The notes under the pieces were generated by a model. The model was given only the letters and a program-made list of their open reading frames with translations. It was not told where the DNA came from and did no database searches. This document shows, in pieces, positions 1 to 64,000 of a stretch of 64,000 bases of DNA. Each line of letters opens with the position of its first letter. Position 1 is the stretch's first letter. A program made the translations under genes and the position numbers. The stretch comes from Candidatus Multivoradales bacterium (GTDB taxonomy: Bacteria; Acidobacteriota; Thermoanaerobaculia; Multivoradales; JAHEKO01): contig CBDFIJ010000004.1 of NCBI GenBank assembly GCA_965248055.1, positions 1,280,001 to 1,344,000 on the forward strand, read 5' to 3'.

Positions 1-1
1 A

Positions 2-265
2 ATGGAGAATGACGAGGAAGGCTACATCTCTCCCTATTTCCTCGCTGCCCTCAACTTCCATCTCGGCAACGCGGACCGAGGCAAAGAGCTGATCAATTTG
101 GCCTTCGAAAACCGCGACAACCACCTCTGTTTCGTCGCTGTAGATCCGCTGTTTGACAACTACCACGGAGAAGACTGGTACCACGACATCACCAGCCGAC
201 TGAATCTTTCAGAAACCGACACCCGGATCGCGGTCGAATCCGGACTCAACTTGATCGACCCTTAG
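2..265 (+). CDS. C-terminal end of a TPR-containing protein (type seen on Ser/Thr kinase or adenylate cyclase TPR proteins); partial at window edge
   Basis: Tail YISPYFLA..LG..D....L..AFE.RD..L.FVAVDP.FD resembles the conserved C-terminus of these TPR proteins. Confidence 0.55.
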   Translation: MENDEEGYISPYFLAALNFHLGNADRGKELINLAFENRDNHLCFVAVDPLFDNYHGEDWYHDITSRLNLSETDTRIAVESGLNLIDP

Positions 266-1479
266 AGACCAACGGTCGATGATCCCTGGTCAATCGATCG
301 TTGCAGCACCACCCGAAAGCTCTCCAGGGTTCCAGTGCGGTCCATCTGGTGGGCGCATCCCCATAAATAGAGTTGGAACAATCGAAAAACCCGTTCGCCA
401 AATTTGGCCACTAGTTCTTCTTCCGCAGCTTCTAGATTCTTCGCCCAGGCGACCAGAGTCAGGTAATAACTGCGGCGGTCATTATGCACCGCCACCGGCT
501 CAAATTTGGTTTGATTGGCAGCTTCCAGAAGATCCGGAAGGACCACTGGAGTGTGGTTTCCTGGGAACACGTAACGATAGGTGAAGGATCGAACCGAGTA
601 CTTCTTACGGTTAGCGGCGAAATCCATATAGACAAAGCCACCCGGTCGCACCAGACGCTCGAAGCACTTCAACAGGCGCTGGTAGTCGGGCAGGTGTTCC
701 ATCACTCCCAGTAACACCACCGCGTCAAATGGCCGGTCGGCTTGATATTCAAAAATGTCAGCATACTCCACCCGCAACTCACAGGGCATGTCGTGGCTGC
801 TGGCGAAGTTTTGCAGGTGCTTATACTGCTCTTTGGAGAGGGTCAGCATGGTGGAATTGATGCCTTTACGACCCAAATACTTCTCCGCGGCACCCCATCC
901 ACCACCCACGTCCAAAACCCTTGACCCCGCGGACAGGCGACAACGATTGGTGATGTATTCCAGTTTGTTCACCACTGCCTGTTCGAGACTTTCGTCCTCG
1001 TGGCGATACAGAGCCTGCGAATAGAGCCCCACTTCCTTGTCAAGAAAAGTGAAGTAGAACTCATTGCCATAGTCGTAGTGTTGGGGAATCCAGTCCTTGT
1101 CGGCACTAACTTGACCCTTGAGCCAAGGAGTCAGGAATCTCCAGAAAGACCAGATCGGTTGGCGGTCGGTAAATATCGAGCGCAGCGCGAGCGCTTCCAT
1201 CAGGTCACCCTCGATGTCGATCCGCCCGTCCAGGTAGGCCATCCCGATACTGCTCTCGTCCATCGAAGCGAAAGCAGCCAGTGCCTTGGCGTCACGAATG
1301 TGGACAGTGAAGCGCGGAGATTCTGCCTCAGAACCACCCACCGTCGCTCCCTGCCCATCCGGCCCGACAACCGCGAAACGTGGCACCGTTCGACCTGCTA
1401 ACTTTCGATGCAGCGTGCGTTCAAGACGCACCGAGTCATTCGATTTAGATCGCTTAGAAGCGACGCCGCCTTTGCCCAT
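262..1479 (-). CDS. cfa: Cyclopropane-fatty-acyl-phospholipid synthase family methyltransferase
   Basis: HYDYGNEFY, LYSQA, VLDVGGGWG SAM motif, YVFPG, Y..TL..W..NL; ATG at 1479 has GGAGG upstream. Confidence 0.85.
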   Translation of the reverse strand: MGKGGVASKRSKSNDSVRLERTLHRKLAGRTVPRFAVVGPDGQGATVGGSEAESPRFTVHIRDAKALAAFASMDESSIGMAYLDGRIDIEGDLMEALALRSIFTDRQPIWSFWRFLTPWLKGQVSADKDWIPQHYDYGNEFYFTFLDKEVGLYSQALYRHEDESLEQAVVNKLEYITNRCRLSAGSRVLDVGGGWGAAEKYLGRKGINSTMLTLSKEQYKHLQNFASSHDMPCELRVEYADIFEYQADRPFDAVVLLGVMEHLPDYQRLLKCFERLVRPGGFVYMDFAANRKKYSVRSFTYRYVFPGNHTPVVLPDLLEAANQTKFEPVAVHNDRRSYYLTLVAWAKNLEAAEEELVAKFGERVFRLFQLYLWGCAHQMDRTGTLESFRVVLQRSIDQGSSTVGL

Positions 1480-1522
1480 CAAGAACCTCCCTCCGGGCGT
1501 CACTGCCTATCAACAACGGCGA

Positions 1523-3322
1523 CTACCCTTCCAAGTTGGCTTGGTCGGAGTCTCCCATAGTTTGGCCCTGAGGGAAATACTCGCCCCAGCGTCGGTCGAC
1601 CAACTGTTTGGTGTCGGGGTCAACGAACAGTTCCGCGGGGAAATTAGCTGGGGTTCTGGCGTCCAGAACGATAGGGCCGCTATAAGCGAGGTGATTGTCC
1701 TTCACCGTGGTCTTGGCCGCCGACAAGTCTTGGGCTGGATCTAGGCGGGTAAAAGTGGTCCAAAGAAAATTGACTCCTGCGACGGCGGCCCGGCGCGCAT
1801 CGTCAGTGACCACCACCAGCGGCCAGTCTTCAAACGCCAGGTTGCGGGCGATCTCAGCGGCAGCAGATGGGTACTCAGCTTTGGATCCGGTTTCGACCAC
1901 CAGACAACCGCGACAGAAGACCCGCACGTCGGTCACCTGGGAGGGAGGCAGTGCCGAAAACTTGTGGGGCAGATCTCGGATTGGGGCACCTAGGCCCATC
2001 CATACGCATTTCGAACCATGGTTGATCTTGGGCCCCGCGTAGTCGAGGGTATCCATCGAGGTGTTGGCCAACACGTAGAGGTCGGTTTCGGGGCGGGTTC
2101 GCTCTAGCACGGTTTCCAGAACCTCGGCAAAATTGCGCAGGTCGACCACAGCGTCGGTCACCAGCAAAAATTTGGTCAACGATAGTTGGCCCTCTCCCAA
2201 GATTCGGAACGCGCTGGCCAGGGCCTCCCGACGGTAGCGATCTCGCACCACCGCCGCTGCCAGCGAGTGATATCCGGTCTCACCATAGGACCAGAGAGAG
2301 CGCACCGCGGGCATCACTAGGGGGAACAACGGTGACAGGATCTCCTGCAGCAGATCGCCCAAATAGAAGTCCTCCTGGCGCGGCTTGCCGACCACGGTGG
2401 CCGGCAAGATTGCGTCGCGCCGGTGATACATACGATCCACCCGGAACACCGGAAAAGGATGCTCCAGAGAGTAGTAACCGTAGTGATCGCCAAACGGACC
2501 CTCGATGCGACTCTCAGCCGGGTCCACCGTACCCACCAGACAAAGGTCCGCCGAAGCGGGTAGCGAGTGCCCGCCGGGTGGCGTCCAGACCGGCAGCTTG
2601 CGACCCAAGATCAAAGAAGCGAGCATCATTTCTGGAACGTTTTCCGGCAATGGCGCAACCGCAGCCAAGATCATCGCTGGGGGACCGCCGAGAAACACCG
2701 TTACCGGCAACTTGACCCCTTGATCGGCGGCTTGAGCTAAATGAAATCCGCCGCCCTTGCCGATCTGCCAGTGCATTCCCGTGCTGGCGTCATCGTAAAT
2801 CTGCATGCGATAGACGCCCAGGTTGGCGGCCCCACCATTGGGCGGTTTGGTCAACACATTGGGCCAAGTCAGAAATGGTCCGCCATCTTCGGCCCAGGTG
2901 GTCAGAGCCGGAAGACCGCCCAGCGTCGGAACGGCTGACACTTCTGATACCGGAGCGCGGCGCGCTGGCTTGTTGCCCAAACGTGTCAACTGGCGGAGCA
3001 ACCCTCGTTTCGCCCAAAGTTCACCCACAGCGGGTGGCACCGGACCTTGCGCAAGCTCGACCACTTGTTCGATCCAGTGATGGGGGTTCTTGCCGAACGC
3101 CAATTCCATGCGCTTGACCGAGCCAAAAAGGTTGGTGACCACCGGGAACACCGACCCCTTAGGATTGCGGAAAAGAAGCGCCGGACCGTTGGCGGCAATC
3201 ACCCGCCGGTGAATTTCAGCGAGTTCGAGTTTCGGGTCCACCGAAACTTCGACTTCAACCAATTCACCCTCTTTGCTTAAGACTTCCAAATACTGGTGCA
3301 GATCACCCGGTGGAGACATCAT
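1523..3322 (-). CDS. UbiD-family (prFMN) decarboxylase, long ~600 aa form typical of menaquinone/futalosine-type decarboxylases
   Basis: DGGPFLT, NLGVYRMQ, EGPFGDHYGYYS, ATVVGKPRQED, DTLDYA motifs. Confidence 0.85.
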   Translation of the reverse strand: MMSPPGDLHQYLEVLSKEGELVEVEVSVDPKLELAEIHRRVIAANGPALLFRNPKGSVFPVVTNLFGSVKRMELAFGKNPHHWIEQVVELAQGPVPPAVGELWAKRGLLRQLTRLGNKPARRAPVSEVSAVPTLGGLPALTTWAEDGGPFLTWPNVLTKPPNGGAANLGVYRMQIYDDASTGMHWQIGKGGGFHLAQAADQGVKLPVTVFLGGPPAMILAAVAPLPENVPEMMLASLILGRKLPVWTPPGGHSLPASADLCLVGTVDPAESRIEGPFGDHYGYYSLEHPFPVFRVDRMYHRRDAILPATVVGKPRQEDFYLGDLLQEILSPLFPLVMPAVRSLWSYGETGYHSLAAAVVRDRYRREALASAFRILGEGQLSLTKFLLVTDAVVDLRNFAEVLETVLERTRPETDLYVLANTSMDTLDYAGPKINHGSKCVWMGLGAPIRDLPHKFSALPPSQVTDVRVFCRGCLVVETGSKAEYPSAAAEIARNLAFEDWPLVVVTDDARRAAVAGVNFLWTTFTRLDPAQDLSAAKTTVKDNHLAYSGPIVLDARTPANFPAELFVDPDTKQLVDRRWGEYFPQGQTMGDSDQANLEG

Positions 3323-3350
3323 CGGTGAAGGATACAGCTAGACTTGCTCG

Positions 3351-4118
3351 GTGATCGATCGCCGCCACCCACGGACCAAAAACACTGTGCTAACAGCCGT
3401 TGCGCTCGCCATGTGCTGGCTGTCGATAACTTCCATATCTTTGGGATGTGGACGGCGCGATCCCAACGTGCTGCGCATCGCGGCGGCTACCAGTCTGCGC
3501 CAGGTGATGGTCGAGCTGGAGCAGAATCTGGAGCCCGAGATCGAGGTCGAAGTGGCGATCGCCGCTTCCGGAACGTTAGTGCGCCAGATCGAAGCCGGGG
3601 TCGATTTCGACCTGTTGATCGCTGCGGCGCGGTGGCCAATCGAGGAACTGGCATCCCAGCAGCTGACCACCGGACCCGCTCACACCTTGGCGACCAATCA
3701 GTTGGTGGTCGTCAGCTTGGACCCCGATCTTCGACTCAAAACCTGGGTCACTGGTTCCGGTCGTCTCGCCATCGGAGACCCACGCTACGTACCGGCTGGT
3801 CGCTACGCGCAAGAATGGCTAGAACAGCAACAACTCCTGGGCGCCTTGCGCACTCGACAAGTGTTCACTGCAGATGTCGCCGGAGTCGCCGCCCACATTG
3901 CCGCTGGCAGCGTAGATGCGGGCATCCTCTATCGGACCGAGGCCGTATTGTTTCCCCGGTTACACCCAGTTGAGGAACTGAACCTGGATCAGGCACCGGA
4001 AGTGGTTGCGGTGGCCCTGCAAAACGCTCGCACCGATCTCGCCGACCAAGCACTGCAATTTCTGCTTTCTAGCTCGGGAAGGGAAATCTTTGTCCGCCAC
4101 GGGTTTGACCTCCCATGA
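3351..4118 (+). CDS. modA: Molybdate ABC transporter substrate-binding lipoprotein
   Basis: Lipobox LGC, AAATSL, ASGTLVRQIEAG, IGDP..VPAGRYA, DAGILYRT. Confidence 0.9.
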   Translation: MIDRRHPRTKNTVLTAVALAMCWLSITSISLGCGRRDPNVLRIAAATSLRQVMVELEQNLEPEIEVEVAIAASGTLVRQIEAGVDFDLLIAAARWPIEELASQQLTTGPAHTLATNQLVVVSLDPDLRLKTWVTGSGRLAIGDPRYVPAGRYAQEWLEQQQLLGALRTRQVFTADVAGVAAHIAAGSVDAGILYRTEAVLFPRLHPVEELNLDQAPEVVAVALQNARTDLADQALQFLLSSSGREIFVRHGFDLP

Positions 4119-4807
4119 TCGACCTATTTCCCATCCGTCTCTCACTGGAAGTCGGTCTCGCCGCACTACTGGTGATCTTGCTACCCGGATGCTTGCTAGC
4201 TTGGCTGCAAGCGCACAAGAAATTGGTCTTTCCCCGCGTTATCGACGCACTCCTCCTGGTTCCTTTGGTGCTGCCACCCTCGGTAGTCGGATATCTACTG
4301 GTCCAACTGCTGAGCACCAGAGGACCTTTGTCCGGCCTATTCAGCGCGCTGGGCGTCGAGATCTTGCTAACTCCCGCCGCCGCGATCTGTGCCTCCAGCA
4401 TCGCCGCCTTCCCGCTGCTGACCAAGACCTTGCAACCATCGTTCGCCTCGGTACCCGTTGAACTGGAGGAAGTCGGCGCCAGTTTGGGGCTGTCCCCGCT
4501 ACGCGTGTTTCTCAAAGTCACGGTTCCCACCGCCTGGCGCGGATTGTTCGCCGGTTGTGCCTTGGCTTTCGCTCGGGCGGTTGGCGAATTTGGCGCCACC
4601 TTGATGGTCGCCGGCTACATACCAGGAAAAACCAACACCATCCCGCTGGAAATCTACGCCTCTTACCAAGCCGGAGATCATCGACGCGCGGCCTTCTATG
4701 TGACGATCATGCTGGTCTTCGCGCTGGTGGTTTCCTGGGTGACCTCGGCCTGGGGAGAACAGACCCTACGCACCGCAAGCCGCCGCTCTTCCCGGCAAGA
4801 AACCTAG
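4115..4807 (+). CDS. modB: Molybdate ABC transporter permease
   Basis: PLVLPPSVVGY, FARAVGEFGATLMVAG.IPGKT.TIPL; ATGA overlap with modA. Confidence 0.92.
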   Translation: MIDLFPIRLSLEVGLAALLVILLPGCLLAWLQAHKKLVFPRVIDALLLVPLVLPPSVVGYLLVQLLSTRGPLSGLFSALGVEILLTPAAAICASSIAAFPLLTKTLQPSFASVPVELEEVGASLGLSPLRVFLKVTVPTAWRGLFAGCALAFARAVGEFGATLMVAGYIPGKTNTIPLEIYASYQAGDHRRAAFYVTIMLVFALVVSWVTSAWGEQTLRTASRRSSRQET

Positions 4808-4822
4808 TCGCGTGCTGCTGCG

Positions 4823-5533
4823 ATGTTGAGAGCCGACTTCACTGCCACAACCCCCGACCGCGACCATCAAGTTGAGGTTCGCTTCCGGCTTGCTCAGGGA
4901 GTTCTGCTATTTCATGGGTCGTCCGGGGTTGGAAAGACGCTAGCTCTGCGCACTTTGGCAGGGCTCATTCGTCCGCACTCCGGAAGCGTATCCGTCGATC
5001 GAGAGGTCTGGGACGACGTTTCGGCTGGCCTGCATATCCCGATGCATCGAAGACGTTTGGGGTTGGTACCTCAGCACCCCAGTTTGTTCCCCTTTACTTC
5101 GGTGTTGGGCAATGTCGGCTTCGGAGTGCCCGGCTATCGGCAATCCGATCAAGTCCAGGCGCTGATGCGTCAGTTCGAGATCGAGCAACTGGCTCAAGCT
5201 GATCCCAATACGCTCTCCGGCGGCGAGCGCCAACGGGTTGCGATCGCTCGAGCTCTTGCTCCCAGCCCTCGTTTGTTATTGATGGATGAGCCGTTTTCCT
5301 CGCTGGACCGAGACTCACGCATTCGCTTGCTGCCGATTCTTCGAAACACTCTGGAGTCGTTGGGCGCCAGTGCCATCGTCGTCAGCCACAATCTTGAGGA
5401 CGCCAAACACCTCGGTGCAAGGGTCCTGAGCTTCGAGTTGTCAAAACCCGGTGTCGGCCAAGGAATAGGCGATGAAGCAGAGGGCGAATTGCGAATGGAC
5501 CGCTCCAGTCCTGAACCGACTCCTACGGTCTAA
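4823..5533 (+). CDS. modC: Molybdate ABC transporter ATPase
   Basis: Walker A GSSGVGKT, LSGGERQR, LLLMDEPF; follows modAB. Confidence 0.85.
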   Translation: MLRADFTATTPDRDHQVEVRFRLAQGVLLFHGSSGVGKTLALRTLAGLIRPHSGSVSVDREVWDDVSAGLHIPMHRRRLGLVPQHPSLFPFTSVLGNVGFGVPGYRQSDQVQALMRQFEIEQLAQADPNTLSGGERQRVAIARALAPSPRLLLMDEPFSSLDRDSRIRLLPILRNTLESLGASAIVVSHNLEDAKHLGARVLSFELSKPGVGQGIGDEAEGELRMDRSSPEPTPTV

Positions 5534-6330
5534 GCTGCTGCGACTTTGGTTCCGCGAATCGAATCGCCGGCCATGGCGGCGCTGAGTTCTCCGGAACGCA
5601 GCCCGTTGATTAGCCAGGATTCAACCCCGCGCTGCGCCAAGGACTGCACCGTCTGCCAGCGCAAAGCCATTCCGCCGGTGACGTCGGGGCCTTTCACCTC
5701 ACCAATGAACAGCTCGTCGGTGTGCTGCAGCGCCGATACCGTCTGTCCGTCGGCATCGAGAATGCCGTCGGTCTCTCCGACCCAGATCACCCTGCCAATC
5801 GGCAGCTTCTGGGCCAAACAGCAAAACACTTCTTCGGTCGAGGCGATGCGGGCCCCGCCGTGTTGATCCCAGACCACGTCCCCCATCACTACCGGCACTG
5901 CACCGCTGGCCAGGGCACCCGTCATACCCGCCAAATCAGAAGCCCGCAGGGCATCCTTCTCCCAGGTGCACCAAGCGGCGGGAGGAAATGACGCCGGCGC
6001 AACCCCGGCCCGCTGCAAGCTAGCGACCACAATGCCGTGGAGGCGCCGCGCAGCACTCTGAATCTCAGTCGCTGCCGTGGCCTCAGAGCGGGTGAAACGA
6101 CCGGAGGCGGCCCCGGCATCCACCGCCGCACGATGACCAAAAGATCCGCTGCCGTGCCCCAAGAGGATCGACGTGGTTCCTCCAGATGCCAGATCCCTAG
6201 ACAGTGCCAATTCTCGAGACCGCGCCAGTTCTTGAGACAGTCGATCGATCACTGGTTGGCGAGCTTCTTCGCGCCCCGCCTTGTTGGTCAGGACGCTGCC
6301 GCCGAACTTAATGAAGGTGAGTTTGCTCAT
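5530..6330 (-). CDS. ipk: Isopentenyl phosphate kinase (amino-acid-kinase fold)
   Basis: IKFGGSVLTNK, HGSGSFGH (IPK signature His), PVVMGDVV, STEE, DVTGGM; lies in the mevalonate operon. Confidence 0.88.
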   Translation of the reverse strand: MSKLTFIKFGGSVLTNKAGREEARQPVIDRLSQELARSRELALSRDLASGGTTSILLGHGSGSFGHRAAVDAGAASGRFTRSEATAATEIQSAARRLHGIVVASLQRAGVAPASFPPAAWCTWEKDALRASDLAGMTGALASGAVPVVMGDVVWDQHGGARIASTEEVFCCLAQKLPIGRVIWVGETDGILDADGQTVSALQHTDELFIGEVKGPDVTGGMALRWQTVQSLAQRGVESWLINGLRSGELSAAMAGDSIRGTKVAAA

Positions 6331-6388
6331 TGGCTAGCAGTTTGTAGTTCTTGAATTGATACTCAGATCGAGCTAGCGCAGCTCGACG

Positions 6389-7396
6389 CTACTCCGACTC
6401 GTCAAGAAATCGAGCACCGTGGCCGGTGCGATCTCGAATCACGTTCTGTACCAACCTCAAATCATCCACCGCAGCGGCCACCTGTGCTTCATACTCCGGC
6501 TCACACAGCACATGAACGTTGGGGCCGGCGTCGATGGTGAAACAACAGGGCACTCCGGCTTGGTTCAGTTCTCTCACCCGCGCCATGACTTCCAAAGTGC
6601 CTGGCTGCCAGTAGATCGTTCGCGGCCTGGTTGACATCGCGATCAAGTGCAACTCCATCGCTTCTTCCTCCACCACCTTGGCTAGGCGGGAAAAATCCCG
6701 CTGACGCACTGCACGCCGAACGATTTCGGTGCGGGCCGGCAGCAGCTCCAAACGCCGGGCAAAGTGCGGGCTGCTGGGTGCCAAACGATGCCCTTCAAGC
6801 GAAGAGACCTCTTTGGGATCGGCACTGACAATGGCGATGACGTCGCTCAAGATCCAGTGGTCTCGTGGCGCCACTACCTCGATCTTGTCGCGCAGATTGC
6901 GCGACGGCCACTGCACGTATCCGCCGGCCACCGACCGCGCCGCCGATCCTGAGCCACCCAACAGCACCATTCCCGGAGCCCCTCCGCCACTCACTTGGTG
7001 ATCCAGAGCACCACACGTGGCGATCGCCAGGGCGGCAAATCCGGAAGCGGAAGACGCCAATCCGACGCTGGCGGGAAAAGTATTCTCGGTCCAAACGCGA
7101 AACCCACCGCGGGTGTTGCCCAATTTTTCTTGAATTTTTTCCAGGTGGGTGGAAACTCGCGCGGCGAAGCCGGTCGGCGCCAACTGCGGTCCGGACTCCT
7201 GAGAAAGCCAGACCTCAACCCCAGTCGCCGACGGGTCATACTCCACCGTGGTTCGAGTCCGAGCCTTCGACAGGGTCATTGAAATCGATGGGTTGTAGGG
7301 AACCAACAAGGACTCGTTACGCAGTCCCCAATACTTGATTAAGGCAATGTTGGAAGGGGCGATGGCTGTTGAGGTTCGCGTCACAGTGTTCATCAA
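6389..7396 (-). CDS. mvaD: GHMP-family mevalonate (di)phosphate decarboxylase, probably phosphomevalonate decarboxylase
   Basis: PSNIALIKYWG, NPSISMTL, GLASSASGFAA, GSGSAARS, FTIDAGPNVH. Confidence 0.88.
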   Translation of the reverse strand: MMNTVTRTSTAIAPSNIALIKYWGLRNESLLVPYNPSISMTLSKARTRTTVEYDPSATGVEVWLSQESGPQLAPTGFAARVSTHLEKIQEKLGNTRGGFRVWTENTFPASVGLASSASGFAALAIATCGALDHQVSGGGAPGMVLLGGSGSAARSVAGGYVQWPSRNLRDKIEVVAPRDHWILSDVIAIVSADPKEVSSLEGHRLAPSSPHFARRLELLPARTEIVRRAVRQRDFSRLAKVVEEEAMELHLIAMSTRPRTIYWQPGTLEVMARVRELNQAGVPCCFTIDAGPNVHVLCEPEYEAQVAAAVDDLRLVQNVIRDRTGHGARFLDESE

Positions 7397-7433
7397 TTCA
7401 AGTTCATTAAATCGAGTTCTTCAACTTAAGTTC
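7388..7433. repeat. Degenerate 14-bp tandem repeat (3 units plus GTTC) overlapping the decarboxylase start
   Basis: gttcatcaattcaa / gttcattaaatcga / gttcttcaacttaa / gttc. Confidence 0.6.
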
Positions 7434-7544
7434 TACCATTCATAGTCCTACAGATTACGGTTCCAACTGTCGTAATTCTCAACGTCGCGACCCACTTGAC
7501 CATCGGTCTCTTTGAACATGGCCTTTTGCAACCGTGGCCCGAAG

Positions 7545-8600
7545 CTAAACGCTCTCCACCTGCAAACCCGGAACCGAAATCGTAGCATCATGGCGACGCC
7601 AGGACGCGGGAACCACCGGATCGGCACCAGCAGAATACGCGAGAAGGCAGCCAGCTCGCTCCCCGCGCGCCGTGCCCGCTCCACTCAACTTGGCCGCGCC
7701 TGCTTGATCTTCCCAAGAGCTTACCCAGTCGGCAACCGGGTCGGGGACAACGCCGATCTGTTCCATCTCGCGATGATAGAGGCGAACCAGCGGGCCAACG
7801 TCGCCGCCGCTCTCCAGCAGCCGGCGAAACTCGGTGGTTGCCACAGCCATTCGGTCCCAGCCAGCATAGCTTGCTCCCCCGGTATTCTCGCGCACCGTCT
7901 CAACCACAGTACCAGTGCTCTGCTCAGGAACACCCGTGTCCAGAATTGTCGGCTGGATCTGCGAACCCTTGGTCAAAGACTCGACCTCGACGCGACCGTA
8001 CTCGGCGCTCGGTTGAGCCCATAGGATTCCCCCTCGAAGCACCGCTTCATGGTCAATACCGGATGGAAATCCGTGCTGGCGCCGTTCCACCTCCAAGACC
8101 ACAGACGAAATCCGTTCCAGATCCATCGGTTCGCCGACAAAACCCAGCCAAGCGCCGACGATCGCACTCGCTACCGACGCCGAGCTCCCCATTCCCGCGC
8201 CCAACGGCAGTTCAGAAGAGAGCGTCATTCGCAAACCGTTCGGCGCTGAACCGGTAGCCCTAACCGCTTCGCCCAGAGCCAACTGAACGAACCGCTCCGC
8301 TCCGCCGCCCGCCATCAAACGGTGTAAGCGCTGGGCGCTGGGTGCTGCGGCATAGGCATTCCACCGTCGCCGCGCCTGCTCGGCATGATCGATGATTTCC
8401 TGGCTACTCCAGTGAAAGACTTGGTTCAGGTCGACCAAGTCGGCGACCACTCCTTTGCCAGCGTCGCTCTCGAAAACTACCTCGGTCGTCAATCCAACCG
8501 TCGCGACCACCGCCGGGCGTCCATAGACCGCGGCGTGCTCACCCATCAAGATGATTTTGCCGGGACAGACGGCTCTAACCGGGGACACAGAGCGACTCAA
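7545..8600 (-). CDS. mvk: Mevalonate kinase
   Basis: PGKIILMGEHAAVYG, LPLGAGMGSSAS, HG.PSGID, AKLSGAG. Confidence 0.9.
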   Translation of the reverse strand: MSRSVSPVRAVCPGKIILMGEHAAVYGRPAVVATVGLTTEVVFESDAGKGVVADLVDLNQVFHWSSQEIIDHAEQARRRWNAYAAAPSAQRLHRLMAGGGAERFVQLALGEAVRATGSAPNGLRMTLSSELPLGAGMGSSASVASAIVGAWLGFVGEPMDLERISSVVLEVERRQHGFPSGIDHEAVLRGGILWAQPSAEYGRVEVESLTKGSQIQPTILDTGVPEQSTGTVVETVRENTGGASYAGWDRMAVATTEFRRLLESGGDVGPLVRLYHREMEQIGVVPDPVADWVSSWEDQAGAAKLSGAGTARGERAGCLLAYSAGADPVVPASWRRHDATISVPGLQVESV

Positions 8601-9874
8601 TCAACGATGGAGGAACGTCGGGCCAACCGTTCATGGGCTCCCGCCAGATCGGAAGAGGTTAGGGCGGCCAAGAGAGACAGCTCTCCACACAAGACCACCG
8701 CGCCGAGAATCTCGGCCAAACGCATCGCGGCAGTACCAGGACGCTCCGAATCCAGCGTCACACCCAGAATCTGCAAACACTCTTGCTGGGTCGCCAGAGC
8801 GGTCCCCCCGCCAATCGCCCCCAGGGGCACGTCTGGAAGATTGACCGCGATATGAATCCCGCCCTCGGCGCGATCGATGGTGGTAACTCCCATAGCCGCT
8901 TCGACCACCTGCGCCGGGTCTTGCCCGGTGGCGAGAAAAAATGCCGCTACGACGTTGGCAAAATGCGCGTTATAGGCAAAGGTCCCCGAAGCGATCGAGC
9001 CGACAAAGTTCTTGCGCCACTGCACTTCCAGCATCGCGTCCGCGTCGGTCTTGAGGCAGTGTGCTAAATCCTGATCCGAAATGATCGCTTCGGCGTGAAT
9101 CCGCTTGCCACGACCTTCCAAGAAATTGAGCATCGAAGGTTTCTTGTCGACACAGTAATTCCCCGAAAGGGCCACGCACTCGATACCAGTTTCCGGACCG
9201 ATCAGCTCACGGATCACGCGATCGCAAGCAATGGTCGCCATATTCATACCCATGGCATCGTCGGTCAGGAAGCGAAAACGCAGAAACACCGAAGTCCCCA
9301 CCACGTGGGGGCGAACCTCTCTCAACGTCAGATGCCCACTGGTGGCTTCGGTAACTTCTTTGAGACGTTGGTGATTCTCGGTCACCCAATCGATGAACTG
9401 GTTCGCTTGCTTGCGGTTCTTGACGCGAAAAACAGGAGCCCGCGTGATCCCCACATCTTCGACAAAGACCTCTGCGCCGCCGGCCTCGGTGATCGCCCGA
9501 CATCCCCGATTGACGCTGGCGACCAAAGCCCCCTCAGTGGTGGCAAGCGGAACCCAAAGCTCCTCCTGCAGCGCGACATGCTCACTGACAACTTTCAACG
9601 GGCCGACTACTCCCAACGGAATCTGCATCGCGCCGATCAGGTTTTCGCAATGCTGTGATCCGGCGCGCTCTGCGTCCAACGAATAACGACCCAAGTGGTC
9701 AAGATCGCTCTCGGTCCGGCTCGCTACCACCAGCCGACGGATCTCTGCCTTGTCCTGTTGGTTCAACGACTCCGGTAAGTCATGCACTCGCGCCTCTCCG
9801 GCGAGCACGCGACCAACCCATTCGCGAATCAGATCGCCGCCTTCGTGCGCAGGCATCAATGGCTCTGGCTTCAT
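8597..9874 (-). CDS. hmgA: HMG-CoA reductase, class I (NADPH, archaeal/eukaryotic type)
   Basis: CENLIG, PLATTEGALVASVNRG, DAMGMNM, LSGNYCVDKK, GQDPAQ, GELSLLAAL. Confidence 0.93.
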   Translation of the reverse strand: MKPEPLMPAHEGGDLIREWVGRVLAGEARVHDLPESLNQQDKAEIRRLVVASRTESDLDHLGRYSLDAERAGSQHCENLIGAMQIPLGVVGPLKVVSEHVALQEELWVPLATTEGALVASVNRGCRAITEAGGAEVFVEDVGITRAPVFRVKNRKQANQFIDWVTENHQRLKEVTEATSGHLTLREVRPHVVGTSVFLRFRFLTDDAMGMNMATIACDRVIRELIGPETGIECVALSGNYCVDKKPSMLNFLEGRGKRIHAEAIISDQDLAHCLKTDADAMLEVQWRKNFVGSIASGTFAYNAHFANVVAAFFLATGQDPAQVVEAAMGVTTIDRAEGGIHIAVNLPDVPLGAIGGGTALATQQECLQILGVTLDSERPGTAAMRLAEILGAVVLCGELSLLAALTSSDLAGAHERLARRSSIVD

Positions 9875-10986
9875 ACCCCTTCAATCTCCAGTTGTGCCAA
9901 TTGCTCCAAGCTTGCGGCGCCGCAACAAAACATCGCGATCCGCAGCTCCCGAATCCACCGACTGGCTTGCTCGGCAACCTTCTCTGGACTCTCCAGCGCA
10001 GGGCCAAGAAACGGCTGCGCCATCGCCACCCAACTGGCCCCGAGACTGATCGCTTTGGCTCCGTCCAAGCCATTGCGAATACCACCGCTGCCGATTACCT
10101 CGATCCCGGAAATTCCCTCCAGATTGCGAATCGCGATCGGCGAAGGGATCCCCCAATCGGCGAACACCTCACCCAGCGAGCGATCCCCGGCCCTAGATGC
10201 CTCGATACGGCCCCAGTCCGTCCCGCCGCTCCCCGCAGCATCGATCAGGGTCACTCCGACATCGCGCAAAGCCAAGGCACTTTGACGGTCAATCCCGTGG
10301 CCAATCTCCTTGACCATCACCGGAACCTCCAGGCTCCGGACGATCGGTTCGAGCTGGCGTAGAAGATCGGAGAAATTGCTTTGCCCCTCGGGCTGGATCG
10401 CCTCCTGAAGCGCGTTCAGATGAAACGCCAACCCATCGGCCTGCACCATTTCGACCGCTCGTTGGCATTGGTCAATTCCGTAGCCATAGTTGAGCTGCAC
10501 CATCCCCAAATTGGCGATCACCGGGATCTCCGGTGCCACCTCGCGTACCGAATAGGTCGAAACCAAGGTCGGGTCTTCGATCGCCGCTCGCTGTGAGCCC
10601 AGACCGAACGCCAAGCCAATTTCCTGAGCCGCAGCAGCGAGGTTGCGATTGATCACCTCGGCCTGCGCGGTACCCCCGGTCATCGCGCCAATGATCAAAG
10701 GTGCGGAAATCGGCTTGCCGAGAAATTCGCCGCTGGTCGATATTGCCTCCAACGAGATCTCCGGCAAAGCCCGATGCGGCAACCGCAGCTGATCAAAGCT
10801 TCGATTCTGTCTGTGCATCCCAGGTCCCGCCATCCCGCTTCTCTGTATGCCAAGTCCCTGCATCTGGGGGTCTAGAGCAAGCTCAATGTGTTCACTCTTG
10901 CGGCTCTCAAAATCCTCGTCAGGGTCGCTCGGAATCGATGGAAGCGCGGGCGTGGACATGGGAATGATTGGGGCCGAATTTGCCAC
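9871..10986 (-). CDS. fni: Type 2 isopentenyl-diphosphate isomerase (FMN)
   Basis: RKSEHI, AMTGG, GSQRAA, HLNALQEAIQPEG, KEIGHG, GGTDW, SGGIRNGLD. Confidence 0.93.
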   Translation of the reverse strand: MANSAPIIPMSTPALPSIPSDPDEDFESRKSEHIELALDPQMQGLGIQRSGMAGPGMHRQNRSFDQLRLPHRALPEISLEAISTSGEFLGKPISAPLIIGAMTGGTAQAEVINRNLAAAAQEIGLAFGLGSQRAAIEDPTLVSTYSVREVAPEIPVIANLGMVQLNYGYGIDQCQRAVEMVQADGLAFHLNALQEAIQPEGQSNFSDLLRQLEPIVRSLEVPVMVKEIGHGIDRQSALALRDVGVTLIDAAGSGGTDWGRIEASRAGDRSLGEVFADWGIPSPIAIRNLEGISGIEVIGSGGIRNGLDGAKAISLGASWVAMAQPFLGPALESPEKVAEQASRWIRELRIAMFCCGAASLEQLAQLEIEGV

Positions 10987-11068
10987 TCAGGTTGGTCAGC
11001 GATGATAGCACCGCCTCGACGTTGCCCAGGAGGCGACGCGCCCACTCCGAGGCCGAAGAACCCGATCT

Positions 11069-11680
11069 CTAGCCGTCGAGGTCCTCCTGCTGTGGCTGCT
11101 CTTGTCCTGGACGGGCAAAAGGAACCACCTTACCTGCCGGGGGCTCTACTTTCCCTGGGTCCGAACCCTGACTTGGCGCATCGATCTTTTCCACTTTTGC
11201 CTCAAAGCGTGAAGCTGGCTCTGAGGTTGATGGCGCTGCCGCAGGCGATCCGCCATTCTCCTCAGATCCTTCTTCCTGATCGTTATCCGTCGACGAGGAA
11301 TCGGTCTCTGCTCCCTGTAACTGCAAACTGCCTTCATCAGTGGTCTCAAACCCGAACTGGGCCGTGGGGTCGGCAAATCCACACACTGCCAACCAAGGCA
11401 CCAAAAGACGCTCGCGGACACCGCCGAACGCCAAGACCACGGAAAAATCGCTCTCAGCCAATTCCAGATCCCAAAATTGATGCTCCAACACGATCGTCAT
11501 CTTCTGTGGATACCGCTCTTTGAGCGCGTCGCTGATTTCGACTTCTGGATGATCGGTCTTGAAACTGACATAGAGCGCGTGACCCTTGGGGATTCCCTGC
11601 TCCGAGACCACTTCGAGTACCTTAGGAATCACCGAAAGCATCCCTTCGACCAACCACTTTTGGTAGTCCAGGCCGCTCAC
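11069..11680 (-). CDS. sspB: SspB family ClpXP adaptor (alphaproteobacterial/DUF1321 type)
   Basis: H.LYVSFKT.HP.V, YPQKMTIVLEHQFWDL, FGG..E.L.VP, F.DP..QFG, acidic tail with GKVV; GTG at 11680 overlaps the upstream TGA. Confidence 0.8.
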   Translation of the reverse strand: MSGLDYQKWLVEGMLSVIPKVLEVVSEQGIPKGHALYVSFKTDHPEVEISDALKERYPQKMTIVLEHQFWDLELAESDFSVVLAFGGVRERLLVPWLAVCGFADPTAQFGFETTDEGSLQLQGAETDSSSTDNDQEEGSEENGGSPAAAPSTSEPASRFEAKVEKIDAPSQGSDPGKVEPPAGKVVPFARPGQEQPQQEDLDG

Positions 11681-13386
11681 GATGATCCACCTTCGCTGGC
11701 TTTGTCGTTTGCTTTCTGATCGGCCTCGACCTTCTCCTCGAAACCCATATGTTGCAAATGGGCCCACACCTGACGCTTTGCCAGCGGCTGCACAAACACC
11801 GGCAATTCTTCCTCGTAGGCGGCCTTGACCAAGCGAGACATCTTGCGTTCGCCGTTATCCCATGCCTCCTGAATCCGACTCTCCCGCCATTGCCGATGCT
11901 TCAACGCGCGCGTGAAATGCTGCCTTCCGTCGAGCAAGGCCGGGCCGTGGGCCGGCAATGCCAGAAAGTGGCTCATCTCCGCAAGACGCGCCAAGGATCG
12001 AAAGTAATCTCCCATGTTGCCATCTGGAGAATCGATAACAATCGTGCTCACACCGGAAATCATGTCACCCGCGATGAGCCAGCGGTCATGGTCACAAGAA
12101 AAACACAAATGGCCAGAAGCATGCCCGGGCGTATGCATAGCCGTGACTTGCAAATCTGGGCCCAAATCTGGATCTCCGATGAGCGTCATCTGCTGGCCGT
12201 CAGCAAGCGTGCGCTCGACTGCAATCTGTCCTTCAAGTCGTTGCGCGGTCTTGGCGTGAGCAGCAATCGGCACTCTCAAGGCACCGGCTAACGCTGCCAC
12301 GCCGCCAACGTGGTCGGGATGGTGGTGGGTCAGCCAGATCTCCTTCACCGCAGCCAGCCCCCCGGGCAACGCAGACAGTGCTGCCAAGAATCGTTGCTGC
12401 TGCTCGGGAAACGGCGACCCCGGATCGACAACTACGCGTTCCCCATTGCCCAAGACAAAACAATTGGTGGTCGCTGCTGGAGGAAGAGTCGGCGTCACTA
12501 ACGGAAACAACAACACCCCGGGCTGAAACTCAATGCGGCGAAACGCGCCGATATTCGCCTCGCTGGGAGTCACTAGGCGTTGCAAGGTCGAATCGTTGGC
12601 GGTCGGATCGCCTTCTGCCGTCTCCCCAGAACCAGCCCCAGAACCAACTCCTGAACCAATCCCAACCTCAGCCCCAATCTCAGCCCCAATCTCAGCCAAG
12701 GCTCGCAAGATGTACAACACCGGCGGCGCCGCCATCACCGCACCGTTTTGCCAACGCTCTATCCCCTCAATCGGTCGAATCCACTCAGCGGTTTCCACCT
12801 CGTGCTGCCACCGCTGCGGCTCAAGCCGGTCAGCATCCAGAAGAAAAAACCGGTTGTCAAAACGCATCGGGCCCAGCGGAGGGGTTAACCACCGTCCGGC
12901 ATAGGTCAGTTTGCTGGCGTCAAAAGGTCCGTATTTATCCACCAGATCCACAATCGTGGCTTCTTGGCTTCGTAAACCATCGAGATCGTCATCCGCCACC
13001 TCAACCAACTTCTCCCCCACCCACCAACCCATCTCCTCCACCAACTCCCTGAGAGCCGTAGCCACCAGCCCCGGGATCATCAAATTCGCTAACTCAATCC
13101 CATCCGTCATCGCTGGAGGCAAAGCACCCCTCGGGTCTGTTCCCGGCGGAATCCGCACCTCCCCAACCACCTCCAACCCAGCATCTGCCGACGCCAGCCC
13201 GCCTCCGGGGAACGCGTACCACCCACCCATGAACCGCTGGCCCCGCGCTCGCCGCATCCACAACACCTCGGCGCGTCCCCCGCGCATCCGATAAGGGATC
13301 ACCGCCGCCGAGGCACGAGGAGGCCGCGGTGCAACAACTGCTAGCCCCTGAGCGGCTTGGAGAACTTTTTCGTAAAGACCGGACAT
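11677..13386 (-). CDS. NUDIX hydrolase fused to an MBL-fold (LACTB2-like) hydrolase
   Basis: FPGG...ALRELVEEMG, WLTP...RFDNRFF; then TPTLPPA.TTN, THHHPDHVGG, HTPGH, PAHG; probable ATG at 13386. Confidence 0.85.
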   Translation of the reverse strand: MSGLYEKVLQAAQGLAVVAPRPPRASAAVIPYRMRGGRAEVLWMRRARGQRFMGGWYAFPGGGLASADAGLEVVGEVRIPPGTDPRGALPPAMTDGIELANLMIPGLVATALRELVEEMGWWVGEKLVEVADDDLDGLRSQEATIVDLVDKYGPFDASKLTYAGRWLTPPLGPMRFDNRFFLLDADRLEPQRWQHEVETAEWIRPIEGIERWQNGAVMAAPPVLYILRALAEIGAEIGAEVGIGSGVGSGAGSGETAEGDPTANDSTLQRLVTPSEANIGAFRRIEFQPGVLLFPLVTPTLPPAATTNCFVLGNGERVVVDPGSPFPEQQQRFLAALSALPGGLAAVKEIWLTHHHPDHVGGVAALAGALRVPIAAHAKTAQRLEGQIAVERTLADGQQMTLIGDPDLGPDLQVTAMHTPGHASGHLCFSCDHDRWLIAGDMISGVSTIVIDSPDGNMGDYFRSLARLAEMSHFLALPAHGPALLDGRQHFTRALKHRQWRESRIQEAWDNGERKMSRLVKAAYEEELPVFVQPLAKRQVWAHLQHMGFEEKVEADQKANDKASEGGSS

Positions 13387-13410
13387 AGGGCCCAGTTTAC
13401 CGATCCTTCC

Positions 13411-13431
13411 TAAGTGCCACCCGAATATTTG
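13411..13431 (+). repeat. Inverted copy of the transposase-associated motif at the island's left boundary
   Basis: taagtgccacccgaatatttg vs reverse complement of the 21449-21480 copy (taagttccacccgaataatgc). Confidence 0.65.
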
Positions 13432-13513
13432 TATTTGAAGAACAGGAAGCATGAGCCCACGCCCATGGGTTGCCAAGAAGCTAGGCAGCCTGGGTTCACT
13501 AGGTAAATCTTTT

Positions 13514-13532
13514 GATGTGTTAACATCTGATG
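13514..13532 (+). promoter_or_regulatory. vapBC-1 operator palindrome overlapping an extended -10 box
   Basis: GATGT-GTTA-ACATC plus CATC-T-GATG and TGnTAACAT; conserved upstream of copy 2 as GATG-TGATAG-CATC-T-GATG. Confidence 0.55.
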
Positions 13533-13533
13533 C

Positions 13534-13776
13534 GTACGCACCACCCTTAACCTCGCCGAAGATATCCTCCTAGCGATCAAAGAACGCGCCCGCCGCCAGG
13601 GTCGTAGCGCCGGGGAGGTACTCTCTGAATTGGCCCGCGAAGCCTTGACTCGCGATCGGGTCGCCGGCGAAGTCGCTGAAGATGGCGTTTTCTACGGTTT
13701 CGAGCCACTCCCCCGCCGCGGCCCTGCGATCTCCAACGAACTGATCGATCAACTGCTGGAGGACGAGCCAGATTGA
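13534..13776 (+). pseudogene. vapB: VapB/CopG-type antitoxin copy 1 lacking a start codon (GTA where copy 2 has ATG)
   Basis: Frame reads (V)RTTLNLAEDILLAIKERARRQG...EDEPD*, homologous to 23348-23590; in-frame TGA at 13528-13530 excludes upstream starts. Confidence 0.7.
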
Positions 13777-14201
13777 TGCGTGCGCTCCTCGACGTCAATG
13801 TGCTTCTCGCCCTGCTCGACGCCGACCATGTCGACCATCGGCTTGCTCGCGCATGGCTCAATCGCGACATCGGACACGGCTGGGCGTCCTGCGCGATCAC
13901 CCAGAATGGTTTTGTCCGCGTCGTGACTCAGGAGCGCTACCCAAGCCCGGTGTCAACGAAGGAAGCGACTCAGAGGCTGCGGCGAGCGACTTCCACCGAG
14001 CATCACCAGTTCCTGCCCTGCGATGCCAGCATCCTCGATGAAGTTATCCTCGCCGACCGCATTCATGGATCGAGACAAGTGACTGATGTGTATCTGCTGG
14101 CTCTCGCCATCGCGCACGGCTGCCGCTTCGTAACCTTCGACCGCTCGGTCCCGCTGTCCGCCGTAGTGGGTGCGGACCCGGAACACCTGCTCACTTTGTA
14201 G
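13776..14201 (+). CDS. vapC: PIN-domain VapC toxin, copy 1
   Basis: LLDVNVLLAL, QVTDVYLLALA, FVTFDR; TGATG overlap with the antitoxin. Confidence 0.9.
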   Translation: MRALLDVNVLLALLDADHVDHRLARAWLNRDIGHGWASCAITQNGFVRVVTQERYPSPVSTKEATQRLRRATSTEHHQFLPCDASILDEVILADRIHGSRQVTDVYLLALAIAHGCRFVTFDRSVPLSAVVGADPEHLLTL

Positions 14202-14250
14202 GGTTCCGGCCCGTAGGTACAGAACCGGGTGCAGAACCGGCCGCCCGCCC

Positions 14251-14340
14251 TCGCATTATTCGGGTGGAACCTATTTGGGGCGGGGCGTCGGGCACGGAGA
14301 TGAGTAAGTGGTAGTGGTTGGACATGAAGGCGAAGGCGTG
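14251..14340 (-). mobile_element. Transposase-associated motif (14251-14278) plus a 56-bp internal transposase fragment (14285-14340) covering the HUH motif
   Basis: tcgcattattcgggtggaacctatttgg; the fragment matches 21207-21262 and encodes [19 protein letters not shown]. Confidence 0.85.
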
Positions 14341-14487
14341 GCAGTGCTCATATGTCATGGACGCATACAGGTTCCCCGAGGAAGCTCTCTACGCTTGCAG
14401 TTTGCGCCGGCTACCCGCTTACGGGAGTTTGTTTAGCCCGGCCGCCCGGTTTCAGTCTGGTAATGTCATTCTCAGGCGGACTCCAGT

Positions 14488-15273
14488 ATGGCTATTAGAT
14501 TCACCGAGGCGTTGGCCGCAGAGTATTCGGGGCGCTACGACTCCTGCGAAATCCGGACGGAGAGGTTTGCCGAGGTGGACCGCGTCGCAGACGCCGTCGT
14601 GGCGAGCAAGAGTCGCTACGAAGCGGCGGCCGGAGGCTTAGGCATCCCATGGTTTTTTGTCGGCGGTATCCACAATCTGGAGAGCAGTCTCCGCGTCGAC
14701 CGCCATCTCCACAATGGTGATCCACTCACCGGTCGTACGGTCCACGTGCCTCCCGGCCGTCCCCCGACCGGCAATCCGCCCTTCACCTGGGAAGAGAGCG
14801 CCGCTGACGCGCTCACCTTCGAACGGCTGGATCGAGTCGATGACTGGTCACTTCCCCGTCTCCTCTACGAAGCCGAAAAATACAACGGTTGGGGCTATCG
14901 TCGCCACCACCCGGAAGTGCTGTCACCCTACCTGTGGAGCTTCACCAACCACTACGAAAAGGGCAAGTACGTGGCCGACGGTCGCTGGTCGGAAACCGCG
15001 GTGTCCAGACAATGCGGTTTCGCGGCCGTGATCAGAAGACTGGAGGAGCGCACCGAGATCCCGCCGCTCGCGGCTCATCCACCCTCCAGGACATTCTTCA
15101 GGTTTTCGCGAATCAGCGCGGAAAAAAGCCGTGTCGTAGACCTGCAGCGGTTCCTGAACACGTTCGACGGGATTCGCCTGCGAGTCGACGGCGCGCCGGG
15201 CCCCAAGACATCCGCCGCTGTAGAGAGGATCTTCGGTGCCTACTTGGAAGGCGACCCGCGCAATGAGGAGTAA
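14488..15273 (+). CDS. Lysozyme-like (COG5526-type) peptidoglycan hydrolase with C-terminal peptidoglycan-binding domain
   Basis: IPWFFVG.IH..ES, LHNGDPLT.RTVHVP.GRP, WEESA.DAL, E.YNG.GY, SPYLWS, GKYVADG; LQRFLN...LRVDG.PGPKT. Confidence 0.8.
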   Translation: MAIRFTEALAAEYSGRYDSCEIRTERFAEVDRVADAVVASKSRYEAAAGGLGIPWFFVGGIHNLESSLRVDRHLHNGDPLTGRTVHVPPGRPPTGNPPFTWEESAADALTFERLDRVDDWSLPRLLYEAEKYNGWGYRRHHPEVLSPYLWSFTNHYEKGKYVADGRWSETAVSRQCGFAAVIRRLEERTEIPPLAAHPPSRTFFRFSRISAEKSRVVDLQRFLNTFDGIRLRVDGAPGPKTSAAVERIFGAYLEGDPRNEE

Positions 15274-15802
15274 GCCGGCGTTGGGAGTCAAGCGTTCGAC
15301 ACCCTTACTCTTGCTCGCCCTGGTCATTGGCGCCTGCAGTGGCCCGCCGTCGAATCAGGCCGTCAAGACTGAGGAAATGCCGCCGGATCAGGCGGCGTCG
15401 GTGACCACGGTCGTCGACGGCGACGGGGACGGCCTATGGGCCACGACCACCGACGGGCGTCAATTGCTTGCAGACGACGGCAAGTACTACGAAGCACGGG
15501 TGTCACCGGACGGACGCTTCATTGCCGCTGACATCGCCGTGTTCAGCAATCTGCAGGTAACGCGGCTTTACCGGCGCCCCTCGGGCTCAGAGCCCTGGCA
15601 GCCGGCAGCCAACGTTTCCGAGACCGCTTGGAAGGCTGCAGCGCAGGCCCAAGAGTTCACAATCGAAGACGTGATCAACCCCCGGACCCGGTTTGTAGCG
15701 TGGTCGGAAGACGGAACCGCCCTCGAACTGGAAGTTTCCGGAACGCTGCCCGACGGCTCCGAGCTGCGCCACACCCATTCTGTGCAGCTCGAAGCCGATT
15801 GA
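15263..15802 (+). CDS. Lipoprotein of unknown function, candidate immunity partner of the hydrolase
   Basis: Hydrophobic leader ending in lipobox IGAC; SPDGR and WSEDG TolB-like turns; start overlaps the hydrolase stop. Confidence 0.6.
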   Translation: MRSKPALGVKRSTPLLLLALVIGACSGPPSNQAVKTEEMPPDQAASVTTVVDGDGDGLWATTTDGRQLLADDGKYYEARVSPDGRFIAADIAVFSNLQVTRLYRRPSGSEPWQPAANVSETAWKAAAQAQEFTIEDVINPRTRFVAWSEDGTALELEVSGTLPDGSELRHTHSVQLEAD

Positions 15803-16029
15803 GGCCCTGCCGGAGTCCCGATCCCCTGCTACGACAATGAGGCGGCGCGAGCTCGTCACCTGACTGGCGCTTCTGTCTGGCGACCTAGCGCCGCTCCATT
15901 CAATGATCCCGGCGGTGACCGTATCCTTTTGCCCCCACGCTTCAGCGGGATCATCTCCACCTTTGACCGCGACAAAATGTCTTGTCGCTATCTTCCGAGC
16001 CTGAGTCGCAGTGAGTTCTCCGTGACTGC

Positions 16030-16391
16030 CTAGAACTTCTCCCGCCAACCGTGCATACGCCCAAGCTCTCGGGCGATATTGCTGTTGAGGTAGCCAACAA
16101 ACTGCGCCATTCGCTGAGCGTCAGGCACAGAGATCAGCATGTGGTAGTGGTTGGACATGAAGGCGAAGGCGTGTATCTCCACCGGGTAGAGCCGCTGCGC
16201 CCTGCCCATGACACCAAGGATCGCGTCGTTGGCTGCTGGTGAGGGCTTTAAGAGATACCGCCCCTGGAAAGTCCGTGTCGTGACTTCAACCAGAGTGTTT
16301 TCGGTCGGAATGAAGCGAAGTCGTCGTCCCATGAAACCAGAGGCGTAAACCGACTCATTCACCTCGCATTATTCGGGTGGAACCTATTTGG
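16030..16391 (-). mobile_element. 5' fragment (~110 codons) of the Y1/RAYT-like transposase with its upstream motif
   Basis: Near-identical to 21121-21480; truncated after WREKF, before the catalytic Tyr. Confidence 0.9.
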
Positions 16392-16404
16392 AACCCATTT
16401 GGGT

Positions 16405-16505
16405 AGAGTATTTTCGGTCGGAATGAAGCGAAGTCGTCGTCCTATGAAAGGAGAGACGTAAACCGACTCGATCACCTCCCATTATTCGGGTGGAACCTAT
16501 TTAGG
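16405..16505 (-). mobile_element. Second, ~100-bp 5' fragment of the same transposase with its upstream motif
   Basis: agagtattttcggtcggaatgaagcgaagtcgtcgtcc...attattcgggtggaacctattt matches 21381-21480. Confidence 0.88.
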
Positions 16506-16584
16506 CTCAGTGGACCCTCTCTTGCGTGATTGTCAAAATCGAGAATAATTGCACTCGTGTTGGATGGTATCTGCTTGATTTGGC

Positions 16585-17397
16585 TTAGTGTTCCACACGG
16601 GGGGCGATGATCGCGTTGCAAGCCCTGATTAGATTTTTTTTGGAGTAATGGAAACCCGTAATCAACGTCATCATGTCCTCCCGTCCCAGGAGACGCCTCG
16701 TGATCTCAGGTACTCCAATTCCTTGATCGCGAAGCCTCCCCACTTCTTCGCGTAAGTTTTCCAGAAATTCGAGCTTTCTCTGGATCGCACTGCGACCCGA
16801 ATTGAGTACGCCCCGATGAGAACAGAAGACTGTTTCAAATTGCAGCTGGAGGATGTCGCGTAAGCTTTGGAGGTGAAGGCGAAGATCCTCGTCTTGTCGA
16901 AGGTATATGGTCTTGGACGATACGTAGAGGTCGCCGGAGAAAAGCCAACCCCGCTCGGGCTCCAAGTAACAAGTCATATCGCTGGAATGCCCGGGAGCTG
17001 ATATAGGAACTAGACGGAACCCACCCGCGAGCTCCAACGCCTCAGGGAGTACTGAAGTCTTGGCGGACCGTGGGCGCCCCCAGACGATGTGCTGGTATGG
17101 GCGGAGAACAAATCCATGGGCGAGCCTACGCCGTGATGCTACAGGCGCGTAAGCTCTAGCTCCGGTAGCGTCTCCGATGGAGGCTAAATTGCCACTGTGA
17201 TCCTCGTGGTGATGAGTGACAATCACTTTCGCAATGTCTCGCTCTTCTATAAAGCCCCTAACCACGGACCACTGGTTAGCCGGTCCGGTATCAATAATGG
17301 CGTCACCTAGACGGTAAAGGACGCAGGTGGTGTTTAGCCTGCCGGCAAATCGCCCGACGCGCAAACCCTCGACATCAGCGTGTTGAAATCGTGACAT
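16585..17397 (-). CDS. MBL-fold metallo-hydrolase
   Basis: IDTG, THHHEDHSGN, APGHS, LFSGDL, FCSH. Confidence 0.85.
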   Translation of the reverse strand: MSRFQHADVEGLRVGRFAGRLNTTCVLYRLGDAIIDTGPANQWSVVRGFIEERDIAKVIVTHHHEDHSGNLASIGDATGARAYAPVASRRRLAHGFVLRPYQHIVWGRPRSAKTSVLPEALELAGGFRLVPISAPGHSSDMTCYLEPERGWLFSGDLYVSSKTIYLRQDEDLRLHLQSLRDILQLQFETVFCSHRGVLNSGRSAIQRKLEFLENLREEVGRLRDQGIGVPEITRRLLGREDMMTLITGFHYSKKNLIRACNAIIAPRVEH

Positions 17398-17439
17398 CCG
17401 TTTCGATTCTCTCGTACGCCGGAAACTTCTTTGGATCCG

Positions 17440-19183
17440 TTACCGGCCTTTGGCATCCATCGGACGTTGTTCGACCGGACCTAGTTGTCTTGCCTCAGCC
17501 CATGAACGTTCTCGTGTGTTAGCTGGAAAACCCGCTCCTGCCAGAGGATCCCTTGGGAAAGGTGGGACGGGTTCAACTCCTTCGGGATACCGCAGAGGAT
17601 CGAAGACTTTCTCGATACGACGAGCGAAGTCGACATAGAACTCGCGATCAGCGAATAGATCCAGCAGAAGGTCTTCATCCAACACCCAATTACCGATCCC
17701 GTCTTCCACATACACTCCTTGAGGAACAAGCATCTCGTCCTCGATCTCTTGAAGGGCAAAGTAATACGGCTTCATGCCCTTCCAGACCTTGCGGTAGATT
17801 CTCCCGACAATCAGTTTCTGGGCTTCTCTCTTGCCACCAAAGCAAAAATCCTCGGCTGTCTCGAAGAGCGCCTTTTGAAGGACGCTGGGAAGCATTCGCT
17901 GTGGAAACGTCACTACGGAGTGGCCGTTCAGGAATCGCGCGGGATATCCTGGTATTCGACGATGGAGGAGTCGCTTCCAGTCTCGCGTTCTTGGTGTGAT
18001 GCCCTGGCAGTAGAGCTGAATGGTGAAGCAGCCGACCTGCTCAGCGAACGTCGCGATCTCGCGAACCGACCGCTCAGTGTCATTGGCGTAACCGGCAATG
18101 AACGACGCAGAAAACCTAAAGTCAAAGCGGCGCAGTCGCTCCGCTGTATCGATGTAGACGGGCATGTCCGAGTCTTTACGCATATCCTCAAGCGTAGCGT
18201 TCTCAACCGACTCAAGACCCATGGAGATGTTCCAAATGCCCGCTTTGCGCATTAGCCGCAGGAACGAATCCGAAAAGCCCTCATTACCATGAGAAAACTG
18301 ATCTGCCCGGCACAAAACGGTGAAAGTTGGCTTACGACTGCGATCCTCAAAATGACGAACGAGTGCTTCAAGAAGCTCCGTTGTTGCGTCGAGGTCAGCT
18401 CCGAAGAGGTTGTCCACAACCATGAAGCGGTCTACCCCGGTGTGCTCGAGTGCGTGACTTACGTCGTGAACAAAGTCCTCGACCGGACGCACGAAATAAC
18501 CGGCTTTGCCAAACAAACTTGTCCACGAGCAGAAGGAGCAAAAGTATGTGCAGCCCCGGGAGGCTTGTACGGGCAACTGAGTGAGGGAGAGCCGCGATTT
18601 TACGTCTCGACTGCCGACAAATGTGGAAAAATCGTAACGGTAGTTAATCTCCGCACGGCTCTGGCGTCCGCTAGAAACTTGCCAATCCCCCATTTCGTCA
18701 CGGTACCAGAGCCCGGGAATAGTGCTAAGCGCCCGATCTCGGGCAGAAGAATCTGCCAGCTCTAGAGCGTTGAGTAGAGGGATGACAGTGTTATCTCCCT
18801 CGTACAGAACAATGACATCAGCGTATCGTTGAGCTTCTTGCGGAAACATGGTGGCGTGCTCACCACCGATAACCAGATCGAACGGACACCGCGCACAAAG
18901 TCGCATCTGATTGACCAGGATTTCGTTTTCGGACCAGGATTTCGTTTTCGGCTGCGGTTGTCGTAAGTCCATTAAGCAACAAGAAACGGGGGTCGGCTTT
19001 GGCAAGCCGATCAGGGCTGATTGCCCCACAATATGGCTCAAAGAGCAAGAAACAGTCATAGTCGGTACGTTCACTAAGGATCGCCGCCATCGTCATCAAG
19101 CCCGAACGCGGCATGGTGATCGAGCTTCCCAGGTTGGGAATTGTTGGCATCATTTCGACCAGAAAAACTTTGTTACTACTCAC
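17440..19183 (-). pseudogene. B12-binding radical SAM protein, frameshifted by a 19-bp tandem duplication
   Basis: N-terminal part (SSNKVFLVE..P...ITMPRSGL) in ORF 18860-19210; GGEHAT, SRGCTYFCSFC, GLES in ORF 17440-19074; duplicated gaccaggatttcgttttcg at 18913-18950. Confidence 0.85.
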
Positions 19184-19271
19184 AGCTATTCTCCTCAACC
19201 AATACCGCAAAAGTCCGCGAAACGGAACCGCGTCAGACAGCTACTCTCGACGAACTGTCGTGCTTCTACGA

Positions 19272-20095
19272 TCACTTCTCCACCACACCGAACAACAGTG
19301 CATGATCCGAGTGCTTGTCGATCCACGCACGCTTTTGAGTCTTCGTATTCTTCTCTGGCCATCCACTCACTTCGACTTCGGCTCCTCCGGCTAAGCTCCG
19401 AATCTTCATCGCTTTGTCGGCAAACACATGGTCAAGCGTGCTTCCCGGAAAATAGTTGTCGCCCCCGTTCCACCAGGTCAAGTCCTGGCTTCGCTGCAGT
19501 GGGCGCATGTTGACTCGATTGAACCTCTTGATAAGTGAATCGATCTCTTCGTTACATGAAAGATCGCTCGTGTTGTTGAACGCCGCATTCAACCCCATAG
19601 TGTTGAGATCCCCTAAGCACAGGAAAAGAGACGTTTCGTTTGGCCCAGCAATCTTGTCGAGTACGCGCTTCAACTTCGCTACATGAGCGAACATGTCGTC
19701 TCGGAGTCCCCACGATCTTGGGTCCGGAAGTGACTTCTCCTTGGAGAAAGAGGATGGGGTAGTCCTTGCTGTCGATCCGCAATGTCGCAAGTGCCCCAGG
19801 TCGCAACGTTGGCACCTTGCTCTTGAACTCTTCGCGCTGGGTGACAAACGACTGGATACTTCTCCGGACACCAACCAGAATCTCCATTCCGCTCTTGGGG
19901 TTTTCGGTGATGGTGAACGCGTGCGAACTCATCTTGGTCATGAGCGTGATTGAACACGCTCTTACCCAAAACCTCGTAGAGCGCAAAGACGTCCGGATTC
20001 TTTGCCTCCAGCACATCAACGATGCATTGCACCCGAGTCGGATCGCAATGGAAGTGCTAAACATTCCAGGACGCAAATGAAAAAAGTTTGACCAT
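19272..20095 (-). pseudogene. Endonuclease/exonuclease/phosphatase-family gene, disrupted
   Basis: MVKLFSFASWNV*HF (nonsense codon), NPDVFALYEV, two frameshifts, LGDLN, LDHVF, SDH spread over three frames. Confidence 0.8.
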
Positions 20096-20509
20096 TCCGT
20101 TCACCTTGACAAACACAAATGCGGCCCGTCTACAAGACCACCCCGCTGCTGGACCTCGGAGCACCCCGACCTCAAGGTCCGTGTTCGGCTGACTGCCCCT
20201 TATATCAAGGAATATGGCGTTTGTCAGCGTCGACGATCACATCGCAGTTCATTCTCTAGCCAATCCACCGGTGGGTGCCGGTGGGTGCCATGCGGGTATT
20301 GAGAACTCTTTGGAGAACAGATCGAAGCATCAATATCCGGATAGATTGGCCAGAAGCTAGCCATCCTTCGTTCCGTTTTAGTATTTCGTAGGCTCGACCT
20401 GCCCGCACACCAAGAAATTCCAACCCAAGCTTCCCCAGTACACACTCCAGCCATTGCGTCCGCCAAAGGAAGCCGATTTGTGGTCTCGTGATAAATGCTG
20501 TCGAGCCGC

Positions 20510-21421
20510 CTACGCGATAAACAGGCTAACAAACGGCCTGGGTGGTGGAAAAGATCCCGAGGGAAAAGCCGCGGTGAGGTTGCCATATCTCAGTTGTTCT
20601 GAAGCGTCGCGATATGCACTCAGGAAGTAATCGTAGGCTCGGTAAAGAGCGCGCCGCATCTTGCGGGTGGCGCAGTGAAACATCGGTGCTGGAGACCTCT
20701 TGAGGCGAGGCGGGCAGTAGGTTGCTGACAAGTCAGGCAATTCGCCCTCCAAGGACTCTGCCTTTGAACTCGAGCCTTCTGCGACCACTAGGTCGATGAG
20801 TTCGCGAACCCGTTGTACTTGCTCTTTGGGCGACCGGTGAGCCCAACAAGGAAGAGAACTGAGGTGGACCCTCTCCTGCGTGAACACCGCTGGGCTGTGG
20901 CCGCGTCGCACTCTCTCCCAGTATTCGTGGGTACGTTTGCGCCATCGTCCTGTGAGCGTACGTCTGCCCTCAGCCAGGGCATTTGCCGAGTGAACACCCG
21001 ACCACTCTCTTGGGTCAGTAACCAGCCCTTCTTTAACTCCCTGCGACAGCAGATACTTCATTCGCCCCTCTTGCGCTGCCTCTTCCTCGCTGACCACAAT
21101 CGCCTGATAGCGCCGACCCCAGAACTTCTCCCGCCAACCGTGCATACGCCCAAGTTCTCGGGCGATATTGCTGTTGAGGTAACCAACAAACTGCGCCATT
21201 CGCTGAGCGTCGGGCACGGAAATGAGCATGTGGTAGTGGTTGGACATGAAGGCGAAGGCGTGAATCTCCACCGGGTAGAGCCGCTGTGCCCTGCCCATGA
21301 CACCAAGAATCGCGTCGTTGGCTGCTGGTGAGGGCTTTAGAAGATATCGCCCCTGGAAAGTCCGTGTCGTGACTTCAACCAGAGTGTTTTCGGCGGGAAT
21401 GAAGCGAAGTCGTCGTCCCAT
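20510..21421 (-). mobile_element. Intact HUH Y1 transposase (IS200/IS605 superfamily, RAYT/TnpA-REP-like)
   Basis: [17 protein letters not shown] (HUH), FWGRRY, KYLLSQGVKEGLV (catalytic Tyr); probable ATG at 21421 (alternative GTG at 21451). Confidence 0.88.
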
Positions 21422-21448
21422 GAAACCAGAGACGTAAACCGACTCAAT

Positions 21449-21480
21449 CACCTTGCATTATTCGGGTGGAACTTATTTGG
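21449..21480 (-). repeat. Motif upstream of the intact transposase (reference copy)
   Basis: caccttgcattattcgggtggaacttatttgg; also at 14251, 16360, 16473 and inverted at 13411. Confidence 0.85.
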
Positions 21481-21618
21481 GCCCTCGGATCTAGGACAAA
21501 AGCTTGACCTAATTCAAGGCTAGCTCTAGTATCCAGGCAAAGCTTTAGCATTCCGAGCGTGAAATCGACGGCTATGTGGCTGTGGGTAGCACTTTTGGAG
21601 AAAAAGGAGTGCTCGAAA

Positions 21619-23097
21619 ATGGAAAATAGATACGTTCCAAGGTTACTAATCTGCTCCATCCTGGCTGCAGTATCGCCAGCAACAACGCAGACCGCAAAGT
21701 GGTTCGAGGATCCAAAGCTCCTTCGAGAATTAGAAGCTGCCGCCGAGAACTGTGGTTCGGACCCAGCAGCGTCCAAAGATCTAAAGACCGCAGCGGAATT
21801 TCTCGAAGATGTTGCCAAAGACTACCGGGAGCAAAGGCTGTTCCAGGGCTCGGCTCAGGTCGCCTTGAGTTCCACTCGGCCGTCAGTCCGAGAATCTACA
21901 GATGACATTCGTAAGGATACTGACGGTGACGGTACCTCCGAAACAACGATTAATACACGGAGAGAAGGTCGGGAAACTATCAATACCAAGATAGAAATTG
22001 CGCGCGGACTCTATCCTGACCGGTTTGAGGCCTCATCAGCCATTGATGTTCGAGTGTCCGACGGAGACATCGTCGAAGACGTGAGCGATCTATCGGTCAG
22101 GTACGGTTTCCACACGAACCCGTGGCTTGAAGTTTTTGCTTCATTGAAGAGGACCAGCAACAACTTGATCAACATAGATCAGCGATACGAAGTTGGCGGT
22201 GGTATCACCCTAGTTTGGCATTCAAGACGTTTTACTTTGGACAAGGACGAACAAAGATGGAGATTGGAAAACCCCAAACCTCGGAAAAAATCTAAGAATC
22301 GGAGTTCAGACCCTAGAAGCCAGGAAGGACCTGAGAGCCGGAGTTATGTCGAGCACAAAGCGCTGTTTTTGAATCCAGATGTGAAGACAAAAAAAGGGGA
22401 AGAAGGTGGCTGGCGGGCGTTGCAACACATTGACCCCACCACATCACTAGAGACGTTCTTACCTCTCTTGCAGAAGTGTGCAATGAAAGCAGCAAATGAG
22501 AAAAGGAGCGGGCTCGAGCTGAGCCAAATCCGGCAGGAAGCGCACAAAGACTGGCAGAAACTTCAAGCAACAAAACGCCTACGGCACTCTAAACTCGGAC
22601 TGGGATTCATTCTTGCGTACAATTACGAGGCTGAGCAGGCAACGCTTAAGAGGACGACGACTCGAAAACTAGGAGAAAACACCTCAAGAACCCTATCAGA
22701 ATCTTATCCTGTTGACTTGTCTCACCCAAGCCTTGTAGTTGGTTGGTTCATCAAATGGAAGCCTTCTCCTCTTTGGGAATTCAATACGGAATGGCAACGC
22801 AAATATGGGCTTTTATTGGGCGGCGAGACATTTTTTCGAGAGACAGTAATTGTGGCTCGCAATGACAATTTTGAGCCGATCTTCGAAGAGGTTGCAAGCT
22901 ACCGAGATAATATTGAATTGCTCGGAACCCTGAAACTTGCGGACTCGGTAGTTGGTCATGTTGGCAGTGTGAAGTTAGGGCTCACTGTCAAGTTTGATCT
23001 CGACAACGCACCGCCGACTTGGAGGCTTGGCCAAGACGGTATCAGTGCGCCGGATGCGCATTACAACGTAGATCTTAATTTGATCGTCGAATGGTAG
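21619..23097 (+). CDS. Secreted, probable outer-membrane beta-barrel protein (DUF481-like)
   Basis: AAGGAG RBS, signal peptide, IDQRYEVGGG, alternating beta-strands, C-terminal LNLIVEW. Confidence 0.55.
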   Translation: MENRYVPRLLICSILAAVSPATTQTAKWFEDPKLLRELEAAAENCGSDPAASKDLKTAAEFLEDVAKDYREQRLFQGSAQVALSSTRPSVRESTDDIRKDTDGDGTSETTINTRREGRETINTKIEIARGLYPDRFEASSAIDVRVSDGDIVEDVSDLSVRYGFHTNPWLEVFASLKRTSNNLINIDQRYEVGGGITLVWHSRRFTLDKDEQRWRLENPKPRKKSKNRSSDPRSQEGPESRSYVEHKALFLNPDVKTKKGEEGGWRALQHIDPTTSLETFLPLLQKCAMKAANEKRSGLELSQIRQEAHKDWQKLQATKRLRHSKLGLGFILAYNYEAEQATLKRTTTRKLGENTSRTLSESYPVDLSHPSLVVGWFIKWKPSPLWEFNTEWQRKYGLLLGGETFFRETVIVARNDNFEPIFEEVASYRDNIELLGTLKLADSVVGHVGSVKLGLTVKFDLDNAPPTWRLGQDGISAPDAHYNVDLNLIVEW

Positions 23098-23347
23098 GCC
23101 TGACTCTCGCAGAGGTGAACTCGGGTTTCGAACAGGTCGCAAAACACTGAGTCCAAACGGACAATCAGGTGGCCGAACTGTCGAACATGAACCCATCAAC
23201 TAGCGCTCGTTCGGTCCCCGAGAAGTGCTCCATGCATGAGGTTTCTGCTGACTACCTGTGAGACTCGACTAAACAGGTCCCAGCCCCGGAGTGGAAAGCA
23301 ACTAGCTTGCTATCAATTCAACCCATCGATGTGATAGCATCTGATGT

Positions 23348-23590
23348 ATGCGCACCACTCTCAACCTCGCCGAAGACATCCTCCTAGCAGTCAAAGAGCG
23401 CGCCCGACGCCAGGGCCAAAGTGCAGGGAAGGTTCTCTCTGATCTTGCTCGGGAGGCGCTAACCCGTGATCAGGTCGCCGACGAAGTCGCTGAAGATGGT
23501 GCTTTTTACGGCTTCGAGCCGCTACCGCGCCGTGGACTGGCCATCTCCAACGACTTAATCGACCAGCTACGCGAAAATGACCCTGACTGA
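23348..23590 (+). CDS. vapB: VapB/CopG-type antitoxin, copy 2
   Basis: MRTTLNLAEDILLAVKERARRQG..AG.V.S.LAR.AL; directly upstream of a PIN toxin. Confidence 0.88.
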   Translation: MRTTLNLAEDILLAVKERARRQGQSAGKVLSDLAREALTRDQVADEVAEDGAFYGFEPLPRRGLAISNDLIDQLRENDPD

Positions 23591-24015
23591 TGCGCGCACT
23601 GCTCGACGTCAATGTACTTCTCGCCCTGCTGGATGCCGACCACGTCGACCATCGGGGCGCTCGCTCGTGGCTCAAGCGCGACATCGCTCTCGGTTGGGCG
23701 TCGTGCGCGATCACCCAAAACGGCTTCGTTCGTGTCGTGACTCAAGAGCGCTACCCCAGCCCAGTTTCGACCAAGGAAGCTACTCACAGGCTGCGGCGGG
23801 CGACTGACACAGAACATCACCAGTTCTTGCCCTCGGATATCAGTATTCTCGATGAGGTTGTTCGCGCCAATCGAATCCACGGATCAAGACAGGTCACCGA
23901 TGTCTACTTGCTAGCTCTGGCAGTCGAGCATGGTTGCCGTTTTGTGACCTTTGATCGATCGGTCCCACTCTCCGCCGTCGTGGGCGCCAAAGCGAAACAC
24001 CTGGTGACTCTCTAA
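23590..24015 (+). CDS. vapC: PIN-domain VapC toxin, copy 2
   Basis: Same motifs as copy 1; 18 differences over 141 aa by manual count. Confidence 0.9.
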   Translation: MRALLDVNVLLALLDADHVDHRGARSWLKRDIALGWASCAITQNGFVRVVTQERYPSPVSTKEATHRLRRATDTEHHQFLPSDISILDEVVRANRIHGSRQVTDVYLLALAVEHGCRFVTFDRSVPLSAVVGAKAKHLVTL

Positions 24016-24114
24016 AGCTCAGCCCGGTATAGCCGCGTTCTCCGAATAGACCGACACCAGATATGCCAGCCTCGGGGTCTCGCGACATTCAGCCGGTTCG
24101 ATTACGATTCCCCC

Positions 24115-25302
24115 ATGCCCCACTCCCCCAAGTTCGCCGCTGCTCTCGATGACGTAACAGGTTCGGTCTACACCACCCTCGCAAAAAAACTCGCCAGCCA
24201 CCAAGGTGAGGTGTATTCGTTCCACGTTGGGGACACTTGGATGGAGCCGGCAGAGGGGTGTCGGATGGAGGATTTGCGGGTCGCGGAGAACCCTGGGATG
24301 CATCGATATACCGCGCCGCAGGGGCATCCGGAGTTGTTGTCGACGGTGCGGGCGGAGTTGGGACGGCGGCATGGTTGGGACTTGGCGCCGGATCAGCTGC
24401 TGATCGCGGCGGGAGCGACGGGGGCGCTGGGGGCGGTGGCCGGGGCGATTCTGGATCCGGGGGATGAGGTGTTGTTGGCTGCACCGTACTGGCCACTGAT
24501 TGCTGGCATTGTGCGTTCGTTTCGCGGCGTGCCAGTCGATGTGCCGGTGTTTGTGCCGCAGCTTCACGGGGACGAGATCATCGCTGCCCTGGAGGCAGCC
24601 ACCACAGACAGGACGGTTGCGGTGTACTGGAACACCCCTAACAACCCGTCAGGCTGCGCACTGACGGCGGACGAGGTGGCGGCGATCAGTGCCTGGGCGC
24701 GCGAGCGCAATTTGTGGATCTTGGCTGACGAGGTGTACGAGGCCTACCAGTTTGGGGCTGCATTGTCTGGAACGCCAGTCAGACCAGCTTATGGTTTCGC
24801 GCCGGAGCGCACCTTCTCGACGCACTCATTTTCCAAGACCTTCGGCATGGCGGGCAATCGCTGTGGCTATGTGGTGGGTCCGGGTGAGGCGATCGAGGCC
24901 GCGCGCAAGATCAGCACCCATACTTTCTACTCGACGCCAACCGCCTCCCAGCTCGCTGCAATTCGCACCCTGACTCTGCCAGCGGCCACCGAGTGGGTAG
25001 CTTCGGCGCGAGCAAAGTATCAAGAGGTCGGAACGCGCTGTGCCCAGCTGTTGGGTGTACCAGCACCGCAGGGGTCGACCTTCTTGTTTCTGGATGTCGC
25101 AGACTGCTTGGACGCTGGAAATGGCAATAGCCTCGAGAGGCTCCTGGAAGACTTGGCCGACTTCGGCCTGTTTCTGGCTCCGGGCCCGAGTTTCGGTCCC
25201 TACCCCAATCATGTGCGGATGTGCTTCACCGCCACGCCTCCCGAAGTTACATTGCGTGGCGCAGAGATCTTGGCTCGGGAGCTGGCTGGACGTCGCAATT
25301 AG
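24115..25302 (+). CDS. PLP-dependent aminotransferase, class I/II
   Basis: NTPNNPSG, DEVYE, SFSKTFGMAGNRCG, VRMCF. Confidence 0.88.
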   Translation: MPHSPKFAAALDDVTGSVYTTLAKKLASHQGEVYSFHVGDTWMEPAEGCRMEDLRVAENPGMHRYTAPQGHPELLSTVRAELGRRHGWDLAPDQLLIAAGATGALGAVAGAILDPGDEVLLAAPYWPLIAGIVRSFRGVPVDVPVFVPQLHGDEIIAALEAATTDRTVAVYWNTPNNPSGCALTADEVAAISAWARERNLWILADEVYEAYQFGAALSGTPVRPAYGFAPERTFSTHSFSKTFGMAGNRCGYVVGPGEAIEAARKISTHTFYSTPTASQLAAIRTLTLPAATEWVASARAKYQEVGTRCAQLLGVPAPQGSTFLFLDVADCLDAGNGNSLERLLEDLADFGLFLAPGPSFGPYPNHVRMCFTATPPEVTLRGAEILARELAGRRN

Positions 25303-25311
25303 GCGCCGTCG

Positions 25312-26154
25312 CTAGGATTTGATGGTTCGTCGGTGGGAAGCAACCGGCATCGCTCGCCGCACTTCCGCAACTTTCTCAAGATCGATCTCTGCGACCGCCC
25401 AACCGACTCCTTCGGGTATCTCGGCAACCACGGTTCCCCAAGGGTCCAAAATCATCGAGTGGCCATGGCTCTCACGTAGTCCGTCGTCGTCATGGTGACC
25501 GGTTTGCGCCGCTGCTAGCAACCAGCATTGGGTCTCGATGGCTCGGGCTCGCAGCAGCGTTCTCCAATGGGCTTGCCCGGTGGGGGCGGTAAAGGCTGAA
25601 GGCACTACAATGATCTCAGCTCCCTGATCCACCAGCGTGCGATACAGCTCTCCGAACCGCAAGTCGTAGCAGATCGAGAGTCCCACCACTCCGGTGTTGG
25701 TCTCGCAGATCACCGCCCGATTCCCCGGCGCTACGGTGTCTGACTCGACAAACCGTACTCGGGTATTCGCAGTGGCATTCGCAGTGGCATTCAGGTCGAC
25801 ATCGAACAGATGGATCTTGCGATAGCTGGCTTGTATTTCTCCGTCCGGGCCGAACAGGACCGAGGTGTTGTAGCAGTGCTCGGAGTCGGGTCCAACTTCA
25901 TTGAACGAACCCAAGATCAAGGACACGCCCAGCTCGGCGGCCAATCCAGCGAACCGCTGGCAAGTGGGCCCGTCGAGCGGCTCGGCGGTGCGCACTTTCT
26001 CTGGATGGGGGCCCAAGAAGTTGGTGTTCTCTGGGGTAACGATGAATTGCGCACCCTCGCCAGCAGCTCCGCGGATGCATTTCTCAGCCGCTCGCCAGTT
26101 CTCCTCGACGTTGGAGGTCGAGTTCAACTGCACAATCCCTGCGGTAAATCGCAA
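25312..26154 (-). CDS. Carbon-nitrogen hydrolase (Nit1/deaminated glutathione amidase-like)
   Basis: TPEN, YRKIHLFDV, ICYDLRF, RARAIETQC, GHSMI.DPWG; start approximate. Confidence 0.88.
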   Translation of the reverse strand: MRFTAGIVQLNSTSNVEENWRAAEKCIRGAAGEGAQFIVTPENTNFLGPHPEKVRTAEPLDGPTCQRFAGLAAELGVSLILGSFNEVGPDSEHCYNTSVLFGPDGEIQASYRKIHLFDVDLNATANATANTRVRFVESDTVAPGNRAVICETNTGVVGLSICYDLRFGELYRTLVDQGAEIIVVPSAFTAPTGQAHWRTLLRARAIETQCWLLAAAQTGHHDDDGLRESHGHSMILDPWGTVVAEIPEGVGWAVAEIDLEKVAEVRRAMPVASHRRTIKS

Positions 26155-27326
26155 TGTTTCTCTCCTTGTCGCCGACGACGACGCCCATTCTTCCAACCGA
26201 GGATACACTGACCGCCGTGCTCGCCGACGCCTTACCTTCGACTGCCGAACGGCTGAAAATCGACCTGCAGTTGGGCCTCCACAGTGGAGGTCAATTGTCG
26301 ATCCGAAGTCCTAATCTCAACCGCGATTGCGCCTTCGGTGAAGCTCGTCCGAACGAGGAAATGAAGCTCGATCACCGTCTCTTGTGGCTGTCCGGGTCCA
26401 AGCCGTTGACCGCGGTGGCGATCGCTCAGTTGTGGGAGCAAGGGTTGCTCGATTTCAAGGATCTGGTGACCAGGCACATTCCCGAGTTTGGCGTCGGCGG
26501 CAAGGAGGCGATCACGATTCGCCACCTGTTGACCCATACGTCGGGGATTCGCATGATCGCCACCGGTTGGCCGGAGCTAAGTTGGGATGAAGTAATCGCC
26601 AAGATTTGCGCGCGACGCATCGAACCCCGCTGGATTCCGGGCGAGAAGGCTGGGTATCACCTGACTTCGAGTTGGTTCATTCTGGGCGAGATCATCCAAC
26701 GCTGCAGCGGCCTCAGCTTTTCTCACTACCTGCGCGACAAGGTACTGCAACCTGCCGGCATGGATGGCACCCTGTTGGGTATGGATCGGGAAATCTATCG
26801 GCGCGAGCAAGCCAGCTTTGCTCCGGTGTTGGACACCGAGCACGACGGCGACCCCCATCCATGGACCCAAAAGGCGTTCTTGGTGCAACCTTCGCCTGGT
26901 GCCAACGCGATCGGACCCGCCGCAGATCTGGCGCGGTTCTACTTGACCCTACTCAACGGCGGCCAAGGGTCGAACGGACAGATCTTGCAGCCACAGACCG
27001 TTCAACTGATCACCAGCCGCCATCGGCATAGTCTCTACGACCACACCTTCAAGGCAACGCTGGACTGGGGATTGGGATTCATCTTGAATCCATCCATCGA
27101 CCGGTCCACCGACCATCCAACATCGAACATTCCCTATGCCTATGGACCGGGTGCTTCAGCAGCGACTTTTGGCCACAGCGGATATCGCTCGGTGGTTGCG
27201 TTTGCCGACCCACAGGCGTCGCTAGCGGTTGCCTTGATTTGGAACGGCACTGCGGATGAAGCCGCTCACCGCAGGCGGGTGTATCAGACGCTGAAAGCGC
27301 TGTACAGTGATCTCAACAAGCAGTGA
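26154..27326 (+). CDS. Serine hydrolase (class C beta-lactamase family); true start probably ~50 nt downstream
   Basis: SGSK, IRHLLTHTSG, GYH, FGHSG. Confidence 0.85.
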   Translation: MFLSLSPTTTPILPTEDTLTAVLADALPSTAERLKIDLQLGLHSGGQLSIRSPNLNRDCAFGEARPNEEMKLDHRLLWLSGSKPLTAVAIAQLWEQGLLDFKDLVTRHIPEFGVGGKEAITIRHLLTHTSGIRMIATGWPELSWDEVIAKICARRIEPRWIPGEKAGYHLTSSWFILGEIIQRCSGLSFSHYLRDKVLQPAGMDGTLLGMDREIYRREQASFAPVLDTEHDGDPHPWTQKAFLVQPSPGANAIGPAADLARFYLTLLNGGQGSNGQILQPQTVQLITSRHRHSLYDHTFKATLDWGLGFILNPSIDRSTDHPTSNIPYAYGPGASAATFGHSGYRSVVAFADPQASLAVALIWNGTADEAAHRRRVYQTLKALYSDLNKQ

Positions 27327-27386
27327 CCTCAATGAGCAGGGATCTTGACAAACAGTGACCTTGAATAGCCAGTGATCTCAGATCAC
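27305..27386 (+). repeat. Five degenerate 16-17 bp tandem repeats spanning the serine hydrolase stop codon
   Basis: cagtgatctcaacaag / cagtgacctcaatgag / cagggatcttgacaaa / cagtgaccttgaatagc / cagtgatctcagatcac. Confidence 0.7.
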
Positions 27387-27461
27387 TCGTTGTCTTGAAT
27401 AACTGAAGGGTGGTGGTCAGCGCTCGCTGGACGGTGGAGGTCGTTGTTCCAAGAGACCTAG

Positions 27462-27968
27462 CTAACGGTGGATCAGGATGTGGGTGAACCAATAGCTTCC
27501 ACCCTCTTTGGCAATTCCCACTCCCACCAACTCAAAGTCTGTTCCCAGGATCACATCTCGATGCGAGGGACTGGTCATCAACTGGCTATGGGCCGAGCCG
27601 ACCGGGTCTCCGGCTCCAGTAATGCGAGCGATGGTTTCGCCGGCGAAACGGAACGAAACTCCAGCGTCTCGCAGACGATCACCCAGGTCGCGTCCTTGAG
27701 GATCGATGTGGTCGAAAAACCCTTGGTCGCGCATCGCCTCGCTGTAGGCCCTGGCCACCGCCTGAATAGGATCTTCGTGGCCAACTTGGCTGACGCTAGC
27801 TCGGGAACGCTCCTCATTGACCAAAGATTCAGACCCGGCTTCGAGCACCGAGAGATTTATGATTCCTGGGGCGGTTGGGCTACTGCTCCCGCCGCAGTTG
27901 GCCGAGATCATGGCAACTGCAAGCGAAAGCAACAAAACGAGAGACCGGTGAGTTCCGTGTTTATTCAT
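27462..27968 (-). CDS. CAP/SCP-domain lipoprotein
   Basis: Leader ending SANC, VNEER, FFDH.DP.G, GETIA, SPSHR..IL, VGVG. Confidence 0.85.
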   Translation of the reverse strand: MNKHGTHRSLVLLLSLAVAMISANCGGSSSPTAPGIINLSVLEAGSESLVNEERSRASVSQVGHEDPIQAVARAYSEAMRDQGFFDHIDPQGRDLGDRLRDAGVSFRFAGETIARITGAGDPVGSAHSQLMTSPSHRDVILGTDFELVGVGIAKEGGSYWFTHILIHR

Positions 27969-28218
27969 CGACGCAATCTAGCCCGCCGGATAGCTCCAAG
28001 AGAACGTCTGCTGTCACATGACCGGCGTCACACGTTGCTCGATATCTAGCAGCTTTCGATATCCGGTTGAGGGATGGGTCGAGATTCTTCCTGCCGGGTC
28101 CGGCCTAATGGCCAACTCGATCGGCCGTTTGATGGGTCAACTTGAAGAGCCATGCTGGTTGCTCAGCCGGGCGCTGGCTATCCAGCGAGGCATCGGGCCT
28201 CCCTCCCAAGCCGTCCCA

Positions 28219-29586
28219 CTAATCGAGCGTGAGGTCGCTACGAACCAGCACCGCGTCCAGCGCTTGATCCGCTCTGCCCCGGATCTCATCTAGGTCGAGA
28301 TGGAGCAGCTGGCGATCTTCCACCAGCACCCGCCCATCAACGATGACGTGGCGCACGTCGGCACGCGAAACGGAGTAGGCGATCAAGTCGTGCGGATTGG
28401 CGTGCCGACTCCAGGTTTCTGGACGCGAGCGGTCGAGCACCAATACGTCGGCTGCGCGACCCACCGACAAAGTGCCGGTAGTGTCTGCCATCCCCAGCGC
28501 GCGGGCCCCCTCATTGGTGGCTAGGCGCAGCGCGTCAAGCCCGGAAAAACTCGCGGGGCCGTGCTTGAGGTGTTGCAGCATCGCGGCCAGTCGGATCTCG
28601 GTAAAAGCATCTAAATCATTACTACAGGCGGCACCATCGGCACCCACACCGACTGGCACCCCAGCAGCACGGATGCCCACCAAATCGGCGATGCCCGAGC
28701 CCAGCTTGAGGTTGGAACTTGGGCAATGGACAACGCTGAAGCGGGAAGCGTTCACCCGCTTGAGGTGTCCTTGCTGAAGCTGCACACCGTGCGCGATACA
28801 CAGCCTTTGACCCAGGATTCCGGTTTCGTCGAAATACTCGACCTCGTCGCGCCCTCCCTTGAGCTGGCGCACAACCTCGGTCTCTTCGCGCTGCTCCAGG
28901 GCGTGGGTATGGATCGGCCAGCCACGCTGTTGGGAGAGGTCGCGCAAACCGGACCACAGCCCGTCGGAGCAACTGAGGATAAAGCGAGGATTGAGAACGT
29001 ATTGCAAACGGCCCTGGTCTAGGCCGTGGAAGCGGTCCCCTAGCTCCGCAGTGTGGGCGAGCGTAGCGTCGGTGTCTTCGCGCAGAGCATCGGGCAACCC
29101 TTCTCCCGCGTCCATCAGGCACTTGCCGGCAACCGCGCGCAGGCCGGAGTCCTCCAGCGCGCGCAGCAGACCCGCCGCGCCAGGACCGAGTCCAATGTCC
29201 TGCACTGTGGTGGTGCCAGAGAGCAGGCACTCCGCGGCGCCCAGCAGAGAACACCAATAGGCACTCTCGTCGTCATGCCCCGCTTCCAGCGGCCAAATGC
29301 GCTCCCGGAGCCAGGGCAGGAGTCGACGCCTCTCGGCTAAGCCACGAAAAAGCGTCTGCCCTAAATGAACGTGACCTTGGATCAGTCCCGGCAAGATCCA
29401 GCAATCGCTGACGTCCAGTACTCGAGTGTCGGGCGGCGGTTCCATTGCGCTACCGATCTCTTGAATCTTGCCCTGGCTGAGCAAGACATCCGCTGATCGC
29501 GCACTCGCCTCAGGGTCGAGAGTGAGGACGGTGCCCCCCTTGAGCAGCAGGTCAGAACGCGGGTGTAACGCCAAGCGATCAGACAT
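28219..29586 (-). CDS. Amidohydrolase-superfamily nucleobase/nucleoside deaminase
   Basis: PGLIQGHVH, HTHALE, AHGV, HCPSSNLKLGSG, GADG; divergent from a purine permease. Confidence 0.8.
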   Translation of the reverse strand: MSDRLALHPRSDLLLKGGTVLTLDPEASARSADVLLSQGKIQEIGSAMEPPPDTRVLDVSDCWILPGLIQGHVHLGQTLFRGLAERRRLLPWLRERIWPLEAGHDDESAYWCSLLGAAECLLSGTTTVQDIGLGPGAAGLLRALEDSGLRAVAGKCLMDAGEGLPDALREDTDATLAHTAELGDRFHGLDQGRLQYVLNPRFILSCSDGLWSGLRDLSQQRGWPIHTHALEQREETEVVRQLKGGRDEVEYFDETGILGQRLCIAHGVQLQQGHLKRVNASRFSVVHCPSSNLKLGSGIADLVGIRAAGVPVGVGADGAACSNDLDAFTEIRLAAMLQHLKHGPASFSGLDALRLATNEGARALGMADTTGTLSVGRAADVLVLDRSRPETWSRHANPHDLIAYSVSRADVRHVIVDGRVLVEDRQLLHLDLDEIRGRADQALDAVLVRSDLTLD

Positions 29587-29632
29587 AGTGCTCCGATTGT
29601 AGCGGTGAACGCGGGCTTGTAGACTGACGACA

Positions 29633-30940
29633 ATGTTTGAAAGGTGGTTTCAACTGAGCGCACGGGGTACTTCCGTGGCAGTGGAAGTGCGGGCGGGATT
29701 GGTGACTTTCCTCACCATGTCCTACATCCTGTTCGTCAATCCGGGAATTCTTGCCCAGGCGGGAATGCCCGCCGAAGACGTGGCGGTGGCCACCGCTTTG
29801 GCCGCCGCGATCGCAACTCTGGCGATGGGCTTGCTGGCCAATTACCCAATCGCTCTAGCACCCGGTATGGGGCTCAATGCTTATTTCACCTACGGCGTAG
29901 TGCTCGGCATGGGGGTCGAGTGGCAGGTAGCGCTGGCCGCAGTCTTCGTAGAAGGCGTTCTGTTCCTGCTGTTGGCGCTCGGTGGCGTCCGATCAGCCCT
30001 AGTGCGAGCGATTCCCCAGCCGCTCAAGCTGGCGACCATGGGTGGAATCGGCCTATTTCTGGCGATCATTGGTTTTGAGAACGCCGGTTGGGTGATCGAT
30101 CATCCGGTAACCCTGGTGACTGCGGGGGATCTCTCTCAACCTCCCGCCTTGTTGGCTTTCGGCGGCCTGTTGTTGATCGCTGCGTTGATGGCGCGACGGG
30201 TAAGCGGTGCGATCTTGATCGGCATCGTCGCAGTCACAGTTGCGGCTTGGTTGCTCGGTGTTGCCAGCCCGCCCGAGAGTTTCTTGAGCATGCCTCGGCT
30301 GCCGCGCGAAACGCTGTTTGCCCTCGACTTTCGTGGACTGCTCGCGGGTAAGGCGGTGATGGTGATCGCGGCGTTTCTATTCGTCGACCTATTCGATACC
30401 GCGGGTACTTTGATTGGGGTGGGGAGACTGGCCGGGCTGGTCGACCAGGACGGTGAGCTACCGCGCGCCGACCGAGCCTTCGCCGCCGACGCCTTGGGTA
30501 CCTCAGCGGGCGCCTTGCTCGGCACCAGTACCGTAACCAGTTACGTGGAATCGGCAACCGGGGTCGAGGAAGGGGGACGCACGGGGCTCACCGCGGTGGT
30601 GGTGAGTGGTCTGTTTCTTCTGTCTTTGTTCTTTACTCCCCTCCTGGTGGCGGTCCCGGCTGCGGCGACTGCACCGGCGCTGATTGCGGTCGGCGCCTTG
30701 ATGTTCCGAGGCTCGAGTGAAATCGACTGGAAATCTCCCGATCAAGCGGTGCCGGCTTTTCTCACCATGGTCGGCATGCCGCTGACCTACTCGATCGCCA
30801 ATGGAATCAGCCTGGGAATCGTTTCCTGGGTGGCGATCAAATTACTCAGTGGTCGACGCCGCGAACTGCATCCGATCTTGATTGCTGTGGCAGTGGCCCT
30901 GGTCGCTTTCTACGTGATCCGCTCAACCACCAGCACCTAA
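29633..30940 (+). CDS. NCS2/AzgA-type purine permease
   Basis: TFLTMSYILFVNP, APGMGLNAYF, DLFDTAGT, TSYVESA.G..EGGRTGL, PLTYSIANG. Confidence 0.92.
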   Translation: MFERWFQLSARGTSVAVEVRAGLVTFLTMSYILFVNPGILAQAGMPAEDVAVATALAAAIATLAMGLLANYPIALAPGMGLNAYFTYGVVLGMGVEWQVALAAVFVEGVLFLLLALGGVRSALVRAIPQPLKLATMGGIGLFLAIIGFENAGWVIDHPVTLVTAGDLSQPPALLAFGGLLLIAALMARRVSGAILIGIVAVTVAAWLLGVASPPESFLSMPRLPRETLFALDFRGLLAGKAVMVIAAFLFVDLFDTAGTLIGVGRLAGLVDQDGELPRADRAFAADALGTSAGALLGTSTVTSYVESATGVEEGGRTGLTAVVVSGLFLLSLFFTPLLVAVPAAATAPALIAVGALMFRGSSEIDWKSPDQAVPAFLTMVGMPLTYSIANGISLGIVSWVAIKLLSGRRRELHPILIAVAVALVAFYVIRSTTST

Positions 30941-30948
30941 GAGGAAAG

Positions 30949-32301
30949 ATGCGATCAATAGAGACAGTCCAAGGTCAACGGGTAGTCACGCCTGAGGGGG
31001 TGCGGCCAGCAACCGTGCGCATCGAAGCAGGGCGCATCGCCGCTGTCGAGAATTACCAAAGCCAACTCACGGGTCTCGGGGTGATCGACGCTGAGGATCG
31101 AGTGGTTTCACCGGGGTTGGTCGACAGCCATGTGCATATCAATCAACCTGGACGCACCGAATGGGAAGGATTTGAAACTGCGACCCGGGCAGCCGCGGCG
31201 GGTGGCGTCACCACACTGGTCGACATGCCGCTCAACGCAATCCCAGCGACCACCACGGTCGAAGCACTGCGCATCAAGCGCGATGCCGCGCAATCCAATT
31301 GCTGGGTCGATGTAGGTTTCTGGGCCGGGGTGGTCCCAGGAAACCTGGGCGAAATCAGCGCGCTGGCCGAAACGGGCGTCTGTGGCTTCAAAGCCTTCTT
31401 GGTGGATTCCGGGGTACCCGAGTTCGAAGCCATCGATCTGCAGGAGCTGCGGGTGGCTGCGGCCACCATCGCTAGCATCGGGCTGCCGCTGCTGGTACAC
31501 AGCGAACATCTCGACGAGATCTTGGCCCCGGCAGACGATCTAGCCTTGGAAGATCGACGGCGCTATCTGCGCTACATGCAGAGTCGCCCAGCCATAGCCG
31601 AAGTTCAGGCGATCGAAGCGCTGATCGCGATCGCTGAAGCAACCGGAGTCCGCCTGCACATCGTTCACCTAGCAACCGGTAAAGCTTTGCCTACCATCAA
31701 CGCAGCGCGTCAACGGGGCGTGGCAATCACTGTGGAGAGCTGCCCCCATTACTTGACCTTTGCCGCCGAGGAGATCGGCGACGGCCAGACGCTGTTCAAG
31801 TGCGCTCCGCCGATTCGCGAGGCTGGCGAACGGGAGCAACTGTGGCAAGGGCTGCTGAACCAGGAGATTGACCTGATCGCCACCGACCACTCCCCCAGTC
31901 CGCCAGAGCTCAAGGACATGGACGGTGGCGACTTTTTCAACGCTTGGGGTGGCATCTCGTCGCTGCAACTGTTGTTGCCCGCGGTTTGGACCGAAGCAAA
32001 ACGACGCGGTGCCGACCTCAGCCACCTAGTTCAATGGCTATCGACAAAGCCAGCCAGCCTTGCGGGTTTGAGCCGGAGAAAAGGACAGTTCGCGGTTGGC
32101 TTCGACGCCGATTTGGTGGTCTGGGATGACGAAGCGTCGCAGGTGGTGGACCCGGCACAGCTTGAACATCGCCACAAGATCACACCCTACGCAGGACGAG
32201 AACTTTCAGGAGTCGTTGAGGCGACGGTGCTGCGCGGGCAGTTGGTCTACAGCGAGGGTCAGTTTCTCGAGGAACCACACGGCGCCCTGCTGACACCGTA
32301 G
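30949..32301 (+). CDS. allB: Allantoinase
   Basis: DSHVHINQPGRTEWEGF, DMPLN, FKCAPPIR, TDHSP, AWGGISSLQ. Confidence 0.92.
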   Translation: MRSIETVQGQRVVTPEGVRPATVRIEAGRIAAVENYQSQLTGLGVIDAEDRVVSPGLVDSHVHINQPGRTEWEGFETATRAAAAGGVTTLVDMPLNAIPATTTVEALRIKRDAAQSNCWVDVGFWAGVVPGNLGEISALAETGVCGFKAFLVDSGVPEFEAIDLQELRVAAATIASIGLPLLVHSEHLDEILAPADDLALEDRRRYLRYMQSRPAIAEVQAIEALIAIAEATGVRLHIVHLATGKALPTINAARQRGVAITVESCPHYLTFAAEEIGDGQTLFKCAPPIREAGEREQLWQGLLNQEIDLIATDHSPSPPELKDMDGGDFFNAWGGISSLQLLLPAVWTEAKRRGADLSHLVQWLSTKPASLAGLSRRKGQFAVGFDADLVVWDDEASQVVDPAQLEHRHKITPYAGRELSGVVEATVLRGQLVYSEGQFLEEPHGALLTP

Positions 32302-32326
32302 TCGCATTTGCCGACGCTTAAGCGAA

Positions 32327-33058
32327 TTACTCGCTGGATTCTGGATGGTCTGTCGGAGTACTGGATGGGTGTTGGGAGCGATCGATGACCAGGTAGTCGA
32401 TTGCCGCATCCGGCCACTCGATCACCATCCCACGACCGACTCCTTGAGCGACTTCTTCTCCGTAGAGCTGCTCAACCAGATACATCGCGACGTCGTAGCT
32501 GGTAGCTCCTCCTTGAGAAGTCAGCGCCTTGCCGTCGTGAACAAAACTGACGCCGCGGCGCACGTCGAGCTGGGGAAATTTCTCGATGTAGGCGTCGACA
32601 TCCCCGGGGAAGGTGGTGCTCACCACTTGATCCAGCAAGCCGGCGGCCGCCAGGACGAAGGCGCCGTCGCACAGCGAGACCAGATAGTCGGCCTTGGACC
32701 CCACTTCCCGCAGCCAATTCATCATCGCTAAGTTGTCGAGGTCGCTGTCCATCGAGTGCTCGGCGCTCGGCACCACCAGAACGTCGATCTCCGGTGCGTT
32801 GTCGATTCCATAGTGAGCGGCAATTTCAAGTCCTTCAAAGGTCGTCACCGGATTGCCGTCCAGCGAAACGGTAAACAACTGCATCCCCGGCTGGGTATGA
32901 AACACCGTGTGGTGAAAGATGTCGTAGGGCGCGACTAATTCGCTGTTGAAAACCCCGTCGACGATCAGGAAACCGACCCGCATAGGCTCGGCGGCCTCTT
33001 GCGCTCGGGCCGCGCTGACCAATCCGAACAAGACTAATCCGCAGATGATTCTCTTCAT
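32327..33058 (-). CDS. Secreted DJ-1/PfpI family protein
   Basis: Signal peptide, DVLVVP, SLCDGAFVLAAAGLL, TSQG. Confidence 0.8.
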   Translation of the reverse strand: MKRIICGLVLFGLVSAARAQEAAEPMRVGFLIVDGVFNSELVAPYDIFHHTVFHTQPGMQLFTVSLDGNPVTTFEGLEIAAHYGIDNAPEIDVLVVPSAEHSMDSDLDNLAMMNWLREVGSKADYLVSLCDGAFVLAAAGLLDQVVSTTFPGDVDAYIEKFPQLDVRRGVSFVHDGKALTSQGGATSYDVAMYLVEQLYGEEVAQGVGRGMVIEWPDAAIDYLVIDRSQHPSSTPTDHPESSE

Positions 33059-33198
33059 TCTCTGACTCTATTACGGAAGTTTTCTTTCCAACCACCAAGT
33101 AGGCCACAATCCCTGAGCGGTCCAAAACAGGGATTCTGCCTGGCTGATTGGTTATGCTGAGGGCCGTCCACCCGGTCTAAGGACACCTCGCTCTCACC

Positions 33199-34722
33199 AT
33201 GAATGACTTTCTCAAACTCCTCAACCTCACCAGCGAGCGCCTCGGTGCCGTGGTCCTAGCTGCCAACGATGACTTCTTCGCCGAGAAGGAAAACTTGATA
33301 TGTGATGCCGAGGCGATTTGGGATGCTGATCGCTACACCGACCGCGGCAAGTGGATGGACGGTTGGGAGTCCCGCCGACGGCGTGAACCTGGCTATGACT
33401 GGTGTGTCGTACGGCTCGGCTTGCCCGGCATCGTCCGCGGAGTGGTGGTGGACACCGCTCATTTTCGCGGCAACTACCCTGAGAGCTGCTCTATCGAAGC
33501 TTGCAGCTTGCCAACCGAGAGCTCAGTGGAAGATCTGCTCAACCCAGATGTCGAGTGGCTTGAGATCCTCCCCCAAGTAACTCTCGAAGGAAATGCCAAG
33601 AACCCGTTCGAGGTTGATGCTCCATTTCGCTTCACCCACCTGCGACTCAATATCTACCCGGACGGTGGCGTCGCTCGTTTGCGAGTACACGGAGAAGTGG
33701 TACCTGATTCGGTCGCTCTGGCCGCGCCTGACTCCATCAATCTGTTAGCTCTGGAACTGGGAGCCCAAGTGCTGGGTGCCAGTGATCGATTCTTCAGTTC
33801 GCCGGAGAACTTGCTGCGCGCTGGAGATTCCACCGGCATGCACGATGGCTGGGAAACCAAACGCCGCAGGGGTCCGGGAAACGACTGGGCGACTTTTCGT
33901 CTGGCGGCACCCGGCACTGCACGTCAGATCGAAGTCGACACCACGCACTTCAAAGGTAACGCTCCAGGAAGCTGCTCGGTCGAGACCTTGAGCCTGCCTA
34001 AAGGGAACAACGAGGCCTCCGTCGCGAACGCCCCGTGGCAGACCTTGCTGGCCCAAACCGACCTGCAAGCCGATCACAACCACCGATTCGATCAGCTCGA
34101 GACGGTGGATCATCCGATCACCCACCTCAGGCTGCAAACCTATCCAGACGGTGGCGTGGCTCGCCTGCGCCTGTACGGCCAAATGGCAGAATCTGCCCAT
34201 CCCACGCTGGCTCTACGCGAACTCAACTGCCTACCTCCGGCACAAGCCAAACTTCGACTCTTGGATTGTTGCGGTGCTAACGCTTGGGCAGAAGCGATGG
34301 CGTTACAGCGACCCTTTACCGATGTCGCCAGCCTACAAACCGCAGCGGCGTCGGCGGCGGACAGTTTGGGCGACGACCAGTGGCTGGAGGCATTCCGGGC
34401 TCATCCGGCGATCGGCGGCTCCGAGGCCGAACACCCGCGCGGAGAGACCGCGGCAAACTGGTCACATCAGGAACAAAGCGGCGTGGAGTCAGCGGAGGTC
34501 GGTACGCTGAAGGCGCTGGCCGCTACCAATCAACGCTACCGAGAGCGTTTTGGCTTCGGCTTCATCATCTGCGCCACCGGCAAGAGCGCCGAAGAGATCC
34601 TGACATCACTCCAAGAACGCCTCAACCATGATGTCCACCAAGAACTAGCCATCGCCACACAAGAGGAACGCAAGATCTTGCGACTGCGGCTGGCGAGACT
34701 GCTGCAAACAGAAGGTCGGTGA
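33199..34722 (+). CDS. alc: Allantoicase fused to a C-terminal OHCU decarboxylase (UraD)
   Basis: Two allantoicase repeats (DGWESRRRR, DGWETKRRR, YPDGGVARLR twice), then CCG..W, AF.AHP.IG, EQSGV, FGFGFIICATG. Confidence 0.9.
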   Translation: MNDFLKLLNLTSERLGAVVLAANDDFFAEKENLICDAEAIWDADRYTDRGKWMDGWESRRRREPGYDWCVVRLGLPGIVRGVVVDTAHFRGNYPESCSIEACSLPTESSVEDLLNPDVEWLEILPQVTLEGNAKNPFEVDAPFRFTHLRLNIYPDGGVARLRVHGEVVPDSVALAAPDSINLLALELGAQVLGASDRFFSSPENLLRAGDSTGMHDGWETKRRRGPGNDWATFRLAAPGTARQIEVDTTHFKGNAPGSCSVETLSLPKGNNEASVANAPWQTLLAQTDLQADHNHRFDQLETVDHPITHLRLQTYPDGGVARLRLYGQMAESAHPTLALRELNCLPPAQAKLRLLDCCGANAWAEAMALQRPFTDVASLQTAAASAADSLGDDQWLEAFRAHPAIGGSEAEHPRGETAANWSHQEQSGVESAEVGTLKALAATNQRYRERFGFGFIICATGKSAEEILTSLQERLNHDVHQELAIATQEERKILRLRLARLLQTEGR

Positions 34723-34726
34723 AACC

Positions 34727-35068
34727 ATGAGCGCGATTACTACCCACATTCTTGACATCGCACGCGGGCAACCCGCCGTTGGCGTCGCGGTCCGCTTAGA
34801 AATCTTCGATGGAGAGAATTGGCGCGTCCTGGGCGAAGGAACTACCGACGAAGACGGTCGCGTCAGTGATCTGCTCGCAGACGATGTCGCTCTAAACGAA
34901 ACCACCCACCGCCTGACCTTCGCGGTGGGCGATTACTTCGCCGAACTCGAAATCGACAGTTTCCATCCCCGGGCGACGATTGAGTTTGTCGTTCGGAGTA
35001 CTACTCAGCACTACCACGTGCCGCTGTTGTTGAGTCCCTTTGGCTACTCGACCTATCGCGGGAGCTAG
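34727..35068 (+). CDS. uraH: 5-hydroxyisourate hydrolase
   Basis: ITTHILD, TDEDGR, HYHVPLLLSPFGYSTYRGS. Confidence 0.95.
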   Translation: MSAITTHILDIARGQPAVGVAVRLEIFDGENWRVLGEGTTDEDGRVSDLLADDVALNETTHRLTFAVGDYFAELEIDSFHPRATIEFVVRSTTQHYHVPLLLSPFGYSTYRGS

Positions 35069-35797
35069 TGGTCAACCATGAGTCGCCGTCGTAACCGACC
35101 ATTTGCTACCGAGACCATTTGCTGCGGTAATCAGTTGGCGATGATCTTCGTCAACCATCACAGCCACCCGAACTATCCCAAACATGGCAAGGCCCATCAA
35201 TGAGTCCTACGCTGCACTCGATCCTGAATTGCCGCGCGCAGCTCACTAACAGGATCGTTAGTCGATCTGATTTCCTGGACAACACGTAGCGATCGGCGGA
35301 ATCCATCGAGTTCAACCCTGACGTGAACTGTTGCTGAGGGACACAAAACCACACACCAACGTGTGCCACCAGAACCTTCCTTCATTTGGCGCTGTTCTGC
35401 CTCAAGTCTCGCGGCCTAGATACGAGAGCAAGGCATTCTGCAGTCGCTTGTTGTGGTGTGGCCGACTCTATGCACATCACCAAAGGGCCGCACATTTCCA
35501 TCGCGACCAGTTATAGGTCCGCCTCTTCCCTTGAGGGTTACTACGGTCAGATCGCCGGAGTCGCCTGGGCAATAATTTTTGTTGCCGTTGACCTCACAGA
35601 TTGCCATCCACTCACCTCGATCACCGCAAGCGACTTCCGCTTGAAGAGTAGAGGTTGGTGAGCTAGGTCAGGCACGTGCTCGACAGGAGTATGGTTGGTG
35701 TTATATTCTAGATTTGAAGGATTATGATCGTCTCTTCCGCCGGGTAATACCGGAAACGGAAGTAGAGCAGGGGTTAGAAACCAAAGGAGATTCTCAA

Positions 35798-35986
35798 ATG
35801 ATGAAGAAGGTTGTTACTGGACTGTTTTTTTCGGTCGCTTTGTTGGGGATTTTCGCTACACCTGTGGAAGCAGTTGATTTTTGTAGCTACAACCACAGTT
35901 GTTACAGGTTTTACTACGAGAGTCACGGTGATCATTTTCACGCGTACTACAAAACCGACTACAGCTGTTGTCACCAGTACGCTTAG
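35798..35986 (+). CDS. Small secreted Cys/His/Tyr-rich peptide (62 aa precursor)
   Basis: AAGGAG RBS; signal peptide MMKK...ATPVEA; mature VDFCSYNHSCYRFYYESHGDHFHAYYKTDYSCCHQYA. Confidence 0.75.
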   Translation: MMKKVVTGLFFSVALLGIFATPVEAVDFCSYNHSCYRFYYESHGDHFHAYYKTDYSCCHQYA

Positions 35987-35995
35987 GGGCTTTTC

Positions 35996-37192
35996 TTGCG
36001 CCTTGAGGTTCCTGCTGTCGTTTTTTGCTTCTGCCTGGCAACCAGCGGATCGCTGCCTGCTGCGCCGATCGTTCAGCCTGAGAAGCTAGCGGACGAGGAC
36101 ATTAATGCGTTTATGGCGAAGAAGCATGGTCGGCTCATCCTTGGGTCTGATTCAGACGACGACCATTTCGCCTTATTGGATGTTAATGCTGCGCGCATTT
36201 ACTTGTTTGATGCGCAAGGCGGACTAAGGGAGCAGTCACCGCCTTTGGATAAGGCCGAAACCGATCAAGGGCCAACAAGCACCGTCCCGGCGGTGCTTGA
36301 CTCAACCAAAATTGTCGATTTTCACGTTGGCGCCAGGGGCAAGGTCGGCCTCCTTGTCAAGCCATTTTTCATCTACGAATTTGAGGAGATGGGAAAGCGG
36401 ATAGTGGCGTCTTTCCAGGGCCTTCCCTTGGTTAAGTCTATCGCCGAGGTGGACGACGGTTGGGCGGTAAGTGTCGTGCCAGTCCCCGGTCCCCCAGGCA
36501 GAAAACCCCAAAAAAGCAACAGGATTTTCATATATGGCGACTCCGGGCTACCCGAAGCTGCGTTCTTGGAGGTTGGGGAGATAGGCAGCCCGACAACTGG
36601 GGCAGCAGAGGTTCTCTTGGTGGTACACGACAAGAAAGTTAAGTATGCGGTGGAAAGAGGCTCGTATCGAATATACAAACTCGGTCGTGACCGAACAATA
36701 ACGTCCATCGTTGAGGATTCATCGCTGCAGTTCGCAAAAACACAAAGTGACGAAGAGCGAATCGCAGAAATCATGGCGGAGGAGGGGTTTTTCAAGCCAA
36801 AAGATCTTCACCCAAGAGCCGTCCCGCCCATACCGCCGAAGGACCGCCGCGAAGAGTACGAAGAGGAGGGCACGATTGTTGCCCATACGGTGATTCTTAT
36901 ACCAAGGCGTATCGTTCAAGCGGGCGCCTGGGATAAGCACGAACAAAAGCTCATTCTTGTGACGACGGATAAGTCAGGACAGGTTTATCTGGACAGGTTC
37001 GATCCGGCGACAGGCGACCTGTTGCGCTGGCCCCTTGGCGGGGGCTGGAAGGCGTCCGGTATTAGCGTACAAGCCAACGGCTACGTTCTCTTAATCGAAG
37101 ACAATGCCAACCAGAAAGTTAGAATCATAAAGCGCCTTACTTTAGAAGATGGCGAACCGGTCAAGAACAAGCGAATTGTACACGTAGGCTAG
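35996..37192 (+). CDS. Secreted protein, probable beta-propeller
   Basis: Signal-like N-terminus; repeated blade-like strands (RIYLFDAQG, RIFIYGDSG, YRIYKLGRD, YLDRFDPATG); starts 9 nt after the peptide gene. Confidence 0.55.
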   Translation: MRLEVPAVVFCFCLATSGSLPAAPIVQPEKLADEDINAFMAKKHGRLILGSDSDDDHFALLDVNAARIYLFDAQGGLREQSPPLDKAETDQGPTSTVPAVLDSTKIVDFHVGARGKVGLLVKPFFIYEFEEMGKRIVASFQGLPLVKSIAEVDDGWAVSVVPVPGPPGRKPQKSNRIFIYGDSGLPEAAFLEVGEIGSPTTGAAEVLLVVHDKKVKYAVERGSYRIYKLGRDRTITSIVEDSSLQFAKTQSDEERIAEIMAEEGFFKPKDLHPRAVPPIPPKDRREEYEEEGTIVAHTVILIPRRIVQAGAWDKHEQKLILVTTDKSGQVYLDRFDPATGDLLRWPLGGGWKASGISVQANGYVLLIEDNANQKVRIIKRLTLEDGEPVKNKRIVHVG

Positions 37193-37592
37193 CAAAGAGG
37201 ATCAAATATATATTCTTCTTAGAGTTCCAACCTGGGATGGGTGAACCCCCCGTCCTTAGGCCAACCGGGAATTCACTGAGATATTGCGTCACAGTTTTCT
37301 TGAGAAGATCGGGGGACAAGAACTTTCTTAGCTTTTCTATTCTTCGATTAACGCCTTCTTCAACAGCTTCGGATTCTGCCAGCTCGGCAACGCCTCTTTG
37401 CATCCGACTCTCAGCATTCTCAAGCTGCGATCGAAGGTTTCTGAGCTTTCGCTCCTCGAAAAACTTATGAACGCCACAACCCGCGAGAAACGCCCATAAC
37501 AACAGCCCCAGAAGCGTGACCGTCGGGTTATCCTGAAGTGAACGCATAAGCGTTTCGGTCACACCCAAGGCGGAGTTTGAGTTCGCGGCCAT
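37161..37592 (-). CDS. Hypothetical membrane-anchored coiled-coil protein (possibly truncated)
   Basis: One TM helix then a charged helix; starts 8 nt after the upstream stop. Confidence 0.4.
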   Translation of the reverse strand: MAANSNSALGVTETLMRSLQDNPTVTLLGLLLWAFLAGCGVHKFFEERKLRNLRSQLENAESRMQRGVAELAESEAVEEGVNRRIEKLRKFLSPDLLKKTVTQYLSEFPVGLRTGGSPIPGWNSKKNIYLILFASLRVQFACS

Positions 37593-37600
37593 ATTGACTC

Positions 37601-38986
37601 TTAGTCTGTACGCCTATCGTTTTCGAAACCGACAATACTATTATTGCGTCCAGGCTCAACAATCTTCAAAAACGAACCTCCCCGTATCGCATCCAGGGAT
37701 AAGCCGGTCCGCTCCACCGCATCGGTCTCACTAATCGCACCGCAGTTGACCGCCCGCAAGAAGTAATTGAGCAAGCCTTGACCGGTGGCAGCGTCGTCGA
37801 AGACGTCTCCTACCAGGGTTGCCTGAGCCGCTTTGCCGACGAAGTTGCTCAGGCGCTCGGCGGCAGCGTCCAGACCCTCGAAAAAAAAGCCGTAGACCGC
37901 AGCGTAGCGGGTTGGCAGCTGTGCCGGGTGGAGATCCCAGCCTTGGTAGTAGGCGCGCTCTAGAGAGTGCCGGACGTGATGGTAGTGCAGACGCCAGGCG
38001 TCGTGGACCGATTCTCGATTTTCGTTTTCTTCCACAGCAGACAGAGCGGGGCCGTCAGCGGTTGCGCGATGGGGCGCCACCGGCAGTACGTTGGTGGCAC
38101 CGTCGCTGAGCCAGATCCCAGTGCTGCCCAAGGCCACTTGCATCACGTCACGGGCGAAATCGCAGGCCGGATGGGTCATGTGCTGGTAAGCCGCGGTGAT
38201 GTCGCACGAAGCGGTGTAGTCATAGGTGCCGAAGTGGGTTGCGGTACAACGGCCTGCGCCAGCGGCAATCAGATCGGGAAGCGCAATGCGACCGCTGGCG
38301 TCAAAAATAGATTGGGTAGTTTCGATCATCATCTCGAAACGCAGCGGCTGGTTCAGAGAAAGCTTGGACTCCAGTCGGCCCAAGAGCCCGGCAAAGACTT
38401 CAACCTGGGCCGGGCTGGTGATCTTGGGCAGAGTAACGACGAATCGCTCCGGAAGATTGCCCCCGGTCGCCTGGGCCACGGTTGAGATAAAGAGGTCGAG
38501 GGTGCGCAGGCTTCGCGCCTTCAACTCTTCGCTCAACGGCTTGACCCGAATACCCAGGAACGGCGGCAAGGCTCCCTCTTGCATTCCGGCCACGGTTTCC
38601 AACGCGGTGCGTTCGGCATCCGCGTCCTCTTCTGCGTCGGGGCGGTTGCCGTAACCGTCCTCAAAATCGATGCGGAAATCTTCAACCGGTTCGCGGCTCA
38701 ACTTGTCGCGGACCCGGTCGTAGACCGGCTCTGCCAGCTGCTCGTCCAACCCGATCGCATTAGCAAAGGTTGCCGCGTCGGGGCCATATTGATCGAGTGC
38801 GGCTCGTGCCAAAGATCCCAGCCTGGTAGCGGTGTTGCGCTTGAAGATCTGTGCCCCACCGTAGACCGTGTGTACCGGTTGGCGGCGACCGTCATCACCG
38901 GGATAGATGCGGGCGACCTCGGCGTTGGCCTTAGCCAGTTGTTCCAACAAGGGAGCGAGAACTTCGTCGGTCAAAGTTGGATTCAT
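37601..38986 (-). CDS. Malate synthase/CitE-like (HpcH/HpaI aldolase-citrate lyase superfamily) enzyme
   Basis: RQPVHTVYGGA, EDFRIDFEDGYG, TLPK, EMMIET, HFGTYDY, SDGATNVLP, QGWDLHPAQL. Confidence 0.75.
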   Translation of the reverse strand: MNPTLTDEVLAPLLEQLAKANAEVARIYPGDDGRRQPVHTVYGGAQIFKRNTATRLGSLARAALDQYGPDAATFANAIGLDEQLAEPVYDRVRDKLSREPVEDFRIDFEDGYGNRPDAEEDADAERTALETVAGMQEGALPPFLGIRVKPLSEELKARSLRTLDLFISTVAQATGGNLPERFVVTLPKITSPAQVEVFAGLLGRLESKLSLNQPLRFEMMIETTQSIFDASGRIALPDLIAAGAGRCTATHFGTYDYTASCDITAAYQHMTHPACDFARDVMQVALGSTGIWLSDGATNVLPVAPHRATADGPALSAVEENENRESVHDAWRLHYHHVRHSLERAYYQGWDLHPAQLPTRYAAVYGFFFEGLDAAAERLSNFVGKAAQATLVGDVFDDAATGQGLLNYFLRAVNCGAISETDAVERTGLSLDAIRGGSFLKIVEPGRNNSIVGFENDRRTD

Positions 38987-38993
38987 GAATTTC

Positions 38994-39857
38994 TCAGCTC
39001 TGTGGTGATCCCGGTTCAGCAGCTAACTCGAGGGTCAACCGGCGGACTACCCGTTGCAATGCGAAGCGGCGATATTCCGCGGTAGAGCGAACATCGTCGA
39101 TCGGTTGCACGGCATCTGCCGCTAGACGACCGGCCAGATCGGCGGTCTCTGGTTCGGCAAGCAGGCCGGAAATACTCTGCTCGACCGAGGTCAGCCGCAG
39201 CGGCACCGCCGCGACACTGCCAGCGGCCAGGCGAAAGTCATGGAATCGACCCTGCTCGACCCTTGCCACGACGCACACCACCACTTTGCTGATCGCCTGC
39301 GCCGCGCGGGTACCCACCTTGCGGAAGGCTTGGCGAGTGCCGGGCGCGAGAATCGGCAAATGCAAGGCGACCAAGAGTTCCCCGGGCCGCAAGACAGTCT
39401 GTCGATAGCCGGTGGTGAAATCTGCGTAGGCCACTCGCCGTTCGCCGTTTGCTCCGGCGATCACAGCTTCTGCGTCCAGGGCCAGTAGGACCGGCAACGA
39501 GTCTCCGGCCGGGCTGGCGTTGACCACATTGCCACCCACGGTTGCGCGATTTTGAATCTGCCAACCACCGATCTCGGAGGCGGCTTGTGCTAGCGCTGGA
39601 AAGTACTCTTGCACGACCGGTGCGCGGCGAATCTGCGAGAAGGTGGTGGTGGCACCGAGGGTAACCCCCTCGGAAGACTCGCGGATGCCACGCAATTCAG
39701 GAAGCGCCAAAAGATCAAGCACCGCCGGCAAGTCGGCGCGCACCTCGGGCTCAGAGACCATCAAATCGGTGCAACCGGCAACCGGTCGCAATTCGGGGTC
39801 GGCGCGCAGTAAGTCGATCGCCTCAGCCAGTGAGGAGGGAGTCGCAACGCGAGTCAC
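38994..39857 (-). CDS. Xanthine dehydrogenase family FAD subunit
   Basis: AGCTDL, IGGWQIQNRATVGGN..NASPAGD, PIDDVRSTAEYR; GTG at 39857. Confidence 0.9.
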   Translation of the reverse strand: MTRVATPSSLAEAIDLLRADPELRPVAGCTDLMVSEPEVRADLPAVLDLLALPELRGIRESSEGVTLGATTTFSQIRRAPVVQEYFPALAQAASEIGGWQIQNRATVGGNVVNASPAGDSLPVLLALDAEAVIAGANGERRVAYADFTTGYRQTVLRPGELLVALHLPILAPGTRQAFRKVGTRAAQAISKVVVCVVARVEQGRFHDFRLAAGSVAAVPLRLTSVEQSISGLLAEPETADLAGRLAADAVQPIDDVRSTAEYRRFALQRVVRRLTLELAAEPGSPQS

Positions 39858-40318
39858 GCTCCATCCTCTTCTGTCGGGTCGTCCACCAAGGCACGAAAGA
39901 TCCCCTCGTAGCCGGTGCAGCGGCACAGGTTGCCAGCCAGTGCTTCCTGGACTTCGGCCCGCGACGGTCGCTCTGACTCTTTGCGCATCGCCCAAGCGGT
40001 GACGATGATGCCCGGGGTGCAAGCACCACATTGCACGCCGCCGGTCTCGACAAAGCGATCGAGAAACTCTCCTGTTGGTCCCGCCGCCACTCCTTCGACT
40101 GTGGTGATCGATCGATCACGACACTGCATCAATGGAACCAAACAGGAGAGCACCGGCACGCCATCCATCAGAACCGTGCAGGCACCGCACTCTCCCTCGC
40201 CGCAGCCTTCTTTGGTACCGATCGCGTCAAACTCACGACGCACAATATCCAAGAGGCGATCCATCGGATGGCCCTCGACGGTAACCGCAGCCCCATTGAG
40301 TTCGAACGCAACTTTCAT
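39854..40318 (-). CDS. Xanthine dehydrogenase family 2Fe-2S subunit
   Basis: KEGCGEGECGACTV, QCGACTPG, GNLCRCTGY. Confidence 0.93.
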   Translation of the reverse strand: MKVAFELNGAAVTVEGHPMDRLLDIVRREFDAIGTKEGCGEGECGACTVLMDGVPVLSCLVPLMQCRDRSITTVEGVAAGPTGEFLDRFVETGGVQCGACTPGIIVTAWAMRKESERPSRAEVQEALAGNLCRCTGYEGIFRALVDDPTEEDGA

Positions 40319-42576
40319 CGGCTGGTTCCGTCAGGGGTTGATGAGGATGCGCTGAACAATCTTTCGGGGGTCGCTGGAATCTCATCGAGATAAATGCCAA
40401 CCGCGTTGTCAATTGCCGCCAGAGCAGCCGGTGCGCCACCGTCCATCGGCAGTTCGCCGATTCCCTTGGCGCCAAACGGGCCGCCGTCCCAAGGCCGCTC
40501 GAGCAACTCCACATCCAGAATTGGGGCATCTTTGAAAGTGGGAATGATGTAGGTCGCCAGGCGGTCATTGAGGTAGCGACCCTCCTGGACCTTGATCTCC
40601 TCCATCAATCCCCACGCCACGGCTTGCAGCACGCCGCCCTCGATCTGGCCGGTGCAAAGGGTCGGATGGATGGCTTTGCCGACCTCGCACACCGCCGTGA
40701 CCCGCTGAGGACAAACCTCCAAGGTGTCGGGATCCACTTCCACCTCGACCACATTGGCACCCCAGGCGTAGGTTGGGTAGGCGCTGCCCTGGTAGGTAGT
40801 TTCGTCGAAGTCCTGCTCGACCGGAGGCTGATGCCGGTGGGTCACTTCCAAGGGTCCGTGTTTTTGAAAGACCTCGGCTGCGATTTCACGGAAACTCGAA
40901 CGCAAGCCGTTGCCATCGCGTACCAAGCCGTCGCTGACAGTCAGTCCTTGAGCCGCTTGCTCCCCGGCCCAGGTGAGAAGTACTTTGTCGCGCAGCTTGC
41001 GACTCGCCTCGACCACCGCACCACCCACCACCATGGTGGTACGCGAAGCAACCGTAGGTCCAGAGTCAGGTACCTGGGCGGTGTCGGGCAAGGCAAAGCT
41101 CAGATCATCTTCGGCGAGTCCGGTGCCCGAACACGCCATCTGCGGGAAAATGGTCGAGCATCCCTGCCCCATATCGGTCATCGCCGTCTGCACCTCGATG
41201 CGGCCGTCGGCCAGCAGCCGGGTTCGCACCGGTGAGCGCATCCGTCGCTCGCCATTGCCGGTAAAGCCTGCACCGTGGAAAAACAGCGCCAAACCCAGAC
41301 CTACCTGGGGTTTACCATCGTCCAAATCCTTGCTCTGCGACTCGATCTCTTGCCAACGACGGCGAAAGTCGGTTTTGGCTGCGACCCGTTCTAAACACAG
41401 GCGGGCGGAAGTGGTCTCATCCAGCACTTGACCGGTGGGCAAGGTGTCCCCGGCTTCCAGCGCGTTGCGCAATCGAATCTCCAGCGGGTCCACCCCCAGC
41501 TGGCGAGCGATGCGGTCCATGTGCCGTTCCATCGCAAACTGGGTTTGCGGCGCACCAAAGCCACGAAAGGCACCGTTGGCCGGGGTGTTAGTGCGTAGTG
41601 CCCGCCCGGAGATCCGCACCCGTGGACAGCGGTAGGCGCCAGCAGCGTGAAGCAGAGCGCGGGAAAGAACCACGGTGGACAAGGTTTCGTAAGCGCCACC
41701 GTCCATGGTGACGTCAATGTCCATCGCCAGCAGGGCCCCTTGGTCGTCGACCGCGGTGCGGTGTCGCACCACCGCCGGATGGCGTTTGGTGGTACCGATG
41801 ATGTCCTCGTGGCGGTCGTAGACCATGCGCACTGGACGACCGCTGGCCTGTGCCAGTAGCGCTGCATGGATTGCGATCATGCTCGGAAAATCTTCCTTGC
41901 CACCAAAGCCGCCGCCAACCGCCGACGCCTGCACCCGCACTTGGGCCTCTTCGAGACCAAAGGCGTGGGTCAATGATTTGTGCACGTAGTACGGACACTG
42001 CATGGTACCGACGACGTTCAGCACCTCGCCGTCGAACCACGCGGTAACCCCCTGGCACTCGATGTAAATATGCTCCTGTAGGCCGGTGCTATAAGTACCC
42101 TCGATGACCCGGTCGGCAGTTTCTAGGATGCTCTCAACCGTGGAATCACCAAACCCCAGCGCACAGATCGGCTGGTGTTTGGCGGCCTCGGCCAAGTCCA
42201 AAACCGCTGACAGTTGGGTGAGGTCCACTTCTACCAACCGTCGCGCGCGTTGTGCTTCCAGAGGCGTCGATCCAGAAACCAACACCAGCGGCTCGCCAAC
42301 GTGACAGGTCTCGCGTTTAGCCAGAATCGGCCAATCGTCAGTAATTAGCTTGACCCCGTTGATCCCCGGTAAATCGGCGGCAGTGATGAAAACGGTTTCC
42401 GCCCGCGCCTGGTCTCGGTTGATCCGGATCTCGTCGATCTGGGCGTGAGCATGCGGACTGCGTACCGTGGCGCCATAGACAAGATTGTCAAAGACCAGAT
42501 CGTCGGCGTAACGGGTTGCCCCACTGACTTTGGCAAGACCGTCGGGGCGTGGGGGGCTTTGTCCGATCAAACTCAT
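40315..42576 (-). CDS. Xanthine dehydrogenase family molybdopterin subunit
   Basis: GGGFGGKED, AFRGFGAPQ, DMGQG, TVASR, GQIEGG, AKGIGE; ATG at 42576. Confidence 0.92.
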   Translation of the reverse strand: MSLIGQSPPRPDGLAKVSGATRYADDLVFDNLVYGATVRSPHAHAQIDEIRINRDQARAETVFITAADLPGINGVKLITDDWPILAKRETCHVGEPLVLVSGSTPLEAQRARRLVEVDLTQLSAVLDLAEAAKHQPICALGFGDSTVESILETADRVIEGTYSTGLQEHIYIECQGVTAWFDGEVLNVVGTMQCPYYVHKSLTHAFGLEEAQVRVQASAVGGGFGGKEDFPSMIAIHAALLAQASGRPVRMVYDRHEDIIGTTKRHPAVVRHRTAVDDQGALLAMDIDVTMDGGAYETLSTVVLSRALLHAAGAYRCPRVRISGRALRTNTPANGAFRGFGAPQTQFAMERHMDRIARQLGVDPLEIRLRNALEAGDTLPTGQVLDETTSARLCLERVAAKTDFRRRWQEIESQSKDLDDGKPQVGLGLALFFHGAGFTGNGERRMRSPVRTRLLADGRIEVQTAMTDMGQGCSTIFPQMACSGTGLAEDDLSFALPDTAQVPDSGPTVASRTTMVVGGAVVEASRKLRDKVLLTWAGEQAAQGLTVSDGLVRDGNGLRSSFREIAAEVFQKHGPLEVTHRHQPPVEQDFDETTYQGSAYPTYAWGANVVEVEVDPDTLEVCPQRVTAVCEVGKAIHPTLCTGQIEGGVLQAVAWGLMEEIKVQEGRYLNDRLATYIIPTFKDAPILDVELLERPWDGGPFGAKGIGELPMDGGAPAALAAIDNAVGIYLDEIPATPERLFSASSSTPDGTSR

Positions 42577-42701
42577 CGACCGCGGCAGTGTGCAGCAAAC
42601 AGCGCCTGTGGTGCAAGCCAAACCCGCGCCCAGCTCGGCGCAGTAGACTCATGCTTTCGACGCGACTTGCGGTGAGCGTCGAGACCTCGCGGAGGTGATT
42701 T

Positions 42702-43511
42702 ATGGATTTCGCATTCAAAGAGTGGCTACATCTCCTGATCCGCTGGTTTCACGTGGTGGTCGGGATTATGTGGATCGGCCAAACCTATCTGTTCAGCTGG
42801 ATGGACAGTCACTTGGAGGAAGTAGACGACGAAGACCTGGAGGGCCGGCTGTGGATGATCCACAGCGGCGGTTTCTATCGGGTCGAAAAACAAAAGTTAG
42901 CCCCGAGCAAGATGCCGGCAGTGCTGCACTGGTTCAAGTGGGAGGCCGGGCTGACCTGGATCAGCGGTTTTCTGCTGCTGTGGGTGGTCTATTACACCGG
43001 CGGAGTGCTGGTCGAATACGGTTCTGACACCAGTGTCGCCGCGGCGACCGCGATCGGCATTGGCACTCTGGTGGGCGGATGGATTGTCTACGACGCTTTC
43101 TGGATGTCCCCCCTGGGTCGGCGCGAGGGGCTAGGGATGGTGCTGTGTTTCTTGCTGGTAGTCGCCATCGCCTGGGGTTTGACGCAGATATTGAGTGGCA
43201 GGGCGGCCTACATTCACGTCGGCGGACTGTTTGGCACCATCATGGCAGCCAATGTATGGCTGCGGATCCTCCCTGGGCAGCGACAACTGGTCGCTGCCGC
43301 CGAAGCCGGAACGCCTCCGGACGCCACTTTGGCTAAGCGAGCGACCCAGCGCTCCAAACACAACGGTTTTATGTCGGTACCACTGATCTTCATCATGATC
43401 AGCAGCCATTTTCCCACCGCTTCTTACGGCCACAAATACAACTGGGCGATGCTGGGGGTGTTTGTCCTGCTGGGCTGGCTGGGGCGAAAATTGATGACCA
43501 CGGTTCGTTAG
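42702..43511 (+). CDS. puuD: Membrane urate hydroxylase PuuD (membrane domain only)
   Basis: RWFHVVVGIMWIG, W.IHSGGFY, LHWFKWEA..TWISG, GTIMAANV..RI.PGQ, RSKHN, MISSHFP. Confidence 0.88.
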   Translation: MDFAFKEWLHLLIRWFHVVVGIMWIGQTYLFSWMDSHLEEVDDEDLEGRLWMIHSGGFYRVEKQKLAPSKMPAVLHWFKWEAGLTWISGFLLLWVVYYTGGVLVEYGSDTSVAAATAIGIGTLVGGWIVYDAFWMSPLGRREGLGMVLCFLLVVAIAWGLTQILSGRAAYIHVGGLFGTIMAANVWLRILPGQRQLVAAAEAGTPPDATLAKRATQRSKHNGFMSVPLIFIMISSHFPTASYGHKYNWAMLGVFVLLGWLGRKLMTTVR

Positions 43512-43585
43512 CCTGGGGATCTCGCTAGCCCAGGTATTTTGACGACCGGCGACTCTTGGCTAGGGTCAGCCAAGTCGAACCAGCG

Positions 43586-44467
43586 TCAGCGATGCACGCT
43601 GGCGCGAATAAACCGCGAAATGGTCCACAGATAGCGCAGTCCGCCAAAGCGGTGGATCTCGTTATGCCCCGCGTTGGGCACTACCAACAATTTCTTCGGC
43701 TGTTGGGCACTCTCAAACAATCGTTCGCTGTACGCAAGCGGCAGGACGTCATCTGAGTCCCCATGGATGAATAGTTTTGGGATCTCCAACCGACCGATCT
43801 TTTCCACACTGCAAAATTGCTTGCGCGCCGCGTAGTGGAACGGCATCCCGGCAAACGAACTCTTCACCGCGTCAGGAAGATCGGTAAAAGTCGATTGAAT
43901 CACCATGGCAGCAACCGGGCAGTCGAGCGCCGCATCGATGGCGATCGCCCCTCCCAGAGAGTGACCAAAAAGCACAATCTCTTGTGGTTCTTGGTTCAAG
44001 CCCTCGACCAGTTCTCGATAGGCCGCGCGGACATCGAGATACAAGCCCTGCTCGCTGGGGACACCGCTACTGCGGCCGTAGCCACGGTAGTCGAAGACAA
44101 AGACGTTGACTCTCAGGCGTTTGAAATAACGCAGTGCTGACAACTGCTGAGCAATATTGCCGGAATTGCCGTGGCAGAATAAAACCGTTGCAATCGGCCT
44201 GCGATGGGGGATCCACCACCCGTGCAGGTCGACACCATCGTCCGATCGAAACCAAATATCGCGAACGTGAATCCCCACTTCTTCCGGGTTCCAAAGGCCA
44301 GCGGGGTACTTTTCCGGTCGAAAAATCAGCTTCTTGTGCGCCAGTGACCTCAACGCATGAAGCGCGCCCACGCCTCCCACGGCAACCGCAGACGGAACCG
44401 CGAGCGAACGCATCCAGCTGCGCTTGCGCCGCTTGTCTTTTCGCTGTTTGGAACGTTTTTGGACCAT
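43586..44467 (-). CDS. Alpha/beta hydrolase (ABHD12/13-like)
   Basis: HGNSGN, DYRGYGRS.G.PSE.G, GHSLGG, HGDSD, GHN. Confidence 0.85.
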   Translation of the reverse strand: MVQKRSKQRKDKRRKRSWMRSLAVPSAVAVGGVGALHALRSLAHKKLIFRPEKYPAGLWNPEEVGIHVRDIWFRSDDGVDLHGWWIPHRRPIATVLFCHGNSGNIAQQLSALRYFKRLRVNVFVFDYRGYGRSSGVPSEQGLYLDVRAAYRELVEGLNQEPQEIVLFGHSLGGAIAIDAALDCPVAAMVIQSTFTDLPDAVKSSFAGMPFHYAARKQFCSVEKIGRLEIPKLFIHGDSDDVLPLAYSERLFESAQQPKKLLVVPNAGHNEIHRFGGLRYLWTISRFIRASVHR

Positions 44468-44539
44468 CTTCCCTCTCACCGACCCGGCCTCTGCAACTCG
44501 CTTTCTAACAGCGCGGACCCGGTGCTTTACAATAGGAGT

Positions 44540-45046
44540 ATGCAACTTCCACGCCCTACGGCACTGATGATAGCGGCGTTGATTCTTTTCACCGGGCACT
44601 CAGCCGTCTGGCAACCAGCTGCCACAGCCCAGACCCAAGATACTCCGCCGATCCAGGTCGAAAAGGTCGAGGTGACACCAAAAAATGCTGGGGCGGAAAC
44701 TCTGTGTCAGCTTTGGGTGACGATCCGCAACAACGGGTCGCACTACGCCAGCGCGTTTGAATTTGAGGTCCAGGTCGCCAGCCATCAACTTCCGGTCTAC
44801 GGCAACCACAGTTTCCTGACCGCCGTGGCGCCAGGGGAGTCCAAACGCTTGAGGCTGTTTAACTTCTGGACCAACGAAACAGGTCGACCCTACCCTGGTT
44901 CGGGCAGCCTCGAAGTCTCGGTCAGTCTGCAGCAAGCGAGCTGGTGGACCCTGTCGGAACAAAATGAACAGACCACCTGGACCTTCGTCAGCGATATCGA
45001 ACAAGCATCGCAGGTTGCCACGGTAACCGTGCAACGTCCTTCATAG
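44540..45046 (+). CDS. Secreted hypothetical protein (CARDB/Ig-like)
   Basis: AGGAG RBS, signal peptide, VTIRNNG, VAPGESK. Confidence 0.6.
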   Translation: MQLPRPTALMIAALILFTGHSAVWQPAATAQTQDTPPIQVEKVEVTPKNAGAETLCQLWVTIRNNGSHYASAFEFEVQVASHQLPVYGNHSFLTAVAPGESKRLRLFNFWTNETGRPYPGSGSLEVSVSLQQASWWTLSEQNEQTTWTFVSDIEQASQVATVTVQRPS

Positions 45047-45110
45047 AACCCCCTCCACTGCTAGCATTCATCGGCAGCCCTGAATCCTGGGTTGATCGAG
45101 ACCTCGCGCC

Positions 45111-46886
45111 ATGACCATCCAGATTTTTCTCCTCCTCGCAATCGTCGTTTTCATGATCATTGCGTTTGCCCGCGAGTGGTTGCCGGTGGATTTGGTGGCA
45201 CTGATCAGCCTAGCGCTACTGTTGCTATTCGGCATCATCAACCCCGAGGAGGCGATCTCTGGGTTTAGCAACCCTGCGGTGATCACCATCCTGATGATGT
45301 TCATCCTCAGTCAAGCATTGGTGCAGAGCGGCGCGATTTCCAAACTGGGCCATCAAATCGCCACCATGACCGGACAGTCGCAGCAAACCGCGTCGATTGT
45401 GCTGTTGATCGTGGTGGGAATTCTGTCGGCGTTTATCAATAATACGGTGGCGGTAGCAGTCTTCTTGCCGGTGGCGGTTCACCTGGCGCACCACTTTCGT
45501 TTCAGCCCTTCGAAGATCCTGATGCCGTTGTCGTTTGCCGCGATCATGGGCGGAACGGCCACCCTAATCGGCACCTCGACCAACCTGTTGGTGAAGGCGA
45601 TTGCGGAAGACAACGGCGTCACCGAAATCACCGTGTTCGAATTCATGACCCTGGGTGGAGTGCTGTTCGTGGTTGGCACGATCTACAACATCTTGGTGCC
45701 GATGCGTTATTTACCGGACCGCGAGACCTCCAGCTTGACTCGCAAGTATCAGCTGACCGACTACCTCACCGAGTTGAAGATTCCGGAGAATTCGTCGCTG
45801 GTGGGACGCACAGTTCTGCAAGAGCAAATTGCCGAGCGTTTCCGTCTGACGGTTTTGGAGATCCTTCGCGGCGAACAAAAAATCGCGGAGAACCTGCGCA
45901 ACACGCCTCTGCAAGCCGACGACATCTTGATCGTCGAAGGGTCGGTGGAAGACATCGTTTCGTTTCGTGAGCAAAAAAGCCTATTGCTGCTGACCGACGT
46001 CAAACTGGACGACGCCGAGCTCTCCGACCGCAACACCATATTGGTGGAATTGCAACTTTCGCCAACCTCTTCGCTGGTTGGATCAACGCTCAAAGAGATC
46101 GATTTTCGTCGCTCGTTCGGCTGCTTTGTCCTGGCCCTGGGGCGAACCGGCGAAACCATTCGTAAGAAACTGGGCAAGATTCACCTCAAGCAGTGGGACA
46201 CACTGTTGGTGTTTGGCCCCCGTACTCGCATTGAGGCGCTGTACCAGAAAGCGGACTTCGTCCCGCTCGGTGAACTGGATATCCCGATCCGACTGGCGCC
46301 CTACTGGTGGATCGATGTGGCGATAATCCCGGCCGTAGTCTTGGTCGCAGCACTGGGTTGGATGTCAATCCTCAAGGCTGCACTGCTCGGTGCGGTGGCC
46401 GTGCTGGCGATGCGGCGGTTAACCACCCGCCAGGCCTACAAAGGAATCGACTGGTCGGTGATCTTCTTGCTCGCGGCGACTGTCCCTCTGGGGATCGCAA
46501 TGAAAAACACCGGCCTGGCAGACATCATCGGAGCCAGCCTTTCGCAAGTCGGCGAGCAGGTGGGCCCCACTTTGTTGTTGGCAATCCTGTTTGGCGCGAC
46601 GTCGATCTTGACTTCGTTTTTCTCCAACAATGCAACTGCAATCTTGATGGTGGCAATCGCCATTTCCACTGCCGGCAAACTGGGCATCGATCCCAAGCCG
46701 TTGGTGATGGCGGTTGCCTACGCCGCATCGACCTGCTTCATGACCCCGGTCGGTTATCAGACCAACGCCATGGTCTTAACCCCAGGCAACTATCGCTTCT
46801 TCGACTTCGTTAAGTTCGGAATACCCTTAAACGTATTGTTCTTGATCATTTCGACACTGCTGATTCCGATTCTGTGGCCCTTCTAA
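45111..46886 (+). CDS. SLC13/DASS-family permease with TrkA-C domains
   Basis: SAFINNT, GGTATLIGTSTNL, two TrkA-C repeats, SNNAT, TPVGYQTN. Confidence 0.9.
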   Translation: MTIQIFLLLAIVVFMIIAFAREWLPVDLVALISLALLLLFGIINPEEAISGFSNPAVITILMMFILSQALVQSGAISKLGHQIATMTGQSQQTASIVLLIVVGILSAFINNTVAVAVFLPVAVHLAHHFRFSPSKILMPLSFAAIMGGTATLIGTSTNLLVKAIAEDNGVTEITVFEFMTLGGVLFVVGTIYNILVPMRYLPDRETSSLTRKYQLTDYLTELKIPENSSLVGRTVLQEQIAERFRLTVLEILRGEQKIAENLRNTPLQADDILIVEGSVEDIVSFREQKSLLLLTDVKLDDAELSDRNTILVELQLSPTSSLVGSTLKEIDFRRSFGCFVLALGRTGETIRKKLGKIHLKQWDTLLVFGPRTRIEALYQKADFVPLGELDIPIRLAPYWWIDVAIIPAVVLVAALGWMSILKAALLGAVAVLAMRRLTTRQAYKGIDWSVIFLLAATVPLGIAMKNTGLADIIGASLSQVGEQVGPTLLLAILFGATSILTSFFSNNATAILMVAIAISTAGKLGIDPKPLVMAVAYAASTCFMTPVGYQTNAMVLTPGNYRFFDFVKFGIPLNVLFLIISTLLIPILWPF

Positions 46887-46991
46887 GCGCTTTGTCGATA
46901 CTCGCGGTCGTTGGATCACGGGCCTACGACGAAAAAGTTCTCAGTGCATTTTTCGGTTGCTGAGATCTTCGCAATCCCCAATTATTGATCC

Positions 46992-48047
46992 ATGCAAGAG
47001 CTACAACTTCCCCCTCGTTCCACCATGATTGAAGCGTTCCTGGCGCGCGACACAACCTATGAAGGAATTTTTTATACCGGGGTGCAAACCACTGGGATCT
47101 TCTGTCGGCCAAGCTGCCCGGCGAGAAAGCCCAAGCCAGAAAACGTTGAGTTTTTCGCCAACCAACGCGAGGCACTGCTAGCGGGCTACCGACCGTGCAA
47201 ACGCTGTACGCCCCTTTCCGAGCAGACCACTCCCGAATGGACCACCCGGCTACTGCAGGAGATCGACCGTGACCCGACGCGTCGCTGGCGCGATCAAGAC
47301 CTACGAGAGCTAGGTCTCAGCCCTGCCACCGTACGACGTTGGTTTCAGTCCCATTATCAAATGACGTTTCACGCCTACAGTCGGGCACGACGAATCAACA
47401 GCGCCATGGGGCACTTACGCCATGGAAACCCGGTCATCGACACCGCTTTCGAAAGTGGATTCGAATCCTTGAGCGGATTCGGTGAGGCGTTTCAGAAGCT
47501 CACCGGGCGAGCACCCAGTGCCAGCCGCGAGGTGACCTCGATCGTCATGAACCGGATTCAGACGCCTCTGGGACCAATGGTCGCAGGAGCCACGGACGAT
47601 GCCGTCGTGTTGTTGGAGTTTGCCGATCGCCGCATGTTGCCGCGCCAGATGTCGATTCTCGCCACGCGACTCAACGCGGTCTTGACTCCTGGAGCCTCAC
47701 CGCAACTCATTGAGCTATCGGACCAGTTGGAGGCCTACTTTGCGGGTCGATTGAGGCAATTCGACACTGTGATCGAAACCCCAGGCACGCCGTTTCAAAA
47801 CTCGGTCTGGAAACAGTTGAGAGAGATCCCAGTGGGCGAGACTCGCAGCTACTCCGAGATCGCGCAAGAGATCGGACAACCGAGCGCAGCGCGGGCCGTC
47901 GCACGGGCTAACGGCGACAATCGCATTGCTATCTTGATTCCCTGCCACCGGGTGATCGGCGTCAACGGTCGCTTATCGGGATACGGCGGAGGCGTGTGGA
48001 GAAAAAAGAAACTGTTGGAACTCGAGGCCAGGAGCGCTAGCTCTTAG
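46992..48047 (+). CDS. ada: Bifunctional Ada regulator / O6-methylguanine methyltransferase
   Basis: TTGIFCRPSCPAR, GYRPCKRC, AraC HTH, IPCHRV. Confidence 0.92.
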   Translation: MQELQLPPRSTMIEAFLARDTTYEGIFYTGVQTTGIFCRPSCPARKPKPENVEFFANQREALLAGYRPCKRCTPLSEQTTPEWTTRLLQEIDRDPTRRWRDQDLRELGLSPATVRRWFQSHYQMTFHAYSRARRINSAMGHLRHGNPVIDTAFESGFESLSGFGEAFQKLTGRAPSASREVTSIVMNRIQTPLGPMVAGATDDAVVLLEFADRRMLPRQMSILATRLNAVLTPGASPQLIELSDQLEAYFAGRLRQFDTVIETPGTPFQNSVWKQLREIPVGETRSYSEIAQEIGQPSAARAVARANGDNRIAILIPCHRVIGVNGRLSGYGGGVWRKKKLLELEARSASS

Positions 48048-48053
48048 AGCGGC

Positions 48054-48129
48054 TATAAGGGGACACAATTCTTCTTAGGGGACACAATTTTTATTGTGTC
48101 CCCTCCTGTTCTTATTGTGTCCCCTTATA
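48054..48129. repeat. Nested palindrome of four GGGGACACAAT units (REP-like; possible bidirectional terminator)
   Basis: Outer perfect 16-bp IR tataaggggacacaat/attgtgtccccttata; inner 12-bp hairpin aggggacacaat-tttt-attgtgtcccct; between convergent genes. Confidence 0.85.
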
Positions 48130-49407
48130 AACGCGCCCCTCCTTCATCACGAATTTCACCTGCTCCAAGGTTGAGATATCGCTCAACGGATCACCATCCA
48201 CGGCGATTAAGTCGGCAATTTTGCCAACCTCGACAGAGCCCAGTCGGTCGTCAATCTGGAGCAATTCGGCTGCGGTCATGGTCGCCGCTTGAATCGCTTC
48301 CATCGCCGGCATCCCGGCTTCGACCATCAGCGCGAATTCTCGCCCGTTCTCCCCGTGCGGAGACACCCCGCTGTCGGTGCCAAACGCGATCTTGACTCCA
48401 GCGCGATAGGCCCTGCCAAAAGTGTCTTTGATCTTGGGGCCGATGGCGGCCGCTTTGGGCCTCACAACTTCGGGAAAATATCCGTCGACCTCGGCCTTGG
48501 CAGCAACAAAATCCCCGGCCAAGATGGTGGGCACGTAGTAGGTGCCATGCTCTTTCATTAACGCAATGACTTCATCGTCCATCAAAGTCCCGTGTTCGAT
48601 GGACAGGACCCCAGCGCGAATCGCCCGCTTCATTCCTTCCGCTCCGTGGGCGTGCGCGGCAACATGAAACCCGTAGTCGGACGCGGTGTTGACGATAGCC
48701 TCCAGCTCTTCTTGAGAAAACTGTGGGTTCTGTCCGCTCTTGGCGACTGAGAGCACGCCACCGGTAGCGGTGATCTTGATGAAGTCGGCGCCCTCTTTGT
48801 AACGGTAACGGACCGCTTCCGCGGCTGCCGCTGCACCATCCACGACACCCTCACGCGGTCCAGCGTCCGCCGCAAGCGCGGAACGCAAGCCGCTGGTTGG
48901 GTCAGCATGCCCACCGGTGGTGGCAATCGATTTTCCAGCGGTAATGATACGCGGTCCCGGCACCCAGCCTTGGGCAATCGCGTCGCGCAACGCCACCGTG
49001 GTCGCGCCGCTGTCCCCCGGATTGCGCACGGTGGTGAAACCCGCATCCAGGGTCCGCTTGGCGTAGACCACCGAACGGATAGCAAATGTCGAGCGTTCTT
49101 TCTGTACCCGCTCTAAGTAGGTATTGGGACTCAGCTCACCGTCCAAATGCACATGCATGTCCATCAGTCCGGGCAGCACGGTCGAACTGGAGAGATCGAT
49201 CACCGTGTCACCCTCGGCTGGGGTGCGAAAACCGTCTTCCACGGCGACGATCCGGTCCGCTTCGACCACCACCGTGACCTCAGCTCGGGATTGCGCACTG
49301 ACTCCGTCGATCAGTTTTCCGGCATGAATCAAAGTCTGCTCAGCGTCTGCGCTGGTGGATGCTAATAGTGAGGACAGCAGTACTGTATTGAGAAATCGCT
49401 TGCGCAT
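48112..49407 (-). CDS. Secreted metal-dependent amidohydrolase (Xaa-Pro dipeptidase-like)
   Basis: [38 protein letters not shown]. Confidence 0.85.
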
Positions 49408-49424
49408 AATCGTTCCTTCTTAGT

Positions 49425-50069
49425 TCAGGAGGCTGAGGGATGGTCGAGGATTGAGAGCAGTTCCGAGGCATTTTCCTGCGGCGGCGTCAGCCCAGAAACA
49501 ACAACGCTGGCCAACTCTTTCGCCGGCGCCACGTAGAGCGAATGCATCGGCAAGACATGATGTTCCCATTGGTGCAATACGGTGTCGACAGAACGCTTTC
49601 GCTCGGCTATGTCTCGGCGGATTCTGCGAATCAACCGCACATCTCCTGGGGTCTCGACGTAGACCAGAAAGTCTAGGACGTCGCGCAGGTAGTCCTGGGA
49701 ACCGATTAACATCCCTTCAACCAGGAGGATCTCCGACGGGGCAATGGTTTCGGTTCGGTCGGTGCGACGATGGGTGACTAGATCGTAGACCGGAACCTCT
49801 GCCGGCTGGAGCTGGACGAGGCCAATTAGATGTTGATGGAGCAGCGGAAAGTCGATCGCGTCCGGGTGGTCAAAATTGTGCTGCAGCACTTGGTCGTGAG
49901 TGTGCCAATCCAGATCGTTGTAATAGCGATCCTGGGTAATAACCCGAGCCCTAGAGCCCAATAGCGCGGCCAGCGTGCGGCACAAAGTGGTCTTCCCCGA
50001 ACCGGTCCCTCCGGTGATTCCGACAATCTTCAAAGCACTTTCCTTTTCACTCGGTCGAGTCTCAATCAA
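49425..50069 (-). CDS. udk: Uridine kinase
   Basis: GITGGTGSGKTT, QDRYY, NFDHPDAID, RLIRRIRRD..ER. Confidence 0.9.
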   Translation of the reverse strand: MIETRPSEKESALKIVGITGGTGSGKTTLCRTLAALLGSRARVITQDRYYNDLDWHTHDQVLQHNFDHPDAIDFPLLHQHLIGLVQLQPAEVPVYDLVTHRRTDRTETIAPSEILLVEGMLIGSQDYLRDVLDFLVYVETPGDVRLIRRIRRDIAERKRSVDTVLHQWEHHVLPMHSLYVAPAKELASVVVSGLTPPQENASELLSILDHPSAS

Positions 50070-50072
50070 TTC

Positions 50073-50849
50073 TTAACTCGGTTGTGATTCCCAGCGCGCC
50101 AACAAGGGCCGCAGCTGGTCGAGGTCGTCTATTGTTGCATCCGCGTCAGGGCCGTCGTCAAACCTCGACCGCAGCCACACCGTCTTCATCCCTGCCATCC
50201 TACCCACAGCCACGTCTGGAAATTTCCGATCCCCCACCATAACTGCCGAGGCAGCCTCTGCAGAGAGCCTGGAAAGCGCGCGCCGAACAATCGCTGGCGA
50301 CGGTTTGCGCACCCCTTCGTCATAACTGAAGCAATGCGCCGAGAATAGATCCCACAGGCCTCCTTGCTCAAGCACTGGTCGATAGATCTCCCCGGGCAGC
50401 GGAACATTGGACACCAAGGCGCAAGAAAAGCCCCGTTCGACCAATTCACCCACAACCGTACGGGCCGACGGGGTACAGGTAATTTCTTCGAGATATGGAC
50501 GAAACCACGCCGCGAGAAGCTCGATGTCCGGAATCGAGCACCCATAGTGTTGCCGTAGCCGATCTAAATAGGGCGTCCAGGACGCCTCGCTTCCCCGTTG
50601 CTGCCGAGTCTGGTGTGCCCGCCGCCACGGAGCGAACACCAGACCATCCAAGTCAGCCTCTTGCAGCCGAGCGCAGCGTCGTCCGTCTTTCGCAAGTAGG
50701 CTGAGCATGGCTCGGCGTCCTCGCCAATCTTCAGCGCTGGGCGGCATCCCTTCGCTCGGCCCAAAATCGACCAACACCCCGCCCATGTCAAACACGACCG
50801 CGCGAATAGGAACTCCCAATGAGCCGCGATGGGCCGGTTGATCGGTCAT
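50073..50849 (-). CDS. HAD-family hydrolase
   Basis: FDMGGVL, VSN, RKPSP, MVGDR..PD. Confidence 0.85.
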   Translation of the reverse strand: MTDQPAHRGSLGVPIRAVVFDMGGVLVDFGPSEGMPPSAEDWRGRRAMLSLLAKDGRRCARLQEADLDGLVFAPWRRAHQTRQQRGSEASWTPYLDRLRQHYGCSIPDIELLAAWFRPYLEEITCTPSARTVVGELVERGFSCALVSNVPLPGEIYRPVLEQGGLWDLFSAHCFSYDEGVRKPSPAIVRRALSRLSAEAASAVMVGDRKFPDVAVGRMAGMKTVWLRSRFDDGPDADATIDDLDQLRPLLARWESQPS

Positions 50850-50886
50850 GGTCGGACAGTCCTTTCTCGGTTCAGCATCTCGACGC

Positions 50887-51711
50887 TCAATGTTGACATC
50901 CGGGACAGTAGTAGGTCGAACGATTGCCAAAGACCGAACGCCGGATGCTGGCTCCGCAGCGCAGACACGGTTCTCCCTCGCGGTCGTACACGGCGTGCTC
51001 GATCTGGAAGTAGCCGCTCTCCCCGGTACCATCGCGGAAATCATTGAGCGTCGAGCCCCCTCGGTCGATCGCCCGCGTCAAGGTCTCTTGAATCGCTGCT
51101 ACGACCTTATTCCAGGTTGCCAGCGAAACTCTTGAGACCATTCTGCCCGGATGCACCCCTGCTCGGTGCAATGCTTCAGAAGCGTAGATATTTCCAACCC
51201 CAACCATCACGGTTTGATCCATCAAGAATTCTTTGATTCGCCGACGGCGCCCACCTGCCCGGGTGCGCAAGGTGTTTCCGTCCAACCCCGCCGACAGCGG
51301 CTCGACACCCAGATGCGCCAGCCGTTTGTCGGTAGCGAGTTGGGCGTTTTCAACCACTGCCAACAGACCAAATCGCCTCGGGTCACAATAGTTGAGTAAA
51401 GACCCGTCATCGAGATGGAACCGGACGTGGTCATGCTTCTCGCGCTCAACCTGTGTTTTGGTCCAAGACAGGTTGCCACTCATCCCCAAATGCACCAACA
51501 AAGTCCGATCGCCCGAGGTCTTGAGCAATAGGTATTTAGCACGCCGCTCGAGTCGCTCGATCGTCCGGTTGCGCATCGCGGCTCGAAACGGTATCGGATC
51601 GATTTGCTCGCGCAGCCGTGGTTCAAATACTTCCGTCATGCGAATCGTCCTAGCTACGCAGTGAGGCTCGAGAGTGCGCTTCAGGACTTCAACTTCTGGC
51701 AATTCAGGCAT
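50887..51711 (-). CDS. mutM: Formamidopyrimidine-DNA glycosylase
   Basis: MPELPEVE, RRAKYL, HLGMSG, DPRRFG, GVGNIYASE, C-terminal Zn finger. Confidence 0.95.
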   Translation of the reverse strand: MPELPEVEVLKRTLEPHCVARTIRMTEVFEPRLREQIDPIPFRAAMRNRTIERLERRAKYLLLKTSGDRTLLVHLGMSGNLSWTKTQVEREKHDHVRFHLDDGSLLNYCDPRRFGLLAVVENAQLATDKRLAHLGVEPLSAGLDGNTLRTRAGGRRRRIKEFLMDQTVMVGVGNIYASEALHRAGVHPGRMVSRVSLATWNKVVAAIQETLTRAIDRGGSTLNDFRDGTGESGYFQIEHAVYDREGEPCLRCGASIRRSVFGNRSTYYCPGCQH

Positions 51712-51770
51712 GGTGCAAGCTGGGATACCGACCTCAAACGGCTCGGCCAACTTCCGCTAGGCTAGCGCTC

Positions 51771-53225
51771 TCAGGCCAAGGTGGCGCACAGATCCGCGAG
51801 CAAGGCATCGATTGCCAAATCAGCTGACCGCGATTCACCCTTGATTCGTCTTTCGGTGACCAGCACCTTCGCCGGTAGCTCGGCGCCACGACCGGGGCGC
51901 AGGCGCGAAGCTGCCAGATAAGCCCGGTGCAATCGAAACGGATGAATCTTGTGCAATGCGTCGACGCCGGTGTCGGCGGCAAGGATCGGTGCCAGCCGCT
52001 GCTTGAACTGCGGGTAGTTGTTCATTCCGCGCTCTACCCCAGTCTGTTCAAAGCGAGCTTCGATCCAGGCCAAGTGACGACAGAACTCGGCGAGCTGGGA
52101 GAAAAATCCCAGGCGCGCTGCTTCTGGATCGGACGCGGCATCCATGTATCGGGTGAAGCGGTGCAAGACCTCGCCGGTTTTTCCCTCGCCAATCGCGTCC
52201 ATGATCTGGAAAACGTCTTGATCGCCACGATCTGCAACCACCCGCCGTACATCTTGCACCGTGATTTCGGCATCGACGTAGGTCGCCAATTTGCGGTATT
52301 CGGCGGCAAATCGAGCCGCACTGTCGGCGTCGACAACGCCCGATCGATCACGAGCTTTACGTCTCAGGGTCCGCTCGGCCAATTCTCTGATCGCAGCGGG
52401 GGCTGCCTTGATCCCGGTCTCCGCCGCCAGGGCAGCGGCCAGCCGATCGGCTCCCTGCCAACCACCTTGACGCTGAGCGGTGATCTCACCAACCCCAACC
52501 ACCGCATCGAGGGCCTTGAGCCGACTCGCCAAAGGGTGGCTTTCATCCACCGCCGACTCGACCAAGATCAAGTGATGGCCGGGCGGAAAACCGTGCTCCA
52601 ATGCCGCCGCGATGCGCTCGACCACAGCTTCTGAATGAACCGCGACCTCTTGCTCTCGCCCAGCCTGGAGCAATCGAACCAACTGCTCCCGCCGTTCGCT
52701 GACTCGAGCAGCACCGATGCGCCCCGAGGCGCCCTTGAGAACATGGTCCGGCAGATCAGCGACAGCCTCCTCGGCAGATCCCGCAAACGGGTCAAGACCA
52801 AACATGTTGAGCACCGAATAGAGGCGGGTGGCGCACCAGCGCTGACGACCGGAGAGATTCGCGCTCGGATCACTCACCGGGTCATCAAGCGCAGCATCGA
52901 CCAAAGAAGACGCTGCGCTCTGGTCCGCCAGCAAGGCGGTCTCAAAGGCAATCACCACCTTGGCTTCGCCAAACAAAGAAAAGGTCTCAAGATCGTCTAA
53001 AACTCCGGCCAGCGATTCCTTGTGACGTGCCAGAGTGTAGGGATCGTCCCGCGCCAAACGCTCAGCCATCTTGCGAGCCTTGGGCTCCGCAAGAGTGAGG
53101 TTGCCGACGATTAGGTGTACCTGAGCGACAGAATCAGGAGCGCTGGAATCCGTCTGATCGGAGGCGGTTGGGGTCAGGAACTGATCTCCGAGTCTTCGCG
53201 CACTTTGTCCTCGCGCACCGTCCAC
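51771..53225 (-). CDS. holA: DNA polymerase III delta subunit-like protein (start uncertain)
   Basis: T.SLFGE.KVV, E..KL.TY...EIT..DV..VV, VF..MDAI, HPFR, ...IKG. Confidence 0.6.
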   Translation of the reverse strand: MDGARGQSARRLGDQFLTPTASDQTDSSAPDSVAQVHLIVGNLTLAEPKARKMAERLARDDPYTLARHKESLAGVLDDLETFSLFGEAKVVIAFETALLADQSAASSLVDAALDDPVSDPSANLSGRQRWCATRLYSVLNMFGLDPFAGSAEEAVADLPDHVLKGASGRIGAARVSERREQLVRLLQAGREQEVAVHSEAVVERIAAALEHGFPPGHHLILVESAVDESHPLASRLKALDAVVGVGEITAQRQGGWQGADRLAAALAAETGIKAAPAAIRELAERTLRRKARDRSGVVDADSAARFAAEYRKLATYVDAEITVQDVRRVVADRGDQDVFQIMDAIGEGKTGEVLHRFTRYMDAASDPEAARLGFFSQLAEFCRHLAWIEARFEQTGVERGMNNYPQFKQRLAPILAADTGVDALHKIHPFRLHRAYLAASRLRPGRGAELPAKVLVTERRIKGESRSADLAIDALLADLCATLA

Positions 53226-54574
53226 ACCGGCCGCGCGACGACACCAATCAGGTCCTCGGCGACCTGTTCTTCTTCAAAGTCCAATTCCAGAGCGTTCCAG
53301 GCACCACAAGATGCGCAGCGGCCGGTCCAGTCGTCAGCTTCGGCACGGCAGTTGGTGCAGCGATAGTCCGCGACCGTCAAACCCGCTTGCTTGACGCACC
53401 AGCGATAGTGCTCGACTGCCAAATCTCGATCGCCTCTCTTCTCAGCGATCCGCGCGATCAACAAATGATAGGTCGGCGACTGACGGAAGGGTTCCTCAAC
53501 CGCAGCGAGCACCTTGCTCGCCTCTTCGTGCATCTCCAGTCGGTAGTACAACCGTCCGAGGAAAAAACGGGGAATCAAGCCATTGTCGGTCCCCGCCAGG
53601 CTGCGTAAACGCTTGATCGCCTGCGCTGGATCGCCGACCTCAATATAGTGGTCCTCCAAACGCTGTAAGAACGTCGGACTGCCTGTTTGCTGGTACCCGC
53701 GTTGCCACTCATCGGCTGCCGACTCTGGACGATTTCCTAGCACCAAAGCTTCGCCGAGCATGATCGAGGCTGGGGCAAAACTGGGTTCGTCTTCCAACAA
53801 ACCGTGAAACAACCGTTTGGCCTCTTCGGTGGATCCGTCCTCCAAGAGAGCGACTCCCCGTTCGTACTTAAGCCCGCGGCGTATCTCTTCCTCACCCGCC
53901 AAGTCGACCGGTTCTGCTAAGGCTTCGATCTTTTCCTGAAGCTCTAAGGCGTGTTTCCAATCTCGCCGATCCATCGATTCCGCGCGGCGCGCCTTGAGCA
54001 CCTTGAGACCCGACCCAGAAAATTCACGCAACACTCGATTGCGGACTTCCGCCGCTACATCCGACTCCCCAGCCGCCGCATAGTCCTCGGCCAGTTCGTA
54101 GAGCAGGGTGACGCTTTGCGGGTAGAGCACCGACGCCCTTCGATGTACCTCCAACGCCTGATCCAATTTGCGCATTCCACGCAGCGCAGCGCCCATGCCC
54201 ACTAGGCCACCAAAATCTTCAGGACGATCCTGCAGCAGCGAACCAAACTCGGATTCTGCCTTGGACCACTGACCATCGGCGAGTGAGTCCATGGCTCGAC
54301 GATAGAGCGCGTCGAGAGCGCGTTGTTCGCGCTCACCACGGTGGCGGCGGCGGGAACTGAGGTCTTGGCGCAGGGTGTCAATCAACAACACCGCGACGGT
54401 CGGCAGGAAGCCCAAAAAGAACACCGCCAGTAGCGCCCCATACAACGGCACGCTGCGACCTGCACCCATGGCGAAAGGTTGATGCAGGAGATCGTCATTG
54501 TGCTGGTACAGGTACGAACCAGCAACCATGGCCACCAGGGACAAGAGAATGACGAAAAAAGTCCTAAACTTCAT
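53174..54574 (-). CDS. lapB: LapB-like LPS assembly protein with LapA-like N-terminal TM pair
   Basis: Two TM helices, TPR repeats, YRCTNC...W.GRCASCGAWN rubredoxin-type site. Confidence 0.75.
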   Translation of the reverse strand: MKFRTFFVILLSLVAMVAGSYLYQHNDDLLHQPFAMGAGRSVPLYGALLAVFFLGFLPTVAVLLIDTLRQDLSSRRRHRGEREQRALDALYRRAMDSLADGQWSKAESEFGSLLQDRPEDFGGLVGMGAALRGMRKLDQALEVHRRASVLYPQSVTLLYELAEDYAAAGESDVAAEVRNRVLREFSGSGLKVLKARRAESMDRRDWKHALELQEKIEALAEPVDLAGEEEIRRGLKYERGVALLEDGSTEEAKRLFHGLLEDEPSFAPASIMLGEALVLGNRPESAADEWQRGYQQTGSPTFLQRLEDHYIEVGDPAQAIKRLRSLAGTDNGLIPRFFLGRLYYRLEMHEEASKVLAAVEEPFRQSPTYHLLIARIAEKRGDRDLAVEHYRWCVKQAGLTVADYRCTNCRAEADDWTGRCASCGAWNALELDFEEEQVAEDLIGVVARPVWTVREDKVREDSEISS

Positions 54575-54585
54575 CTACAGTCCAA

Positions 54586-54939
54586 CTAGTCAACCACTTG
54601 AGCTTCCTGTCGTTCCTGACACTCAACGCAATGCTGCGTCCAGGGCACCGCGGCCAATCGAACCTTAGCAATTTTCTTCCCGCAGTCCGCGCAATCTCCA
54701 TATCTGCCCGCGTCGAGCGCTGCAACGGCGTTTTCAATCGCCGCTAGCCGTTCATAGTCGACCGCGGAAAACACAATATTGAGATCCCGCTGGTAGGAAG
54801 CAGTCGCCTGATCGATCGGATCCTCGACCGTGTCCTCCTCGCGCCGACCCTCTTCGATCTCGGAGTGGTACATCTTTAAAATTTCAGCACGCTGCTCCAA
54901 CAAGTTGGCTCTGATTCGCTCTAACTCTCGTGACCGCAT
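54586..54939 (-). CDS. dksA: TraR/DksA-family transcription factor
   Basis: DPIDQA coiled-coil tip, YGDCADCG..I...RL.AVPW..HCVECQ. Confidence 0.8.
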   Translation of the reverse strand: MRSRELERIRANLLEQRAEILKMYHSEIEEGRREEDTVEDPIDQATASYQRDLNIVFSAVDYERLAAIENAVAALDAGRYGDCADCGKKIAKVRLAAVPWTQHCVECQERQEAQVVD

Positions 54940-54963
54940 CGTTGATTCCTTCCAGGCATCCGA

Positions 54964-55434
54964 CTAGTCGATCGGAGTCCGGTGATACTTTATTCCGCGA
55001 AGCTGTGCAATGCCACGGTAGATTTGCTCGTAAAGCACCAACTTGGCTAGGCGGTGAGCCAGGGTTACTGGCCCGAACGAGATCACTTGATCCGAGCGCT
55101 GCAGAAACTCTCGACCAATTCCTAGGTCTGATCCCAAGACAAAAGTCACGCCGTCTGGAGCCTCCATCCATTGGCTCATCCGCGCAGCCCATTGTTTCGA
55201 CGACAAGGGTTTCCCGCGTCGGTCCAGGGAAACCACGGTTCCATCTGCCACTTTGCATAGCGCTTCCGCTTCCCGCATCAGTCGCTTCGATTCATCGCCA
55301 CCCCGGGCGCGGACTTCCATTTCGCGCAGCGGAATAAATCTTTGGATACGACTGCGGTAATCAGCAAAAAGCGGCTCCCAGGCGGGCGCACGATGGCGAC
55401 CGGCCCACACAATTCTGAGTTCTCGACTTGCCAA
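54964..55434 (-). CDS. rlmH: 23S rRNA pseudouridine-1915 methyltransferase
   Basis: LDRRGK..SS, FVLG..LG, TLAH.LA.LVL.EQIYR, YH. Confidence 0.9.
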   Translation of the reverse strand: MASRELRIVWAGRHRAPAWEPLFADYRSRIQRFIPLREMEVRARGGDESKRLMREAEALCKVADGTVVSLDRRGKPLSSKQWAARMSQWMEAPDGVTFVLGSDLGIGREFLQRSDQVISFGPVTLAHRLAKLVLYEQIYRGIAQLRGIKYHRTPID

Positions 55435-55504
55435 GATATCTCCCCTTTTACCAGCTTAACTGACCGGTCTGATGCCTCCGCCCATGGTAACCTTCGGCGC
55501 TCCG

Positions 55505-56512
55505 ATGAGCGTCTCTGACCCCAACGAACAGTCGCGAAAATCCCGCCGAGGCCGGTTGGCCAAGCGCCTCATTCTGGGCGGCGTAGCGATCGGCGTTCCA
55601 GCACTGGTCAATCTTGCCATCGCCCGCTCGGCGCGTCGGCTGGGCGAAGCGAAATGGGGTCGACCGAGTCGCTACTCCTGGCGCTATGGGGAAATCTCAT
55701 TCCAAGTTTTGGGCAAAGGCGAGCCTATTCTGCTGCTGCATTCGTTGGGTCCGGGGCACGACGGAGACGAGTGGTGTGCGGTTGCTGAGCTCTTGGCTGA
55801 ATCCCACACCGTCTACGTGCCCGATTTGCTCGGTTGGGGCCGCTCGCAACGGCCCAAGATTGCCTACGACGATTCGATTTATGTACGCCTGATCTCCGAC
55901 TTCTTGGATGACGTGGTTTGGGCTCCCAGCACCCTGGTCGCTGCCGGCCTAACGGCGCCCTACGCGTTGCAAGTGGCTCTTGATGAACCGCAAAAGGTCG
56001 AAGCGGTAGGACTGGTTCACCCGTCCGGCCTTGATCTGGACGCTGAAGAACCGGATCTGCGCGACGCCCTGTTGCGCAAGGCGCTACAAGTGCCGGTGTT
56101 GGGCACTGGCGCACTGAACCTCTACACCAGTCACCAGGCGATCAAGCAGCACCTGGAGAGAGACGTTTTTCTCGAGCCTCAGGCGGTGACCGACGAGGAC
56201 GTTGAGCAATACTACGATTCCAGCCATCAACCTGGAGCCCACCACGCTCTGGCCTCGTATCTGGCTGGCTTTCTCAATCACCGACTGCGTCATGGGGTTG
56301 ACCGTCTGCAACAGCCTCTGTGGCTGGCGTGGGGTCGAGGTGGTAGCAATCCGGTGGTTCGCCAGCAATTGGATACTTGGTTGAATCATTTTCCGGCGGC
56401 AGAAATCGAGGTCTTGGACGGTGTCGGTTCCTTACCCCATTTCGAATCCCCTGCTACCTTTGGCGACCGTCTCCTGCGATTCCTGACGCAGACGCCCGCT
56501 TCGATCGGCTAA
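55505..56512 (+). CDS. Alpha/beta-fold hydrolase-like protein
   Basis: G.GEPILLLH, PDLLGWGRS, LPH.E; nucleophile elbow is atypical (AAGLT). Confidence 0.7.
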   Translation: MSVSDPNEQSRKSRRGRLAKRLILGGVAIGVPALVNLAIARSARRLGEAKWGRPSRYSWRYGEISFQVLGKGEPILLLHSLGPGHDGDEWCAVAELLAESHTVYVPDLLGWGRSQRPKIAYDDSIYVRLISDFLDDVVWAPSTLVAAGLTAPYALQVALDEPQKVEAVGLVHPSGLDLDAEEPDLRDALLRKALQVPVLGTGALNLYTSHQAIKQHLERDVFLEPQAVTDEDVEQYYDSSHQPGAHHALASYLAGFLNHRLRHGVDRLQQPLWLAWGRGGSNPVVRQQLDTWLNHFPAAEIEVLDGVGSLPHFESPATFGDRLLRFLTQTPASIG

Positions 56513-56519
56513 CGCTCTC

Positions 56520-59500
56520 ATGGCAGATCGATCCTTTCCCAAGGCCCGAGCAGGCTATCCGTTCCCCGAGTTAGAGGCCGAGGTACTCGAATTCTGGCAA
56601 CACGAGAAGATCTTCCAGCGTTCGGTGGAACGCAATGCCGGAGGGCCTTCCTACGTGTTCTACGAAGGCCCGCCAACCGCCAACAACGTCCCCCATGTCG
56701 GCCATGTGGTGACCCGAGTGGTGAAAGATCTGTTCCCCCGCTATCGCACCATGCAAGGTGACCAGGTGCTACGCAAAGCCGGTTGGGACACCCATGGCCT
56801 ACCGGTCGAAATCGAAGTCGAGAAAGCACTCGGATTCTCAGGCAAGGAACAGATCGAAGCCTTTGGCATTGCTGAGTTCAACGCCCGTTGCTTTGACAGC
56901 GTCCAGACCTACGAGCGCCAATGGCGAGCGATGAGTGAGCGGGTCGGCTATTGGACCGATTTCGATAACCCCTACCTCACCTACAGCAACCAATACATCG
57001 AGTCGGTTTGGTCGTCGCTGCGGGCCTTGTGGGACAAGGGACTGCTTTCCGAGGGATACAAGATTCAACCGTATTGCGCGCGTTGCGGTACCACTTTGTC
57101 GAGCCATGAAGTGGCGCAGAACTACCAAGAGACCGACGATCCCTCAGTCTGGGTGCTGTTCCCGCTGCGCCAAGGACAGAGTGTCGAGGTAGATGGCCGA
57201 CCCGTGGCGCTAGCGGAAGCGCTGCATTTGGTGGCTTGGACCACCACCCCATGGACGCTTACCGGTCACACTGGGTTGGCGGTGAACACTGGGCTCAACT
57301 ACAAGGTGGTTGCCGATCCAGCCGGGGATGATCGGCAGTTTCTGATCGGCGATCAACTCGAGACGCCAATCCCCTACTCCTATGACCTAGACGGCGAACG
57401 GGTTCAAGTTGACTTGGGGCAGCAAGACGCGTTGATGACGATTCGCGGATCTGAGCTTGCGGGTCTGCGCTACGACCGACCCTTTGCAACGCCGTTTGAT
57501 CCCTCTGAGCAGCCAGGATTCGACCCCTCCCCCAACGACCAGGATGGCTGGGTGGTGTTCACCGCCGACTATGTGACCCGTTCGGAAGGGACCGGAATCG
57601 TCCACACCGCCCCTGCCTACGGTGCTGACGACTACCAGTCGGGTACTCGCTATGGCCTGCCCTTCGCGCTCACCGTCGACGGTGAAGGCAAAATGATGGA
57701 TCTCACCGGCATGAAGTCGGTGGCCGGGATGTGGTTCAAGGACGCCGACAAGATCCTTAAACAGGAGCTCAAAGAGCGCGGCCTGCTACTGGCCTCGGCG
57801 ACCTATCGCCACAATTACCCGTTTTGTTGGCGTTGCGATACTCCGCTGCTGTACTACGCATCGAAGTCTTGGTTCGTGCTCACCACCCAGCGCGCTAAAC
57901 AACTAGTCAAACTCAATAAGACCATCGGCTGGCGTCCGGCGCACGTCGGCGAAGGGCGTTTCGGCAACTGGCTGGAAAATGTAGTCGATTGGGCCCTGTC
58001 TCGTAAACGCTACTGGGGCACCCCGTTGCCCGTATGGACCTGCAATCGCTGCGACCATGTCGACGTCGTCGGTAGCTTTCAGGATCTATTCCGCTTAGCC
58101 GAAATCAAAACCCCAGACGATCTTCATGACCGTGAGCAATTCGATCCACATCGACCGTTTGTCGATCGCTACGGCGACGGCAATCGATTCGTCTGGGCTT
58201 GTCCAGATTGCCATGAAGGTACCGTCGGCCGAGTCGATGATGTGATCGACGCTTGGTACGACTCGGGGTCGATGCCCTTTGCTCAGCACCACTACTTGCC
58301 ACATCTGGGCGGCGATCAAGGCAAGGGATTTGACCCCACCACTGGAGTCGGCTTCCCGGCTGACTTCATCTCGGAAGCGATCGATCAAACCCGTGGATGG
58401 TTCTACACATTGCATGCGCTAGGTACGCTGTTGTTCGACTCGGTCGCCTACCGCAACTGTGTGGTCCTTGGCCATGTCAACGATGAGACCGGTCGCAAAA
58501 TGTCCAAACGTTTGGGCAATGTGGTCGAACCGATGCAGGTGATCGAGAAAACTGGTGCCGACGCCATCCGCTGGTATTTTTGTGTCAATAACCCAACGGT
58601 CAATTCGCGTTTTTCCGAGCGCTTGGTGCGCGAAGCAGCACAGAAGTTCTTATTGCCATTGTGGAATGCAGTGTCGTTCTTCTCGATCTACGCCAATCTC
58701 GACCAGTGGCATCCAGACAACAAGCGGGAGGGCACGCCCTCGACCTTGGATGATTGGATTCTGTCGCGACTCCAGCGTCTCTTGACCGAGACCTCGGGGT
58801 ATCTCGATAACTATCGAGTCGCAGAAGCCGCGCGTGGGGTAGAGACATTCCTGGATGAACTGACCAACTGGTACATCCGCCGCAGCCGCAAACGATTCTG
58901 GGCCGGGGACAGTGCTATTGCGGGAGAGGCTGCAACGGGCGAAACAGCAGCCCTAGACGGGGCCGACAAAGAGGCCGCCTACCAGACTCTCTACCGAGTT
59001 CTGACCACCTTGGCCCATGTGGTCGCGCCGTTTACCCCTTTTGTCGCCGAAGTGCTGCACCGAAACTTGATTCGCAGCCAGCGTGACGACTGTGCCGACA
59101 GCGTCCATCTTGAATCTTGGCCGCAACACGATCCGACGGAGCGCAACGACGATTTGGAACTGGCGATCGGCGATCTACAACGGATCGTCCGCCTCGGTCA
59201 TGCTGCGCGCAACAGCCACGGACTCAAAACCCGCCAGCCACTGCGTTCGGTGACTGTGATCGCCGCGGAGAGCCAGATGGAAGCACGGGTGGCTCCGTAT
59301 GTTGACCTGTTGTGCGAAGAACTCAACGTCAGCGAGGTTTCCTGGGCCGAAGACCGATCGAAGTTTGTCGAACACCAGATCCGCCCCAATTTCCCCAAGC
59401 TTGGCCCGCGCCTGGGCAAGAACATGCCGATGCTCAAGAAAGCACTGGAAGCCGCAGACGGCGATCAGCTCGCGCAGCAACTGGAGCGGGATGGAGAGAT

Positions 59501-59903
59501 TTCGGTCGCCGTCGCGGACCAGACCCTGATTCTGAGCAACGAAGAGGTTGAAGTGGTGCTCAACGAGCGTGAAGGCATTGCTACCGAAGGCGACCGGGAG
59601 TTATTGGTGGTGCTGGACAGCGACCTGGATCAGGGATTGGTAGACGCCGGACGCGCTCGCGAGGTGGTCCATCGCCTGCAAACCGTGCGCAAGAACATGG
59701 ACCTGGAGTACGCCGACCGCATCGTCGTTGCCTACTCTGCAGACGCGGAGCTGGAGCGTGCCATCGACGCCCATCGCGATTGGATCGCCGGCGAGACTTT
59801 GACCGTCTCCTGGACCGACGATCCAGGACCGGAGGCAGTCCTAGAACCGGTTGACGAACTGGAATTTCGCTTCGCCATTCGGCGACAAACTGTAATCAAT
59901 TGA
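56520..59903 (+). CDS. ileS: Isoleucine-tRNA ligase, type 2 (IleRS2)
   Basis: EGPPTAN..PHVGH, GWDTHGLPVE, WTTTPWTL, DWALSRKRYWGTP, DQTRGWFY, KMSKR, long C-terminal extension. Confidence 0.95.
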   Translation: MADRSFPKARAGYPFPELEAEVLEFWQHEKIFQRSVERNAGGPSYVFYEGPPTANNVPHVGHVVTRVVKDLFPRYRTMQGDQVLRKAGWDTHGLPVEIEVEKALGFSGKEQIEAFGIAEFNARCFDSVQTYERQWRAMSERVGYWTDFDNPYLTYSNQYIESVWSSLRALWDKGLLSEGYKIQPYCARCGTTLSSHEVAQNYQETDDPSVWVLFPLRQGQSVEVDGRPVALAEALHLVAWTTTPWTLTGHTGLAVNTGLNYKVVADPAGDDRQFLIGDQLETPIPYSYDLDGERVQVDLGQQDALMTIRGSELAGLRYDRPFATPFDPSEQPGFDPSPNDQDGWVVFTADYVTRSEGTGIVHTAPAYGADDYQSGTRYGLPFALTVDGEGKMMDLTGMKSVAGMWFKDADKILKQELKERGLLLASATYRHNYPFCWRCDTPLLYYASKSWFVLTTQRAKQLVKLNKTIGWRPAHVGEGRFGNWLENVVDWALSRKRYWGTPLPVWTCNRCDHVDVVGSFQDLFRLAEIKTPDDLHDREQFDPHRPFVDRYGDGNRFVWACPDCHEGTVGRVDDVIDAWYDSGSMPFAQHHYLPHLGGDQGKGFDPTTGVGFPADFISEAIDQTRGWFYTLHALGTLLFDSVAYRNCVVLGHVNDETGRKMSKRLGNVVEPMQVIEKTGADAIRWYFCVNNPTVNSRFSERLVREAAQKFLLPLWNAVSFFSIYANLDQWHPDNKREGTPSTLDDWILSRLQRLLTETSGYLDNYRVAEAARGVETFLDELTNWYIRRSRKRFWAGDSAIAGEAATGETAALDGADKEAAYQTLYRVLTTLAHVVAPFTPFVAEVLHRNLIRSQRDDCADSVHLESWPQHDPTERNDDLELAIGDLQRIVRLGHAARNSHGLKTRQPLRSVTVIAAESQMEARVAPYVDLLCEELNVSEVSWAEDRSKFVEHQIRPNFPKLGPRLGKNMPMLKKALEAADGDQLAQQLERDGEISVAVADQTLILSNEEVEVVLNEREGIATEGDRELLVVLDSDLDQGLVDAGRAREVVHRLQTVRKNMDLEYADRIVVAYSADAELERAIDAHRDWIAGETLTVSWTDDPGPEAVLEPVDELEFRFAIRRQTVIN

Positions 59904-59931
59904 CGATACATTTATCCCGAGGAGAAGCTTG

Positions 59932-61299
59932 ATGGCTGGAATTTACAAAGCCTACGATGTTCGCGGACTCTATCCGGAGCAACTGAACGAAGAGATCGCC
60001 CGCGACATTGGCCGCGCTTTTCCGAAGGTGTTGGATGAAGCGGACCGGGCCAAGGGACTGACGGTGGTAGTGAGTCGCGACATGCGCACCCACAGTGAAC
60101 CGCTAACCGCTGCGCTAATCGAAGGCCTGACAACCGCCGGACTCAAGGTCATCGACATTGGCATGGCCACCACGCCGATGAACTACTTCGCCGTTGGCTA
60201 TCTTGATACTTCGGCCGGGATTCAGGTCACCGCTAGCCATAATCCAGCCGAGTACAACGGGCTCAAATTCTCGCGCCGTGGAGCGCGGCCGGTATCTGGT
60301 GACCACGGCATCCCGTTGCTGGAGAAAACTGTCGCTTCGCAGCAGTTTCCCTTGTCGCCAGGAAACGGGTCGGTCGCGGAGGCCTCGGTATTTGAGGCCT
60401 ACTCCACCTGGGCGCTGTCCTTCGTCGATCAGGGCGTCGCCGGTGACGGCGACCGCAAACCACTCAAAGTGGTGGTCGATGCGGCCAACGGCATGGGGGT
60501 CATCTATCGACCCATCCTAGAGAAACTGGGGATCGAGATGATCCCGCTTTACTTTGAACTCGACGGCTCCTTTCCCAATCACGAAGCCAACCCTCTGAAA
60601 CTAGAAAACCTGGCCGACCTCTCGGCCTTGGTCCTTGAGACCGGGGCCGACTTAGGGATCTGTTTCGACGGCGACGCGGATCGAGCTGCCTTCGTCGACG
60701 AAACCGGTGAGCCGATCGGCAGTGACCTGATCACCGCCCTAATCGCTGGCGAGTTATTGGCCTCTGACCCCGGCAAGCACGTGCTCTATGACCTGCGATC
60801 GTCGCGCGCGGTGGCCGAATACATTGAAGAGAAAGGCGGCGTCCCGGTACGCGAGCGCGTCGGCCACTCCTTCATGAAAGCCACTCTGCGCGCGGTGCAA
60901 GGGCTATGCGGCGGCGAACTGGCCGGTCACTACTACTTTCGTGACGCCAACCACGCAGACTCCTCCATCCTCGCAGTGATCGAAATCCTCAATTTGCTGC
61001 GTCGTCGCGGCGAGTCGATGGCCACCATCGTCGCGCCGCTGCTGCGCTACGCCAAAAGCCCGGAAATCAACTTCGAGGTCGAAGACAAACAAGGCAAGAT
61101 CGACGAACTGGCCGCCGAATACGCTGACGCCGAAATCGACTTCCTCGACGGCATCACCTGTGCCTATGACGATTGGTGGTTCAACGTCCGCCCGTCGAAT
61201 ACTGAGCCGTATTTGCGGTTGGTTTTGGAAGCGAAAGATGATGAGGTTCTAGAGGAAAAGACTCGCGAACTGTGGAAGATACTAGGTGTCCCTGTCTAA
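59932..61299 (+). CDS. Phosphomannomutase/phosphoglucomutase
   Basis: KAYDVRG, TASHNP, FDGDADR, GELAGHY, RPSNTEP. Confidence 0.92.
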   Translation: MAGIYKAYDVRGLYPEQLNEEIARDIGRAFPKVLDEADRAKGLTVVVSRDMRTHSEPLTAALIEGLTTAGLKVIDIGMATTPMNYFAVGYLDTSAGIQVTASHNPAEYNGLKFSRRGARPVSGDHGIPLLEKTVASQQFPLSPGNGSVAEASVFEAYSTWALSFVDQGVAGDGDRKPLKVVVDAANGMGVIYRPILEKLGIEMIPLYFELDGSFPNHEANPLKLENLADLSALVLETGADLGICFDGDADRAAFVDETGEPIGSDLITALIAGELLASDPGKHVLYDLRSSRAVAEYIEEKGGVPVRERVGHSFMKATLRAVQGLCGGELAGHYYFRDANHADSSILAVIEILNLLRRRGESMATIVAPLLRYAKSPEINFEVEDKQGKIDELAAEYADAEIDFLDGITCAYDDWWFNVRPSNTEPYLRLVLEAKDDEVLEEKTRELWKILGVPV

Positions 61300-61532
61300 C
61301 TAGTAACGAGCGTCTTTCAGATCTTGGGAGCTGCTAGCATCCGCAGTGATGGAACTCGCGGTGTTGAAGTTCGCAAATAGGATCGCCGTTTCGTATTCGT
61401 GTATGTACAGTTAGTGACCAAGATACTGCGGTCCCCAAACCTCAGACAAAAACTTGTCGGAAAATATGATCTCCAGTAATCGGCAGACCTGAGTAGCGAA
61501 CATGTGGAGATATCCTCTTTGGCAGCAAGAAA

Positions 61533-63074
61533 ATGGCACCGCAAAGCGTCTCTTACTTTGAGATGAATAATTACGACAACAGTATCCGCTCGAAATTGAG
61601 CCGATTGCGTGCTGGTGGCGCACCTAGAGTTTTGGATCTCTTCGCTGGGGCTGGGGGTCTGTCGCTTGGTTTTCACCGCGCGGGCTGTGCAAGCCTGGGA
61701 GCGGTTGAGATCGACAAGCATGCTGCTCATACCTATGCGCGGAACTTCCACTACGCCGACCAAGAAAAACACAGTAAACCCCACGACATTACCACCTTAG
61801 ACCCCGAAGCATTCGTCGCGGAGATTTGTGACTCAAAACCCCATGATGCTGTTGATTTCTTAATCGGGGGCCCTCCATGTCCAGCTTTCACCCGAGTCGG
61901 TAGAGCAAAACTCCGAGAAGTGCAAGCCCACTCAGAGGCCTTCAAACGCGATCCTAGGGCGATGCTATACGTCCCTTTCCTCCGATTCGCCGAACGTCTG
62001 CGGCCAGTCGCGCTCCTAATGGAGAACGTGCCCGACTTTTTGAACTGGGGAGGGCACAATCTCGGCGAAGAAGTATGTGATGTCCTTGAAGACCTTGGTT
62101 ACCGATGCGCCTATACATTGCTAAACGCCGCGAACTATGGCGTTCCTCAGATGCGGGAACGGTTCTACCTTGTGGCCATCAACCGACTAGCCAATGTGGA
62201 ACCGAGTTTCCCAATCCCTATCTGCGCCGTTGATTTTCCCCCGGGGTACAAGAGCAGTCGCGAAGTAGCACTCAAGGCGACCCCGATTCCCAGCCTCTTT
62301 GGAGTCAAGACGCGATTTGTACCAACACCAAGCGCCCATGAGTGTACTCGCGGACCAACGACTGTGCTCGATGCGATTGGTGATTTGCCTGCGATAACGG
62401 GGCATCTAGACGGCACAATTCGACGCGGTGCCCGAAGGTTTGACAAGCCAATCGAGCATAAACGCCCAGAAAGAAATTCGGAATACGCAGAAGCAATGCA
62501 ACGATGGCCTGCTTTTGAGGCCGATGGTATCCTTTTAGATCACGTCATCAGATCATTGAGCGAGCGCGACTATCGGCTGTTTCGGTTGATGAAACCAGGG
62601 GACGACTACCCAGCTGCCCATCAGCTCGCATTATCACTATTCAAACAAGCCGCAGAGAGTAACGGACGACCTGCGAAATCAACCCAGAATTACAGGTCGT
62701 TACTTAAGTCATACGTACCTCCCTACGATCCATCAAAATTCCCTAATCGATGGCGAAAAATGGACCCTTTGCAGCCAGCTAGAACGCTGATGGCTCATCT
62801 TGGGAAGGACTCCTATACGCACATCCACTACGACTCCAGCCAAGCCAGGGTTCTTTCAGTGCGTGAAGCTGCTCGGCTCCAATCCTTCCCAGACGGGTTC
62901 GCTTTTTCGGGAACGATGAACCCTGCATTCCGACAGATTGGGAATGCTGTTCCACCGGTCATGGCGGCATTTATTGCCGCAAACATACAGAGAACATTAG
63001 GACTCACGTCAGAATTCTTGTCACCATTTCAACCATCAGTAGACCATTTGTCTGCAATTGGAGTCGCGAAGTGA
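61533..63074 (+). CDS. dcm: DNA (cytosine-5) methyltransferase
   Basis: DLFAGAGG, GGPPC, MENV, YGVPQMRER, REAARLQSFPD, QIGNAVPP. Confidence 0.93.
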   Translation: MAPQSVSYFEMNNYDNSIRSKLSRLRAGGAPRVLDLFAGAGGLSLGFHRAGCASLGAVEIDKHAAHTYARNFHYADQEKHSKPHDITTLDPEAFVAEICDSKPHDAVDFLIGGPPCPAFTRVGRAKLREVQAHSEAFKRDPRAMLYVPFLRFAERLRPVALLMENVPDFLNWGGHNLGEEVCDVLEDLGYRCAYTLLNAANYGVPQMRERFYLVAINRLANVEPSFPIPICAVDFPPGYKSSREVALKATPIPSLFGVKTRFVPTPSAHECTRGPTTVLDAIGDLPAITGHLDGTIRRGARRFDKPIEHKRPERNSEYAEAMQRWPAFEADGILLDHVIRSLSERDYRLFRLMKPGDDYPAAHQLALSLFKQAAESNGRPAKSTQNYRSLLKSYVPPYDPSKFPNRWRKMDPLQPARTLMAHLGKDSYTHIHYDSSQARVLSVREAARLQSFPDGFAFSGTMNPAFRQIGNAVPPVMAAFIAANIQRTLGLTSEFLSPFQPSVDHLSAIGVAK

Positions 63075-64000
63075 TTCGACGTATTGCTGTGAAGCGCCTG
63101 ACGCCGAGTGACCTTACGTTCTTCGAGTGGCAATTCAGGAACAACCCAGCCGGAAATCAAAAGTCCATCAATCTCAATGCGGACGTTTTTGCGAATCAAC
63201 TCTATCCGGGTTTGGCCAATTCCGTGTTGAGGACGAGCGGCCGACTACCCATCACCCTGAAGCTATACGGCCCAGGAGGACTTGGACTCCTGAGTCTTCA
63301 GCGGAAAATCATCAAAGGCAACGCGTACAAAAATTGGCGGCTAAACGGCGAGTTCGTCCACAACCCCGAAGAGGCACCCGACCGTTTCAACAGGCTCGAA
63401 GCAGGAGACTTCGTGGTTCTAGAGTTCCATGGAGAGCCTCACCCGGAAACCATTCAATCATTTTTCATAGCGAAAAACGCCAGAGGTGATCGAAAGCTAC
63501 ACGAGTACCTAGCAGTTGGTCTTGGGGAACGCTCGATGTTGAGATTGTCGCCAAGTCAGCTCCAAAGCATCGTTCACAACGCCGCCCCTCCATCCGAGCA
63601 CCCAATTAGGCTACTGCTACTCGAGGAAACAATCGACAACGCTGCAATGGGTGACGCAGAAGCAACTGGGCAACTACAGCGCGAAGCCGTACTCCGCCAG
63701 ATCTCGCGAGAGGACCTCCGCCAAGCCAAAGCAAGAGCGGAAGATATTGGCTTGCTAGGGGAACTCCATGTAAACGGGTATCTGGAGGAGCTCTTTTCCA
63801 AAGGGTGCTTGAAATCTGTTCAGTGGACAGCCGTAGATTACGCAGTCGCCCCTTATGATTTCGAGGTTGTAGAAGAAGATGTTGTTCGAATCGAGGTCAA
63901 AACTACGACTGGACCTTTTGATAGACGAATCCACATCTCGGCGGCTGAACTAGCAACGATGGCAGCAAATGACCCTCCTTGCGAGCTATATCGTGTCTAC
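63071..64000 (+). CDS. Putative restriction endonuclease: EcoRII-N/B3-like N-terminus plus DUF3883-like PD-(D/E)xK domain; runs off the window, absent from the ORF track
   Basis: GTG overlapping the dcm stop opens 310 stop-free codons: MIRRIAVKRLTPSDL...GNQKSINL...IG..GE..V...PYDF...RIEVKTT.G....IHIS..E. Confidence 0.8.
   Translation, partial: MIRRIAVKRLTPSDLTFFEWQFRNNPAGNQKSINLNADVFANQLYPGLANSVLRTSGRLPITLKLYGPGGLGLLSLQRKIIKGNAYKNWRLNGEFVHNPEEAPDRFNRLEAGDFVVLEFHGEPHPETIQSFFIAKNARGDRKLHEYLAVGLGERSMLRLSPSQLQSIVHNAAPPSEHPIRLLLLEETIDNAAMGDAEATGQLQREAVLRQISREDLRQAKARAEDIGLLGELHVNGYLEELFSKGCLKSVQWTAVDYAVAPYDFEVVEEDVVRIEVKTTTGPFDRRIHISAAELATMAANDPPCELYRVY

Follow-up and report, generated by a model that had tools for sequence, protein, structure and literature searches.

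Between two core genes that are normally neighbours, the window (the whole stretch of 64,000 nucleotides analysed here, from a Candidatus Multivoradales genome) contains a strain-specific island of 10.7 kb (13406-24097). The features of the island and its flanks are given below, with motif scores in bits from a weight matrix.

11677-13386, minus strand: core flank, NUDIX and metallo-beta-lactamase-fold (MBL) fusion gene (Pfam Lactamase_B, NUDIX and BLACT_WH)
13410-13434, plus strand: inverted (right-end-oriented) motif copy, 25.6 bits
13534-14201, plus strand: vapBC-1 (Pfam PIN), with vapC at 13773-14201
14249-14278, minus strand: left-end motif copy of 30 nt only, no transposase sequence after it, 31.3 bits
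14280-14340, minus strand: 61-nt piece of transposase frame that spans codons about 64-84 and contains the HUH motif, 56/61 identical to 21202-21262
14488-15802, plus strand: block I cargo, 60-65% GC (two ORFs, GC profile)
16029-16393, minus strand: second transposase copy, with left-end motif, 5' UTR and codons 1-110, 344/365 identical to copy A
16405-16506, minus strand: third copy, with left-end motif, 5' UTR and about 14 codons, 91/102 identical to copy A
16585-20095, minus strand: block II cargo, 51-55% GC (Pfam, NCBIfam, GC profile)
16585-17397, minus strand: MBL-fold hydrolase of block II (Pfam/NCBIfam)
17440-19074, minus strand: B12-binding radical-SAM enzyme of block II (Pfam/NCBIfam)
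about 19272-20095, minus strand: endonuclease/exonuclease/phosphatase (EEP) pseudogene of block II, with in-frame stop and frameshifts
20270-20303, plus strand: candidate degenerate right end of copy A, read from the sequence, GGTGCCATGCGGGTATTGAG
20510-21421, minus strand: intact HUH/Y1 transposase, copy A (Pfam Y1_Tnp, 39.8 bits)
21451-21480, minus strand: left-end motif of copy A, 27.7 bits
21559-23097, plus strand: block III cargo, 48-51% GC, a 512-aa protein, outside the element ends
23348-24015, plus strand: vapBC-2, intact pair and direct repeat of vapBC-1 (Pfam PIN)
24115-25302, plus strand: core flank, class I/II aminotransferase gene (Pfam Aminotran_1_2)

Homology with the sister species G001, a member of the same genus, stops at about 13405-13409 on the side of the NUDIX-MBL gene (likely ATG at 13386, with an open frame continuing to 13476) and restarts at 24098, just after the right limit of the island at about 24097; the aminotransferase is 85% identical in amino acids to its G001 counterpart. 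The two flanking genes were found as divergent neighbours on a single contig in 15 of 18 same-family relatives, and the gap between their matched stretches was at most 150 nt in eight relatives (including the unpublished G002), 0.6-2.7 kb in six others, 7.6 kb in G001 and 10.6 kb here. Given that the flanks are adjacent in relatives and that the three blocks differ from each other in GC content (flanks 58-63%, transposase 57-59%), an acquired and mosaic island, as had been proposed from the letters of the window, is supported; it is lineage-specific and lies in the short divergent spacer between the two genes. In G001 the same element occupies the same site in the same orientation, and after it comes a 6.4-kb block with 51% GC, the genes of which were not found in the present genome except for the generic similarity of an ABC ATPase. 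The expectation that cargo would change together with the motif among relatives was borne out on one side, where the G001 cargo lies directly against the element's left end, and not on the far side of the cargo, which is without a motif. A metagenome scan for near strains returned only unrelated organisms.

The cargo foreseen in the initial annotation was recovered in part. The vapBC pair (present twice), the MBL-fold hydrolase and the radical-SAM enzyme were identified by profile searches, the EEP gene turned out to be a pseudogene, and for the proposed hydrolase and beta-barrel the evidence consists of leads from a language-model atlas. These leads were peptidoglycan-binding/lysin-like for the 261-aa protein of block I (0.96-0.99 to PG_binding_1 clusters) and DUF481-like outer membrane for the 512-aa protein of block III (0.93); the block I proteins had no Pfam or NCBIfam match and the block III protein no Pfam match. 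The 188-aa ORF of block I (15236-15802) would encode a lipoprotein if translation began at 15263, an internal ATG (signal peptide, ...LVIGAC). Of 30 relatives searched, none had the radical-SAM gene at E<=1e-20. The first vapBC pair was 79% identical to 23328-24009 over 682 nt, and its vapB has no start codon, with GTA in place of the vapB-2 ATG and an in-frame TGA just upstream.

Copy A has an open frame at 20510-21451 on the minus strand and a likely start codon at 21421, giving a protein of 303 aa from M11 (MGRRLRF...), with the HUH motif at H72/H74 and the catalytic tyrosine at Y133 (YLLSQ); HUH and tyrosine were kept in 35/35 aligned homologues. That the enzyme is RAYT-like was supported by the Pfam Y1_Tnp match and by a structure model (pLDDT 83), for which the best PDB fold match was the E. 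coli TnpA-REP (4er8, E 1.4e-6), followed by IS200/IS605 TnpA structures. No structural match was found for the C-terminal part of about 160 aa, and neither an HTH nor a DnaA-like C-terminal domain was detected. Compared with the same-site copy in G001, the protein was about 75% identical (dN 0.16, dS saturated), and judging from these substitutions the copy at this locus is under purifying selection. The stretch at 20270-20303 lies 207 nt past the copy A stop, a distance that fits the family norm, and is bordered on the outside by a 10-mer in tandem (GGTGGGTGCC twice); because it scores below the 9-bit weight-matrix threshold it is taken only as a candidate right end.

The repeated motif was searched for as a 26-mer with up to 3 mismatches, which gave four matches in the window, all on the minus strand (14253-14278 and 16366-16391 with 0 mismatches, 16479-16504 with 2 and 21455-21480 with 1), 0 matches in 100 shuffles and no further match anywhere in the 3.4-Mb genome. 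The inverted copy at 13410 was missed by this search because it is too diverged, and was recovered with a weight matrix built from genome-wide motif copies and controlled on the reversed genome. As the control contained only 1 site of at least 18 bits, the inverted copy is real, and its outer edge is the left boundary of the island, where the G001 homology ends. All of these copies, together with the full gene and its partial pieces of 363, 102 and 61 nt, were located within 2-6 nt of where the initial annotation had put them, far above chance. Genome-wide, there were 69 motif copies of at least 16 bits (consensus of about 25 nt, aGGTnCCAsssGAwTwtt) versus 2 in the control, and 56 of the 69 had a neighbour within 5 kb (mean 12.9 and maximum 27 under random placement). 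When the 5' regions of 13 paralogues were aligned, the similarity began abruptly with the motif, some 72 nt upstream of the ATG, and copies C, D, E, H and I had inverted motif variants about 170-270 nt past the stop. On these findings the motif forms the conserved terminus of a mobile element about 1.2 kb long and is probably cognate to the Y1 enzyme. The motif is also a target of an IS110 element.

That the island is an assembly artefact, or the motif merely a promoter or regulatory box of a gene family, is hardly credible. Repeats 56-363 nt long could confuse short-read assembly, but the copies are distinguishable because they differ by 5-11%, and unitigs from four runs covered 12500-25000 at even depth and spanned every novel junction without an alternative joint. 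All four runs derive from one sample, probably the source sample, and the unitigs are not independent long reads; at this level the evidence does not contradict the assembly, a check that had been called for with long reads. The fixed distance between motif and ATG is also the usual place of a promoter, but no sigma-70-like promoter overlapping the motif was found, and the motif occurs inverted past genes, inside a coding region of G001 and at the exact edge of duplicated units.

The unit thus delimited consists of the left-end motif, about 70 nt, the 303-aa HUH/Y1 gene, about 170-290 nt and, normally, the inverted motif. The genome contains 9 full-length transposase genes and 9 fragments, and the element family is mobile, with strongly clustered copies and motifs. 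Most copies are 60-75% identical to each other. Copies F and G share a stretch of 3266 nt at 99.9% identity, limited by the motif at the left and an inverted half-motif at the right, which passes a first right-end-like site at about +270 and stops at a second one 2.3 kb past the gene, thereby including about 0.65 kb of extra DNA and a nested IS110 element. In relatives, 7 of 14 compared copy pairs matched (in G011, G023 and G026), over 960-1343 nt only. Distant Thermoanaerobaculia loci with about 50% amino-acid identity had the same motif in front of the gene, and 5 of 12 loci examined (L027, L029, L032, L034 and L036) had the inverted motif about 246-324 nt past the matched gene region. The pattern of a left end with a 5' fragment recurs in another genome (L029, L047).

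Within the island, four different left flanks meet the left end at the identical nucleotide (C(C/T)AAATA), and two of these four joints sit within older transposase frames, at codons about 14 and 84. The third copy (16405-16506, 89% identical to 21381-21482) has its start codon changed from ATG to ATA and is truncated by the second copy's left end, with an 11-nt duplication of the left half at 16393-16403. The 61-nt piece (also 54/61 identical to 16113-16173) precedes the motif at 14249-14278 on the sense strand, and this motif was therefore joined into a transposase frame; that order also led us to reject 14249-14340 as a single 5' piece with an internal deletion. In the second copy (363 nt at 16029-16391, 94.8% identical to 21118-21480) W111 is changed from TGG to TAG and the homology stops directly after. 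Given that its first 100 codons differ from copy A by 14 nucleotide changes and only 1 amino-acid change (dS 0.21, dN/dS 0.02), the piece was part of a working gene for nearly all of its divergence and its truncation came late, not together with a local duplication event. This history fits either two long-lived functional copies or a second allele imported from a related lineage.

Divergence under purifying selection is what would be expected for alleles of two lineages, and it thus speaks for an explanation in which the Y1 copies are bystanders and the spacer is a general recombination hotspot, where island versions of related strains were stacked by homologous or homology-facilitated recombination. 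The vapBC pairs at both island ends and the six relatives with 0.6-2.7 kb at the spacer, in which a weight-matrix scan found no motif above 12 bits, point the same way. Joining of four flanks at one left-end nucleotide is, however, a mark of breakage at an element end and not of homologous exchange, and with two of the joints lying within transposase frames we regard this explanation as unlikely.

The initial annotation had proposed an integron-like acquisition platform, in which the motif is a recombination site for insertion and excision of cassettes by the Y1 enzyme. The motif does repeat at block boundaries in one orientation, it also spreads independently of the gene (a 38-nt segment with the motif alone is inserted inside the G001 NUDIX-MBL gene), and other loci have same-orientation motif runs with small ORFs in between. 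In the island, however, it occurs at one side only of each block; the weight matrix found none at the boundaries 14341, 16028, about 20100-20270 and 24097, and there is no attC-like site per boundary. Each block contains one to three genes, which can face either way and presumably have promoters of their own, most motif copies are attached to transposase sequence instead of being bare sites, and the copies are 5-11% diverged, one of them with a dead start codon. No integrase or second recombinase was found within the island by Pfam profile search. The likeness to integrons is superficial, the only shared feature being a recurring short site between unrelated genes near a recombinase gene, whereas the IntI tyrosine recombinase and an attI/attC pair per cassette are missing and transposase fragments lie at the sites. 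An integron-like platform is therefore very improbable.

Capture of foreign DNA by the Y1 enzyme could also occur through read-through (one-ended) transposition, in which a decayed right end is passed over up to the next inverted motif and the DNA in between becomes a passenger; with repeated rounds at one site, 13410-21480 would be four nested units with one common right end. In line with this, copy A has a degenerate right end, the left island boundary is marked within about 5 nt by the one strong inverted motif, the F/G duplicate overruns its first right-end-like site, the transposase copies are host-like in GC while blocks II and III are not, and block edges coincide with element copies. 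Against it, block III and vapBC-2, as well as the whole foreign block of G001, lie outside the element ends, and the extra DNA of F and G has no recognisable gene; the IS110 element may have entered F and G separately, because it targets the motif. Furthermore, none of the 7 matching pairs in the relatives exceeds 1.34 kb, so these elements carry no cargo, no island block is present twice in the genome and no cargo-bearing unit was found at a second site, and several cargo genes are dead. Read-through capture is thus possible but doubtful.

Among known systems, the RAYT/TnpA-REP enzymes with their REP and REPIN sequences (Nunvar 2010; Bertels & Rainey 2011) include the best structural match, and REP_Tyr_transpos was the best NCBIfam model, although at 52.8 bits it was under its cut-off of 80. 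Inverted short-repeat copies flanking the gene, a repeat that also spreads alone, and a conserved protein at the corresponding site of the sister species are further likenesses, whereas the repeats here lack both a hairpin-forming palindrome and the GTAG tag, the genome has 9 full gene copies versus about 1, and the protein has an extra C-terminal half. With IS200/IS605 TnpA (IS608, ISDra2) the element shares the HUH/Y1 fold, the Y---Q signature, the small autonomous unit and a leader predicted to fold over the start codon, which is an IS200 trait. It differs from them in its NCBIfam IS200 score (24 versus a cut-off of 55), a protein twice as long, inverted-repeat ends instead of subterminal hairpins, and the low identity between most copies. 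IS91/ISCR elements have a Y2 rolling-circle HUH enzyme, ori/ter ends and one-ended capture. They offer a functional analogy, in that one element end is kept next to variable adjoining DNA and partial copies are repeated between unrelated gene blocks, but here the enzyme is Y1, ori/ter ends are absent and capture is only possible.

The locus had also been put forward as an undescribed system, a claim that is not supported, since a Y1 gene between inverted motifs is in keeping with the little-studied class of TIR-associated tyrosine transposases (TIRYT/TIRtron; Di Nocera, De Gregorio & Rocco 2013, PMC3733652), matched on its published description. Quentin et al. 2018 (PMC6006769) treat the class as equivalent to subclass 2.1, and the portions of the TIRYT survey drawn on here report a sharply defined Acidobacteria group. 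As described there, a RAYT-like HUH/Y1 gene lies between inverted, non-palindromic-REP repeats, the repeat family is moderately abundant and often in dimers or clusters, and there are several differing gene copies per genome. The common TIR motif in those portions, GGGGWSAS, is other than the motif of this element, class 2 has Y---NP versus Y---Q (YLLSQG) here, the HTH or DnaA-like C-terminal domain was not detected in this protein, and arrays with foreign blocks, self-nesting and IS110 targeting are not part of the description given there.

We therefore lean, moderately, towards the island being a transposon pile-up in an insertion hotspot, with the TIR-flanked Y1 element as scaffold. Several observations sit uneasily with a pile-up: nested insertion should leave 3' remainders of the interrupted copies downstream and none is present in the island, where copy A has the only 3' transposase sequence; purifying selection on the 363-nt piece is not predicted; block edges line up with element copies better than would be expected from random insertion at a hotspot; and the degenerate right end of copy A together with the single strong inverted motif at the boundary looks like a read-through cargo unit. 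Given that insertions into dead elements are neutral and persist, survivorship bias could also mimic preferential landing. Decay of the island is evident from the ATA start of the 102-nt piece, the W111 stop of the 363-nt piece, the EEP pseudogene and the vapB-1 without a start codon. Judging from the clustering and the joints, in a pile-up the element would land preferentially at or in resident copies, so that copies stack and residents are truncated by newcomers, and the decay of the older copies would be completed by deletions and mutations. We consider it unlikely that a dedicated cassette-exchange mechanism brought in the three foreign blocks, which would mostly be ordinary hotspot insertions or stretches dragged in with incoming element copies.

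The initial annotation had described, between a NUDIX-MBL gene and an aminotransferase gene, a motif present four times in one orientation and once inverted, and this arrangement is real, its positions being shifted by a few bases only. With a 26-nt form of the motif (at most 3 mismatches) four matches were obtained on the minus strand, at 14253, 16366, 16479 and 21455, which were the sole matches in the 3.4 Mb genome, and no match was seen in 100 shuffled controls. The inverted copy at 13410-13434 has diverged too far for a mismatch search and was therefore scored with a weight matrix made from the genome-wide copies (25.6 bits); in the reversed genome, used as control, only one site reached at least 18 bits. 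The complete transposase and the 5' pieces of about 360 and 100 bp said to follow three of the motifs were also found, by repeat search and self-BLAST, as a complete frame (copy A) and pieces of 363 and 102 nt:

20510-21451, minus strand: complete transposase frame of 313 codons
16029-16391, minus strand: 363-nt 5' transposase piece, 94.8% identical to the full copy
16405-16506, minus strand: 102-nt transposase piece, 89% identical to the full copy
14249-14278, minus strand: 30-nt motif, adjoining a 61-nt internal transposase piece at 14280-14340

The internal piece claimed beside the fourth motif is present, with a length of 61 nt, but on the sense strand 14280-14340 comes first and the motif at 14249-14278 follows, and the joint is therefore a left end (the motif that precedes the gene) set inside a transposase frame. 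An internal deletion as the origin of 14249-14340 was ruled out by this permuted order. Over 12500-25000, unitigs from four runs, all of one sample that is probably the source sample, had even depth, broke at repeats only and spanned every novel joint with no alternative joint. Such short-read unitigs are compatible with the assembly but cannot independently prove the order of the blocks, and are not long-read proof.

The copy A protein, whose start codon is likely M11 (MGRRLRF), belongs to the HUH/Y1 superfamily, as judged from its score against Pfam Y1_Tnp (PF01797; 39.8 bits, gathering threshold 23), and nothing besides Y1_Tnp was found in a Pfam search at E<=0.01. It scored below the cut-offs of the NCBIfam models REP_Tyr_transpos (NF047646; 52.8 bits, equivalog cut-off 80) and IS200/IS605 (NF033573; 24.1 bits, cut-off 55). 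H72-Y-H74 and the catalytic Y133 (YLLSQ) were invariant in an alignment of 35 homologues, the tyrosine motif reading YLLSQG or YLLSHG, and in copy A the HUH and Y133 align to the HUH and Tyr132 of ISDra2 TnpA. Given that a PDB sequence search yielded weak ISDra2 matches only (E 0.058), a fold search was needed. For the AlphaFold model (pLDDT 83) the closest fold by Foldseek was that of E. coli TnpA-REP (4er8, E 1.4e-6); the ISDra2, IS200 and IS608 transposases came next, and the matches to 4er8, 2xm3, 2f4f and 2vjv had probability 1.00; the C-terminal half (about 160 residues) was modelled with confidence and had no PDB match by Foldseek. A protein search returned 816 relatives with lengths of about 300-313 aa, of which the source annotates some as 'REP element-mobilizing transposase RayT', and in a scan of species genomes other than the window's own lineage 20 of 30 loci were titled Thermoanaerobaculia or Acidobacteriota. 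Transposase matches (E<=1e-10) were present in 27 of 31 genomes of this order, the unpublished G002 among them, with up to 24 in one relative.

In total this genome contains nine full-length paralogues with 60-75% amino acid identity and nine fragments; among the paralogues, nucleotide identity is 99.9% for F/G and about 96% for C/D and for H/I. When the 5' regions of the paralogues were aligned, similarity started abruptly at the motif (consensus aGGTnCCAsssGAwTwtt), about 72 nt upstream of the ATG, and an inverted variant was located about 170-270 nt past the stop in copies C, D, E, H and I. The motif also preceded the gene in distant loci from metagenome-assembled genomes with about 50% amino acid identity, and an inverted copy lay about 246-324 nt past the matched gene region in 5 of 12 loci examined (L027, L029, L032, L034 and L036). 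The stretch common to F and G is 3266 nt long, starts with GAAAGTGCCAG and ends with CTGGCACCT, a motif's outer half in inverted orientation; the unit is bounded by A(A/G)GTGCCAG as an inverted pair.

Folding of eight left-end regions on both strands revealed no common hairpin at the motif, which also has no GTAG tag, and a role as hairpin site was ruled out since these folds share no structure there. A promoter was ruled out as well, no sigma-70-like site overlapping the motif (one site in the region versus 4.4 expected), and a conserved target of 4 nt preceding the left end was likewise rejected, being inseparable from the outer bases that the element itself conserves (cccTAAA). A small CGTC(n)GACG stem can enclose the start codon in most paralogues (21425-21395, minus strand, in the window; 6 bp in copy B) and was the sole recurring feature of the left-end folds. 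IS200 is translationally controlled by structure at the start codon, and by analogy this stem may have a similar function. At several ends, in this genome and in another one, there is a tandem duplication of the motif's outer half, for example as CCAAATGGGTT plus CCAAATAGGTT or as GGTGGGTGCC twice. From these duplications it looks as though cutting and rejoining have recurred at one point within the motif, and a cut between GGTnCCA and sssGAwT would account for them:

window, 16393-16403: tandem outer-half duplication
window, 20270-20289: tandem outer-half duplication
contig C4, 2375050-2375090: tandem outer-half duplication
contig C4, 1483703: tandem outer-half duplication
right flanks of loci L068 and L069: tandem outer-half duplications

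The motif was found 69 times in the genome at 16 bits or more (control, 2), and 56 of these copies had a neighbour within 5 kb, compared with 12.9 on average and at most 27 under random placement; at C4 1395-1400k pairs are about 45 nt apart. There are about eight clusters, and in most of them Y1 genes or fragments are accompanied by further genes of mobile or conflict type (Mutator, IS630-like and IS110 transposases, Rhs/PKD fragments, a TIR-domain protein and Mrr). Among 14 copy pairs compared in relatives seven matched, three with 97.5-99.9% and four with 84.7-95.1% identity, and they were alike across 960-1343 nt only, from which the bare element emerges as the usual mobile unit. The extra DNA of F/G is mostly an IS110-family element inserted into the right-end motif (the inverted motif after the gene); cargo was rejected for this unit, as the remaining 0.65 kb holds a single unannotated 107-aa ORF and no recognisable gene. 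Short motif-only units also move. In the NUDIX-MBL gene of the sister species G001, a segment of 38 nt that carries the motif stands in place of 20 nt present here; this motif copy (L019:2551-2575) is in frame within the first approximately 45 codons, and in inverted orientation it is the counterpart of the neighbouring element's left end (19/19 nt, 232 nt past the stop).

The IS110-family element (DEDD transposase, 1.4 kb) lies inside the Y1 end motif and splits GTGCCAG from CyGATT. Remnants of its 3' end adjoin further motif copies at C4 683.4k and 1487.9k, and it appears to target the Y1 end motif, as some IS110 elements target REPs. Its copies are:

L060:1047-2443 (C4 1379047-1380443): IS110-family element
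C4 1144161-1145554: IS110-family element
C4 2104273-2105669: IS110-family element
C4 804836-806096: IS110-family element

Four copies of one repeat (L060/L061; C4 1384369, 1385742, 1388827 and 1394955) each open with a left-end-type motif. On one side this motif is joined directly to the mid-part of an Rhs (YD-repeat) coding sequence, and on the opposite side, in two of the copies, there are Y1 gene 3' fragments starting at residues 169 and 220, which makes this a second locus with genes cut by motif joints. At L058 (C4 684471-685746) five motif copies share one orientation with no Y1 gene within 3 kb; two are 50-60 nt upstream of small ORFs (107 and 276 aa), the same spacing as before the transposase ATG, and a third is 162 nt upstream of a DUF4440/SnoaL-like ORF. 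L047:2950-3350, from a Thermoanaerobaculia metagenome-assembled genome, is an internally deleted mini-element, in which a left end and the first approximately 114 codons are followed within about 12 nt by the inverted motif GTTCGGCAGGCACCTAT. The three small contigs of this genome (C1-C3; 14.8, 16.7 and 28.4 kb) have 39-43% GC compared with 57% for the chromosome and may be plasmids, phage or contamination.

In 15 of 18 relatives from the same family, the NUDIX-MBL and aminotransferase genes that flank the island stand next to each other on one contig in divergent orientation. The gap between their matched stretches is at most 150 nt in eight relatives (unpublished G002 included), 0.6-2.7 kb in six, 7.6 kb in G001, of the same genus, and 10.6 kb here. 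Homology between this genome and G001 stops at about 13405-13409, where the 13410 motif has its outer edge, and restarts at 24098. In G001 the same element is located beside the NUDIX-MBL gene in the same orientation (protein 75% identical, 80-81% over a 365-nt 5' region), and beyond its left end there is a 6.4-kb block of 51% GC with a pentapeptide-repeat protein, an ABC transporter and hypothetical genes, none of which was found in our genome apart from generic ABC ATPase similarity. The foreign blocks here have GC contents of 60-65% (block I), 51-55% (block II) and 48-51% (block III), compared with 58-63% for the island flanks and 57-59% for the transposase. The radical-SAM gene of block II was found in 0 of 30 relatives, no tRNA that could be an integration target is present within the window, and a metagenome scan for close strains with the A-type motif gave two loci, both from unrelated organisms. 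The EEP gene beside copy A (19272-20095, minus strand) is a pseudogene with a stop codon in frame behind ...ASWNV and two or more frameshifts, and vapB-1 has GTA at the position of the vapB-2 ATG and an in-frame TGA just upstream (13530-13540 versus 23344-23350). The vapC-1 (PIN) frame is open although vapB-1 lacks a start codon, and the toxin may depend on the second antitoxin or be dead.

In the island the left end is joined to four different flanks at one identical nucleotide, C(C/T)AAATA, which is the mark of element-end breakage and joining, and two of the four fall within older transposase frames, at about codons 14 and 84. Signs of decay are an ATG to ATA change in the 102-nt piece, a TGG to TAG change at codon 111 of the 363-nt piece, the EEP pseudogene and the lost start of vapB-1, and a left end followed by a 5' fragment is seen again in another genome (L029, L047). 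It is because of these joints, the decay and the recurrent pattern that the array is best read as a self-clustering element that piled up in an insertion hotspot and then decayed. Three observations are awkward for a simple pile-up. The 3' portions of the interrupted copies are absent. Between the 363-nt piece and copy A there are 14 nucleotide changes but a single amino acid change (dN/dS 0.02); the piece was a working gene during nearly all of this divergence and was truncated late, which suggests two long-lived functional copies or the import of a second allele. Finally, the right end of copy A (candidate site 20283-20303) is degenerate and the sole strong inverted motif sits at the island boundary, which is the expected look of a read-through, cargo-carrying composite. 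Regarding the truncation, a common breakpoint near codon 111 here and in L047 was rejected, given that the breaks are about 8 nt apart and an inverted motif follows the break in L047 only, and a pseudo-right-end within the gene, CGGTTGGCGG, was discarded as origin of the 363-nt piece because its spacing does not match that of the F/G end.

Gene capture by read-through is possible but, on present evidence, rather improbable. Under a broader reading, which taken whole we consider unlikely, Thermoanaerobaculia Y1 elements flanked by terminal inverted repeats (TIRs) would gather genes besides being selfish repeats: elements would home to resident ends, a decaying right end would permit read-through to the next inverted motif, and successive arrivals would build foreign DNA up into a nested composite that might itself be mobile, putatively 13410-21480 in this island, with four alternative left ends and one common right end. 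The integron-like acquisition platform originally proposed is not supported. By weight matrix each block has the motif on one side only, blocks contain one to three genes in either orientation, and most motif copies come with transposase sequence. Block III and vapBC-2, as well as the entire foreign block of G001, lie outside the element ends; no block was found twice, and elements in relatives are without cargo. An integron is defined by the tyrosine recombinase IntI, attI and an attC at each cassette boundary, and the island has no recombinase gene but that of the Y1 enzyme. The first interpretation is partly supported, and the observation behind it is confirmed.

The best match among described classes is the TIRtron encoding a TIRYT, defined by Di Nocera et al. 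(PMC3733652) as a Y1 gene between non-palindromic inverted repeats that form a clustered family, with a sharply defined Acidobacteria group; in the scheme of Quentin et al. (PMC6006769) TIRYT is subclass 2.1. Similarly, the element studied here has a RAYT-like gene between non-REP TIRs (19/19 nt in G001; copies C, D, E, H and I; the distant loci; F/G), and its TIRs are a repeated family in dimers and clusters (69 copies, 56 neighboured within 5 kb). It differs from these descriptions in its TIR, aGGTnCCAsssGAwTwtt versus GGGGWSAS (stated for some TIRs only), in its tyrosine motif, Y---Q versus the Y---NP of RAYT class 2 (Quentin 2018, PMC6006769, Table 1), and perhaps in its C-terminal half, where no HTH tail was detected in copy A (Pfam, E<=0.01), a C-terminal HTH or Bac_DnaA_C-like domain being the mark of subclass 2.1 in the same source. 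The name RAYT-like HUH transposase is supported as to the HUH/Y1 assignment and the fold, nearest to TnpA-REP, but not by the RAYT score or the tyrosine motif; in contrast to RAYT/TnpA-REP, the motif has neither a palindromic REP hairpin nor a GT[AG]G tag, and nine full-length copies plus nine fragments are present rather than about one gene per genome (Bertels 2017). Unlike in IS200/IS605, there is no conserved subterminal hairpin, and the score is 24.1 bits against a cut-off of 55. In the literature searched TIRYT/TIRtron was named by Di Nocera et al. and Quentin et al. only, neither of whom reports an experiment. Judged by description against the published Acidobacteria TIRYT, the element is a newly recognised and well delimited member of a known but neglected class.

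At present the island is instructive, although as an accumulation of mobile elements it is fairly ordinary. Proof of read-through capture would add a Y1 route by which islands are built, and if the gene-gathering reading proved true, the elements would by analogy be an HUH/Y1 counterpart to ISCR-type capture. TIR-flanked RAYT-like genes are common, as indicated by the 816 relatives and by 27 of 31 genomes of this order, and for their class the locus provides a clean natural series, with an intact enzyme, exact joints at the element ends, a copy at this site in the sister species, an IS110-type element that appears to target the motif, and a defined end motif of about 25 nt whose conservation extends across a bacterial class. 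This series opens basic questions to test, namely the cut site, the pairing of inverted ends in single-stranded DNA and the carriage of passengers.
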